Assembly (NCBI GenBank): GCA_046759165.1
Contig: JBHIBS010000011.1
Span: 1-49,042 of the forward strand
Source of the DNA: a bacterium
GTDB taxonomy: Bacteria > UBA6262 > WVXT01
DNA length: 49,042 nt
Direction: 5' to 3'
This document shows positions 1 through 49,042 of the stretch, one piece after another. The notes beneath the pieces are model-generated. The model was not told where the DNA came from and did no database searches. It worked only from the letters and a program-made list of their open reading frames with translations. Position numbers and translations under genes: made by a program. Each line of letters begins with the position of its first letter. Position 1 is the stretch's first letter.

Positions 1-316
1 AAAATCTCCCGGCATTATATATTGCCTTATCTACAGATTCCTGGTATGACATAAACGGCATATCCCCAATAATAAAGGTATTGGGAGCTCCTCTACGAAC
101 AGCTTCTGCATGAACAATCATCTGCTCCATTGTTACTGGTCTGGTATCTTTATATCCATAAACAACCATACCCAACGAATCGCCAACCAAAAGCATATCT
201 AAACCTGCTTTTTCAGCAAAAGTAGCAGTGGGATAATCATCACATGTGAGAAATGTAATCTTTTCTCCATCTTTTTTCATCTTATAAAAATCGAGTACAC
301 TCTTTTTCTTACCCAT
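1..316 (-). CDS. panB: 3-methyl-2-oxobutanoate hydroxymethyltransferase (ketopantoate hydroxymethyltransferase), 5' part, runs off the window edge
   Basis: Not in the ORF track. My translation is [54 protein letters not shown]...[11 protein letters not shown], with the PanB motifs LLVGDSLG and [20 protein letters not shown] lies upstream. Confidence 0.9.
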
Positions 317-547
317 TCTACTGTCCCTCTCTTTAAGTTATGTAACTACAAGGTCACATACTGCATGTTCAGACGCTTTAATGTGAACATTTCATAATTT
401 TCCTCATTCATATATGGCTTGTTTCCTGGAAGTCTACACAACCAAACTGCTTCGTTAATGCCCTAAATTAAAAAGCGGGAAAAACCAATCCATTTTGAAT
501 AACTCCTGCTTTAGATATTCTATTAACGGTCGGATTGGGTATTACAT

Positions 548-710
548 TAGGATATGCCTATAATAAGTTAATTATAAACTTCCTTGTAGGAGCAACTGAT
601 ATGCCTAATCCTCCTTATAAGGTACAATTGTCTTACTACCTCTAATACGTTACGATGAAATTCAGGAAGCTTGTCCAGAAAGAGCACCCTGCCTCAAGGA
701 TATCTGCCTA
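548..710. promoter_or_regulatory. Repeated operator-like motif GATAT(CT)GCCTA upstream of panB
   Basis: TAGGATATGCCTA at 548-560 (TAGG/CCTA palindromic arms), GATATGCCTA at 598-607 and GGATATCTGCCTA at 698-710, all in the long non-coding leader. Confidence 0.3.
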
Positions 711-823
711 GGAAACATTCACGCTTAATAGCTGTAAAAAGGCTGTTGATGGGTGATATTTTGGGAAGTTGTGTGATGGTCAAGCTAGACGACAAACTGA
801 GTTTTCGAAGATACTTAGATAAT

Positions 824-863
824 ATTATGAGTCAGGTGCTCTAACCAGCTGAACTATGGGCCT
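824..863 (-). tRNA. 5' half only of a tRNA with CAT anticodon (Ile2-like), truncated just after the anticodon loop; likely an att-site remnant
   Basis: The minus strand reads AGGCCCA-TA-GTTC-AGCTGGTTA-GAGC-A-CCTGA-CTCATAA-T, then TATTATC... The expected TCAGG, T-arm and CCA are absent, and I see no 3' half in the window. A -10-like TATACT lies upstream at 878-883. Confidence 0.85.
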
Positions 864-898
864 ATTTTTGCTTTTTAAGTATAAACACAATTATTATA

Positions 899-1153
899 TT
901 AAATGAAAATTTTTGGTTTTTTAAGTTCTATGGCAATCAGTGTTTCTGTTGCAGTAGTGCCTGGAATTGCCCTTATCTTATTAATCACAACTGAGGCAAG
1001 TTCATCTATGTCCTCTGCCTGCACGGTAACTACCAGGTCCCACCGGCCGAAAACAGCAATAACTTCCTGGACTCCACTAATCTGCCTTAATGCCTCCATA
1101 ATAACTTCTTCATGTCCGGATAATAGACGGACAAAAACCAGCCCAGAGACCAT
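899..1153 (-). CDS. Stand-alone Lrp/AsnC ligand-binding (RAM) domain protein
   Basis: MVSGLVFVRLL...GVQEVIAVFGRWDLVVTV...KIRAIPGTTATETLI fits the RAM fold. ATG 1153 has an AAGGAGG RBS; the longer 1249 start runs through an intergenic repeat. Confidence 0.8.
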   Translation of the reverse strand: MVSGLVFVRLLSGHEEVIMEALRQISGVQEVIAVFGRWDLVVTVQAEDIDELASVVINKIRAIPGTTATETLIAIELKKPKIFI

Positions 1154-1172
1154 TCTGTTTCCTCCTTCTATC

Positions 1173-1268
1173 AACCCTCCCTTTGGGGAGGACTCCAGAG
1201 CCGATTTCATCCGGGATGGAGAGCTTCGCTCTGCTACTACATTCTGCACAATTTGAAATTGTGCCTAC
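1173..1268 (-). repeat. Composite intergenic REP-like cluster (GTAG hairpins plus a CCTCCC-NAAA-GGGAGG hairpin)
   Basis: Minus strand: GTAGGCACAATTTCAAATTGTGC (1246-1268), GTAGTAGCAGAGCGAAGCTCT (1220-1240) and CTGGAGTCCTCCCCAAAGGGAGGGTT (1173-1198). The same modules recur at 13777-13859. Confidence 0.8.
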
Positions 1269-1299
1269 AAATGGTGCATTTAATTACGGGTTGGATGAT

Positions 1300-1860
1300 T
1301 CAACCCGTGCCCCGAAGGAACAGGTCGGCAAAATACTTCACCTTGCAAGCATGCTCGATAGAACATATCATTACAAATGCTTCCTCTACAATCTTTCCGA
1401 TAGCAATGGGTCCATGTTCTTTTATTATCGCTCCTTTGTGGTCTTTGAGGGCATTTGCTGCGTTTTTGGCAAGTTCTCTCGACCCCACTCCCCCTGTTAT
1501 AATAGGAATCTCGTGCAGGAAGTATTTACTTTCACAGTCGGTGGGGATTAATGGGTTGGTGGGGGAAATCATCGATTGGACTATGGCAAATGGAGAATGG
1601 GCGTGGATTATGGCTAAAGCGGAAGTCTCTTTGTAGATATGCCTGTGGACTATTGCTTCTGAGGAAGCTATGGTGTCGAAACTACTGAGCTTATCCAGGT
1701 CTAACTCCACGACCATACTCTCATCGATCTCATCGAGCATGCTACCGCTTCTGGTAATTATGAGTCTGTTCCCCACTCTCACGCTGATATTGCCGAAATG
1801 GGAATGGGTTAATCCGCATTGAACCATCTTTTTGCCGAATTTGCTAATTTCCCTCCACAT
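1300..1860 (-). CDS. Class II aldolase/adducin family protein (fuculose-1-phosphate aldolase-like)
   Basis: GNISVR, SSE...H, IIHAHSP and EHG Zn-binding motifs. Confidence 0.85.
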   Translation of the reverse strand: MWREISKFGKKMVQCGLTHSHFGNISVRVGNRLIITRSGSMLDEIDESMVVELDLDKLSSFDTIASSEAIVHRHIYKETSALAIIHAHSPFAIVQSMISPTNPLIPTDCESKYFLHEIPIITGGVGSRELAKNAANALKDHKGAIIKEHGPIAIGKIVEEAFVMICSIEHACKVKYFADLFLRGTG

Positions 1861-1898
1861 TGTGACTCCCTTGAAGGATTCCTTAAGGCCGGATACTC

Positions 1899-2022
1899 AA
1901 CCCTCCCTTTCGGGATAAATCCAGAGCCTATTTGACCGGTGATACAGAGTTGGGCGACCGTAAAGGTCGCCCCTACGTGGTCTACAAAAACTATAGTTCG
2001 GCACCCTGAAGGGTGCCCGACC
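1899..2022. repeat. REP-like hairpin cluster between AOR and the aldolase
   Basis: Tetraloop-hairpin repeat at 1899-1924, minus-strand GTAGGGGCGACCTTTACGGTCGCCC at 1952-1976, and a GGCACCCTGAAGGGTGCC hairpin near 2000-2017. Confidence 0.7.
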
Positions 2023-2039
2023 AGATTAATGTACCAGCT

Positions 2040-3776
2040 CTACATTCGAATGTTGAGTTGTTCCAGTTTCTCCTTTGTGGGAATCCCTTGGCTATCCCAT
2101 CCCCGGAAACGGTAGTATTCCAGAAGGGACGCCAGAAACTCATCTTTCTTAATATTCCTTCCCTCCACTTCTCCGTCTTCCTGGAAAAACCTTTCCGGAA
2201 GGGTATCACCTTTACTACTGAATTTCTCTTTCAAGTTGAACAATCTCTCTATATTCCAGATCCTTTCTCCTATCTCAAGTAGACTTTCCGAGACAAAATC
2301 TACACCGGTTACCGCACTTAAAATATTTGCCCACTCTTCCTCTCCCACACTGAAAAGTGCAAATTTACAAACTACCAGAGAATCGACTGCGGTGAAGAGG
2401 TTCTGAATAACCTGCACAAGGCCAGACTTTCCGGAGAAAGTGAGCCTGTTTACTAGTTTGGGTTTGCCGAAAATCTCTGGACCAATCATATATGCCCTCA
2501 GGTGGCATCCTCCCCTGTTGGAAGTGGCATATCCTAAAGCCAATCCCAGAACTCCTCTCGGGTCGTAGCCGGGTAACTCGAGACCCTTGACCTGCATGCT
2601 TAGATTGGGTCTCTTGTGAGCTCTGGCATATCTCATCGAGCCTTCGGATAATTCTTGACCAACGTCTTTTCTCTCACCAATTAGTTCGACTAACTTTGGT
2701 AATTCCTCATCTGTGAGTTGTTCTCCGGTGAGTTCCAGATGGCAGGCAATTGTGCTTCCGGCGCTAATGGTATCCATGCCGTAATCATTGCAGAGTCTAT
2801 TTGCCTTCATAATTGTCTGAATGTTGGAAATTCTACAGGAGGAACCGAACATACTTATAGTTTCGTATTCGGGTATCTCCATTTCAGTATCCCTGACTTC
2901 GCGCTTGCAGGCTATGGGACAGGCGTAGCAAGGAGTCTTTTTTATGGGAAATGCGGAATTTATCTTCTCTCCAGAAATTTCCTCTGCAAAATCGAACCGG
3001 GAGAACCTGAAGTTCCCGGTGGGAAGAATCTTCATATAGTTTATCAGGTTAACAAGAACTGCTGTTCCGTACTCGCTAAGACCTTTCGAAGATACAGGGT
3101 TAGCTACAAGAAGCCTGGTTATGTCCTGAAAATACTTCTTGTATCTATACCTATCAAAGAGCGGTATTTCCCTTTCTTCCTTCACTACAATTGCCTTTAA
3201 ATTCTTGCTACCCATCACAGCTCCCAATCCGCCGCGACCACAGGTATGGGTATAGTCGTTCATTATGTTGGCAAATCTCACTCCCTTTTCTCCAGCCTTT
3301 CCTATACAGGCAACTCTCCCGAATTTTGATAGTTGCCGAGTGACTTCCCGCGTATTCTTGCCCCAGAGAGGCCTTGCATCTTTTAATGTGATTTTGCCAT
3401 TATGAATCTGTATGTATACTGGTTCCTCTGCTTTCCCAGATATTACTAATCCATCAAATCCGGCAAACTTCAATTCGGGGCCAAAGCGCCCGCCACTGTT
3501 AGAATCGAACATGGTGCCGGTCAGTGGAGATTTGGAAACAGTAGCATATCGTCCGGAAGTGGGGCAAGTGGTGCCGGTGAGGGGTCCGGCAGCAAAGACC
3601 AAGATATTTTCCGAAGAGAGTGGGTCGACTCCAGGCTTCACTAAATCATAGACGAATTTCACCCCCAGACCGCGGCCTCCCAGATAATCCGTGAGGAATT
3701 CTTCGCCTAATGGAACAATCTCTACTTTCCTTTCAGTTAAGTAGACCATCGCTATCTTCCCATTCCAGCCAAACAT
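2040..3776 (-). CDS. aor: Tungsten-type aldehyde:ferredoxin oxidoreductase
   Basis: GGRGLG, KSPLTG, GRGGLGAVMGSKNLKAI, CxxCPIAC, EYET, DTIS, GYDPR, RGGCHL and YY.FRGWD..G.P motifs. ATG 3776 follows GGAGG. Confidence 0.92.
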   Translation of the reverse strand: MFGWNGKIAMVYLTERKVEIVPLGEEFLTDYLGGRGLGVKFVYDLVKPGVDPLSSENILVFAAGPLTGTTCPTSGRYATVSKSPLTGTMFDSNSGGRFGPELKFAGFDGLVISGKAEEPVYIQIHNGKITLKDARPLWGKNTREVTRQLSKFGRVACIGKAGEKGVRFANIMNDYTHTCGRGGLGAVMGSKNLKAIVVKEEREIPLFDRYRYKKYFQDITRLLVANPVSSKGLSEYGTAVLVNLINYMKILPTGNFRFSRFDFAEEISGEKINSAFPIKKTPCYACPIACKREVRDTEMEIPEYETISMFGSSCRISNIQTIMKANRLCNDYGMDTISAGSTIACHLELTGEQLTDEELPKLVELIGERKDVGQELSEGSMRYARAHKRPNLSMQVKGLELPGYDPRGVLGLALGYATSNRGGCHLRAYMIGPEIFGKPKLVNRLTFSGKSGLVQVIQNLFTAVDSLVVCKFALFSVGEEEWANILSAVTGVDFVSESLLEIGERIWNIERLFNLKEKFSSKGDTLPERFFQEDGEVEGRNIKKDEFLASLLEYYRFRGWDSQGIPTKEKLEQLNIRM

Positions 3777-3777
3777 T

Positions 3778-4017
3778 TTATCCTCCAGCAATTATCGGGA
3801 AGAGGCAGAGGGTGTCGCCCTCTTGCAGCGGAGTTTCTTTTACCCCGGTATGCTCATTGACAATGACGAGAAGAGGCTCATTTTGGGGAATTCCTATCTT
3901 GGAAAGTAGGTCTTTTACGCTGGAGCCTTCCTCGATATTTATCTCCAGATTCTCTTTATTGGAAAACTTGCGAATGCTGGCAAATAATCTTACATTTACT
4001 TTCAAGAGGAATTCCAA
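3778..4017 (-). CDS. moaD: MoaD/ThiS family sulfur carrier
   Basis: VRLFA at the N-terminus and a C-terminal LFPIIAGG diglycine; directly upstream of AOR. The start may be TTG at 4005. Confidence 0.85.
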   Translation of the reverse strand: MEFLLKVNVRLFASIRKFSNKENLEINIEEGSSVKDLLSKIGIPQNEPLLVIVNEHTGVKETPLQEGDTLCLFPIIAGG

Positions 4018-4028
4018 GTTCTGGTCAA

Positions 4029-4057
4029 AATTTACTTTGATGCTGCGGAATTGTTAA
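4029..4057 (-). promoter_or_regulatory. Possible sigma70 promoter for moaD-aor
   Basis: Minus strand TTAACA-17 nt-TAAATT. Confidence 0.35.
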
Positions 4058-4076
4058 AGAGAAATGTCTGCATTTT

Positions 4077-6182
4077 TCAAAATAGGCAGTAGGGGGCTGG
4101 GCAACCACCGGCATACTCCGAATCCACCCACACGTATCCAGGTGCCTCTTCCCTTACCTCTTCCGGGACAGAGCCAAGATAGAGTACCTGCTGGGGTTTG
4201 CTTCCATACCGATAGATGGTAACCCCTTTGCATCCAAGTTTATAGGCGAGTTTGTAAACTTTCTCCACTTCTTCCACTGTAGCTTCATATGGGAGATTGA
4301 CTGTTTTCGATACAGCATTGTCTGTATACTTCTGGAAGGCTGCCTGCATTTTCACATGCCATTCAGGGGAAATATCAAAAGCTGTGACAAATATCTTCCT
4401 TATGGAGACAGGAATCTTCTTCATATGCTGTATCGAACCTTTCTTTGCTATCTCCATGAGCAATTTCTTATCATAAAATCCTTTATCTATGGCCATTTCT
4501 TCAAACAGACTATTGGTCTCCAGAAATTGTGTGCCTTCGAGTATGTTCCGAATGTAAGATATAGCAAATAGAGGCTCTATCCCACTGGAACAACCTGCTA
4601 TTGTGCTTATTGTCCCTGTAGGTGCAATTGTGGTTAAAGAGGCATTTCGCACCTTGATCTTTCTCTTATCCCAGATACTTCCTTTGAAGTTTGGAAAGAC
4701 CTCCCTCAGCTCTGCCAGTTTCCTCGACTTTTCTCTTGCTTCTCTGGTAATGAATTTCATAACCCTCTCAGCAACATGGATTCCCTCTTGGGAATTATAG
4801 GGAATGCCCAGTTTAATTAGCATTTCGGCAAATCCCATAACCCCTAGGCCAATTTTCCTGTTACCCTTTGTTATTCTCTCTATCTGAGAGAGTGGATATT
4901 TATTAATATCGATAACGTTATCAAGAAAATGGACAGCTGTTCTTACCACACCCTTCAATTTTTGCCAGTTTATCTTCTTTTTTTGGACCATCTTTAACAA
5001 ATTTATTGAACCTAAAACGCAGGACTCATAAGGCAACAAAGGTTGCTCTCCACAGGGATTGGTGCTCTCGATTATTCCAATATGGGGCGTGGGATTTTTC
5101 CTATTTATCCGGTCAATAAACACAAGCCCCGGATCTCCTGTCTTCCAGGCTGTCGCTATTATCAAATTAAATACATCTCTGGTCCTTAATTTTCTAATAG
5201 GCTTTCCTGTTCTGGGATTTATTAGCTCGTACTCCTTATCTGCCTCGAGCAATCTCATAAATTTATCTGTAATGGCAACTGAGAGATTGAAATTGGTAAA
5301 CGCTCCCTCTCTGGTTTTGGCTGTGATGAACTCCAGGATATCGGGGTGGTCTACTCTCAAAATTCCCATATTTGCTCCTCTTCTTCTTCCTCCCTGTTTG
5401 ATTATATCTGTTGCCATATCGAATACGCGCATAAATGAAACGGGACCGGAAGCAATTCCTTTAGTTGACTTAACTAAATCTCCTTTTGGTCTCAATTTGG
5501 AAAATGAGAACCCCGTTCCCCCACCCGACTGGTGAATTAAAGCCATAACTTTTACTGCTTCAAAGATGGATTTCATAGAATCTTCTATAGGTAGGACAAA
5601 GCAAGCAGATAGCTGACCCATTCTGGTCCCTGCATTGATCAAAGCAGGACTATTTGGAATGAATTCCAGATTTGACATTACCCTGTAGAATTCTCTTTCT
5701 GTTTCTTCTGCATTGAATTTTTTCCCATAGAGGTGGTCCGCAGTGGCTACCTCTCTTGCTACTCTCTCGAACATTTTCTTAGGAGTTTCGATTAGATTAC
5801 CGGATTCGTCTTGCAATAAATACCTCTTCTTCAGAATTCTTACGGCATTCACCGGCAATTTTAAATCATCTTCTATGCCAAAGATTCTTTTAGCTTCGCG
5901 AACCTCTTTTCGCTTCTGGCGATAGAGGATATATGACTTTGCCACTCTGGTAAGGCCATTTTTAATCAGAACATTCTCTACAATATCTTGTATATCCTCA
6001 ACACCTGGAATCTTTCCCACAAATTTTCGTTTGACTATCCTGATAACCTGGCGAGACAGCCGTTCTGCCAAGGCGCTGTCCTTTACCCTTACTGCGAGAA
6101 TAGATTTTTCAATGGCCCTGGTAATCTTATTCTGGTCAAAATGGACTATCCTGCCATCCCTCTTGCGAATTTTTCCCGCCAT
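4077..6182 (-). CDS. nrdJ: Class II (adenosylcobalamin-dependent) ribonucleotide reductase with N-terminal ATP-cone
   Basis: ATP-cone (IRKRDGRIVHFD..KI), PNSP, SACF, GGGTGF, RRGANM, TNPCGEQPL, TIAPTGT and a C-terminal CxxxxC. No class I YY motif and no adjacent nrdB. Confidence 0.88.
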   Translation of the reverse strand: MAGKIRKRDGRIVHFDQNKITRAIEKSILAVRVKDSALAERLSRQVIRIVKRKFVGKIPGVEDIQDIVENVLIKNGLTRVAKSYILYRQKRKEVREAKRIFGIEDDLKLPVNAVRILKKRYLLQDESGNLIETPKKMFERVAREVATADHLYGKKFNAEETEREFYRVMSNLEFIPNSPALINAGTRMGQLSACFVLPIEDSMKSIFEAVKVMALIHQSGGGTGFSFSKLRPKGDLVKSTKGIASGPVSFMRVFDMATDIIKQGGRRRGANMGILRVDHPDILEFITAKTREGAFTNFNLSVAITDKFMRLLEADKEYELINPRTGKPIRKLRTRDVFNLIIATAWKTGDPGLVFIDRINRKNPTPHIGIIESTNPCGEQPLLPYESCVLGSINLLKMVQKKKINWQKLKGVVRTAVHFLDNVIDINKYPLSQIERITKGNRKIGLGVMGFAEMLIKLGIPYNSQEGIHVAERVMKFITREAREKSRKLAELREVFPNFKGSIWDKRKIKVRNASLTTIAPTGTISTIAGCSSGIEPLFAISYIRNILEGTQFLETNSLFEEMAIDKGFYDKKLLMEIAKKGSIQHMKKIPVSIRKIFVTAFDISPEWHVKMQAAFQKYTDNAVSKTVNLPYEATVEEVEKVYKLAYKLGCKGVTIYRYGSKPQQVLYLGSVPEEVREEAPGYVWVDSEYAGGCPAPYCLF

Positions 6183-6202
6183 TGTGCTCCCCTAACGGCG
6201 GA

Positions 6203-6359
6203 GCAGAGCTATCCCTCTGCCGCTACAGCTTTTTTTCCTCCCCCGATTTCATCGAGGACGCGGAGTTGCCGCTCCGCTCCATTTTAAAGCAAATCTTTGG
6301 CCTGCTGGGCTAAAAAGTACCTGTCACCTTTTCTAAAAAGTAGCCTGTCCCCTTTTTTT
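6203..6359. repeat. Intergenic repeats between rpoD and nrdJ
   Basis: GTAG-type hairpin at 6203-6226; tandem AAAAAGTA(G)CCTGTC(A/C)CCTTTT units at 6312-6359, which recur at 35948-36046. Confidence 0.7.
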
Positions 6360-6428
6360 AAGATAAAAAAAACTGAGTTGAAGAAGAAAAAGCGTTTTTC
6401 CTAAAACTCAGGGATTCTACATACGGAA

Positions 6429-8153
6429 TTATTCAACGTATTCTCTCAAATACTTACTTCTTGATGGATGGCGCAGTTTTCTTATCGCCTTTGCCTCGAT
6501 TTGTCTTACTCTTTCCCTTGTTACATCAAATATCTGACCTACCTCTTCTAAAGTGCGGGGATATCCCACTCCAATTCCAAACCTCAATTTGATGATCTTT
6601 GCCTCCCGTTCAGTCAAACTTGATAACACCCTCTCTATCTCCTTTTGGCGCAAAACATCTACCGCGACATTCACCGGGGAAAGGTTATCGCGGTCTTCAA
6701 TGAAATCTTCCAGATAGCTTTCTTCTTCTTCACCAATAGGAGTAGCTAAGGATATCGGCTCTTGCATTATCTTTAATACGGCTCGTATTCTTTCTGGCAT
6801 CATCTTCATTTCTTTAGCATATTCTTCAATGAGAGGGTCTCGTCCATATTTCTGGCGATACCGACGAGCAATTTTGGTCAATTTACTAATAATCTCTTTC
6901 ATATGTACTGGAATCCTGATGGTACGGGCCTGGTCGGCTATTGCCCGATTTATAGATTGTCTAATCCACCATGTTGCATAGGTTGAAAACTTGAATCCTC
7001 TCTTATATTCAAATTTGTCAACTGCTTTCATTAGGCCGATACTGCCTTCCTGAATTAAATCTAACAAAGAGAGGTTAGGATTAATGTGTTTTTTGGCAAT
7101 ACTTACCACCAGTCTTAAGTTTGCCTTAACCAGTTGTAGTTTACCATCAAGAATTTCTGACTCGAGTTGAGTAACTTGCTTATACAACTCCTTTTGGGCT
7201 GAGGAGTCCATCCCCGCGGTCCGCTGGAGCTGAAGGAGGCGCTGAGAAATGTTTCTTAAATTCTTGTATATTCTCTCCATCTCTTTTAAAGTTACTCCTG
7301 TTTTCTTCTTGAATTCTGACCGGGAGACTTTCTTTGCCTTAGCTTTTCGCCAGAGCTTCTTAGCCTCGGGAAAGGAAAGTTTAAGTTTTTGTTGATAGTA
7401 ATCGTTTTCCTTTTCGATCTGTCCTAATTTCAGACCTGTGTGTTTTATCTTTGCAATTATCTTTTTAATTTTCTCTGATTTTAAGTTCAAATCGAGAATT
7501 TGTTGTAAAATTTTCTTCTTTTCCTGAGTTAACAATTTCTCGACCTTCTCCTTTGACTTGGGAGTAATTCTCCTTGCTGTTAATCGCTCCTGATACGCAA
7601 GAATTTTCTTCTCGCTTTTAGTGATTTCCCGAACCACTCTTCTCATCTTCTGTCTCATTCTAGCTAAAGCCGCTCTAGTCTTTCGGCCTCGAGGCATTAG
7701 CTCTTTAGGAGTAATTTCACGTTTCTCTAACATCTTACCCATTTGTTTTATCTCCCTTAAAGCTATGGGAGATTCTAGCGCTACCTGTTTCAGCTTCTTT
7801 TCCTTATCTTTTATGGTCTTGGCTAAATGCATCTCCTGAGGCCGACTAAGAAGAGAAACCTTACCCATTTCATTGAGGTACATCTTTATCGAATCGCTTG
7901 TCTCTACTTCAGTGGTGGGAGTTATGGGGACTAAGCCTCCCTTTTCCTCCTCTGCTTTCTCCGGCCTCTCAATTAAGGCAATTTTATCAACCACATCGAT
8001 TCCCAGCTCATCCAGTTTGGTAAAGATATTATCTATTTCGTCGGAATCGACTATACTTTCAGGAAGTTGCTCGTTTATCTCTTGATAGGTCAGTTTTCCT
8101 GTCTCTTTTCCTTGCTCAATTAATTCAGAAATTTTTTGTTTATACTCTTTCAT
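6429..8153 (-). CDS. rpoD: Primary sigma factor sigma70
   Basis: Region 1.1, 1.2 ([11 protein letters not shown]), 2 ([24 protein letters not shown]) and 4 ([21 protein letters not shown]). Confidence 0.97.
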
Positions 8154-9969
8154 TTTTACTTCCCTTAAGTTTCTTTGTCAGTTTTTGAAACTTCTCTATT
8201 TTCTTCGGTTCTACTGGCAGTCCTCTATCTGCTAAGTCCGCAAGCTCCTGTCGTATTTTTTCTTTCTCGTCTTCTGATTTATGTATCTTCACTCTACTGA
8301 TCAATGCATTGACTATTCCTGGTGAGAATTCTGCTTTCTTCTCTTCGATAGCGAGTGAAGCGATAATTTGATTGATCTCGCTTGAAAATTGTAAATCCTG
8401 ATTGTAAATCCTATCCATAATTATTGCTGGGTTTATAGGCTCCCTCTTGTCATATAATTCGTATATAACCTTGACAATCCTGGAAAGGTCGCTTATAAGG
8501 AAGTCTTCGGGTGTGACTTCTACCCTGACCGTTTCAATTTCCTCAGGGTAATTGACCATTACCTGTACAAGCCCCTTCTCCGCCTTGAGAATCCCTTGCT
8601 GAGAAGTATAGTCCCGAAAGTCTCTGGCGAGTTCCTCCCTATAAGAGGGCTCTTCCCACTGGTAAGTCTTCCTGTTTATCCTTCCCAGCTCTAAAAGTAG
8701 TGTCTGTTCATCAACAGAAATTAACTGGGATAACTTTTTAATTTCCTCTTTCTGCTCTATCAGATTCTTTATTCTGGCAACGGTGGGCAAGACCTCTTTC
8801 CCTACGGCAACTTTTCCTTCAGAACTATTCAAATCAGTAGTTTGTGAAATTAACTTGATCCGATAATCAATTAAAGAGAGTGATTGGGAGATTTCTTTTT
8901 GAAATTTTTCTACTCCCTGAGAGCGGAGGAAAATGTCAGGATCGCTGCCTTCAGGCAGTACGGCCACCTTCACTTTTAGCCCACTCCCTATCAATAGATC
9001 CAATCCCCTTAACGCAGCCTTAACCCCAGCCGTATCAGCATCGTATACTATTACTGCCTCTTCGGCATACCGCGATATTATGGAAACATGGCCGCTGGTC
9101 AAAGCAGTTCCGAGAGTGGCCACACTGTTAGCTACTCCAAATTGATGACAGGTTAGGACATCTGTATATCCCTCTAAGATTATGATCTGATTATTCTTTT
9201 GAATAGATTGCTTGGCGAGGTTGAGCGCATAAAGGGTCTTTCCTTTATTAAAGACTGCAGTTTCGGGGGAATTCAGGTATTTAGGTGATCGTTCTCCTAA
9301 AACTCTTCCACCAAATCCAATTATCCTGGACTGAACATCAGAAATTGGGAAAATAATCCGATCGAAAAACAGGTTGCAATAATCGTTTCTCTTTTCGGAA
9401 AAAGTGATTAAGCCAGCCCTTTCCAATAGCGCCTTCGAATAACCTCTATCTACAGCCGCCTCTAATAGTCCCTTCCCCGAACCAGGGGCATAGCCAACTC
9501 CAAATTTATTAATAATTTCTTCTCCCAATCCTCTCTTCTTGAGATATTCCCGTGCCTTTTGAGCAGAACTGGAACTCTTTAAGCACCTGTGAAAAAAGCC
9601 GGCTGCATGATCATTGATTTCAAAGAGACTCTTTCTCTCTTGAGAGATTCTGGAGGTTTCCTCCCGGCTGGCCTTGTCTTTGGGTAGAGAAATCCCGGCC
9701 CGCTCAGCCAATCTCTCCACAGCCTCTATAAAGTTTATCTTCTCATGCTTCATTAGAAAATTGAAGACATTTCCTCCTTCCCCGCAACCGAAGCAGTGAA
9801 ATATCTCTTTTTGCGGTGAAACGATGAAAGAAGGCGTCTTTTCCTGATGGAACGGACAGAGTGCCTTAAAATTGCTTCCAGTTTTCTTCAGAGGTAAATA
9901 TTCAGAAATGACCTGTACAATATTATTGCTCTGCCGTATTTGGTCTATTAAGTAACCTGGAATAGCCAA
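8140..9969 (-). CDS. dnaG: DNA primase
   Basis: CPFH..KTPSF...HCFGC Zn finger, [14 protein letters not shown] and YDAD.AG TOPRIM. TTG start after AAGGAG; overlaps the rpoD start by 14 nt. Confidence 0.97.
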
Positions 9970-10024
9970 ATTAACTCCTTTTTATTTTGTGGCTATTAAC
10001 TCCAGCAATAGTGTTAAAGAGAGA

Positions 10025-10978
10025 CTATCTCTGAACGCGGTAAAAACCTGAACAAGGGATAATATTTAGAGGGCCAAACTTGTCTATAGCCCGATCTAAT
10101 AGAAGGTTGAGCCCTAAAGTATCTGATGCCATATGGCCGGCAATTACAACATTTATGTGAAACTTTTCTGCCTTTTGATAATGTTTCTCGCTCATGTGCA
10201 TTCCCACTATAGTCCCGATTCCTGAAAGACTGAGTTTCTCTAAGGCTTCTTCCGACCCTTCAGTGCCACCTGTCATATCGAGGAATATCTTACCGGCCCG
10301 CCTCTTTTCGGAACCAACAATAACTTTCGGCCCACTGCCTCTACTGGTGGCCTCTTTATATTCCGATATTTCTTTCAAAAGCCCAATCGCATCTTCCACT
10401 CGTTCCGGTTTCTTCTCATCCATCAATCCCTGCAAATACGTAGCCACAAGATTATCTGCTGGAGTGTGTACACAAATAAAGGAAATATCGAGCAAACCTG
10501 CCGCATCCACTGCCCTGAAGTGGTTTACCGCCATCACTTTCCGGCTAACCTCTTTTATCCTCTTTTCCATAAGATCCTCTGCTATATTTATGGGAACACC
10601 ATACTTGTTCAAGATGTCTGCCTGCATACTCATAACTTCATAGAAATTTGCATAGGCGCGGCCCTCAGGATGGTGGGCAAGGGCTAGATCGATCTGTTTC
10701 CCTCGCATTCTTAACCGATCGGCTAAAAGCAGTTCTGGAGTCTCTATATCAATTCCTACCAGAATATCTTTTATTTCTTTCTTGGTATCGTTCAATATCC
10801 TGGTATCGCTGTAAGGATTGTGAAGGGTTTCCTGGTCAAACTCTCTTTTTTTTGGCGTTTCCAGTGTCTCAAACTCTTCCTTTTTCCTTTTTATCTCCAG
10901 TTCAACCCTCTCCACCCCGCGAGGGTCCCGAGAAATTCCCTCTTCTATAACGAATCTGTAAAATTCAATGAGCTTCAA
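10025..10978 (-). CDS. NIF3/NGG1p-interacting-factor-like metal-binding protein
   Basis: NPYSDTRIL, GIDI, AHHPEG, HTPADN and AGHMASDTLG motifs; TTG start. Confidence 0.75.
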   Translation of the reverse strand: MKLIEFYRFVIEEGISRDPRGVERVELEIKRKKEEFETLETPKKREFDQETLHNPYSDTRILNDTKKEIKDILVGIDIETPELLLADRLRMRGKQIDLALAHHPEGRAYANFYEVMSMQADILNKYGVPINIAEDLMEKRIKEVSRKVMAVNHFRAVDAAGLLDISFICVHTPADNLVATYLQGLMDEKKPERVEDAIGLLKEISEYKEATSRGSGPKVIVGSEKRRAGKIFLDMTGGTEGSEEALEKLSLSGIGTIVGMHMSEKHYQKAEKFHINVVIAGHMASDTLGLNLLLDRAIDKFGPLNIIPCSGFYRVQR

Positions 10979-11063
10979 TTTATCATCCCCCTCAAAATGT
11001 GCCTCATTTGTTCAGCAGAATCTAAATTCAAAACCAGCACGATCTGAAATCATCTATACAGAT

Positions 11064-11291
11064 GTGATTGCGGACCACTGAAAAGGACCGTGTAATCGAC
11101 CCGAAGTGTCGTTGCAATGGCGAAACCCGTGGCAAACCGACGAAGTCGTTGCGAGCCCTGAAGGGGTGTGGCAATCTCTACAATAAAATGGGATTCCTTC
11201 GCTTTCGCTCGGAATGACACTGCGTGTCAGATTGCTTCACTTCGTTCGCAATGACAATTCGTATCAAGTCGCTTCTAGTCCTAGCAATGAC
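11064..11291. repeat. About 230-bp composite palindromic repeat (GTC(A/G)TTGCGA...GCAATC type REP units), copy 1
   Basis: Three forward units followed by about three inverted units. A highly similar inverted copy lies at 24813-25051. Confidence 0.85.
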
Positions 11292-11350
11292 AGTGCATAA
11301 TTGCATCGTACGCACAAATTCAGTTTGTGCTTCGGATCTTTTCCACGAAT

Positions 11351-11971
11351 TTAGAATTTTGAAATTCCGTTAGTTCGAGATACGAACTTACTTCCCTCAA
11401 TATAATAGCGATAAGGAAGATTCCTGCCCTTTCTTATTCCAATACGACCCGTACTGATGATACTAAAGCCCTTTGAGGGGCTTTCCTTTTTTCTGGAACC
11501 AATCTGGCACATAATAAATAAATTATTTCCGGTTAGGTCAGCCCCGTTCATAGACACTGTAATGCCTAAAGCCTCGGCCAATTTGCCAGGGCCATTGGTA
11601 AGACGAGTCAAGGGCCCATCTATTCTTCTGTGTTTCTTCATTAATTGTATGCCTTCTTTGGGTTCTAAAGCCCTAATTAGAACAGCCCCGCCCACACCAT
11701 CCTTTTCTGTAACTACGTTAAGGCAGTAATGGTTGCCATATACGAGGTAGATATACGCCTTTCCTGCTGGTCCGAACATTATCCTATTACGCCGGGTAAT
11801 TCCGCGATAAGCATGGCTCCCGGGGTCCTCTTGGCCAAGATAGGCTTCCGACTCCACAATCTTCCCCGAAATTATGCCCTCATCCGTTTTATGGATAAGG
11901 GTTTTACCCAATAGTTCTTGAGCAACGATTCCTGTCTTACGGGAATAGAATTTTCTTAGTAGTTTACCCAT
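11351..11971 (-). CDS. mpg: 3-methyladenine DNA glycosylase (MPG/AAG family)
   Basis: IVESEAYLG..DPGSHAY, YIYLVYG.HYCLNVV, AVLIRALEP, NGPGKL and RIGI motifs. Confidence 0.92.
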   Translation of the reverse strand: MGKLLRKFYSRKTGIVAQELLGKTLIHKTDEGIISGKIVESEAYLGQEDPGSHAYRGITRRNRIMFGPAGKAYIYLVYGNHYCLNVVTEKDGVGGAVLIRALEPKEGIQLMKKHRRIDGPLTRLTNGPGKLAEALGITVSMNGADLTGNNLFIMCQIGSRKKESPSKGFSIISTGRIGIRKGRNLPYRYYIEGSKFVSRTNGISKF

Positions 11972-11974
11972 CAA

Positions 11975-12190
11975 TTATCTTTTTCTTTTTAACCGATCTA
12001 AAAGCTTGAGTTGCCTTCTCCTCTGTTTCCTTTTTGCTTCGGCGATCTTTCTCTTTCTGCGGACACTGGGACTTTCATAATATTCCCTTTTCTTTATTTC
12101 TGTCATAAGCCCTGCTCTTTCGCATTCGCGTTTAAATCGCCGTAAAGCTGCATCTATGGACTCATCTTCTCTAATTTTTACCTCAGTCAC
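11975..12190 (-). CDS. rpsU: 30S ribosomal protein S21
   Basis: [12 protein letters not shown]...[15 protein letters not shown] start. Confidence 0.95.
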
Positions 12191-12228
12191 ATGTTTTCAC
12201 CCCTTATGTGAATCACCCTCGCCACCTG

Positions 12229-12573
12229 TCAGCCTGGAGGCCAGGTCAATTTTCGACCACCCAACAAGTGGAAGTGTATGTGAAAAACCGCTTGGCCGGC
12301 ATCGGCATTGCAATTTGCTACAATACGGAATCCACATTGGGCAATGCTTTCTTGAGAAGCTAATTTTTGAGCAACTAAGTAAATCTGTCCTATTAAATCT
12401 TTGTCTTGTGAAGTTAAGTCCATAATTGTGGCTACGTGTTTTTTAGGCACAATTAAAAGGTGTACCGGCGCCTGCGGGTTAATATCTCTTAATGCTATTA
12501 CGTGATCATCCTCATACACGATATTCGCCGGAACATTTTTATTTACGATATTACAAAGAATACATTTTCCCAT
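12229..12573 (-). CDS. hinT: HIT (histidine triad) nucleotide-binding protein
   Basis: CILC, DINPQAPVH.L and AGQAVFHIHFHLLGGR. ATG 12573 has a GGGAG RBS and is preferred over 12615. Confidence 0.9.
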   Translation of the reverse strand: MGKCILCNIVNKNVPANIVYEDDHVIALRDINPQAPVHLLIVPKKHVATIMDLTSQDKDLIGQIYLVAQKLASQESIAQCGFRIVANCNADAGQAVFHIHFHLLGGRKLTWPPG

Positions 12574-12638
12574 CTTTTCTCCCAGAGCATACTTTTGCGT
12601 TAGGATTAAGGCCACCCTTATTTAGAACCTAAATCTTT

Positions 12639-12667
12639 AAAATAGCATAAATAAAAAAAAATGTCAA
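12639..12667 (-). promoter_or_regulatory. Sigma70 promoter for hit-rpsU-mpg-nif3-dnaG-rpoD
   Basis: Minus strand TTGACA-17 nt-TATTTT with an extended -10 TG. Confidence 0.6.
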
Positions 12668-12689
12668 GGGAAAAATGTAATCCTAACCA

Positions 12690-13706
12690 CTATAGCTGAG
12701 AGAGTTTCTTTTTCAGTAAGTTGATCATTGGGGTTGGAACGGGGTCTACACAATTTGTCAACGCTAGATAAGTGCTAACCCAATCACCAAGATATGTGAG
12801 GGAATGGAGGCGAGATAGGAGGGATTTCCCGCGGGAAATCACATGCTCGACGCCTGCTACCTTGTCTTTTACAATACTTTCTGTTATTATGAATCTTTCT
12901 TTAATTCTTTCGCTCTCACCACTATCTCTTAGGAATATTAGATAAACTTCGTTAGTAAATTCGCTACCAGTTCCCCAAACTTCAATCTCATTATGGTTCA
13001 TTTCTGGCAATAGACTGAAGAAAGCTACGCTCTTGCTATTTTCATTGAATTGGTTTTTCCATCGGACAGCACAGGCAGCCAGATGGTCAGGAGCGTATAT
13101 GAGGAGAAGATGCCCTTTTATTCTCTCCGATATCTCTTTTGCTAAATTGGCTTTACTCTGAGGGTCATACTCTTTGCACAGGATTTGCAGATTCTGAATT
13201 GTCTCCCGAATCTCCTCTTGTTTAGGTCCAATTAATCCCAACCGTTCAAGAACGGTAAGCATCGGAAAGAATAGATACCCAAAGGTCGCCCGCGGTGGCA
13301 TGCCTCCCATGATTTCAATTACGTCGATACCATCTTTCTGACACAGTTCTTTTAACTTTCCGCCACTGGTAATAGCTATAATCTTTGCAGAACGGAAGAG
13401 AGCATCCTGATAGGCAGATAGAGTCTCCTCGGTATTACCCGAATAGCTGATCGCAAAAACTAAGGTCCTCTCTCCTACATACTCCGGAAGGAAATAACCC
13501 CGGTTGACTTCAAGGGGAATCTTTGCCTCTCTCTGGAGATAGGACTTCAATAGGTCACCACCTGCTGCTGAGCCTCCCATTCCACAGACCACCACCTGGC
13601 GGATGGAGTTGTATCTTTTTATATCGATAGGATATTTCTCGGCAATTTCCACCGCCTTTTCACATTGAGCAGGAAACTCTTCCAGATATTTAAGCATCTC
13701 GCTCAT
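12690..13706 (-). CDS. Bifunctional phosphoglucose/phosphomannose isomerase (SIS plus bact-PGI_C)
   Basis: GMGGSA, SYSGNTEET, ITSGG.L, RWKNQFNENSK and PEMNHNEI motifs. Confidence 0.9.
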   Translation of the reverse strand: MSEMLKYLEEFPAQCEKAVEIAEKYPIDIKRYNSIRQVVVCGMGGSAAGGDLLKSYLQREAKIPLEVNRGYFLPEYVGERTLVFAISYSGNTEETLSAYQDALFRSAKIIAITSGGKLKELCQKDGIDVIEIMGGMPPRATFGYLFFPMLTVLERLGLIGPKQEEIRETIQNLQILCKEYDPQSKANLAKEISERIKGHLLLIYAPDHLAACAVRWKNQFNENSKSVAFFSLLPEMNHNEIEVWGTGSEFTNEVYLIFLRDSGESERIKERFIITESIVKDKVAGVEHVISRGKSLLSRLHSLTYLGDWVSTYLALTNCVDPVPTPMINLLKKKLSQL

Positions 13707-13776
13707 CTTCGGACTGACTCCCTATCACCTTTCTCCTGATGGTAACCCCACTGTTCCAGAGCCCATACGTTGATGT

Positions 13777-13878
13777 AGAGTTTCGCTCTGCCACTACATC
13801 CTGCACAATTTGAAATTGTGCCTACTACAAACGAACCCTTCCTCTCGGGAGAACTCCAGCTTGAATCGAACCCCTATA
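13777..13878 (-). repeat. Composite REP-like cluster, sister of 1173-1268
   Basis: GTAGTGGCAGAGCGAAACTCT (13777-13797), GTAGGCACAATTTCAAATTGTGC (13803-13825), tetraloop hairpin (13834-13859) and half of a GGGGTTCGATTC unit. Confidence 0.8.
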
Positions 13879-13887
13879 TTGAAGAAA

Positions 13888-15606
13888 TTATGGTAGGGCT
13901 TCGAATCTCTCGATAATTTTGTTTACCTCTTCCTGCTTTGTGGTAGCCAAAACCTGGTTGGCGAGTTCCTGAGCTTTAGTCAAGCTTGTTGAGCGAATAA
14001 TTTTCTTAATCTTAGGTATGGATAATGGGGACATACTGAACTCATCGAGACCCATACCGAGAAGAATCTTTGTAAGAGAAGAGTCTGCAGCCATCTCCCC
14101 ACACATTCCCACGCGATTTCCCGCTTGATGGCCCGCATCTATTATCCCCTTGAGCAGGCGCAAGATGGATAGATGCAGGGGTCTGTAAAGGTGAGTGACA
14201 TTCTCGTTAACGCGATCTACTGCTAAAGTGTATTGGATTAAATCGTTGGTCCCGATGCTTAAGAAATCGGCTTCTCGGGCCAGAATATCTGCAATCAGGG
14301 CAGAGGAAGGAGTTTCAATCATTACTCCTACTTCCATATTTTCATTAAAAGGGATTTTCTCTTTTCCTAATTCATTTTTTACTTCTTCGAGCAACTCATT
14401 GGCATGTCTCAGTTCTTCTACACAGCATATCATAGGATACATTATCTTCAAATTCCCCTCTACCGAAGCCCGGAGAATAGCCCTTAATTGGGTCTTAAAA
14501 ACATGAGGATATCTAAAGCAGAGCCGAATCGCCCTCAAGCCCATAAAAGGATTGCGCTCCGGAGAAATGCCAAATTCGCCCACAAACCTATCTGCCCCCA
14601 GGTCCATTGTCCTAATTATTACAGGATAGGGCATCATTTTCCAAGCTACAGAGGTATACTGTTGATATTGTTCCTCTTCCGATGGCAGATCGACTCGATT
14701 TAAATAGATATACTCGGTGCGGAATAATCCAATTCCTGTTGCACCGTGAGCATGAACCGAGGGAATTTCTTCAGGCACTTCGATATTTGCATGTAATTCA
14801 ACGTTATACTCATCAGCCGTTACTGCTGGCAGATCTGTCAGCTTCTTCAATGCTTTCTGAGCGTTGGAATATTTTATTTTCTGGCGTTCATAGTTCTCAA
14901 CTGTCAGTGAATCGGGGTTGGTAATAACAATTCCTTCTATTCCGTCTACGATTATTGTGTCACCTAGCTTGACTTTCTTAGTTACATTTTTCAAACCTAC
15001 TACAGCAGGAATTTCTAAAGATTGCGCCATAATCGCAGTGTGCGAAGTCCTTCCCCCAATATCTGTGGCAAACCCTATCACGTTCTCTTTGCGCATAGCA
15101 ATGGTGTCTGCAGGACTAAGATTATGAGCGATTACAATTACTGGTGATGGGAGAGTAGCCAGCTCTTCCCTTTCCCGGCCAAGTAGGCGCTTCAGTACTC
15201 TTTTCCCCACATCCAAAATGTCAAGGCTACGGTCTCGTAGATACCCGTCATCGATCATAGCAAAAGTTTTTGTTATTTTATCAATTACCATCTGGAGAGC
15301 GTATTCGGCATTTACCCTTTCCTCCGTAACCATTTTTATGACGTCGTTTCGAAGAATAGGGTCCTCCAAGATCAAAAGATAGGCATCGAAAAGCCGTACG
15401 TGTCTCTTACCAAGTTGTTTCAAAACTTTCTGCCTTATTCCGCCCATCTCCTCTCTTGTCTCGGCAAGGGCTTTTCGAAAGCGAATAATTTCCTGTTTTA
15501 TCTCAGTAGAATCAATTGTCCTCTTGGAAATATAGAATTTCTCTTCTTCGAGGAGGAAAGCTCGCCCAATGACAATTCCAGGTGAAGCACCAATTCCCTT
15601 CAACAT
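13888..15606 (-). CDS. ptsI: PTS enzyme I (PEP-protein phosphotransferase)
   Basis: GIGASPG, GGRTSHTAIMA (phospho-His), GIGLFRTE, ERNPFMGLRAIR, SIGTNDLIQY and GMCGEMA. Confidence 0.96.
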   Translation of the reverse strand: MLKGIGASPGIVIGRAFLLEEEKFYISKRTIDSTEIKQEIIRFRKALAETREEMGGIRQKVLKQLGKRHVRLFDAYLLILEDPILRNDVIKMVTEERVNAEYALQMVIDKITKTFAMIDDGYLRDRSLDILDVGKRVLKRLLGREREELATLPSPVIVIAHNLSPADTIAMRKENVIGFATDIGGRTSHTAIMAQSLEIPAVVGLKNVTKKVKLGDTIIVDGIEGIVITNPDSLTVENYERQKIKYSNAQKALKKLTDLPAVTADEYNVELHANIEVPEEIPSVHAHGATGIGLFRTEYIYLNRVDLPSEEEQYQQYTSVAWKMMPYPVIIRTMDLGADRFVGEFGISPERNPFMGLRAIRLCFRYPHVFKTQLRAILRASVEGNLKIMYPMICCVEELRHANELLEEVKNELGKEKIPFNENMEVGVMIETPSSALIADILAREADFLSIGTNDLIQYTLAVDRVNENVTHLYRPLHLSILRLLKGIIDAGHQAGNRVGMCGEMAADSSLTKILLGMGLDEFSMSPLSIPKIKKIIRSTSLTKAQELANQVLATTKQEEVNKIIERFEALP

Positions 15607-15611
15607 AACCT

Positions 15612-15878
15612 TTACTCCTCATCAAATTTTCTTGCAAATAATTCTTCTATCTTCTTTATAGTTTCTTTTTCATCTTTCCCATTAACGATCACTATTATTT
15701 CAGAACCGAACTCTGCTGCCAACATCATAATCCCCAAAATGCTATCTCCGTCCACTTCTTGACCATCTTTGATTATGGATACTTTTGAGTCGAACTTAGC
15801 CGCAGTCTGGGCGAGAAGTGCCGCAGGTCTTGCGTGCAGACCTAATTTATTATTAATTCGAAAATTTTTTTCTATCAT
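15612..15878 (-). CDS. ptsH: Phosphocarrier HPr
   Basis: GLHARPAA (His15); the Ser46 region reads DGDSILGIMML. Start taken at MIEKNF. Confidence 0.93.
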   Translation of the reverse strand: MIEKNFRINNKLGLHARPAALLAQTAAKFDSKVSIIKDGQEVDGDSILGIMMLAAEFGSEIIVIVNGKDEKETIKKIEELFARKFDEE

Positions 15879-15892
15879 AAACATTCCGAAAA

Positions 15893-16654
15893 TCAAAATA
15901 TATAGGCTCCTGCACAGGAAATTCCGATAAGTAAATATAGAAGCCTTGCTGAAGAAATTCGCCAGCGATTAAGGAAGACAATCGAAAGGAAGAACGCTAA
16001 AAAGTATAGTCTTTCCATCGCCCTCCAGTCCCGGAGAAGTATTACCATAACAGCGAGAAGAACAAGACCTAAACCAATAAGGTGGCTACCCCATATTGTG
16101 CGAGGATAATGCGTTTTCTTAAGAAGTCCTACTACTTTTGTCTTCCTTTCATAACCTTTCATCACTCCTTTAATGCGAATATAGAAGTGTAAAAAATTGT
16201 ACAGAAATAGAAAAATTAGTGGCGGCAGCCAAGCGCCTTCCCACTCCCTTAAATAGATAATCACCAGAACGCAAGCCAGCAGTGCAGTAAAGGGTCGCCA
16301 GGTTCCCCAAAATAGTGAATCACCGATGCCTCCGAATGCTCCGCCCATACTCATCTTTACTGTGCTAATCTGTTCTGGCTTAACCTCTTTTCCCAGTGCC
16401 ATTTCCTCTTCCAGACGAGCGACTATCCCTACTAACGCATTTGCAAAGTATGGATGGGTGTTAAAAAATTCTAAATGTCGCTTATAGGACTGGATCCTCT
16501 TCTCTTTTTCAGGATAGAGCTTATTCAGAACCGGTGCTAGTATGTAGAGAAATCCCAAATTTTGCATCCGTTCGAAATTCCAGACAGCCTGCAGACAAAA
16601 AGACCTCCAGAAAAGACGATATAGGTCAGATTTATTGATTATTCTATTGGTCAT
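15893..16654 (-). CDS. manZ: PTS mannose/fructose/sorbose family EIID
   Basis: LQAVWNFERMQNLGF, RHLEFFNTHPY and GIGDSLFW. ATG 16654 is preferred because the GTG at 16678 lies inside a REP. Confidence 0.9.
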   Translation of the reverse strand: MTNRIINKSDLYRLFWRSFCLQAVWNFERMQNLGFLYILAPVLNKLYPEKEKRIQSYKRHLEFFNTHPYFANALVGIVARLEEEMALGKEVKPEQISTVKMSMGGAFGGIGDSLFWGTWRPFTALLACVLVIIYLREWEGAWLPPLIFLFLYNFLHFYIRIKGVMKGYERKTKVVGLLKKTHYPRTIWGSHLIGLGLVLLAVMVILLRDWRAMERLYFLAFFLSIVFLNRWRISSARLLYLLIGISCAGAYIF

Positions 16655-16672
16655 AGGATCAAAAATAATTAT

Positions 16673-16695
16673 GCACAAATTGAATTTGTGCCTAC
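16673..16695 (-). repeat. GTAG REP hairpin overlapping the EIIC stop codon
   Basis: GTAGGCACAAATTCAATTTGTGC, with a compensatory base-pair swap relative to the other copies. Confidence 0.75.
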
Positions 16696-17330
16696 AAACC
16701 TCTGAAGGTGTTAAAGGCTATTGCTAAACCCAGAACTGGTAACAGCCTATATGCAAAATTCAGACCTGCCAATATCCCGTACGGTAAACAGGAAAATAAT
16801 TTGGGCAGAAAGTATACGCCTGCGCCAATTGCAATCAGGGAGAAAAGGAATCCTTTAAGAAAAAACAGAAATAAGCTACAATAGTTGACTTTTTCTATGG
16901 CTCCTAAATTACCTTTGGGAATTTCTCGATCTAAGTAGTGCACGAAATGTGCGTTTAGTTTTCTCTGCTCAACATCTATACTCCTAAAAATTTCTGCCAG
17001 AGGCATCGTCAGTGCCAGAACCGCCATTCTGTAAGAACCCTGAAAATTATTACCCAGCTGGACCGTTCTTTCGGTCAACACTATCAGAGTTGTGCAAGTT
17101 ACAGCTACTATTGTCGCATCAGGAGGAATGGCCGCACCCACAGATATCACATTTATCCAAATGAGTTCTAAAAGAGCACCGATAATGAGTCCTGTCTTGA
17201 GGTCTCCTAATAAAAAACCTATGAGGGGTCCGCAGACAATAGGCCTGGAAACCATTATCTGTCCCCAAGCACTTACATCTAAACTTAACAATCCTCCAAT
17301 GAAACTAGCTGAAAGGATTTCAGTAATCAT
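16692..17330 (-). CDS. manY: PTS mannose/fructose/sorbose family EIIC
   Basis: QIMVSRPIVCGPLIG.LLGD...GL.IGA.LEL.W and VGAAIPPD; hydrophobic. Confidence 0.88.
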   Translation of the reverse strand: MITEILSASFIGGLLSLDVSAWGQIMVSRPIVCGPLIGFLLGDLKTGLIIGALLELIWINVISVGAAIPPDATIVAVTCTTLIVLTERTVQLGNNFQGSYRMAVLALTMPLAEIFRSIDVEQRKLNAHFVHYLDREIPKGNLGAIEKVNYCSLFLFFLKGFLFSLIAIGAGVYFLPKLFSCLPYGILAGLNFAYRLLPVLGLAIAFNTFRGL

Positions 17331-17378
17331 TAGAACGATCCAGTGCAGATATTGGCAGGTTTAAACACCTGGGCTAAA

Positions 17379-19589
17379 TTATATATCTGTGATTTTTAGC
17401 TTCAAAATGATAGTCTGTTCCCTTTTAGATCTTAGCTTTAATTTCCAGTAGGGAAATACAACTGATTGCTGGTACATGCGCTCGTAACCTGCATCCCCCT
17501 CTGAGACTGTCTCTATCGGAAAATGCCATAGGGAACAATGTGGGTTGAATTCCAATCTTATATTTACTCGATAATGCTCATCGTGCATACCAATTTCCTT
17601 CAAATCAAAAATTTCTCCAAATGAAGAGAAAGGCTTTCTTCCCTCTCTATCTGGGACATAATAATAACATCCTTTATCTTCTGGTGAGGAGAAAGAGAAG
17701 TTAAATTCAGAGCCGAAGCATAATTCTGCTGGGTTCTCTCCTTTGTTGATAATTTGATAAATAATGAGAATCTCCGCCGAGTTCACTGATACTACTACTT
17801 TCTTTTCGACTCTTACAGGTTGCTGAAAATCTCCTATCCAGACAAACCCTTCTCTAACGAAGCTTATTCCAGTCGGTTCAATTCTATATCTGTAAGCTCG
17901 ATCGACGAAGTCTCCCTGTTCTCCATACTGGCAAGTCGAGAAATCATCAATCTTTGTGTCGGGATGCAAGAAATGGTCCACCAAGGAGAGCCTTTCATAC
18001 CAATCATAGTGCAAATATTTCGCCAAATTCTTGTCTTTTACCTTCTTTATATTATGAATTGATTTTAAACCTTTATTCTCCACATCGGATTTAGAATCAA
18101 AGAGACTGGCTCGAATAATCTCTTGATGGTAAGCCTCTTTCCTTCGAGTGAGAGTAGTCAATAAGTTCAAGTTTTGTGGTTTGTAATCCAATTCAAAGAG
18201 AGATGCTCCTACAGACGGTCTAAAGTAGGCATTGAGTAAGGGGGTACTGACTAAAACCTCTGCTCTTCCGTCTAGGTCGAAATCGAATTCCTCCTTTTCC
18301 ATCCATTGAGAACCCGATTGATTCTTAGCATCAATAATTTTTTCTGCATTAATCAGATGTTCATAAGTCGCTCTTCTGAGGTGCGGAAAATAGAGTCCTC
18401 CGAAAACGCCATGCCAGTAAGGGCAGTTGCATTGGCCTTTCCAAAGTTCATCTCTTGCTTTTTCTAACCAATCTGGCAGTTCTATATTTTCTCCCTCAAA
18501 CTCCACTGAAAACTTGTTCCCTCTTCTGTTGGCGCCACTTTCCAAGCCGTGTAACCTCTGAAGTGCTCTGAAAATCTTGTTGCTGACTAGAAGCATCTTT
18601 TTCTGCATCCAGTTACTCTCGGTGTATTTTACAAAGAAGTTTCGCCAGAATCCCCCTTTCAGAAACCTTGCATACCGTTCGGGCTGAGGCAATTTTTCGA
18701 TTTCTCTCTGGATATCAGTAAATTCTTTCCTCGCCCTGGTAGGTAAAACCCATTCCATCATTTGAGAATAAGCACCTGTGGGAAGGTATATTCTCCCTTT
18801 GGGTTCAAACTGTGCAATATAGTCAGAAAAGGTAAATGTTTTAATCCATTTTCTATTTTTCTCTAATTCGGAAAAAAACTCTTCAAGCCAATTCTGTCTA
18901 TAGATCAGTTCATGGGTTCCTGGCCAGATGCCAAACTTCTCTCCATCATCAGCCATTACTGCTAGTCTCTTTTCCTTCTCCCTTGCCTGGGATTTAAAAT
19001 AGTTAATGACTTCTTTTACTGGATGGAACGGTATGAGAAATCGCAGCTTTTCATCAATGGGAAAAACTTTGAGAGGATAGCCCTGTTCCTCGGTAAGGTA
19101 ATATCCAAAAAGTTGTTCCTCAAAAAGTCCAGTAGATTTGAAGGGTAAATCGTCAATGACAGTATATTCCACACCTGCCTCAGAGATTGATTTTGCTAAA
19201 TGTGGCTCCCAGACACGTTCTGCCAACCACATACCTTTTGGTTCGTAATCAAATAGGTCCCTTATATATTTGCTCAATTTCATTATTTGACCGATCCTAT
19301 CAGAGTCGTATAACATGGCCAAAATTGGCTCATAATAGCCACCGGTCATAAGTTCAATTTGCCCGGTTCGTAAAAGGTTCTTTACCATTGAAATAAATTC
19401 TGGGTGGTGCTTAACAATCCACTCCAGAAGAATCCCGCTAAAATGGAAAGTCGCTTTTATGCTAGAATGTTTTGTCAGAACTTCCAAGAAGGGATGGTAC
19501 GCCTTCTGGTAAGCCTGTTCAAAAATCGCTTCAAAATTACCAATTGGCTGATGGTTGTGAATACCGAATACGAAACTTATTCTTTTCAT
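17379..19589 (-). CDS. GH57 4-alpha-glucanotransferase/alpha-amylase (DUF1925/DUF1926 architecture)
   Basis: HNHQP, GGYYEPIL, GMWLAERVWEP (nucleophile Glu), DDGEKFG.WP (acid/base Asp), QCNCPYWHGVFGGLY and EQGDF. Confidence 0.9.
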   Translation of the reverse strand: MKRISFVFGIHNHQPIGNFEAIFEQAYQKAYHPFLEVLTKHSSIKATFHFSGILLEWIVKHHPEFISMVKNLLRTGQIELMTGGYYEPILAMLYDSDRIGQIMKLSKYIRDLFDYEPKGMWLAERVWEPHLAKSISEAGVEYTVIDDLPFKSTGLFEEQLFGYYLTEEQGYPLKVFPIDEKLRFLIPFHPVKEVINYFKSQAREKEKRLAVMADDGEKFGIWPGTHELIYRQNWLEEFFSELEKNRKWIKTFTFSDYIAQFEPKGRIYLPTGAYSQMMEWVLPTRARKEFTDIQREIEKLPQPERYARFLKGGFWRNFFVKYTESNWMQKKMLLVSNKIFRALQRLHGLESGANRRGNKFSVEFEGENIELPDWLEKARDELWKGQCNCPYWHGVFGGLYFPHLRRATYEHLINAEKIIDAKNQSGSQWMEKEEFDFDLDGRAEVLVSTPLLNAYFRPSVGASLFELDYKPQNLNLLTTLTRRKEAYHQEIIRASLFDSKSDVENKGLKSIHNIKKVKDKNLAKYLHYDWYERLSLVDHFLHPDTKIDDFSTCQYGEQGDFVDRAYRYRIEPTGISFVREGFVWIGDFQQPVRVEKKVVVSVNSAEILIIYQIINKGENPAELCFGSEFNFSFSSPEDKGCYYYVPDREGRKPFSSFGEIFDLKEIGMHDEHYRVNIRLEFNPHCSLWHFPIETVSEGDAGYERMYQQSVVFPYWKLKLRSKREQTIILKLKITDI

Positions 19590-19634
19590 ATTCCCAAAAC
19601 TTCTCAGAGAAATTGGAAACTTGCGGTTTTCTTA

Positions 19635-20123
19635 TTACTTTGCTTCTCTGTTAATAATTTCCATTATATCAATCTTCTCATCATCAGGCACCATTCTCGC
19701 TTCCAAGTGGACCCCAAGTCTATCCAGTTCCTGAAAAGCTTGAATGTCCTCTTTACTGACTGAAATAGCTTTGAGAATCTGCTTCTTCTCAGGAGAGTAA
19801 TGCATTCCACCTACATTTACTTCCTTTATTCTTACTCCTTTATTGATTAAATTCAGGACATCCTGGGGCGAGACAAAAAGGAGCATCGCCCTATCCCCTT
19901 CAAATTGGCCATTCAGTATCGCCTCTTTCGCTTGTGCTATAGTCAAAATCGATGTCTTGGTAGGGTCCGGAACTGCCATTGAGAACAGCGCTTTTTGCAT
20001 TTGGTCACTGGCAACAATGTCGTTGACTACAATCACATGATTGATTTTCAGTAACTTCATCCAGTTCTCAACTACTTGACCGTGAATTAATCGGTCATCA
20101 ATTCGTACCAGGACCATACCCAT
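19635..20123 (-). CDS. PTS mannose family EIIB
   Basis: RIDDRLIHGQV (phospho-His) and VNVGGMH. Confidence 0.92.
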   Translation of the reverse strand: MGMVLVRIDDRLIHGQVVENWMKLLKINHVIVVNDIVASDQMQKALFSMAVPDPTKTSILTIAQAKEAILNGQFEGDRAMLLFVSPQDVLNLINKGVRIKEVNVGGMHYSPEKKQILKAISVSKEDIQAFQELDRLGVHLEARMVPDDEKIDIMEIINREAK

Positions 20124-20548
20124 TATTTATTCTTCGCCTTTGAGACTTTATCAAGAAACTTTTGCTTAACGTCAAGAATGCTCTCTTTGCCTCTTTGGCG
20201 GATGAGACGAGCCAGTTCTTTCAGAGGGAGAGATCGGCGATAGTTCATACCAGCAGTTAACATAGGCAAATTAACTCCACTAATAATTTCAACCTTCTCA
20301 TCATTAACAAACTTGAGGCTGGCGTTTGCCGGTGTACCTCCCAACATATCTACGAGAATGATTTTCCCTTCCGATTGTTCGTTCCCTTCCTTTAGTATCT
20401 TGCCTACCCTTTCCCTCAATGTCTCTAAGCCATCCTTTTCATGTAAGGATAATGCCCATACCTCTTTCTGGTCTCCTAAAATAACCTGTGCTGCTTTAAC
20501 TAACTGCCGACCGAAATCACCATGAGTTATAACAATCAATCCAATCAT
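20123..20548 (-). CDS. PTS mannose family EIIA
   Basis: IVITHG (phospho-His), LVDMLGGTPAN and SGVNLPML. Confidence 0.92.
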   Translation of the reverse strand: MIGLIVITHGDFGRQLVKAAQVILGDQKEVWALSLHEKDGLETLRERVGKILKEGNEQSEGKIILVDMLGGTPANASLKFVNDEKVEIISGVNLPMLTAGMNYRRSLPLKELARLIRQRGKESILDVKQKFLDKVSKAKNK

Positions 20549-20657
20549 TTATGAATCTGCCTCTGCTTCATTCCATAAAATTACTCACATAATTGGCTCC
20601 GACAATCGGAGCGGCTACGACGGCTTTTAGTCTCTGAATCTTTTACGCTTTTAGACT

Positions 20658-21527
20658 TTATGTTGATCTTCCAATGTCACGGTACTGAATTTTAACAGGG
20701 TACTTCTTCTCCAGGAACTTCTTCAATTCATTTACAATAATTACTGAACGGTGGCGGCCCCCTGTACACCCTACAGCTATGGTCAAATAAGATTTCCCTT
20801 CTCCAATATAGTAAGGAATGAGAAATTTCAACAACCCAAAGTATTTCCTTAAGAACTTCTGGGTAACAGAGGATTTCAAAACAAATCGAGAAACTTCTGC
20901 ATTATTTCCGGTTAACGGTCTCAGCCTTTCTATATAATGCGGATTGGGTAGAAAACGAGTGTCGATTACAAGATCGGCATCAACTGGGATACCATATTTG
21001 TAGCCAAAAGAGACTAGGTTGATATTCATTGTATCAAGTTCCGGTGCCTCTCTGAAGCTAGAAAAGACAACTTGCTTAAATTCCTGAGGTGTGAGAGTTG
21101 TAGTATCAATGATCTTATCAGCTCGCTCTTTTATTCCCATAAGCCTCTTCCTCTCCTTGATGATAATCTCAAGCATGCTTCTGCCTTCCGTATCCAAGGG
21201 ATGTTTCCTGCGAGTTTCACTATATCTTCTCACCAAGACAGAATTACTGGCTTCTAAGAAGAGAATCTTGTGACTGAATCCCTTTTTACCGAGTTCTTCT
21301 AACGAAATAAAAAGGTCATCCAAAAAATCTCCTTCCCGAATGTCAATCCCTAAAGCAACTCTCTTTATTTTATCCTTTAACTGCAAGCAAATTTCGGCAA
21401 ATTTAGGTATCAGCGTAGTAGGTAAATTATCTACGCAGAAATATCCCAAGTCTTCAAAATTTTTTAGGGCTGAACTTTTCCCTGCTCCTGAAAGTCCTGT
21501 TACAATGACAAAGTTGCCCTTGGCCAT
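20658..21527 (-). CDS. rapZ: RNase adapter / P-loop protein RapZ (YvcJ)
   Basis: TGLSGAGKS, CVDNLP, RRYSETRRKHP, SFGYKYG and GCTGGRHRSV. Confidence 0.93.
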   Translation of the reverse strand: MAKGNFVIVTGLSGAGKSSALKNFEDLGYFCVDNLPTTLIPKFAEICLQLKDKIKRVALGIDIREGDFLDDLFISLEELGKKGFSHKILFLEASNSVLVRRYSETRRKHPLDTEGRSMLEIIIKERKRLMGIKERADKIIDTTTLTPQEFKQVVFSSFREAPELDTMNINLVSFGYKYGIPVDADLVIDTRFLPNPHYIERLRPLTGNNAEVSRFVLKSSVTQKFLRKYFGLLKFLIPYYIGEGKSYLTIAVGCTGGRHRSVIIVNELKKFLEKKYPVKIQYRDIGRST

Positions 21528-21635
21528 ATATTTTTACCTCAGAGAAATTACCTCTCTTTTGGGAGGATTCCTTTTTCGGGGGCCATCCATAGAACATTGT
21601 CCTTAGCTGAACTTTTATAACGCAGAGCGTTTGGG

Positions 21636-22598
21636 CTATTTTTTCCTTTTTCCTCTTTCCCTTTTTCTCTTTTCCCGAGTGATTTTTATTACTTCCTTAT
21701 CCAACTCACTAATTGCGGAATAGCCCTCTCTTCTTAGCCACTGATTCATAGCCGCTACCTCAATAATAATCGCCGTGTTTCTCCCAGGACGAATCGGGAT
21801 TACCAATTCAGGAACTTCAACTTCCAGAATCCTTGTATGCTTCTGGTCGAAACCGAGTAGTTCATACCCCTTGGTTTTGTCCCACTCTTCAAGTCTAATT
21901 ACCAAATCAATCTTTGCCGAACTTCTTACCGCACTTGCTCCAAACAATTTTTGAACATCTATTATTCCCAGTCCTTGAACTTCTAAATAGTAGCGGATCG
22001 GTTCCTTGGCAAAACCAATAAGAATGTTGCCCCTGCCCTGTTTGATTCCTACCACCTCTCCAGCAATTAAACGATGTCCTCTATTGATAAGTTCCAGAGC
22101 ACACTCGCTTTTGCCAATGCCAGTCACCCCTAATATCAAAATTCCAAGACCGTAAACTTCGACCATTACTCCTTGAACAGATGTAGTCAGTGTAAGCCTA
22201 TCCTCTAAAAAAGGCGAAAGGCGATTTACAAACGCAGTAATGGAAACTGGAGTTCTCAAGATCGGGATCTTCGCTCTCCGTGCCATTTTTATAAATCCTT
22301 GAGGAGGGTCAAAATCACTGGTAACAATAAAACATGGAATTCCCTTTGAGAAGATCCCTCGTAACAGAGTGGCTTTTTCCCTGAAGTCTAACTTCTTTAA
22401 GTAATCCAGTTCTTCCCGATCTAAGATCTGAAGTTGACCAGACGGTAAAACATCTACCTCGCCAGATAGCGCAAGACCAAGACGATGAACTTCCCGGCTG
22501 GTTATTTTCCGACTTAAACCTTTCTTTCCAGCAACAAGATGCAAATCTAACTCTGCATCTTTCTCTCTAAGTAATTCTCTAACCAGAAGCTCTACCAT
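21636..22598 (-). CDS. hprK: HPr kinase/phosphorylase homolog with degenerate catalytic residues
   Basis: Walker A GVTGIGKSE.ALEL, RGHRL, LEVQGLGII and PIRPGRN.AIIIEVAAMN. Canonical HG->QG, ADD->AGE and DRLG->ELLG. Confidence 0.88.
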   Translation of the reverse strand: MVELLVRELLREKDAELDLHLVAGKKGLSRKITSREVHRLGLALSGEVDVLPSGQLQILDREELDYLKKLDFREKATLLRGIFSKGIPCFIVTSDFDPPQGFIKMARRAKIPILRTPVSITAFVNRLSPFLEDRLTLTTSVQGVMVEVYGLGILILGVTGIGKSECALELINRGHRLIAGEVVGIKQGRGNILIGFAKEPIRYYLEVQGLGIIDVQKLFGASAVRSSAKIDLVIRLEEWDKTKGYELLGFDQKHTRILEVEVPELVIPIRPGRNTAIIIEVAAMNQWLRREGYSAISELDKEVIKITREKRKRERGKRKK

Positions 22599-22644
22599 TG
22601 TGAAATGACCTCTTATTTGTTCGCCTTTGCACTCCTTGATTAAA

Positions 22645-23109
22645 TTAATATGTATCCTCTTCCTTGATAATTTTAATTACTTCACTAGGAGTCTTTGCTT
22701 CTCGTAGTGCCTTTCGAAAAAACTTATCCTTAAGAAGCCGGGATATCTTCGCCAGGACTTTCAGATGCATCCCTGCTGAGTCTTGTGGGGCAATCATGAG
22801 AAAAATCGTATATACCTTTTCTCCATCTAAAGCATCGAATTCTACTCCCTTTCTAGATGCCCCAAAGGCACAGACGATTTCTACTACTTTATCTGTTTTA
22901 GCATGGGGAATTGCCACCCCCTGTCCAATTCCAGTGGAACCTAATTTTTCTCTGTCCAACAGAGCCTGAAGTATTTTTTCTTTTGCATTTTCTTTTATCT
23001 TCTTTGCAGCCGCTAACTTATCAATTAATTCTTCCAGCATTTCTTTCTTTTTGGTTGCTTGCAAATCCACTTCAATGGCATCTTTGCAAAGAAACCTCGT
23101 AATCTTCAT
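22645..23109 (-). CDS. ptsN: PTS EIIA Ntr/fructose-type
   Basis: LLDREKLGSTGIGQGVAIPHAK, FDALDG and HLKVLAKISRLL. Confidence 0.9.
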   Translation of the reverse strand: MKITRFLCKDAIEVDLQATKKKEMLEELIDKLAAAKKIKENAKEKILQALLDREKLGSTGIGQGVAIPHAKTDKVVEIVCAFGASRKGVEFDALDGEKVYTIFLMIAPQDSAGMHLKVLAKISRLLKDKFFRKALREAKTPSEVIKIIKEEDTY

Positions 23110-23165
23110 GTTTTTTACCTCCTATGCAAAACGGCCTCTCTTTCCGTCATTTTTTTTATCACATA

Positions 23166-23194
23166 ATTAAACTACATTCTAATGATTTTGTCAA
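23166..23194 (-). promoter_or_regulatory. Sigma70 promoter for the PTS cluster
   Basis: Minus strand TTGACA-17 nt-TTTAAT upstream of ptsN, which has a GGAGG RBS. Confidence 0.6.
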
Positions 23195-23227
23195 ATTAGT
23201 AAGGGCGGATTATAAACCCAGGGATTT

Positions 23228-23947
23228 CTACATCCTGAATTTTTTGCCTAAGTAAACTTTGCGCGCTTCTTCTGACTCCAATAACTCTTTGGCAGTTCCT
23301 GAGAGCAAAATCCTCCCCTCGTACATAATATAGGCCCTATCGATGATCTCCAGTGTCTCCCTGACATTATGGTCTGTAACCAGCACTCCCAACCCATTGT
23401 TTTTGAGCCGGGAAACAATCTGTTGAATCTCAACAGTGGTTATGGGATCAATGCCTACAAAGGGCTCATCTAAAAGAACGTATTGAGGAGTGGTTACTAA
23501 GGCTCTGGAAATCTCTACCCTTCTCTTTTCTCCCCCGGATAGTAAGCAGGCCCTATTTTCTGCTAAATGCTCTACTCCTAACTCTTGAAGTAAAGCTTTC
23601 AATTTATCTTTCTTCTCAGACTGAGTCAGTTTGGTTGTCTCCAAAATAGCCCATATGTTCTCCCGGACTGTGAGTCGCCTGAATATGGAGGGTTCCTGGG
23701 ATAAATAGCCAATTCCTTGCCTGGCCCGCTTGTACATCGGTAACTCTGTTATGTCTCTCCCCTCCAAGAGTATCCTGCCTTTGTCGGGGCGAAGGAGACC
23801 CACAATCATATAAAAGGTAGTTGTTTTACCGGCCCCATTTGGACCAAGCAGGCCTACAATCTCACCTGGGTTTATTTCTATCTCTACATCATCAACAATC
23901 TTGCGATTCGAATATGTTTTAACCAGACCACACGCTAATAAGCCCAT
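23228..23947 (-). CDS. lptB: LPS export ABC ATPase
   Basis: GPNGAGKTTTFYMIVGL, QEPSIFR, LSGGEKRRVEI, TDHNVRETL and VYLG..F.M. Confidence 0.95.
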   Translation of the reverse strand: MGLLACGLVKTYSNRKIVDDVEIEINPGEIVGLLGPNGAGKTTTFYMIVGLLRPDKGRILLEGRDITELPMYKRARQGIGYLSQEPSIFRRLTVRENIWAILETTKLTQSEKKDKLKALLQELGVEHLAENRACLLSGGEKRRVEISRALVTTPQYVLLDEPFVGIDPITTVEIQQIVSRLKNNGLGVLVTDHNVRETLEIIDRAYIMYEGRILLSGTAKELLESEEARKVYLGKKFRM

Positions 23948-24045
23948 TTTTCACCGTTTTCGCAAATGTCGGAATATTGGCAGGTTCAAAGATCGCCCTG
24001 CAGGAACTCTACTAAAATTAAGGGAAACGAAATCGGAAGTTATGG

Positions 24046-24705
24046 CTATCTGTTTTTGGGGTAGATAGATGCTTTTACATTTCCCTCCATAGTGACTCTT
24101 TCTTCATCGATGAACATAGTAATGACTTCTGCCCAGTAGTCACCCTTTACTTGTTCGTTGTCCTGGTAAATATGGGGAGAGTCTCCGGATAGAACAATTC
24201 TTTTTGTTTCATAATCGTAGTCAAGAACCTTACCTGTAGCAGTTATTTCCCCGTGTTCTACTCTGGCATCACCCTCCACATGAATTCTTTTCTCTTTCCC
24301 AAATAGTTTTATTACCTCTCCTTCAACTTTTACTCTGTCTTCTGGATTCTCCTCATCGATTCGGATGAGCTCTGGATTGCCAGTTAGAATACTCTCATTG
24401 CTGTTTACATTGTAAGTTAATCGGTCAGAAAAGGCTTCCATCCTTATAGATTCTTCTGGATAAGTTATAACATGGACGTTCCCTTTTCCTATTATATAGT
24501 TCTTTTTCTCATAATGCTCCATTATATCGGAAGTTATCACATCTTTTTCTCTAATCAATCTTACGTTGCCAAGAAAACGAGTGATTTCCGCCCTCCTCAA
24601 TACCTCCATCCTCTCTCCTGTAATGTTCACTGGCTCTTTGGGCTTCTGAGCAACAACTGTGCTTACAAAAATGAATGGCAAAAAAAGTAGAATATTCTTT
24701 CTCAT
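24046..24705 (-). CDS. lptA: LPS transport periplasmic protein LptA/OstA-like
   Basis: Signal peptide and beta-jellyroll repeats (F.GNV, L.GNP); lies between lptC and lptB. Confidence 0.75.
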   Translation of the reverse strand: MRKNILLFLPFIFVSTVVAQKPKEPVNITGERMEVLRRAEITRFLGNVRLIREKDVITSDIMEHYEKKNYIIGKGNVHVITYPEESIRMEAFSDRLTYNVNSNESILTGNPELIRIDEENPEDRVKVEGEVIKLFGKEKRIHVEGDARVEHGEITATGKVLDYDYETKRIVLSGDSPHIYQDNEQVKGDYWAEVITMFIDEERVTMEGNVKASIYPKNR

Positions 24706-24782
24706 TCTATTTTGGTCAAGCTTTCACTTGACACTCCCGTGCGCCGGATTTGATCAAGAGAGTATTGGTAAAGCGAGCATTA

Positions 24783-25135
24783 GAATTTTTAGCCAAAAAT
24801 CGAAGTAAAGATCTCATTCCCAGGAAGCGAAGCAACTTGATACGAATTGTCATTGCGAACGAAGTGAAGCAATCTGACATGCAGTGTCATTCCGACCCTG
24901 AGTGAAACGAAGGGGAAGGAATCCCATTTTATTATAGAGATTGCCACGCCCCTTTGGGGCTCGCAACGACTTCGTCGGTTTGCCACGGGCTTCGCCCTCG
25001 CAACGACCCTTCGGGTCGATTACACGCTCCTTTTGAGTCGCTGGTAATGACGGGCGGTGGTCAAAGACCAAAAAATTGTCAGCGAGCGAACCAAATCCCG
25101 AGCATATCTTCCTTAGCGATGAACAAATTATCTTT
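24783..25135. repeat. Nested repeat: outer element (arms shared with 31659-31817) enclosing an inverted copy of the 11064-11291 REP cluster
   Basis: Left arm GAATTTT(T)AGCCAAAAATCGAAG(T/A)AAAGA; right arm GGCGGTG.TC.AAGACCAAAAATTGTCAGCGAGC.AACCAAAT.CCGAGCATATCTTCCT.AGCGATGAA; inner cluster at 24813-25051. Confidence 0.82.
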
Positions 25136-25167
25136 CAATTCCTTCGATGGTTGGGCTATTACGCGTT

Positions 25168-25695
25168 TTATTTATAAATTACTCTCACGTTCTTTTTTAT
25201 AACTACCTTCTCCAACTCTGGATCCGACTCTAACCCCTGTCCTGTAATTATTGTGTCGGCACTTTCCTGGCGAACCCAATCATCAGTAAGTATTTTCTCT
25301 CGCTTGGCATCCCACCTCAGGCTTTCTGTTTTTAACGTCGTTCCTTCTTCAGAAGTAATTACTACATCTCCCCTCACTTCCATATCGCCTGATTGAGAAT
25401 GAAGTTCCCCTTCCCTAGCAGTTAGAATAGAAGTAATTTTGCCTTGATCATAAAACTTAATTCTGAGTTTCTGTACAATTGTCTTCCCTTCTGTTTTATA
25501 AATTTCTGCTCTATCTGCCTCCAACTCCCATTCCTTCTCTCCCTGACTTGTGTGGGTGAGGGTAAAATTTTCTATGGCCTGCTCAGGAGAAGATTTCTTG
25601 CCAGCCACTGTTGGTCTTTCATGCTTCTCTTTTCCACAACTTGATAAACTAAGAATAATGAGAAAGGTAAATACCCAAAAAAAATTCTTCTTCAT
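25168..25695 (-). CDS. lptC: LPS export protein LptC
   Basis: N-terminal anchor/lipobox-like LSSC, WELEADRA, LKTESLRW and ITGQGL; lies between kdsC and lptA. Confidence 0.82.
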   Translation of the reverse strand: MKKNFFWVFTFLIILSLSSCGKEKHERPTVAGKKSSPEQAIENFTLTHTSQGEKEWELEADRAEIYKTEGKTIVQKLRIKFYDQGKITSILTAREGELHSQSGDMEVRGDVVITSEEGTTLKTESLRWDAKREKILTDDWVRQESADTIITGQGLESDPELEKVVIKKNVRVIYK

Positions 25696-25739
25696 AATGT
25701 TATAGCTCGTTCATTTACCCCATTAGAAACCTTTGATTT

Positions 25740-26279
25740 CTAACGTGGTTGACTGTAATATTCTCGAGTAGCCTCTTTCCATTTCCCTTGTAATTTCAAT
25801 ATTAGCTCAAGCACTTCCCGCAAGACACCCCGACCACCCTTGGCTTTGGTTACATAATCTACTACCCGCTTCACCTCTTCTGGTGCATCTTTCGGACAGA
25901 AAGATAGTCCTGCCTTCTTCAGAACTGGTATGTCCACAATGTCGTCTCCAATATAGGCGAAGTTTTCTGCCTTAAGTTTAAATTTTTTCAAAATCTCTTC
26001 AAGGGCTTCGTTTTTGTCCATTCTTTTGAGACGAACGGCTTCTATCCTTAGCTCCTTTGCCGTCTGTTCAACCTGTCTGCAACCTCTTCCTGAGATCCAG
26101 GCAAACTTCAAATTTCCTGCACGGCGGGCAAGATTAAATCCCAAGCGGTCTTTAACATTCCAGCTCTTTATCTCCTCTCCGGACTCCATAATCACAATAT
26201 CCCCTGGGGTAAGCACACCATCGACGTCCATTCCTATCATTTCGATATTCTTGGTTTTCGCTTTGATTCTTCCGTCCAT
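25740..26279 (-). CDS. kdsC: Kdo-8-phosphate phosphatase (HAD)
   Basis: MDVDGVLT, YIGDDIVD and GGRGVLRE; start taken at MDGRIK. Confidence 0.9.
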   Translation of the reverse strand: MDGRIKAKTKNIEMIGMDVDGVLTPGDIVIMESGEEIKSWNVKDRLGFNLARRAGNLKFAWISGRGCRQVEQTAKELRIEAVRLKRMDKNEALEEILKKFKLKAENFAYIGDDIVDIPVLKKAGLSFCPKDAPEEVKRVVDYVTKAKGGRGVLREVLELILKLQGKWKEATREYYSQPR

Positions 26280-26292
26280 TTCACCATACCTC

Positions 26293-27270
26293 TTAAAGAA
26301 TGCCTTCTGAAAGAAGGTCTCTCTCGTCCACAATCCCTATTGGATAGCCGTTTCCATCTACTACAGGTATATTATCGAACTTCTTCTCCTGCATCATTTT
26401 TGCTGCCTCTATAGCCAGTCTGTCCTGGGTAATGGTCTTTGGATTTTTGGTCATTACAGTATGAATTTTTTTGTTCAGAATTTTTTCATGTTTCTGTAAT
26501 CTACGCCGCAAATCCCCATCGGTAAAGAACCCAACTAACCTACCAGAACCCTCTACGACGCTCGTCGCACCGAGACGTGTTTTAGTCATTACTAATAGTG
26601 CTTCTCTCACTGTCTTTTCCTGACGGATCACAGGATTATCTTTGCCTTTTCTCATTATATCTCTAACCCTAAGCAGTAACCTTTTGCCGAGGGTTCCGCC
26701 AGGATGGAGACGAGCAAAGTCCTCTTTTTTGAACTTCTTTTTCTTCAAGAGGGAGATTGCTAAAGCATCGCCCATTGCTAACATCGCTGTTGTGCTTGCT
26801 GTAGGAACGATATTGTAGGGGCAGGCCTCCTTCTCTACTTTCACATTAATGACTAAATCGCTCTCCTTTGCTAATTTCGATTTAGGTCTCCCGGTTATTG
26901 CTATTAACTTTAAATCCATTTTCCTTATGACAGGCAGAAGCTTCTCAATCTCTTCAGTCTCACCTCTATATGAGAGAGCTAAGACTAGGTCTCCTTCAGC
27001 CATCATTCCCACGTCACCAAGAATCCCTTCCGCCGGATGCAGGAAAAATGCAGGAGTGCCTGTAGAGGCCAATGTAGCTGCAATTTTTTTTCCAATCAAT
27101 CCCGACTTTCCCATGCCCATAACTACAATTCTCCCCTTACAGGAAGTTACCATTTCAACTGCCTTTTCAAAATTATGGCCAATAGTGGAGATAAGTTTGT
27201 TTATAGCTTTAGCCTCGACTTTTAAGACCTTTTTCCCTTCTTCAATACTTCCCACAAGACCCTCCAACAC
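26293..27270 (-). CDS. kdsD: Arabinose-5-phosphate isomerase (SIS plus CBS)
   Basis: GMGKSGLIG.KIAATLASTGTPAFFLHPAE, PTASTT and FARLHPGGTLG, followed by a CBS pair. Confidence 0.93.
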   Translation of the reverse strand: MLEGLVGSIEEGKKVLKVEAKAINKLISTIGHNFEKAVEMVTSCKGRIVVMGMGKSGLIGKKIAATLASTGTPAFFLHPAEGILGDVGMMAEGDLVLALSYRGETEEIEKLLPVIRKMDLKLIAITGRPKSKLAKESDLVINVKVEKEACPYNIVPTASTTAMLAMGDALAISLLKKKKFKKEDFARLHPGGTLGKRLLLRVRDIMRKGKDNPVIRQEKTVREALLVMTKTRLGATSVVEGSGRLVGFFTDGDLRRRLQKHEKILNKKIHTVMTKNPKTITQDRLAIEAAKMMQEKKFDNIPVVDGNGYPIGIVDERDLLSEGIL

Positions 27271-27364
27271 TATATCCGGATTAAGACAGAGCAGGAGCTC
27301 GACCCATCCAGCCCCGATTGGTAAATTGGTGCTTAATAAATCGAGCCCCTACAAAAAACCGGAA

Positions 27365-27550
27365 TTAATCTTTCAGGAATATCCGCAACAAAATATAGGC
27401 GATAGCTAAAAGAGCGTAAATTATTGCTAAAACCTTTAAATGCCATTTCCAGGTTGGTCCTTCTATCAGAATAGATTTAAGGTCCGCCCTGCATTTTACA
27501 CAGGATTTGGCATCTTCCTTATTATTATACCCACATTTTGGACATCGCAT
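27365..27550 (-). CDS. Small zinc-ribbon protein with a C-terminal membrane helix
   Basis: CPKCG...CVKC then a hydrophobic helix; GGAGG RBS. Confidence 0.75.
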   Translation of the reverse strand: MRCPKCGYNNKEDAKSCVKCRADLKSILIEGPTWKWHLKVLAIIYALLAIAYILLRIFLKD

Positions 27551-27566
27551 ACGTGCCTCCAGAGTC

Positions 27567-28400
27567 TCATTCTTTGCGGGTTGTTTTGACTATTCTATCT
27601 ATTTCTATTAGTCTTTCCAATAGTCCTTTTACTCGATTTAACCTAATCATATTTGGACCATCGCTCAGAGCTTCCTCTGGATCTGGATGAACCTCTAAAA
27701 AAAGTCCATCAATGCCTGTTGCTACTGCTGCCTGAGCAAGGAAAGGAACATATTCTCTCTCTCCGCCAGTGGCAGTTCCTCTTCCACCAGGTTTCTGAAC
27801 ACTGTGGGTGGCATCGAAAACTACTGGATAACCAAAAGATCTCATTATGGGTAGAGATTTGATGTCCACAACTAAATTATTGTAACCAAAACAACTTCCC
27901 CTTTCCGTCAACAGGATATTCCTGTTGCCAGCTGATTCTATCTTTTCTATTACGTTCTTCATATCCCAGGGGGCAAGGAATTGTCCTTTCTTCACATTTA
28001 CCGGCTTCCCTGTCCTGGCTATGGATATGATAAGGTCTGTCTGTCGGCATAAAAATGCCGGGACCTGTAAGATATCGGCTACCTTGCTGACCGATTCAAC
28101 TTCTTCTGTCCGATGAACATCGACTAGTAATGGAATATCGAATTCTCCTTTGACCTTCTCTAAAATCTCCAGTCCTTTGTCTAACCCGGGACCCCGATAA
28201 GACTTGATGGAAGTTCGATTGGCTTTATCATAAGAGGACTTGAAAATAAACGGGATGTTTGTTTCGCTTGCAATCTCTTTTAATTCTTCTATTGTCTTTC
28301 TGATCTGATCTTCCGATTCGATAACGCAAGGCCCAGCAATCAGAACCAGAGGACCGTTTCCGCCGATTTCAATATTGCCGATTTTCACTATTTTTACCAT
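27567..28400 (-). CDS. kdsA: Kdo-8-phosphate synthase
   Basis: IAGPCVIES, KSSYDKANRTS, KKGQFLAPW and FDATHSVQ.PG. Confidence 0.96.
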   Translation of the reverse strand: MVKIVKIGNIEIGGNGPLVLIAGPCVIESEDQIRKTIEELKEIASETNIPFIFKSSYDKANRTSIKSYRGPGLDKGLEILEKVKGEFDIPLLVDVHRTEEVESVSKVADILQVPAFLCRQTDLIISIARTGKPVNVKKGQFLAPWDMKNVIEKIESAGNRNILLTERGSCFGYNNLVVDIKSLPIMRSFGYPVVFDATHSVQKPGGRGTATGGEREYVPFLAQAAVATGIDGLFLEVHPDPEEALSDGPNMIRLNRVKGLLERLIEIDRIVKTTRKE

Positions 28401-28417
28401 TTAATTCCTTTCAAGAA

Positions 28418-28588
28418 CTATTCTATCGGAATAGCTTCATCGATTAGCATTATGGGAATGTCGTCTCTAATAGGATATATCAGTTTACAGCTATCACATA
28501 TTATTCCGTCTTCTTTCTCGTTTAAATGAACGTTGCCCTTGCACTTGGGGCAGGCCAAAATGTCCAATAGCTCTTTGTTAATGGTCAT
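28418..28588 (-). CDS. Trm112/YcaR family small protein (56 aa)
   Basis: Below the ORF-track cutoff. My translation is MTINKELLDILACPKCKGNV...CDSCKLIYPIRDDIPIMLIDEAIPIE, with an AAGGAG RBS; a typical kdsB neighbour. Confidence 0.9.
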   Translation of the reverse strand: MTINKELLDILACPKCKGNVHLNEKEDGIICDSCKLIYPIRDDIPIMLIDEAIPIE

Positions 28589-28597
28589 AAAATCTCC

Positions 28598-29341
28598 TTA
28601 TTCAGAATTTTTCAATATTTTTCTAACTTTTTCAAGGTCTTCTTGGGTGTCCACACCAATGGAGTCATATTGTGTAATCACCACTTTTATTTTGTATCCA
28701 TTTTCTAAAGCTCTCAATTGCTCCAGGTGCTCGACTTTCTCCAAAAGGCCCTGTTCCATCCGGACGAAATTTAGAAGAAATTCTCTCCTGTAAGCATAGA
28801 GACCGATATGTTTATAAGAGACAAAACTGAGACTTTTCAGCTCTAACGGATGCCTAACATAGGGAATTTGTGCACGGGAAAAATAGAGAGCAAATCCATT
28901 ATTGTCTATTACCACTTTAACTACATTGGGATTATTGAGCTCCTCTTGTGTAGTTATTTTCCGGGCAACTGTGGCTATATCGATGGTTTTATCTTCAATT
29001 AATGCCTGTGCTACTTTCGATATGACTTCTGGAGAAATTAAAGGTTCATCCCCTTGAATGTTTACGAAGATATCCGCAACTAAGCCTGTGGCTACTTCAG
29101 CTAATCTGTCAGTACCGCTTTTGCAGTTAGAAGATGTCATTATCGCTTTGCCCTCGAAATTTTCAACTACTTTGAAAATTTCCTCGCTATCTGTGGCTAT
29201 TACCACGTCGTGCAGAAGTTCTACCTTCTTTGCCTGTTCATATACTCTCTGAATTAATGGTTTACCGAGGATGTCAGCTAAAACTTTACCTGGAAAACGC
29301 TTTGAATCGTAGCGAGCTGGAACAATCCCGATAATTTTCAT
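28598..29341 (-). CDS. kdsB: CMP-Kdo synthetase
   Basis: IVPARYDSKRFPGK.L, SGTDR, NIQGDEP, ALYFSR, LEQLRALENG and GVDT.EDL. Confidence 0.95.
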   Translation of the reverse strand: MKIIGIVPARYDSKRFPGKVLADILGKPLIQRVYEQAKKVELLHDVVIATDSEEIFKVVENFEGKAIMTSSNCKSGTDRLAEVATGLVADIFVNIQGDEPLISPEVISKVAQALIEDKTIDIATVARKITTQEELNNPNVVKVVIDNNGFALYFSRAQIPYVRHPLELKSLSFVSYKHIGLYAYRREFLLNFVRMEQGLLEKVEHLEQLRALENGYKIKVVITQYDSIGVDTQEDLEKVRKILKNSE

Positions 29342-29449
29342 TCTTCCCCCAAAATCAAGCACTCGGAAAGCCACAGAGTACTCCTGTGGGAAATCTCAAT
29401 AAAATTTAACATTATTTTAGCATATAATTGAAATAATTACTAATATAAA

Positions 29450-30070
29450 TTATAGTTCAAGCTTTTGTAATAAAACAATATTATGAGCATGAAAGTATCT
29501 TATCACAGGAAATAGATATAACACCTTAAACCCAACGGAATTTAATTCTTTCAGAAAATCGCCGAGTGGCAACATGCTTATTCTCTTGTTTACATTTTTA
29601 ATCCGGCATCTCACCCATCTTTCAACGCTATGTAAGAGATTATAGCGATAAAATGAGATTATAACGATTTTTCTTGCAACTCTATGTAGTTCTTTTAAAA
29701 TCTGACAGCGGCTAGAAGACTTGAGGATATGCTGGAGTAACCTTACGGTTACGATGCAATCGAAGGAATTCTCTTTTAAAGGTAGGTGTTTTATATCTCC
29801 TACGAGGAAGTGGTGATTCGAATTAGTGAGTGAAGAATATTTCCTGGTGGTTAGAACCATGGAAAAAGAGATGTCTGTACTGGTCAAATTGAGACTCCTT
29901 TTCAGGAGCAACTCAGAAAAGCGTCCGTAACCGCAGGGAACGTCCAGTATTGAGATACTCCTCTCCTCAATAGACGCAAAAATTTTCTCCAGTATCTTGC
30001 GTTCCCTCCTGTTAATTACCTTCTGGTCTATACCTTTATATCTTGTCCTTCTGTACTCTTCTGCATTCAT
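29450..30070 (-). CDS. Class I SAM-dependent methyltransferase
   Basis: ILDVPCGYGRF motif I and GDI..LP...SFD. Confidence 0.85.
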   Translation of the reverse strand: MNAEEYRRTRYKGIDQKVINRRERKILEKIFASIEERSISILDVPCGYGRFSELLLKRSLNLTSTDISFSMVLTTRKYSSLTNSNHHFLVGDIKHLPLKENSFDCIVTVRLLQHILKSSSRCQILKELHRVARKIVIISFYRYNLLHSVERWVRCRIKNVNKRISMLPLGDFLKELNSVGFKVLYLFPVIRYFHAHNIVLLQKLEL

Positions 30071-31122
30071 TTCTTACTTCCTCTGATTTCTAATTGCTTT
30101 ATTCTATTTTCTACCTGCTCCACGACTTCTTCAACTGTTATAAGTTCCATGCAGTCCTGATGCTTGCATCTTCTACAACCCTTTCTGGGACAAGAGAGTA
30201 GACTTAAGTCTTTCTTGATTGCAACATTCCGCGAACCGTAAGGGCCATTTCTTTTGGGATCGGTGGGCCCATAAAGTCCAATTGAGGGAATGGAGAGAGA
30301 GGAAGCAATATGGAGGGGTGCGCTGTCACTCCCTATGAACAGTGTGCACCTAGAGATGAGAGAAGCTAACTCTTTAAGACCTGTCCTGGGAGCAATAAGG
30401 GGTTTCTCTTCCATTAAACTACTTATGGATTCGATTAGATTTTCTTCGCCAGGGCCCCAAAGGAGCACCACTTTCGCTTTAAAGTTTCTTATGAGAATAT
30501 CTGCCAGATGGGCATAGTTCTTGCTTGGCCAAATCTTGCTCTTCCAGCTTGAACCGGGATTTAAAGCAATGAGAAGTTCTCTTTTCTCCATTCCTTCTTC
30601 TTTCAAAAATCGTTCCACATATTCCTTTTCAGGGTCTCCAATTTGGATTAGAAATTCTTTCGTTTCTATCTCGGCTCCTAAGAGATTGGCTAAGGCAAGG
30701 TATCTCTCAACTGCGTGCGAGTCTTTCGGAAATGGAGGAGCTTTAAAATTAATAAATAGTGAGTTGAATTCCCTGCCGTTCTTAGGGTTGAAGCCAAGTC
30801 TGACCTTTGCGCCTGTTGTGTAAGCAAATAGCCCACTGCGGAACTGTCCGTGGGAGTCTACTACAAGATCGAATGTCTTCCTCCTTAATTTCTTTATAAG
30901 CGGCCACAGTCTACTAATCCACCTATCCCTGTCAAAGGTAATGACTTCATCCAGGTAGGGATGTCCGATGAGCACTTCTTCTGCCTTTTTCTGAACCAGC
31001 CAGGCAATATAGGCATGGGGATACCTCTTTCTCAAAGCTCCCAAAAGGGGAAGTGTGTGCACGACATCACCTATCCCACTTAGCCTTATAATCAAAATTC
31101 TCCGGAATTCTTGTAATATCAT
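30067..31122 (-). CDS. GT9 LPS heptosyltransferase (WaaC-like)
   Basis: IIRLSGIGDVVHTLP, DSAPLHIA and LYGPTDP.RNGPY. Confidence 0.85.
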   Translation of the reverse strand: MILQEFRRILIIRLSGIGDVVHTLPLLGALRKRYPHAYIAWLVQKKAEEVLIGHPYLDEVITFDRDRWISRLWPLIKKLRRKTFDLVVDSHGQFRSGLFAYTTGAKVRLGFNPKNGREFNSLFINFKAPPFPKDSHAVERYLALANLLGAEIETKEFLIQIGDPEKEYVERFLKEEGMEKRELLIALNPGSSWKSKIWPSKNYAHLADILIRNFKAKVVLLWGPGEENLIESISSLMEEKPLIAPRTGLKELASLISRCTLFIGSDSAPLHIASSLSIPSIGLYGPTDPKRNGPYGSRNVAIKKDLSLLSCPRKGCRRCKHQDCMELITVEEVVEQVENRIKQLEIRGSKK

Positions 31123-31559
31123 CTCGATCTCTTGACTTTCCTCTCTAGTAATTCGTCAATTCGGTCAATGAGGTCATTGCGACTTTGATTGGTGATGTCT
31201 ATCTTTCTCTTAATCCTTCCAATATACGCGTCGCGCACATCAGACCTTCTGGCTTCGTCTTCAAGATACCAGAGTTGGATGTTCCTCTGACACAGGCGAT
31301 CCACTAAGGCTCCCAGCGTTCTGGAAATCTTCTCTTCCGCCTTGGGCTGTCTGTATAGCTTTACCTTTTCATCTCTCAACTTTACTTTTTCCTTCAATGC
31401 CTGAGCTAAAAATTGATTCATTTCACCAATCAAATCTCTGCGCTGAGACTGAACTATATTTATCTTCTTTTTACTCTTCCTTCCTTCTTTTCTTAAATTG
31501 TTGAGCCTGATGTTCTTGATGGTTAATTTGTCAACTAAACTTCCCAGTGTCTCCGCCAA
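31119..31559 (-). CDS. DUF4254-like helical protein with an internal duplication
   Basis: ETLGSLVDKL...QRRDL repeated as RTLGALVDRL...SRNDL; carries LW.LEDEARR.D and KRKID..NQ.RNDL motifs; TTG start after AGGAGG. Confidence 0.7.
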   Translation of the reverse strand: MAETLGSLVDKLTIKNIRLNNLRKEGRKSKKKINIVQSQRRDLIGEMNQFLAQALKEKVKLRDEKVKLYRQPKAEEKISRTLGALVDRLCQRNIQLWYLEDEARRSDVRDAYIGRIKRKIDITNQSRNDLIDRIDELLERKVKRSR

Positions 31560-31658
31560 ATTGACCCTCCTTTATTTAGTATAGCACTAACCTCCGGACG
31601 ATCGGAGCAACTGCCAAGGTTCAAATACAGTTAAAAGATAGTTTGTGAAGAGCTTTTG

Positions 31659-31817
31659 GAATTTTAGCCAAAAATCGAAGAAAAGAGTTTAGCCGAAACT
31701 TCCAGTGTGGAATTTCCGGAAATTCCTGAGATTTTTGGCGGTGCTCGAAGACCAAAAATTGTCAGCGAGCCAACCAAATTCCGAGCATATCTTCCTCAGC
31801 GATGAATAAACATCTTT
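31659..31817. repeat. Second copy of the outer repeat element with a short different core
   Basis: Same arms as 24783-25135; the core contains the perfect palindrome GGAATTTCCGGAAATTCC. Confidence 0.78.
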
Positions 31818-31870
31818 AACTCATAAGTCTAAACTCCTCCGCTACGCCGATTGGAACCAAATTAATCTAC

Positions 31871-32749
31871 TTATTTTATAAGAATAAAATTTTTGTAGTT
31901 TCCGATTCTCCAGCCGGTCTTCTTCCCAATGAAATCTGAAATTCTATTTCTTGCGTCTTTAAAGGTCAGTCTGTGGGTGCTCTTGGAGATAACGAATTTC
32001 CCTTGCCACTCATTGATTCTTTTTTCCATTATTTTAGGATGGCTTCCATTGTATTTCTTGAGCATCCAGGGGTCGATGTGTTTAAGATAGTCGAATTCTT
32101 CTTGCTTATATTCCTTCTCCCATCCGTCCCCGTGGTGAAGGGAGTCGTGATAGCGTTTCTTCGCTGCCATTACTTTAGGAGGTCGTACCCAACCATAGTG
32201 GTAGATGTAACCACCAGTATCTTTTACCCTCAATTTCCTTCTGTTGAGCCTGAAGCCCTGGGCACTGCTCCAGGAAGATATGCCTCGAAAGTTCCTAATT
32301 ATCCTCACCTCCCGCTGATACCAGTGGTATGAGTTTATGAAAGTCGAGTAATCTCCGTAGAAATGTATCCAGTTAAATATGAGCCCTTCTACCCTTTCAT
32401 CGAGAAGTTCCTGTTCCATACATTTTAATATCCTATTTAGGTCTCGCTCGTGAACTACCTCATCAGCTTGCAAGTAGAAACACCAATCGCCCCTGCATTT
32501 TGCCAAGGCAATGTCCGTTTGCTGTGCCAGAACTCGGCCCTTATACTTGAAGTTTGGATCCCATTCAGATTCGATTATCTCAATTTTTCCGTTCTTCATT
32601 GAACTGATCAAATCGAAAGTGCCATCATCGGACCTCCCTACATTTACTATAAACTCATCACAGATCGGTAGTATGGATTTGATCGATTCCACTACAGGAA
32701 ATGAAAATTTTATAGCATCTTTTACAAAAGTAAATCCGCTTACCTTCAA
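31871..32749 (-). CDS. Glycosyltransferase family 2
   Basis: ESIKSILPICDEFIV.VG.SDDGT, YLQADE and YHYGWVR. Confidence 0.85.
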   Translation of the reverse strand: MKVSGFTFVKDAIKFSFPVVESIKSILPICDEFIVNVGRSDDGTFDLISSMKNGKIEIIESEWDPNFKYKGRVLAQQTDIALAKCRGDWCFYLQADEVVHERDLNRILKCMEQELLDERVEGLIFNWIHFYGDYSTFINSYHWYQREVRIIRNFRGISSWSSAQGFRLNRRKLRVKDTGGYIYHYGWVRPPKVMAAKKRYHDSLHHGDGWEKEYKQEEFDYLKHIDPWMLKKYNGSHPKIMEKRINEWQGKFVISKSTHRLTFKDARNRISDFIGKKTGWRIGNYKNFILIK

Positions 32750-32766
32750 CTTCTTTCTCCCAATCT

Positions 32767-33663
32767 TTATAGGTTGCCTGTTTGAATTATTTTCTCATAT
32801 GCCTCTGTATACTTCTCTACCATGATTTCGGCTGTAAAATTCTCCTCCACTCTTTCTCTGCATTTCCTGGGACTGACTTCGTCGATTCTGTTTATAGCCT
32901 CTTCGAATTCTTCAAAGGTGTTACAGCGAAAACCGACATCAGAACTGATTACCTCAGGCATAGCTCCTTTGTTGGTGGTGATAACAGGTGTCCCTGAGGC
33001 CAACGCTTCCAGCGTCACGTTACCAATGGGTTCCTGCCAGTTTGTGGGGAAAATGAGGCCTTTTGCTCCTGCCAGAAGCTCTGCTTTCTCTCTATCATCT
33101 ACCTCGCCTACAAATTTGACCTTCTTTCTAAAAGAGAGTCTCCACCCTCCAGCAACGATCAGTTTGAATCCCATCACCTTTGCTAACCTTATGGCTAAAT
33201 CTACATTCTTAACTTTCCAGGAGACTTTTGCTAAGAAGAGAAAATAGTCTTCTTTCTTCTCTCTGTATATAAAATCGTCAAGATCGATTCCGCTGTAAAT
33301 ATAATGTGTGCTCCCATGGCGAATAGCATGGTTTTTACTCACAAATACTGTATTGAGTAGAAACTTTTCTCCTGGCTTGCCATTTCCCCCAATCCTGACT
33401 AAATAAGGTTTGCGGGGAGTATCTTGTGGTGTATTATATAACTGAATAACGTCTATGTTGTCAGGAACATAGGCTTCAAAATTTTGTATGGGTCTCTTTA
33501 TTGTGGTGATATTTATAGAGGGTAAATCTGTGCCGGTCAGGCTGAGCAGATATACCTTATGCCCCATCTTTGCCTGTGCTTTCATTAAGTTGACGGCTAT
33601 CCTCTGCGTTCCTCCATACTTTTTCACAGGCAAGACCTTCGGATAGTAGTGAAAGATGTTCAT
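32767..33663 (-). CDS. Glycosyltransferase family 4
   Basis: YGGTQR and EPIGNVTLEALASGTPVI (EX7E). Confidence 0.85.
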   Translation of the reverse strand: MNIFHYYPKVLPVKKYGGTQRIAVNLMKAQAKMGHKVYLLSLTGTDLPSINITTIKRPIQNFEAYVPDNIDVIQLYNTPQDTPRKPYLVRIGGNGKPGEKFLLNTVFVSKNHAIRHGSTHYIYSGIDLDDFIYREKKEDYFLFLAKVSWKVKNVDLAIRLAKVMGFKLIVAGGWRLSFRKKVKFVGEVDDREKAELLAGAKGLIFPTNWQEPIGNVTLEALASGTPVITTNKGAMPEVISSDVGFRCNTFEEFEEAINRIDEVSPRKCRERVEENFTAEIMVEKYTEAYEKIIQTGNL

Positions 33664-33738
33664 TGGAATTTTCCTAAAACCATTACATGGACAAACCCCT
33701 ACAGTACATTAACCCCCCTTTCGGGAGGACTCCAAACC

Positions 33739-34818
33739 CTACACTACTAGACGGTCGTAAATCTTTCTTGTTTCCTCAACCATCCTCTCTACATTAAACT
33801 TCTCTTTTACCAGTCGAAAACCTTCCTCTGCCATTTGACCCGCAAGGTCTCTATTTTTTAGAAGAGAAATAATGGCTTTAGCTAAAGCGCTTGGATTCCC
33901 GGGAGGGACTAAAATTCCATTTACTCTATGTTTCACAATCTCCGGAATCCCTCCCACATTTGTGGCGACTACAGGAACGCGGGAAGCAAAAGCATCCAGG
34001 AGAGAAGTGCCTAATCCTTCCCAGCTGGAAGATAGCACAAAGAGATGGAGAATGGAAAGAATTTCCGGAATATCCTGGCGAAATCCGAATAATTTTACTT
34101 CTTCTTCTAAATCAAATTTTTTAATTAGAATCTCTATCTCTCTACGAAGAGGACCCTCTCCCACTATCAAAAAGGTTACCTGCGGAAATTCATCTACCAC
34201 AATTCTTGCTGCCTCAAGAAGAGTTCTTTGGTCTTTATGCCAGGCAAGAGCGGCAATATTTCCTATGATTAACTTATCTCTATTCAGTCCCAATTCAGAA
34301 ATAAGATAGTGTCCCTCTACGTTCTGAAATCTCTCTATATCTACCCCGCTGTAAACAACATCGATCTTCCCCTCCGGTAAACCATCAGCCACTAAGACCT
34401 GTTTAACTCTCTCAGAAATTGCCATTATCCTGTCAACATTTGAATACTTCATTCGACTCAATATATTCTTCCTAATGTGAAAGTCGACTCTCCGGGAGAG
34501 AACGACCTTGCAATTTCCAGCACTTCTTGCTGCCAAAAGACCCAATGCGTGTCCATGGGGAGAATGGAGGTGAACTATTTTAATGGAATTATTTTTTATT
34601 ATCTTTTCTAATTTATATACTGCCAGGAGATCCCATTCCCCATGCATCTCGACTGGCAAAACTTTTAAGCCTGTAGCTTTTGCTCTCTTGGCCAGAAGGC
34701 TCTGAGGAGGACAGGCAATTATGTTATCGTAACCTCTTAGGCTCTTGGCAAAGTATAGAACTTGCTGCTGGCCACCTCTCCAGGTTTTTGCTGAATCGAT
34801 ATGTAATATCGTATCCAA
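33739..34818 (-). CDS. Glycosyltransferase family 4
   Basis: WRGGQQQ and EGLGTSLLDAFAS.VPVVATNVGGIPE; TTG start. Confidence 0.88.
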   Translation of the reverse strand: MDTILHIDSAKTWRGGQQQVLYFAKSLRGYDNIIACPPQSLLAKRAKATGLKVLPVEMHGEWDLLAVYKLEKIIKNNSIKIVHLHSPHGHALGLLAARSAGNCKVVLSRRVDFHIRKNILSRMKYSNVDRIMAISERVKQVLVADGLPEGKIDVVYSGVDIERFQNVEGHYLISELGLNRDKLIIGNIAALAWHKDQRTLLEAARIVVDEFPQVTFLIVGEGPLRREIEILIKKFDLEEEVKLFGFRQDIPEILSILHLFVLSSSWEGLGTSLLDAFASRVPVVATNVGGIPEIVKHRVNGILVPPGNPSALAKAIISLLKNRDLAGQMAEEGFRLVKEKFNVERMVEETRKIYDRLVV

Positions 34819-34823
34819 TCTTT

Positions 34824-35915
34824 TTAGACTGAAGTCTTACTTAAGATTTCTTTTACTTGCCTGCCAATCAATTCTGAGGTGAAGTTTTCCTGAATTAATT
34901 TATATCCGTTTTCAGCAATTTTTCTCCGCAATTCTCCATTATCTTTTAATACCATAATTGCTCTGGCTAAAGAGTCAACATTTGCCACTTCGCAGAGGAA
35001 GATGTTCTCTTTATCCACAAAATATTCGAGAATGGCTGGAGTTCTTCCAGTAATTACAGGCTTCTTTAAAGACAGGCACTGAAATACTTTATTGGGAACT
35101 ACCCTCGTTGCTTTCTCCGTATTCCCGAATATTCCAAGGCAAATGTCTGCATGAGAAACTACCTCTGGTAGCTCACTAAAAGGAACCCAGTTTCGTAAAA
35201 CTATATTTTTTAATTCCAGCTCTTCGATCAAACCTTTAATCATGGGGAAGGTCTGTCCCGAGCCTATCAATTCGAAGCGAATAGTTCTATCCCCACTCTC
35301 CACTATCCTGGCCGCTTGCACAATATACTCTATTCCCTGCAAAGGGAGGAAGGAACCAAAAAATTGAACCAAGAAATTGCCTTCTTTTCTGCTCCCTTCT
35401 TCGTCCCTAGTTTTGAATAGAGAAAATAGCTCATCAGTCACTCCTACTGGCACCCGTCTAAATTTACTTCTATCTATGCCAAATTCCCTGGCATAATAGT
35501 CTGCATGAGCAAAGGTATCTGCTAAGACTATATCTGCAAGCTTAAAAGACAATTTGTCTATCTTAAAATTGTATCCTGCCTGCATGGAATAGGGTGCCAC
35601 CTTCTTCTGGTCGAGAACCTTAGTTTCATACCTCGAGACCAATGGGTCAAAAACTACAGGTTTATTGGTGAAGAATCCAATGACCTTGGCCAGTGGGACA
35701 TCCTTGTGCCGAAATGCAGGAACAAAAATGAGGTCATATTTTACAGGAAAAAATTTAAGATGTTGAAATAATAGCATTGGATATCTGAGCCAGAATTTGA
35801 ATTTTGACTTTGCATGGCATTCTACTACTTCCACCCCGTTCTTAATCAGGCCTTCTTTAATGATTACATTACGTATATATCGCGGATTATAGCCTCCAAA
35901 AAAACAGACTTTCAT
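34824..35915 (-). CDS. Glycosyltransferase family 4
   Basis: FFGSFLPLQG and ADICLGIFG...VVPNKVFQ. Start taken at MKVCFFG, which has a GAGGAAGGG RBS. Confidence 0.82.
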   Translation of the reverse strand: MKVCFFGGYNPRYIRNVIIKEGLIKNGVEVVECHAKSKFKFWLRYPMLLFQHLKFFPVKYDLIFVPAFRHKDVPLAKVIGFFTNKPVVFDPLVSRYETKVLDQKKVAPYSMQAGYNFKIDKLSFKLADIVLADTFAHADYYAREFGIDRSKFRRVPVGVTDELFSLFKTRDEEGSRKEGNFLVQFFGSFLPLQGIEYIVQAARIVESGDRTIRFELIGSGQTFPMIKGLIEELELKNIVLRNWVPFSELPEVVSHADICLGIFGNTEKATRVVPNKVFQCLSLKKPVITGRTPAILEYFVDKENIFLCEVANVDSLARAIMVLKDNGELRRKIAENGYKLIQENFTSELIGRQVKEILSKTSV

Positions 35916-35947
35916 CGTCCCTTCCTCAAAAACGGAACAAGTCAAAC

Positions 35948-36046
35948 AGTAGCCTGTCCTCTTTTTTTACCGTTAAAAATTGACTCTGACCCCTTTTTTC
36001 TTTTTTACTGACCACTTTTTTTCGAAAAAGTAGCCTGTCCCCTTTT
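35948..36046. repeat. Tandem T-tailed repeat units (AGTAGCCTGTCCCCTTTT / TGACTCTGACCCCTTTT)
   Basis: About four degenerate units; the same motif occurs at 6312-6359. Confidence 0.7.
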
Positions 36047-36048
36047 CC

Positions 36049-37026
36049 CTAGAGGAGTTGCATAAATTCTTTTTCTAACTTGTTGACGAGATTTGACCAT
36101 GTATATTCTTGAATTTTCCTATAGCCTCTCTCTGCCATCCGCTCTCTTAAATTTCTATTTTCGATTAGTCTTCTTATCTTTTTTGCAATTAGAAGAGGAT
36201 ATCTAAAACGAAAAACGAGGGCAGTCTCTCCATCTGTCGCAAAATCTCTAGTCCCGGAAGCGGAGCAGACTACTGGAACTTTGCAGGCCATGGCTTCAGC
36301 ACAGGGATTGGACCATCCCGCTCTCTTCTCAGCACTAACAAAAATATCTGCTTGAGAGTAGAGCTCTGCCATTCTTTCCTGGGGTAGGGCAATGTAGAAC
36401 TTAACTGGAGCTTCGGTCTGGAGCATCTGACGGGCATCGAGCCTGGGATTGCCAACAGGAGTATCGAAGAGCAGAAGCGTTAAAGAAGGATATCTCTTAT
36501 ACAACAGCTCAGCTGCCTTAACGATTTTCTGTGTCCCCTTCCTCTTCTTGTAAATCCTCCCATAACAGAGAATTTTTATCTGGTGGGTGTCCCTCTTTGT
36601 TTCCACAGGATGGAATAATTCGGGATTTATCCCACCAATTCCCTCAATGCATCCTCTCTTATACTTTCGCCTTACCATCTCACATATTCCGCTAGAGTTT
36701 CCCATAATGAGGAATTTTCTGTTGGCACATGCTTTTTTATTACTTTTGTGCTCAAGAAGGCAATAGAAAATTTTCTTCTCAGCATTGGCTCTTTCTAAGT
36801 AATGAAGAACTGAGTAGTCGCTGGATATTGCAATGTTATTCTTTTCTAAAGTTACCTGTTCTACGGGTCTTGTCTCACCAAAGAACTCTAGCCAGGTGGG
36901 ACGACTTCCATCTGAGTGGTAGATCCTGAAGGAGTGGCCTCTTTTTATAAAATGGTTCCCTATCTCAATATACCTTCTAACCCCTCCGAAAACTTCAAGA
37001 TGTGGAAGTATAGCAGCTATTTTCAA
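36049..37026 (-). CDS. Glycosyltransferase family 4
   Basis: FGGVRR, KG...IV.A and ADIFV...GWSNPCAEAMAC.VPVV. Confidence 0.82.
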   Translation of the reverse strand: MKIAAILPHLEVFGGVRRYIEIGNHFIKRGHSFRIYHSDGSRPTWLEFFGETRPVEQVTLEKNNIAISSDYSVLHYLERANAEKKIFYCLLEHKSNKKACANRKFLIMGNSSGICEMVRRKYKRGCIEGIGGINPELFHPVETKRDTHQIKILCYGRIYKKRKGTQKIVKAAELLYKRYPSLTLLLFDTPVGNPRLDARQMLQTEAPVKFYIALPQERMAELYSQADIFVSAEKRAGWSNPCAEAMACKVPVVCSASGTRDFATDGETALVFRFRYPLLIAKKIRRLIENRNLRERMAERGYRKIQEYTWSNLVNKLEKEFMQLL

Positions 37027-37781
37027 TGGATTCTTCCCCTTGGGAGTTCCCAGAGTTTCAGATATTTCGTAAAGACATAGAAGCTGCCCATGAGTGAAAC
37101 GATGAGCCCATAAGTCCCATCCAGATAACCTCTGTTCATTAAGTACATCCTGATGAATCTAGTGATTGGTCGAAATAGTAGGTCAAAGACTCTCGCCCTC
37201 CTGCCATCTTTAAACATCTCTTCTGCAGCCAGCGAGCTGAACTTATCAATATGACTTAAATGGTCGGATAAATTCTTATATGAATAGTGGTTTAAACAAG
37301 ATTTAAGATAGCCTTTCCTGCCTTCTACTACTACAGACTCATGTACGGTCCGCTGGTTAAATCTTCCCTTTCCTCTTAGAAAGAGCCTTAATTTGTAATC
37401 CGGATACCACCCACAGTGTCTGATCCATCTCCCGAGATAGTGATTTCTTCTGGGTATATAGTAACCATCAAAGGATTGGAACTCGGAATTGAGAATTGTG
37501 AGAATCTCTTCTTTCAATTCTGGTGTAGCCCTTTCATCAGCATCTATCCATAATACCCACTCATTGCTTGCTTTCCCTAAGGCAAAATTCTTTTGCTGAG
37601 AAAAATTCGTCCATTTCTTTTGGAATATTTTGGAGGTGAATTCTCTTGCAATCTCTACAGTTTTGTCACTACTGAAAGAATCCACGATTACAATCTCATC
37701 TGACCAGTTCACACTTTCCAAACAGTCTCTAATGTTTTCTTGTTCATTGTAAGTGATGATAATTACAGAAAGTTCACTCAT
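37023..37781 (-). CDS. Glycosyltransferase family 2 (KdtX/WaaE-like LPS core glucosyltransferase)
   Basis: LSVIIITYNE..NI..CLESV, VDSFSSD.T, IDADER, GWYPD and VHE. Confidence 0.88.
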   Translation of the reverse strand: MSELSVIIITYNEQENIRDCLESVNWSDEIVIVDSFSSDKTVEIAREFTSKIFQKKWTNFSQQKNFALGKASNEWVLWIDADERATPELKEEILTILNSEFQSFDGYYIPRRNHYLGRWIRHCGWYPDYKLRLFLRGKGRFNQRTVHESVVVEGRKGYLKSCLNHYSYKNLSDHLSHIDKFSSLAAEEMFKDGRRARVFDLLFRPITRFIRMYLMNRGYLDGTYGLIVSLMGSFYVFTKYLKLWELPRGRIH

Positions 37782-37816
37782 CTATTTTTTTCACCCTATC
37801 TTCGTTGTTATGCTCT

Positions 37817-37839
37817 GCACAATTTGAAATTGTGCCTAC
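37817..37839 (-). repeat. GTAG REP hairpin
   Basis: GTAGGCACAATTTCAAATTGTGC, identical to 1246-1268 and 13803-13825. Confidence 0.8.
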
Positions 37840-37881
37840 AAATATATTCTTTTATGACCCTTCTAGACCAGAATTAAGGCA

Positions 37882-38736
37882 TTATCCGAAAAGTTTCCAG
37901 TATATCCTGTGTCCCCAATGGAAACGTGAGCACTTGCGAATATACTTTCTGAGATTCGATTCTACTAATCTATCTCCTTTAAAATAGGAGAGAAAGAATC
38001 TGAGTTTGTCTGTAGCAGTTAGCGGCGCTTGCCATTTTTCGCAGGACCTATTGAAACGAGCCAGATTCTTGATCCTGTCTCTCAGAGAGAGGTTCTGCTT
38101 AATCTTTGAGCAATCGAAGTCAACGAGATAAACTTGAATTCCCTTTCCTATATTCTGGATCAATACATTCTTAACATTTAAATCTGCATGGTATATTCCT
38201 GAGGTGTGCATTTTCTTAATGGCTTCTGCTAAGGACTTAATTATCTCTTTTTTTTGAGATATCTTTTCCTTCAATCGTCTCTCTTTGAGCCTCTTCAGGT
38301 ATTCCAATAAATTGGTACTATCAGGAATCTCTTTATAAGCTATCTCTCCCTTATAGAGTGGACCAAAAATCCTGTCGACTCTGGCAGCGAGGACTTCCGG
38401 AACTGGGATGCCTTTTTGGGACGCTACTTCAAGGATAACCAGTTCCCGAAACGGTCTTGAATTGCCAAATAAAACGTCTCTGGTAATTTTACGAAACAAT
38501 CCTCCATGTTCATAATGTTTTATAATCATCCTTTCATTGGACCCTCTAATCGGAATACAGGGAATTATGTTCCTGCCCCTGAGTAAACTGACTCCTGGAT
38601 ACAAACTTCTTTCTCTTATCTTTCTGGAGAGAGCCACTTTTTGACTTAGTACTTGGTGTTTATACTTATCTTTTACCAATATAGTAGTTTTGCCTCTTAC
38701 CACTTTCTCAAATTGTGGCAGAATTTTCCTGTTCAA
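37882..38736 (-). CDS. LPS kinase, Kdo kinase (KdkA)-like
   Basis: GR, KHY.HGGL, RPFRE, YHADLN.KNVL, LVDFD and NLARFNRS. Confidence 0.78.
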   Translation of the reverse strand: MNRKILPQFEKVVRGKTTILVKDKYKHQVLSQKVALSRKIRERSLYPGVSLLRGRNIIPCIPIRGSNERMIIKHYEHGGLFRKITRDVLFGNSRPFRELVILEVASQKGIPVPEVLAARVDRIFGPLYKGEIAYKEIPDSTNLLEYLKRLKERRLKEKISQKKEIIKSLAEAIKKMHTSGIYHADLNVKNVLIQNIGKGIQVYLVDFDCSKIKQNLSLRDRIKNLARFNRSCEKWQAPLTATDKLRFFLSYFKGDRLVESNLRKYIRKCSRFHWGHRIYWKLFG

Positions 38737-39790
38737 GCTCTTTCCTAACCTCTTTTATCGGCGAGTGTTCCATATCTGACCTGTCAATCCTGTCAAGCTG
38801 CACTTGAACGGCCTGAAGTACATCCTTTACGCTAATCGATTTCATGCAGGTCAGTTCTTTGCAGACTCTCCTCGAACAGGGACTGCATGGCAGGTCTTTC
38901 TTTATTACCAGATGGTCACTCCCCCAGGGACGGCTACGCTGGACATCTGCGGGACCAAATAGAGCAATTACCGGAGTACCGCTGGCCGCAGCCACATGCA
39001 TAGGACCTGTATCGTTGCCAACGAATAACTTGCACCTACGGCAAATCGCAGCCAGTTCTTTGATACCCGTTCTTGCTGTTATAGCTTTTTCTCTCATTAA
39101 ACTTAATACTCTCCCTACAATTTCATATTCACCCGGCCCTTCGAAAATGATAATTTTTGCCCTGAATTCTCTAATCAGTATATCGGATAGCTGTGCATAT
39201 CTTGATTCTGACCACCTCTTCGATTGCTTGAATGCTCCGGGATTGATACCTATCAGTAATTCTCCTGATTTAACTCCTCTCTCTTCTAAAAATCTGCCGG
39301 CCCAATCGTCAGCTTTTGGGTTAGAGGGCAAATAGGGTTCCTTTCTTCCGGGTGCCACTCCCAGGGAAAGGACGATGTTTAAGAACATATCTATATCGTG
39401 GAGAGGTGCCGTAGGAGGCTCTATTCTTCTAGTTAGAAGTAGATTTCTCAGTGAATGACTATAGCCGATTCGTTCTGGAATTCCACTTAAATAGACAAAA
39501 AGGGCAGCCCGATAGGAACGTGGCTGCATAATTATGCCGATGTCGAAATTTCTATTCCTTAAGGACAGAATAAACCTAATCTTCCCCTTTAAGGTCCTCT
39601 CTTTGCCTCTCTCATCATAAATAATGATTTCATCTACATCAGGGTTGCCATCAAATAGGTCACTTACCCATGGACTGATTAAAAGGGTTATATGAGAATT
39701 GGGGAATCCTTTTCTTAAAGCAGCTAAAGCTGGGGTCATAAATAGTGAATCTCCAATCCAATTGACACCCATAACTAAAATCTTGGCCAT
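38708..39790 (-). CDS. waaF: GT9 LPS heptosyltransferase II
   Basis: GVNWIGD..F.TP, INPGA...KRW, NDTGPMHVAAA and C.PC..R.C. The true start is MAKILV; the ORF-track extension overlaps lpxL and a REP. Confidence 0.82.
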   Translation of the reverse strand: MAKILVMGVNWIGDSLFMTPALAALRKGFPNSHITLLISPWVSDLFDGNPDVDEIIIYDERGKERTLKGKIRFILSLRNRNFDIGIIMQPRSYRAALFVYLSGIPERIGYSHSLRNLLLTRRIEPPTAPLHDIDMFLNIVLSLGVAPGRKEPYLPSNPKADDWAGRFLEERGVKSGELLIGINPGAFKQSKRWSESRYAQLSDILIREFRAKIIIFEGPGEYEIVGRVLSLMREKAITARTGIKELAAICRRCKLFVGNDTGPMHVAAASGTPVIALFGPADVQRSRPWGSDHLVIKKDLPCSPCSRRVCKELTCMKSISVKDVLQAVQVQLDRIDRSDMEHSPIKEVRKELEQENSATI

Positions 39791-39862
39791 TTCCCCAATC
39801 TCTTTTCTATTTCTCTCCATATGCTTAAAGCAGACCTTCCCTGTGCCACCACTTTCCTTCCT

Positions 39863-39921
39863 GTAGTAGCAAAGCGTAAGCTTTGCCTTCCTTTGGCAGA
39901 GCTTCCCTGCCCCGCTACTAC
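39863..39921. repeat. Inverted REP doublet (REPIN-like)
   Basis: GTAGTAGCAAAGCGTAAGCTTTGCC followed by the inverted unit GGCAGAGCTTCCCTGCCCCGCTACTAC. Confidence 0.72.
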
Positions 39922-39923
39922 TT

Positions 39924-40955
39924 TTAAAGGAATGGACTAGAAGATTCCCGCGTTTCGGCTTCCTCTTCCTTCTTTGGCTTAGTTTTCCACCTGTTGTGAA
40001 ACCACCACCAATGTGTGGGATACTGCCGGACAAACTCCTCGATAACTTTGGTGATCTTGGCTGTGGTAACCAGAATATCTTTCTCTTGATTACCGGATAT
40101 CTCAAGTTCAACAGGTGAACCGATAATAACTTTATGCTTATTCACTCCCTGACGCACATTAAATATTGGAAGTATTGGTGCACCTGTCCTTAAGGCCATG
40201 ACCGCAGGTCCAACAACAGTTCCTGCTGGACGACCAAAAAAATCGACAAATACTCCACCTTTTGCTTTGTTCTGATCGGCAAATAAAGCCAGTATCCTGT
40301 TTTGACGCAAAGCGCTCAGAGATCTACGCACCGCTGTCGATCTGGGGAGGGCAGGTATCGAGTCGAAGCCCATCTTGTCTCTCCACTTCTGGAAGTACCT
40401 TTCCACTCTTGATTCATCTGCTGGCCGCACGACTAATGCATATGGATATCCTCGGGAAGTAAGTGCCGATCCCATCAGTGTAAAATTGCCAAAGTGTGCA
40501 CAGAGTCCTATTACCCCTTTCCCCTTGGATAGTGCCCGTCTCAGATTCTCTTCCCCTTCCAAAATAAACTTCTCTTTTAATTGATTGAGGACTGAGGAGT
40601 TTCGAAAAAAGGAAACCATTGCAGAAAGCATTTCACAAAAACTCTGGCCAGCTTCTCGAAAGCAAGCACGATAAATATATTCGATTTCTTCCTCGCTCTT
40701 CTCTTTTCCTAGACTCAAAGTGAGGTTTTCCAGAGCTATTCTTCGCCACTTCTTCCTAAATGGGCGAGAGATGACCTCTAGGTAGTGGACAATGGAGGGA
40801 AATGCCCTTGCGGGTATAAACATAAACAAGAAGCGCATAATCAAGAATGTAACCCAAGATGTATTTTTCTCAAATTTCTTTTTGAATTTACTTTTTTTCT
40901 TTTTCTTCACATCAGTAACATTGGAAGGAGCAGGAGCAACGAAGTCCCGATTCAT
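39924..40955 (-). CDS. lpxL: Lipid A late acyltransferase (LpxL/HtrB family)
   Basis: AHFGNF, ADQ, VDFFG.PA and PTHWWWFHNRWK; start codon uncertain. Confidence 0.85.
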   Translation of the reverse strand: MNRDFVAPAPSNVTDVKKKKKSKFKKKFEKNTSWVTFLIMRFLFMFIPARAFPSIVHYLEVISRPFRKKWRRIALENLTLSLGKEKSEEEIEYIYRACFREAGQSFCEMLSAMVSFFRNSSVLNQLKEKFILEGEENLRRALSKGKGVIGLCAHFGNFTLMGSALTSRGYPYALVVRPADESRVERYFQKWRDKMGFDSIPALPRSTAVRRSLSALRQNRILALFADQNKAKGGVFVDFFGRPAGTVVGPAVMALRTGAPILPIFNVRQGVNKHKVIIGSPVELEISGNQEKDILVTTAKITKVIEEFVRQYPTHWWWFHNRWKTKPKKEEEAETRESSSPFL

Positions 40956-40970
40956 CGGGCCGCGGTCCTT

Positions 40971-42272
40971 TTAGTCGCTCGTAATAGCATGGGTAAGTAG
41001 ATTCTTTGCTAATATGGCGCTCTTTTCGGCAGCTCCCTTATGAGCCTTAACTATTTCAAGAGCAGCCCTTCCCATTCTCTCTAATTCTTCAGGATTTGCC
41101 AATAACTCAAGGATACTGTTAAGTAGTTCTCCTCTATTGGATACTACTCTGCCAGCTCCATTGGAAATAAAGGCTTGGGCTACCTCTTCAAAATTTTCCA
41201 TATAGGGGCCGAAGAGAACCCCCTTTCCTAAACTGGCTGGCTCTAGAATGTTGTGTCCTCCAACAGGGACTAAGCTCCCGCCCACAAAGATAATTCTTGC
41301 CAGAGCATAGAAACGAGTGAGCTCTCCAATGGTGTCAAGGAGAATAATCTGGTTTAGAACATTACCTTGAACTGGGGAGGAGAGTTCTGTCCTTCTGACG
41401 AATTTGAAATTTCTGCTTCTCAACAACTTCTCCACTTCGCTTACTCTTTGCGGGTGGCGGGGTGCAACAATTAGAACTATGTGAGGGTAAAACTTGCTAA
41501 TTTCTCGATAAACATCCAAGATCGTCTCTTCCTCTCCCCTATGCGTGCTACCTGCAACAAAAATTACTCTATCGCTTTCTAAATTTGAATTTCCTGGATG
41601 AAGAAAAATGTCAGTGCCCACATCAAACTTTAAATTCCCTGTTACAGTGACTGTTGAGGCATCAGCGCCTAATGAGATAATTCGTTCTGCATCCATTTGG
41701 CTCTGCATAATAAATAGGTCGATGTTTTCGAGAACTCTGCTCATAAAGAACTTAAGCATTTTATACTTTCTAAAAGAGTCCGTAGAAATCCTTCCGTTAG
41801 CCACCATTATGGGAACTCTTCTTCTCTTTGCTTCCCTTATAAAATTTGGCCAGAGCTCCGTTTCGGCTATTATGAAGAGTTTTGGTTTGATGGTGTCGAG
41901 AACTCTTCCCACTATACATGAGAAGTCGAGAGGAAAGTAGATGTATGCCCGAGCATCTGGAATTACCTTTCTTGCCATAGCTTGACCAGTATTGGTCAAT
42001 GTTGAAATAACAAAATTGTAATCAAGGCACTCCCTTTTAACGGCTTTTATTAAATTCCCTATCGCTATCACTTCGCCCACTGAAGCGGCATGAGCCCAAA
42101 TGAGGTTTTCATCTCTTACTCTCTTTGCGCTTTCATTCAAAAAGCCCAATCTCTGTTTTAGCCCTTTTCTTATTTTCTGAATAAAAAATGGCCAGAAGAT
42201 AGAGAAGAAGAAAACTAAAAGAATCTGGTAAAATGTCCAGAAGAAATCGAACTTCTTAATTTTGGCTTTCAC
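40971..42272 (-). CDS. waaA: Kdo transferase
   Basis: WAHAASVGE, ETELWPN, NGRIS, GNLKFD, GSTH.GEE, APRHPQR and GGHNILEP. Confidence 0.95.
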   Translation of the reverse strand: MKAKIKKFDFFWTFYQILLVFFFSIFWPFFIQKIRKGLKQRLGFLNESAKRVRDENLIWAHAASVGEVIAIGNLIKAVKRECLDYNFVISTLTNTGQAMARKVIPDARAYIYFPLDFSCIVGRVLDTIKPKLFIIAETELWPNFIREAKRRRVPIMVANGRISTDSFRKYKMLKFFMSRVLENIDLFIMQSQMDAERIISLGADASTVTVTGNLKFDVGTDIFLHPGNSNLESDRVIFVAGSTHRGEEETILDVYREISKFYPHIVLIVAPRHPQRVSEVEKLLRSRNFKFVRRTELSSPVQGNVLNQIILLDTIGELTRFYALARIIFVGGSLVPVGGHNILEPASLGKGVLFGPYMENFEEVAQAFISNGAGRVVSNRGELLNSILELLANPEELERMGRAALEIVKAHKGAAEKSAILAKNLLTHAITSD

Positions 42273-42285
42273 AGGTTTTTTCCAT

Positions 42286-43044
42286 TTAGAACTTGGCTCT
42301 CTTTAGAAGCATGGTAATTGTTCCAATCTTGCCTTGCTTTTCTATTTTGACCGGGACCTTCCTTTCGTCATTACTGAGCCATATCTTGGAGCTCTCTGTC
42401 CCGACTTTTCCCTCGCGTTTCCATACTACCTCGGTCTTGAGTGCTTTAAATTTCCCAGAAGGAGTGGCGACCTTCTCAATCCCAATGACCTTCACTTCTA
42501 CTAAATAGTTCTTGCCATCATCATTAGCGTCCATAATTACTGATGTTCCTTTCTTGAGTTCCTGTGTTCTTAGGTAATAGACAGAGGATAGAGAATCCTG
42601 AACATAAAAGGGAATATCAATCTTTTTCCCTTTGTATAAGGCCTGATGCTTTTCCTGATCGTAAATTGTCTCCTTATTGGAACGATATTTGCCCCCTCTC
42701 AATCTCTTTCTCTGCTTCCAGGTAAATATGCCCTCTTTGTCAACATATGATTCGATGAGGTCTCTAATCTTGAAAAAGATATCGAAAAATCCAGAGGAGC
42801 GAGTGGAAAGGGTGACGTAATAGGCGTCCCTGTCGGAAATTTTCACAATCTTCTTTACCTCCATTACAGAAGTTCCCCCCGCTATTCCTTTCCACTTAAC
42901 TATATAGATTAACTTCTCTCTTACTTCGAAAGCTCTATTCTCTACCTTGCGCCATAGAGAATTTTCAAAGCAATCTGTTGAGCTACTGTAAGAGACGAAA
43001 AGGAAAGCAAAAATCAGATATAAGGTTCTATTTTTTTTCGCCAT
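42286..43044 (-). CDS. DUF3108 family exported protein
   Basis: Signal peptide, E.L.Y.V.W, FFKIRD..ES, D.LS..YYLR and IWLSND..KVPVKI. Confidence 0.72.
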   Translation of the reverse strand: MAKKNRTLYLIFAFLFVSYSSSTDCFENSLWRKVENRAFEVREKLIYIVKWKGIAGGTSVMEVKKIVKISDRDAYYVTLSTRSSGFFDIFFKIRDLIESYVDKEGIFTWKQRKRLRGGKYRSNKETIYDQEKHQALYKGKKIDIPFYVQDSLSSVYYLRTQELKKGTSVIMDANDDGKNYLVEVKVIGIEKVATPSGKFKALKTEVVWKREGKVGTESSKIWLSNDERKVPVKIEKQGKIGTITMLLKRAKF

Positions 43045-44153
43045 TCCTCTTTGCCCCGAACTATCTCAAGTTCTACTTTCAACACCCAAATTTCCCAGAA
43101 GACCCTATCGGCTTCTGGATAGATCAATTTCTCGAGCTGCACTCCATCCTTTTCAGTGGTAACTGCGATTGCCTTTCCTTTTTCCAGGTCAGTTCTGCAT
43201 GTGGTTTCTATTTCCCGGAGGTCTCTTCGATCATAATTGTGGTGGTCAGGAAATTGAAAAATTTTGACGATTTTTGCACCCAGCCCTTCTAATGTCTTCT
43301 CAAAGGAATAAGGATTACCGATACTGGAAAAAGCAACCACTTTTCTATCCTTAATAAAATTCAGACTTTCCTTCTCGCCAGAGAAAGAACCTTGTAGATA
43401 TTTTGGACGATGAACGCTTTCCAGGATTATGGATTCGGGATTGAGCCTTCCTAAATCGCCAATTATCCTGTCTAAGTCCTCTCTAGAAACAAGATTTGCC
43501 CTGGTCAAAAGAAAGATGTCCGCTCTCGATAGGTGCGAGATAGGCTCTCGTAATGGCCCTCGGGGAATTAAGTAGTCATTACCATAGGGATTTAAAGAAT
43601 CTATGGTTACAATGTCCAGGTCCCTCGTCAAGCGCCAGTATTGAAAACCATCATCTAAAATTAATACCTCAGTAGCAAATTTTTCTATTACGTATTTTCC
43701 GGCCTCTATTCTATTTTTCCCTACAATTATAGGAACACCAGGCAGATTTTTTGAAAGGAGGTAAGGCTCCTCTCCAGCTTCCCTGGAAGAGAGGATTACC
43801 CTCTTTCCATCGGACACTATCGATATCTCGCTCTTTTTATCCCTTCTCTTTTCCATTCGATATCCTCGGGATAAGACTGCAACTTTCTTTCCCATTTCTT
43901 GCAGTAGCTTAGCTATCATAATTACAGCTGGAGTCTTTCCTGTCCCACCCCAAGTAATATTGCCCACACTAATTACAGTGCAAGGTACCCTGGTTTGAGG
44001 GACGACTCCAAGTCTGTGGATAAACCAGCGAACCTTGATCGCTATATAGTAAAATCGAGATAGGATAAAAAATAAAGAACGAAAAAGAGAAAGAACTTTC
44101 CCTTTTTCGTTAGCTATGCAGGCTAGATAGAACCCTGCTATTCTCTTCCGCAT
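43014..44153 (-). CDS. lpxK: Tetraacyldisaccharide 4'-kinase
   Basis: ISVGNITWGGTGKTP, LSRGY, LDDGFQ, P.GPLREP, FPDHH.Y and TTEKD. Start taken at MRKRIAG; the extension to 44222 lies in a REP. Confidence 0.93.
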   Translation of the reverse strand: MRKRIAGFYLACIANEKGKVLSLFRSLFFILSRFYYIAIKVRWFIHRLGVVPQTRVPCTVISVGNITWGGTGKTPAVIMIAKLLQEMGKKVAVLSRGYRMEKRRDKKSEISIVSDGKRVILSSREAGEEPYLLSKNLPGVPIIVGKNRIEAGKYVIEKFATEVLILDDGFQYWRLTRDLDIVTIDSLNPYGNDYLIPRGPLREPISHLSRADIFLLTRANLVSREDLDRIIGDLGRLNPESIILESVHRPKYLQGSFSGEKESLNFIKDRKVVAFSSIGNPYSFEKTLEGLGAKIVKIFQFPDHHNYDRRDLREIETTCRTDLEKGKAIAVTTEKDGVQLEKLIYPEADRVFWEIWVLKVELEIVRGKEEWRKKIEPYI

Positions 44154-44193
44154 TCCATGACGTCGAGCTATCACTTCCCTACTTCTTTCTAAA

Positions 44194-44250
44194 GCAGAGC
44201 TTCGCTCTGTCGTTACACTCAATCACGGGTTCGATGAATCGAACCCTTAC
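44194..44250 (-). repeat. Two REP-like hairpins between secF and lpxK
   Basis: Plus strand GCAGAGCTTCGCTCTGTCGTTAC (44194-44216) and GGGTTCGATGAATCGAACCCTTAC (44227-44250). Relatives of the second occur at 27329-27352 and 45187-45210. Confidence 0.7.
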
Positions 44251-44270
44251 ATTCATCAAATCCCGAGCTC

Positions 44271-45164
44271 TTATTCGCTCCTTTCCATCTTCCACTCATA
44301 AACGAGAGGACTGGCTATGAATATAGATGAATATGTTCCGATAAATATCCCTATTAAAATTGCAAAAGAAAAATCGTGAATAACAGGACCACCTAAAATG
44401 AATATTGATAATACTACTAACAGAGTGGTCATGGAAGTCATCATAGTCCGGGATAGTGTCTCATTAATGCTCGAGTCTATTACCTCGGCTAAAGGCTTCT
44501 TGTAGTGGAGCTTGATATTTTCCCTTATCCTGTCGTAGACCACAATAGTATCGTTTATTGAATATCCAGCTAATGTCAACAGGGCAGCAACAATCGGAAG
44601 AGTGATCTCTTTTCCCAGTATTGTAAATATACCAAAAGTGATGAATACATCGTGAATTAAGGCTGCTACTCCAGCAAGGCCCCAGATGCCACCTATAAAG
44701 CGCCAGGCGATGTAGATAATAATTCCGAAGAAGGCGAGTAAGAAGGCCTTTATACCCCGCTTTTTCAGATACTCGCCGACCACCGGTCCCACTACCTCGT
44801 TTCGCTCAATGGTAAATTGGTTTTGGGGAAACTCTTCTTTGAAAATGGAAGTCAACTTCTGAGCAATCTCGACAGGTCCGACGTCCAAGCTTTTTACCCT
44901 AATGATCAGTACATTGGTTTGGGGAAATTTCTGAATGGTAACCCCTGATAGATCGTGCCTGCTCAGTGTTTCCCTCATCTGTTTTTCGTTGACTTCTTTG
45001 GAGAAATTTATCTGTACAAGCGTGCCGCCAGTAAAGTCGATCCCCAAATTCCCCCCTTTCTGAAAAATGGCATACACGGAGACCAAAATCATAAGCCCCG
45101 AAAGGATAAAAGCTTTCTTTCTCTTTTCAATAAACTTGAAGTTCGTTTTACCGAAAAAGCGCAT
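44271..45164 (-). CDS. secF: Protein translocase subunit SecF
   Basis: GIDFTGGT, VGPVVG, ALIHD, GYSINDTIVVYDRIRE and GTYSSIFIA; start taken at MRFFGK. Confidence 0.96.
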   Translation of the reverse strand: MRFFGKTNFKFIEKRKKAFILSGLMILVSVYAIFQKGGNLGIDFTGGTLVQINFSKEVNEKQMRETLSRHDLSGVTIQKFPQTNVLIIRVKSLDVGPVEIAQKLTSIFKEEFPQNQFTIERNEVVGPVVGEYLKKRGIKAFLLAFFGIIIYIAWRFIGGIWGLAGVAALIHDVFITFGIFTILGKEITLPIVAALLTLAGYSINDTIVVYDRIRENIKLHYKKPLAEVIDSSINETLSRTMMTSMTTLLVVLSIFILGGPVIHDFSFAILIGIFIGTYSSIFIASPLVYEWKMERSE

Positions 45165-45226
45165 ACTTCGCTCCTTGACCATAGATGGGTAAGGTGAATC
45201 GGACCCCTACATTGACTCCTTTTGAA

Positions 45227-46609
45227 CTAAATGCTTAGTTTCTCCACTCTTCTACCAGCTAAGACCATATCAAAAACCATATGTGTAACCACTAAGGCGG
45301 TAAACATGCTAATTAATATACCTAGAGAAAGCGTGACGGCAAAACCTTTTATCGGGCCCGTGCCGAATTGAAACAGGAAAGATGCTGCTATTAATGTAGT
45401 CAGATTGGAATCGAGAATGGTCCTGAATGCCTTCTGGTATCCCGAATCAATTGCCACTCTGACCGTCTTGCCTGCTCTTAACTCTTCTCTGATCCTCTCA
45501 AAAATCAGAACATTAGCATCTACTGACATACCGATGATTAAGATGATGCCAGCGATGCCTGGCAAGGTTAACGTTGCGCGAAAATAAGCCATCATTCCCA
45601 AAAGTATAATCAAATTTAGAATGAGTGCCAGGTTGGCAACCAAACCGGATAACCCGTAGTAGATTACCATAAAACACATTACGCAAATAAGACCAATTCC
45701 GGCTGCCAATACTCCAGCACGAACTGAGTCTCTTCCCAGGGTGGGACCCACGGTTCTATTCTCTACGATGTTAACTGGCGCGGGCAGAGCACCTGCCCTC
45801 AGCACAATTGCTAAGTTCTTGGCTTGCTCCATGGTGAAGTTCCCTTCGATTACTGCATGGCCGTCGGGGATCTTACTCTTGATTACAGGAGCCGACTGGA
45901 CTCGCCCGTCAAGAACAATGGCCAGATTTCTCTCGATGTTGACTTCTGTTATCCTAGCAAATTTTCTGGCACCTTCTTTATTGAAATCCACAGCTACATA
46001 GGGCATATTATACTGCCCCCCTATCTTTACCTTGGCGTTTGTCAATGCTGCTCCAGTAATTTCTGGCTCCTCTTTCACCAAGAATATTGCCTCTCCCTTC
46101 CCAGGTAGGACTTCATAACCAGTGGGAATCTTGGTGGGATCGACTTTTCCTTCGGAATCTAATATGTCGGTTATTTTCACTCTATCATTAACCAATTTGA
46201 ACTCAAGTAATGCCGTCTTTCCAATAAGGTCAATTGCCCTTTCGGGGTCTTTTACTCCAGGCAATTCGACAACGATCCAGCTGTCTCCCTGACGGGCAAT
46301 TAATGGTTCCGCCACGCCGAACTGGTCTACACGATTGCGTATGATCTCTAAAGCCCTCTCCATAGCATCGCTGGCTGAAGTGCCTTCTGGAAGTCTATCT
46401 AAGTCCACTTCTAAAACCAAATGCATCCCTCCCCTTAAATCAAGGCCCAGCTTCAGCATTTTGCCCAGAATTCTATCTTTCCTCTCTTCCAACTTTGTTC
46501 TTTCCTCAGGAGATTTACGATACCACTGATATGTTGGATATAGATATGCTAGTGCCAATATCACGGTTAAAGCTGTAAGGATTGCTTTCCATTGAATTGA
46601 TTTCTTCAT
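45227..46609 (-). CDS. secD: Protein translocase subunit SecD
   Basis: LGLDLRGG, IRNRVDQFGVAEP, LRAGALPAP, VDANVLIFERIREE and GPIKGFAVTL. Confidence 0.97.
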   Translation of the reverse strand: MKKSIQWKAILTALTVILALAYLYPTYQWYRKSPEERTKLEERKDRILGKMLKLGLDLRGGMHLVLEVDLDRLPEGTSASDAMERALEIIRNRVDQFGVAEPLIARQGDSWIVVELPGVKDPERAIDLIGKTALLEFKLVNDRVKITDILDSEGKVDPTKIPTGYEVLPGKGEAIFLVKEEPEITGAALTNAKVKIGGQYNMPYVAVDFNKEGARKFARITEVNIERNLAIVLDGRVQSAPVIKSKIPDGHAVIEGNFTMEQAKNLAIVLRAGALPAPVNIVENRTVGPTLGRDSVRAGVLAAGIGLICVMCFMVIYYGLSGLVANLALILNLIILLGMMAYFRATLTLPGIAGIILIIGMSVDANVLIFERIREELRAGKTVRVAIDSGYQKAFRTILDSNLTTLIAASFLFQFGTGPIKGFAVTLSLGILISMFTALVVTHMVFDMVLAGRRVEKLSI

Positions 46610-46633
46610 AGATATCTCGTATTGGAAAGATGA

Positions 46634-47296
46634 TTAGAGCAGTTTAATATTATTAATAATCAGTTCAAAATTACATTCCAAAAATTTTGCTGCTCGCCGA
46701 CACATTATCATTCTTGTCAGAAATATCTCAAAGTACTCCATCACTTGAGAGACTGCGGTGTCAATGGTGAGTTCTAAGGTAATTATCTTTTTGACATTAT
46801 TTACTCTCAAAAATGACTTCTTGGATGCGTAATTTACACGGTCATGAATATCGAACATCTTCAAGTTGGGACGCACTCTCGATTGATGGACATCTGACTT
46901 GTCGGCTAGAATAACGGCTGCACCAATGGCGTTTATTGGGTCGCCTGTTTCCTCCTCGTGATTACCAATCGCCCCTGCAATCTGTGCCATTTCGTCACTA
47001 TCCATCCGTAACCTCTCTAAAATTTCAACAGCTAAGAGAGCTCCGCACTGCTCATGGGCTGTCCTTGAGACCATATTCCCGATGTCATGGAGATAACCTG
47101 CAATTGCAGCCAGCTCTGGCAGGGGTTTCTTATACTCTAAATAAGTCAAGGTATTATGAGCAATATTGGAGACCAAATTGGCGTGACGCTGACCATGTTC
47201 GGTGTAACCTACTGCGTCCATGTACTTGTCTGCTGCACCAAGAAAGGCAATTACTCGAGGATGCTCTTTAACCTCTTTAATTGTCACTATACTCAT
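46634..47296 (-). CDS. HD-superfamily metal-dependent phosphohydrolase
   Basis: GYTEH..RH, LHDIGN, IGNHEE, ILADKSDVH..RVR and DIHDRVNYA. Confidence 0.88.
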   Translation of the reverse strand: MSIVTIKEVKEHPRVIAFLGAADKYMDAVGYTEHGQRHANLVSNIAHNTLTYLEYKKPLPELAAIAGYLHDIGNMVSRTAHEQCGALLAVEILERLRMDSDEMAQIAGAIGNHEEETGDPINAIGAAVILADKSDVHQSRVRPNLKMFDIHDRVNYASKKSFLRVNNVKKIITLELTIDTAVSQVMEYFEIFLTRMIMCRRAAKFLECNFELIINNIKLL

Positions 47297-47642
47297 CTTG
47301 TCTCTTTTTCTTGATTGGAAGTGGCAGGCGATTCGATGACTGTGGCAATTGCATTTTTGGAGAGGACCATTTTTACTTCTTCAGCAATCTTCAAATCCAC
47401 AACATTGCCTTTGATTGCAGTTATTGTCCCGTGAATTCCCCCAGAAGTAATGACCTCATCTCCCCTCTTTAAGGCGTTGAGAAGCTTCTGGTGTTCTCTA
47501 ACTTTCCTCTGTTGAGGACGAATCAGAAGAAAATAGAAAACAAGAAAGATTAGAATTAGAGGCAATAAGCCTCCAATTGCACTCCCTCTGGGAGCGTCTC
47601 CGGCTCCCACTGGACGTTGGCCCAAAGCGTAAACAAGATCCA

Positions 47643-47643
<1 letters not shown>
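47293..47643 (-). CDS. yajC: Preprotein translocase subunit YajC
   Basis: FYFLLIRPQQR and L.RGDEVITSGGIHG. Confidence 0.95.
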
Positions 47644-48990
<1,347 letters not shown>

Positions 48991-49042
48991 GTGCCTGTCA
49001 CAAAACTATTTTCTCGTCGGAAAATCAATAAACTGAAAATAC
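48991..49042 (-). mobile_element. Probable end (terminal inverted repeat) of an IS5/IS1182-like insertion sequence
   Basis: The minus strand reads ...YFQFIDFPTRK-TAG, then TTTTGTGACAGGCAC, which abuts the broken HD gene exactly. This resembles the TTTTGnGACAGnCnC right ends of these IS families. No transposase motif is visible in the window. Confidence 0.55.

Follow-up and report, generated by a model that had tools for sequence, protein, structure and literature searches.

The closest described systems are genetic elements that integrate into tRNA genes, and the available text of PMC8371274 states that their tyrosine integrases use the 7-bp anticodon loop as the overlap region. Elements that act on the 5′ part of the gene form a minority. 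In the accessible part of the Islander paper (Hudson, Lau and Williams 2015, PMC4383910), 159 of 3919 islands have a displaced 5′ tDNA fragment, and the part of PMC6563490 at hand, which cites Zhao and Williams 2002, calls an event in which recombination exchanges the 5′ portion of a tRNA gene "considerably less frequent". Archaeal pTN3-like integrases, as far as the text of PMC8371274 is available, use the 5′ half, and the rebuilt tRNA is expressed from the integrase promoter, an arrangement "seldomly encountered in bacteria". For the tRNA-dependent lysogeny of mycobacteriophages, the accessible portion of Guerrero-Bustamante and Hatfull 2024 (PMC10865867) describes a core of about 10 bp and a phage that brings in a full tRNA of its own, without a tRNA gene being rebuilt.

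The locus analyzed here is a further case of the described minority island class, with a 5′ fragment and reversed orientation, in a decayed and probably immobile form. It resembles the 5′ class, as characterized in the available text of PMC4383910, in its intact tRNA gene, the tyrosine integrase gene, the anticodon-centred site and, if C11 and C58 join, the same-strand 5′ fragment upstream and a size within 2-200 kb; it is unlike that class in that its integrase is a dead remnant and the island lies over two contigs, which would join as described below. The case of Zhao and Williams 2002, as relayed in the part of PMC6563490 at hand, likewise involved replacement of the 5′ part of a tRNA, in another host and with another tRNA. 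In contrast to the pTN3-like integrase genes, which the available account describes as split by integration, the integrase here lies whole upstream of the tRNA. As in tRNA-dependent lysogeny, again as covered by the accessible text, the host tRNA is split and the host would depend on element DNA for an essential tRNA, but here a 40-bp repeat appears to rebuild the gene with the host 3′ half and native downstream DNA. An earlier note on this DNA had held that retention of the 5′ half at the promoter-proximal junction is the rarer layout, and the figure in the accessible Islander text agrees with it.

The stretch of DNA that was analyzed (the window) is contig C11, 49,042 nucleotides long, of genome G000, an assembly of 1.89 Mb in 165 contigs with an estimated contamination of 3.5%. 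On the minus strand, positions 863..824 correspond to nucleotides 1-40 of a tRNA(CAT) gene and are identical at 38 of 40 positions to an intact copy at G000:C58:4864-4938 (38/39 by BLAST, E 5e-14; analytic chance expectation about 1e-15). The two differences are G1>A (position 863) and C11>T (position 853). Identity stops after nucleotide 40, which lies one base beyond the anticodon loop of 7 nt; at each of the four positions that follow, the two sequences differ. The loop of the C58 tRNA comprises nucleotides 33-39, and the identity block therefore ends at the loop. In the window the loop occupies 825..831 (minus strand), and by the rule for tyrosine integrases in PMC8371274 this would be the crossover region; identity with the far junction ends at 824. 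The 40-nt front half of a tRNA(CAT) gene followed by an abrupt switch, as the earlier note had described it, was thus found again in this comparison, and its statement that the window holds no tRNA 3′ half also held. ARAGORN detected no tRNA in the window, and the 35-nt 3′ half is absent from it, the best ungapped match being 20/35. A search of Rfam over positions 250-1000 returned no intron or other RNA family, and only three chance snoRNA hits (E 2.7-8.1).

Upstream of the orphan half (824..863, minus strand), which would mark the left attachment junction (attL) in the host tRNA-Ile2(CAT) gene, are the native tRNA leader and a −10 box (864..898, minus strand; TATAAT at 898-893), followed by a gene for an Lrp/AsnC ligand-binding-domain protein (899..1249, minus strand; PF01037). 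This gene is syntenic with the tRNA in relatives and represents the host flank on the promoter side. The half gene had been described as kept behind its promoter, which is correct for the −10 hexamer and the native leader but not for the −35 box. The spacer between Lrp and the tRNA is 35 nt in the window compared to 129-141 nt in five of five relatives compared; the TTGACG −35 box kept in those five is deleted here, with about 100 bp missing, and no site like the TTGACG-17-TATAAT promoter of relative G005 was found in the window. The proposal that U11 reflects drift of a non-functional copy gained support and extends to A1: the sequences support both G1>A and C11>T as decay of a copy that no longer functions.

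Contigs assembled from sequencing runs were used to examine whether the junction at 824 is genuine. Contigs of runs X1 (176-1235) and X3 (176-893) cross it with zero differences, while those of runs X4 and X5, both filed under other studies, cover 691-862 across the junction with 14 differences, which indicates that a related strain has the same junction. Because X3 is from the same study as X1, which is possibly the source sample of the assembly, and because the X4 and X5 contigs look alike, the four bridging runs do not amount to four independent witnesses. Misassembly at about 824 had been named beforehand as a way in which the reading could fail, and contigs from four runs crossing the junction speak against it. 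An exact 20-mer of the junction gave 0 matches in metagenome contigs. An excised or empty form, in which an intact 3′ half would follow the Lrp side, is missing among the contigs listed from public runs, but this does not count as evidence of its absence, because rare variants are lost from assembled contigs. Two X3 contigs do continue past 824 into the 3′ half, which agrees with the number of loose ends behind 862.

The genome contains three CAT tRNA genes according to ARAGORN, on C53, C71 and C58. The C53 gene has initiator features, C71 holds the other CAT gene, the 5′ end of the C58 gene is closest to tRNA-Ile(GAT), and TilS is encoded in the genome. By elimination among the three, the C58 gene is most likely tRNA-Ile2. 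It is also the second copy that a genome-wide ARAGORN search, suggested by the earlier note, was meant to reveal. The gene is located directly behind a tyrosine-integrase remnant and ahead of an ADH gene. Its leader is foreign, yet its downstream DNA and the ADH-ALDH genes are native, with 78-80% identity to G005. This comparison of leader and downstream DNA places the promoter-side half of the host gene in the window and the 3′ half of the host gene on C58, where another 5′ half makes it complete. The foreign leader of the intact gene, combined with the sharing of nucleotides 1-40 with the orphan, also bears out the idea that the element carried the tRNA 5′ half. Both junctions can be read directly in the two contigs.

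The same locus was compared in eight genomes of the family, and the Lrp locus with its downstream DNA is visible in six of them; in G004 the contig ends there, and G006 has no match to the Lrp locus. An empty site next to the Lrp gene, which had been predicted, is seen directly in two relatives. G005 has Lrp, the TTGACG-17-TATAAT promoter (11/12), the intact tRNA, Fe-ADH and ALDH, and G007 has the same order up to ADH with a small GIY-YIG insert. In G002, G003 and G008 Lrp and the tRNA are present but ADH is lacking. G001 has a degenerate 3′-type tRNA fragment (L021, G001:C1:27172-27223) after Lrp and ahead of ADH-ALDH, and its intact tRNA follows at a distance of 3.3 kb. ADH-ALDH is found at the Lrp site in some relatives and not in others, and it may itself be a cassette. 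The island DNA was absent from the Lrp-tRNA region in all six relatives compared, which substantiates the proposal that the DNA left of 824, including panB, is part of an inserted island.

Taken together, these data make it very probable that the orphan half is the left scar of a tyrosine-integrase island of about 6 kb that entered the anticodon loop of tRNA-Ile2(CAT) and rebuilt the full gene at its far end. In the proposed mechanism, a tyrosine-integrase element would insert by recombination at the anticodon loop of the only tRNA-Ile2(CAT) gene, which lies between the Lrp/AsnC gene and ADH-ALDH. Its attachment site (attP) would carry the tRNA gene's 5′ half rather than the usual 3′ half. Integration would thus strand the host 5′ half behind the host promoter, joined to an element arm (attL, in the window), while at the other end the 5′ half of the element and the 3′ half of the host would form a complete tRNA (attR, on C58). 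We infer that the crossover lay in the anticodon loop and was made by the integrase now decayed on C58. Inverted symmetry between the left arm and the sequence to the right of the loop in the window is slight, so that the junction seen today may be where a later deletion ended and not the original crossover.

As for the far junction, the earlier note had expected an intact tRNA under a promoter of the element. The intact tRNA is there, next to an integrase gene, and the geometry suggests that it would be transcribed from DNA inside the island, but the consensus scan for the promoter did not rise above chance. Three consensus sites were found on C58 versus 1.9 ± 1.4 expected by chance, and the nearest upstream one is 234 nt off. 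Scans of C58, of G008:C17 and of C14 gave no site at a shared position.

The island (1..823 in the window) has a GC content of 0.37, compared to 0.43 in the flank, and it probably continues across a 487-nt gap into C58:1-4863. The evidence for the join comes from a second copy of panB. The window opens at codon 105 of this gene (2..316, minus strand, the first 105 codons; PF02548), C58 opens with its last 15 codons, and the missing part is 487 nt. A complete panB copy with a 92% identical protein is located on C76. No more than two 5′ ends and two 3′ ends of panB occur in the assembly, and the one complete copy is that on C76. In addition, the single panB of G002 has a 5′ flank of the window type together with a 3′ flank of the C58 type, and one X1 contig reaches 499 nt beyond the first base of the window. 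As panB is split between the window and C58, the two junctions most likely bound one island that was divided by an assembly gap. C11 and C58 would then be contiguous, with about 6.2 kb between the repeats; no contig spans the whole.

The cargo of the island indicates a longer history. Next to panB is a non-coding repeated arm (317..627, minus strand) with BLAST hits on C2, C7, C29, C61 and C68 and in G005, G006 and G008; on this strand it follows a 60-nt scrap of comM (628..687, minus strand; codons 302-321) that is 85% identical to the intact ComM of the genome. A comM copy in G008 (L027:6373-7335; cf. L080:1063-1122) matches only up to codon 321 and then continues with foreign genes. The probable source of the scrap is thus an unrelated element that targets comM, with ends scattered through the family; the scrap would be the attachment piece of that element. 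The island further contains a LysM protein, a 358-aa ORF without a Pfam match, a nitroreductase, the tyrosine-integrase remnant, and three tRNA-Thr-like 5′-half scars, the third of which is more decayed. The three scars and the comM scrap indicate that the history of the island comprises more events than one integration. The mobile panB variant (window 2-316; L030:9214-10065; L071:6673-7524) is found at different loci in G000, G001 and G002, and its N-terminal motif has Asp or Glu (TCDD/TCED) where the C76 copy has Tyr (TCYD).

An integrase at the other island end had been anticipated, and the remnant beside the C58 tRNA is of this kind. It is a PF00589 match at C58:4463-4843 (47.7 bits, cut-off 27.1) on the strand of the intact tRNA, and its end lies 20 nt ahead of that gene. 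It covers Pfam positions 27-121 of 172, and the N-terminal domains and the C-terminal motifs are gone; the 233 nt that hold these motifs in the frameshifted relative L081 are missing. One column has Lys where three relatives have Arg. We take the lost residues and motifs to be the catalytic ones. Among 80 metagenome loci with this integrase, six are 83-90% identical to the remnant. Fourteen of the 80 were examined, including all six close ones. Four of the six are followed by a whole tRNA(CAT), one is cut after 7 nt of the tRNA and one is on a contig that ends earlier; the cargo upstream follows three patterns. All six are truncated or frameshifted, and no intact integrase for the tRNA(CAT) site was found among them.

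With decay directly visible in the half gene, its promoter and the integrase, the sequences suggest that excision would now yield a tRNA gene that has U11 and an A1-C72 mismatch and lacks the −35 box. The window's long frames from stop to stop contain 1021 Ile codons, 337 of which are AUA, so loss of a good tRNA-Ile2 should be harmful. The island is therefore probably immobile by now and effectively locked in.

One alternative, also raised by the earlier note, is an active tRNA-splitting switch in which the element would have to be excised before a full tRNA-Ile2 can be produced. The position of the junction in the anticodon loop, the single-copy status of the tRNA, the presence of TilS and the frequent use of AUA would all suit a switch. 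What decides against it is that the complete tRNA is already present on C58 in the integrated state. The loss of most catalytic residues from the integrase, the presence of the full tRNA and the decay of the orphan half together argue that there is no excision switch, since an excised gene would carry A1 and U11 and have no −35 box, and we consider it extremely unlikely. Still harder to credit is that the half gene is a simple decayed pseudogene, an intron-split tRNA or a misassembly. The fragmentation of the assembly and its estimated contamination might be taken to favour such explanations, but contigs from four runs bridge the junction, positions 250-1000 contain no intron family and the window no 3′ exon, and the missing 3′ half was found on C58 in the expected synteny. 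We regard the chance of any of these as practically negligible.

Two other possibilities concern the way in which the present arrangement arose. The two junctions might not belong to one island, so that a rearrangement between island sites left Lrp and ADH-ALDH far apart and the panB of the window joins another 3′ end. In favour of this, the proposed join crosses a gap inside a gene that is present as two 92-93% identical copies, the middle parts of the two seem to be fused in Logan contigs, and C58 carries scars from another tRNA target. The count of panB ends, the complete copy on C76 and the pairing of flanks in G002 nevertheless favour the join, and the gene order to either side agrees with the empty site seen in G005 and G007; even after a rearrangement the 5′ half would remain an integration scar. 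This explanation is improbable. The half gene could also stem from a short duplication of the tRNA 5′ end, by a GIY-YIG mini-cassette or otherwise, to which unrelated cargo was added later, given that four of the six relatives have an 84-aa GIY-YIG ORF at the Lrp-tRNA locus. However, the duplications in G002, G007 and G008 end at nucleotide 27 and repeat the native leader ahead of the intact copy, whereas here the repeat extends to nucleotide 40 and the leader of the intact copy is foreign, no GIY-YIG ORF was seen in the island, and the integrase remnant abuts the intact tRNA. We judge this origin to be very unlikely, and an integrase-borne island at the anticodon loop remains our preferred reading.

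The GIY-YIG units are an observation in their own right. An ORF of 80-84 amino acids lies between a partial tRNA 5′ copy and the intact tRNA(CAT) in four of the six relatives (L022, L025 and L026, which are G002:C44, G007:C64 and G008:C25, and L021, G001:C1), with PF01541 tested for G007. In G002, G007 and G008 the native leader is repeated ahead of the intact gene, and G002 has at least two units in tandem. A literature search for GIY-YIG tRNA cassettes returned unrelated papers only.

The 5′-type layout is found at other tRNA genes as well. G008:C17 provides an intact case, which consists of a perfect 38-nt 5′ half of tRNA-Thr(TGT), an insert of about 15.5 kb, a 424-aa integrase and a rebuilt tRNA; the C58 remnant is 41% identical to this integrase over 94 residues. 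In G008 the integrase frame (L061:16443-17717) runs through the rebuilt tRNA-Thr(TGT), which is the head of a Thr-Tyr-Gly-Thr-tuf cluster. It follows that the C-terminus of this integrase would change on excision, and that the cluster must be transcribed from island DNA. In G003 and G008, 39-40-nt 5′ halves of tRNA-Ala(GGC) lie beside integrase matches, and in G009 and G010 integrases point into intact tRNA-Ser and tRNA-Val genes. For the Cys tRNA, G000 itself has an intact gene at one place and a 39-nt 5′ half with two differences at another, and its tRNA-Thr(CGT) is preceded by an integrase stub. With Ile2, Cys and Thr-CGT in G000 and Thr-TGT, Ala-GGC, Val and Ser in relatives, the 5′ layout may be the main mode in this family. 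In the dead islands at G000:C14:28643-28840 and L070:4517-4802, the part of the integrase gene retained just upstream of the rebuilt tRNA is the same, a central one, and this stub is possibly kept because it holds the promoter.

In terms of geometry, 20 of the best 80 genome loci of the integrase group point into a same-strand tRNA or tmRNA gene and 25 face a convergent tRNA, which is the usual 3′ type; in the rest, the tRNA lies upstream in 7 loci, 4 loci break off early and 24 lack a tRNA. Of the 20 same-strand loci, one shows a 5′ fragment and two show 3′ fragments downstream, most of these loci being too short upstream. A quick tree was made from 57 rows labelled by geometry only, leaving out rows without a nearby tRNA or with fewer than 180 residues. 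The same-strand geometry is clustered on it, with 7 changes compared to a shuffled mean of 18.2 (0 of 500 shuffles as low). A single origin of the 5′-type geometry was rejected, as the tree needs 7 changes and at least three are forced by well-supported branches.

A tentative idea, possible but in our estimation somewhat short of an even chance, is that a one-way ratchet fixes 5′-type islands and that it acts together with a family-wide preference for this normally rare layout. In such a ratchet, the stranded 5′ half and its promoter would decay until excision would destroy the only AUA-decoding tRNA, and the island end would be kept after the integrase dies. The island interior could then become a permanent landing pad that swaps cargo. 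If the lock-in is true, it explains the persistence of dead islands, and an essential tRNA would have been handed to foreign transcription signals. The locus is a well-resolved example, with both junctions, relatives with the empty site, a sister element that is still intact, and the same integrase in six decayed versions. Programs that look for islands by way of 3′ fragments and intact integrases would overlook most of those in this lineage.

Several other partial tRNA copies in G000 were considered as islands and rejected. The Glu (C27) and Gly (C85) copies are short tandem duplications around a repeat, and the tRNA hits on C142 and C53 are contig ends. The 5′ duplications of tRNA-Glu (G000:C27:20128-20318 / C54) and tRNA-Gly (G000:C85:4-250) flank a repeat that contains CGACGAATAAGGAG. 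Short intergenic repeat families with many copies genome-wide are also present in the window, at 11077-11290, 24758-25145, 31624-31831, 1215-1272 and 13772-13882.
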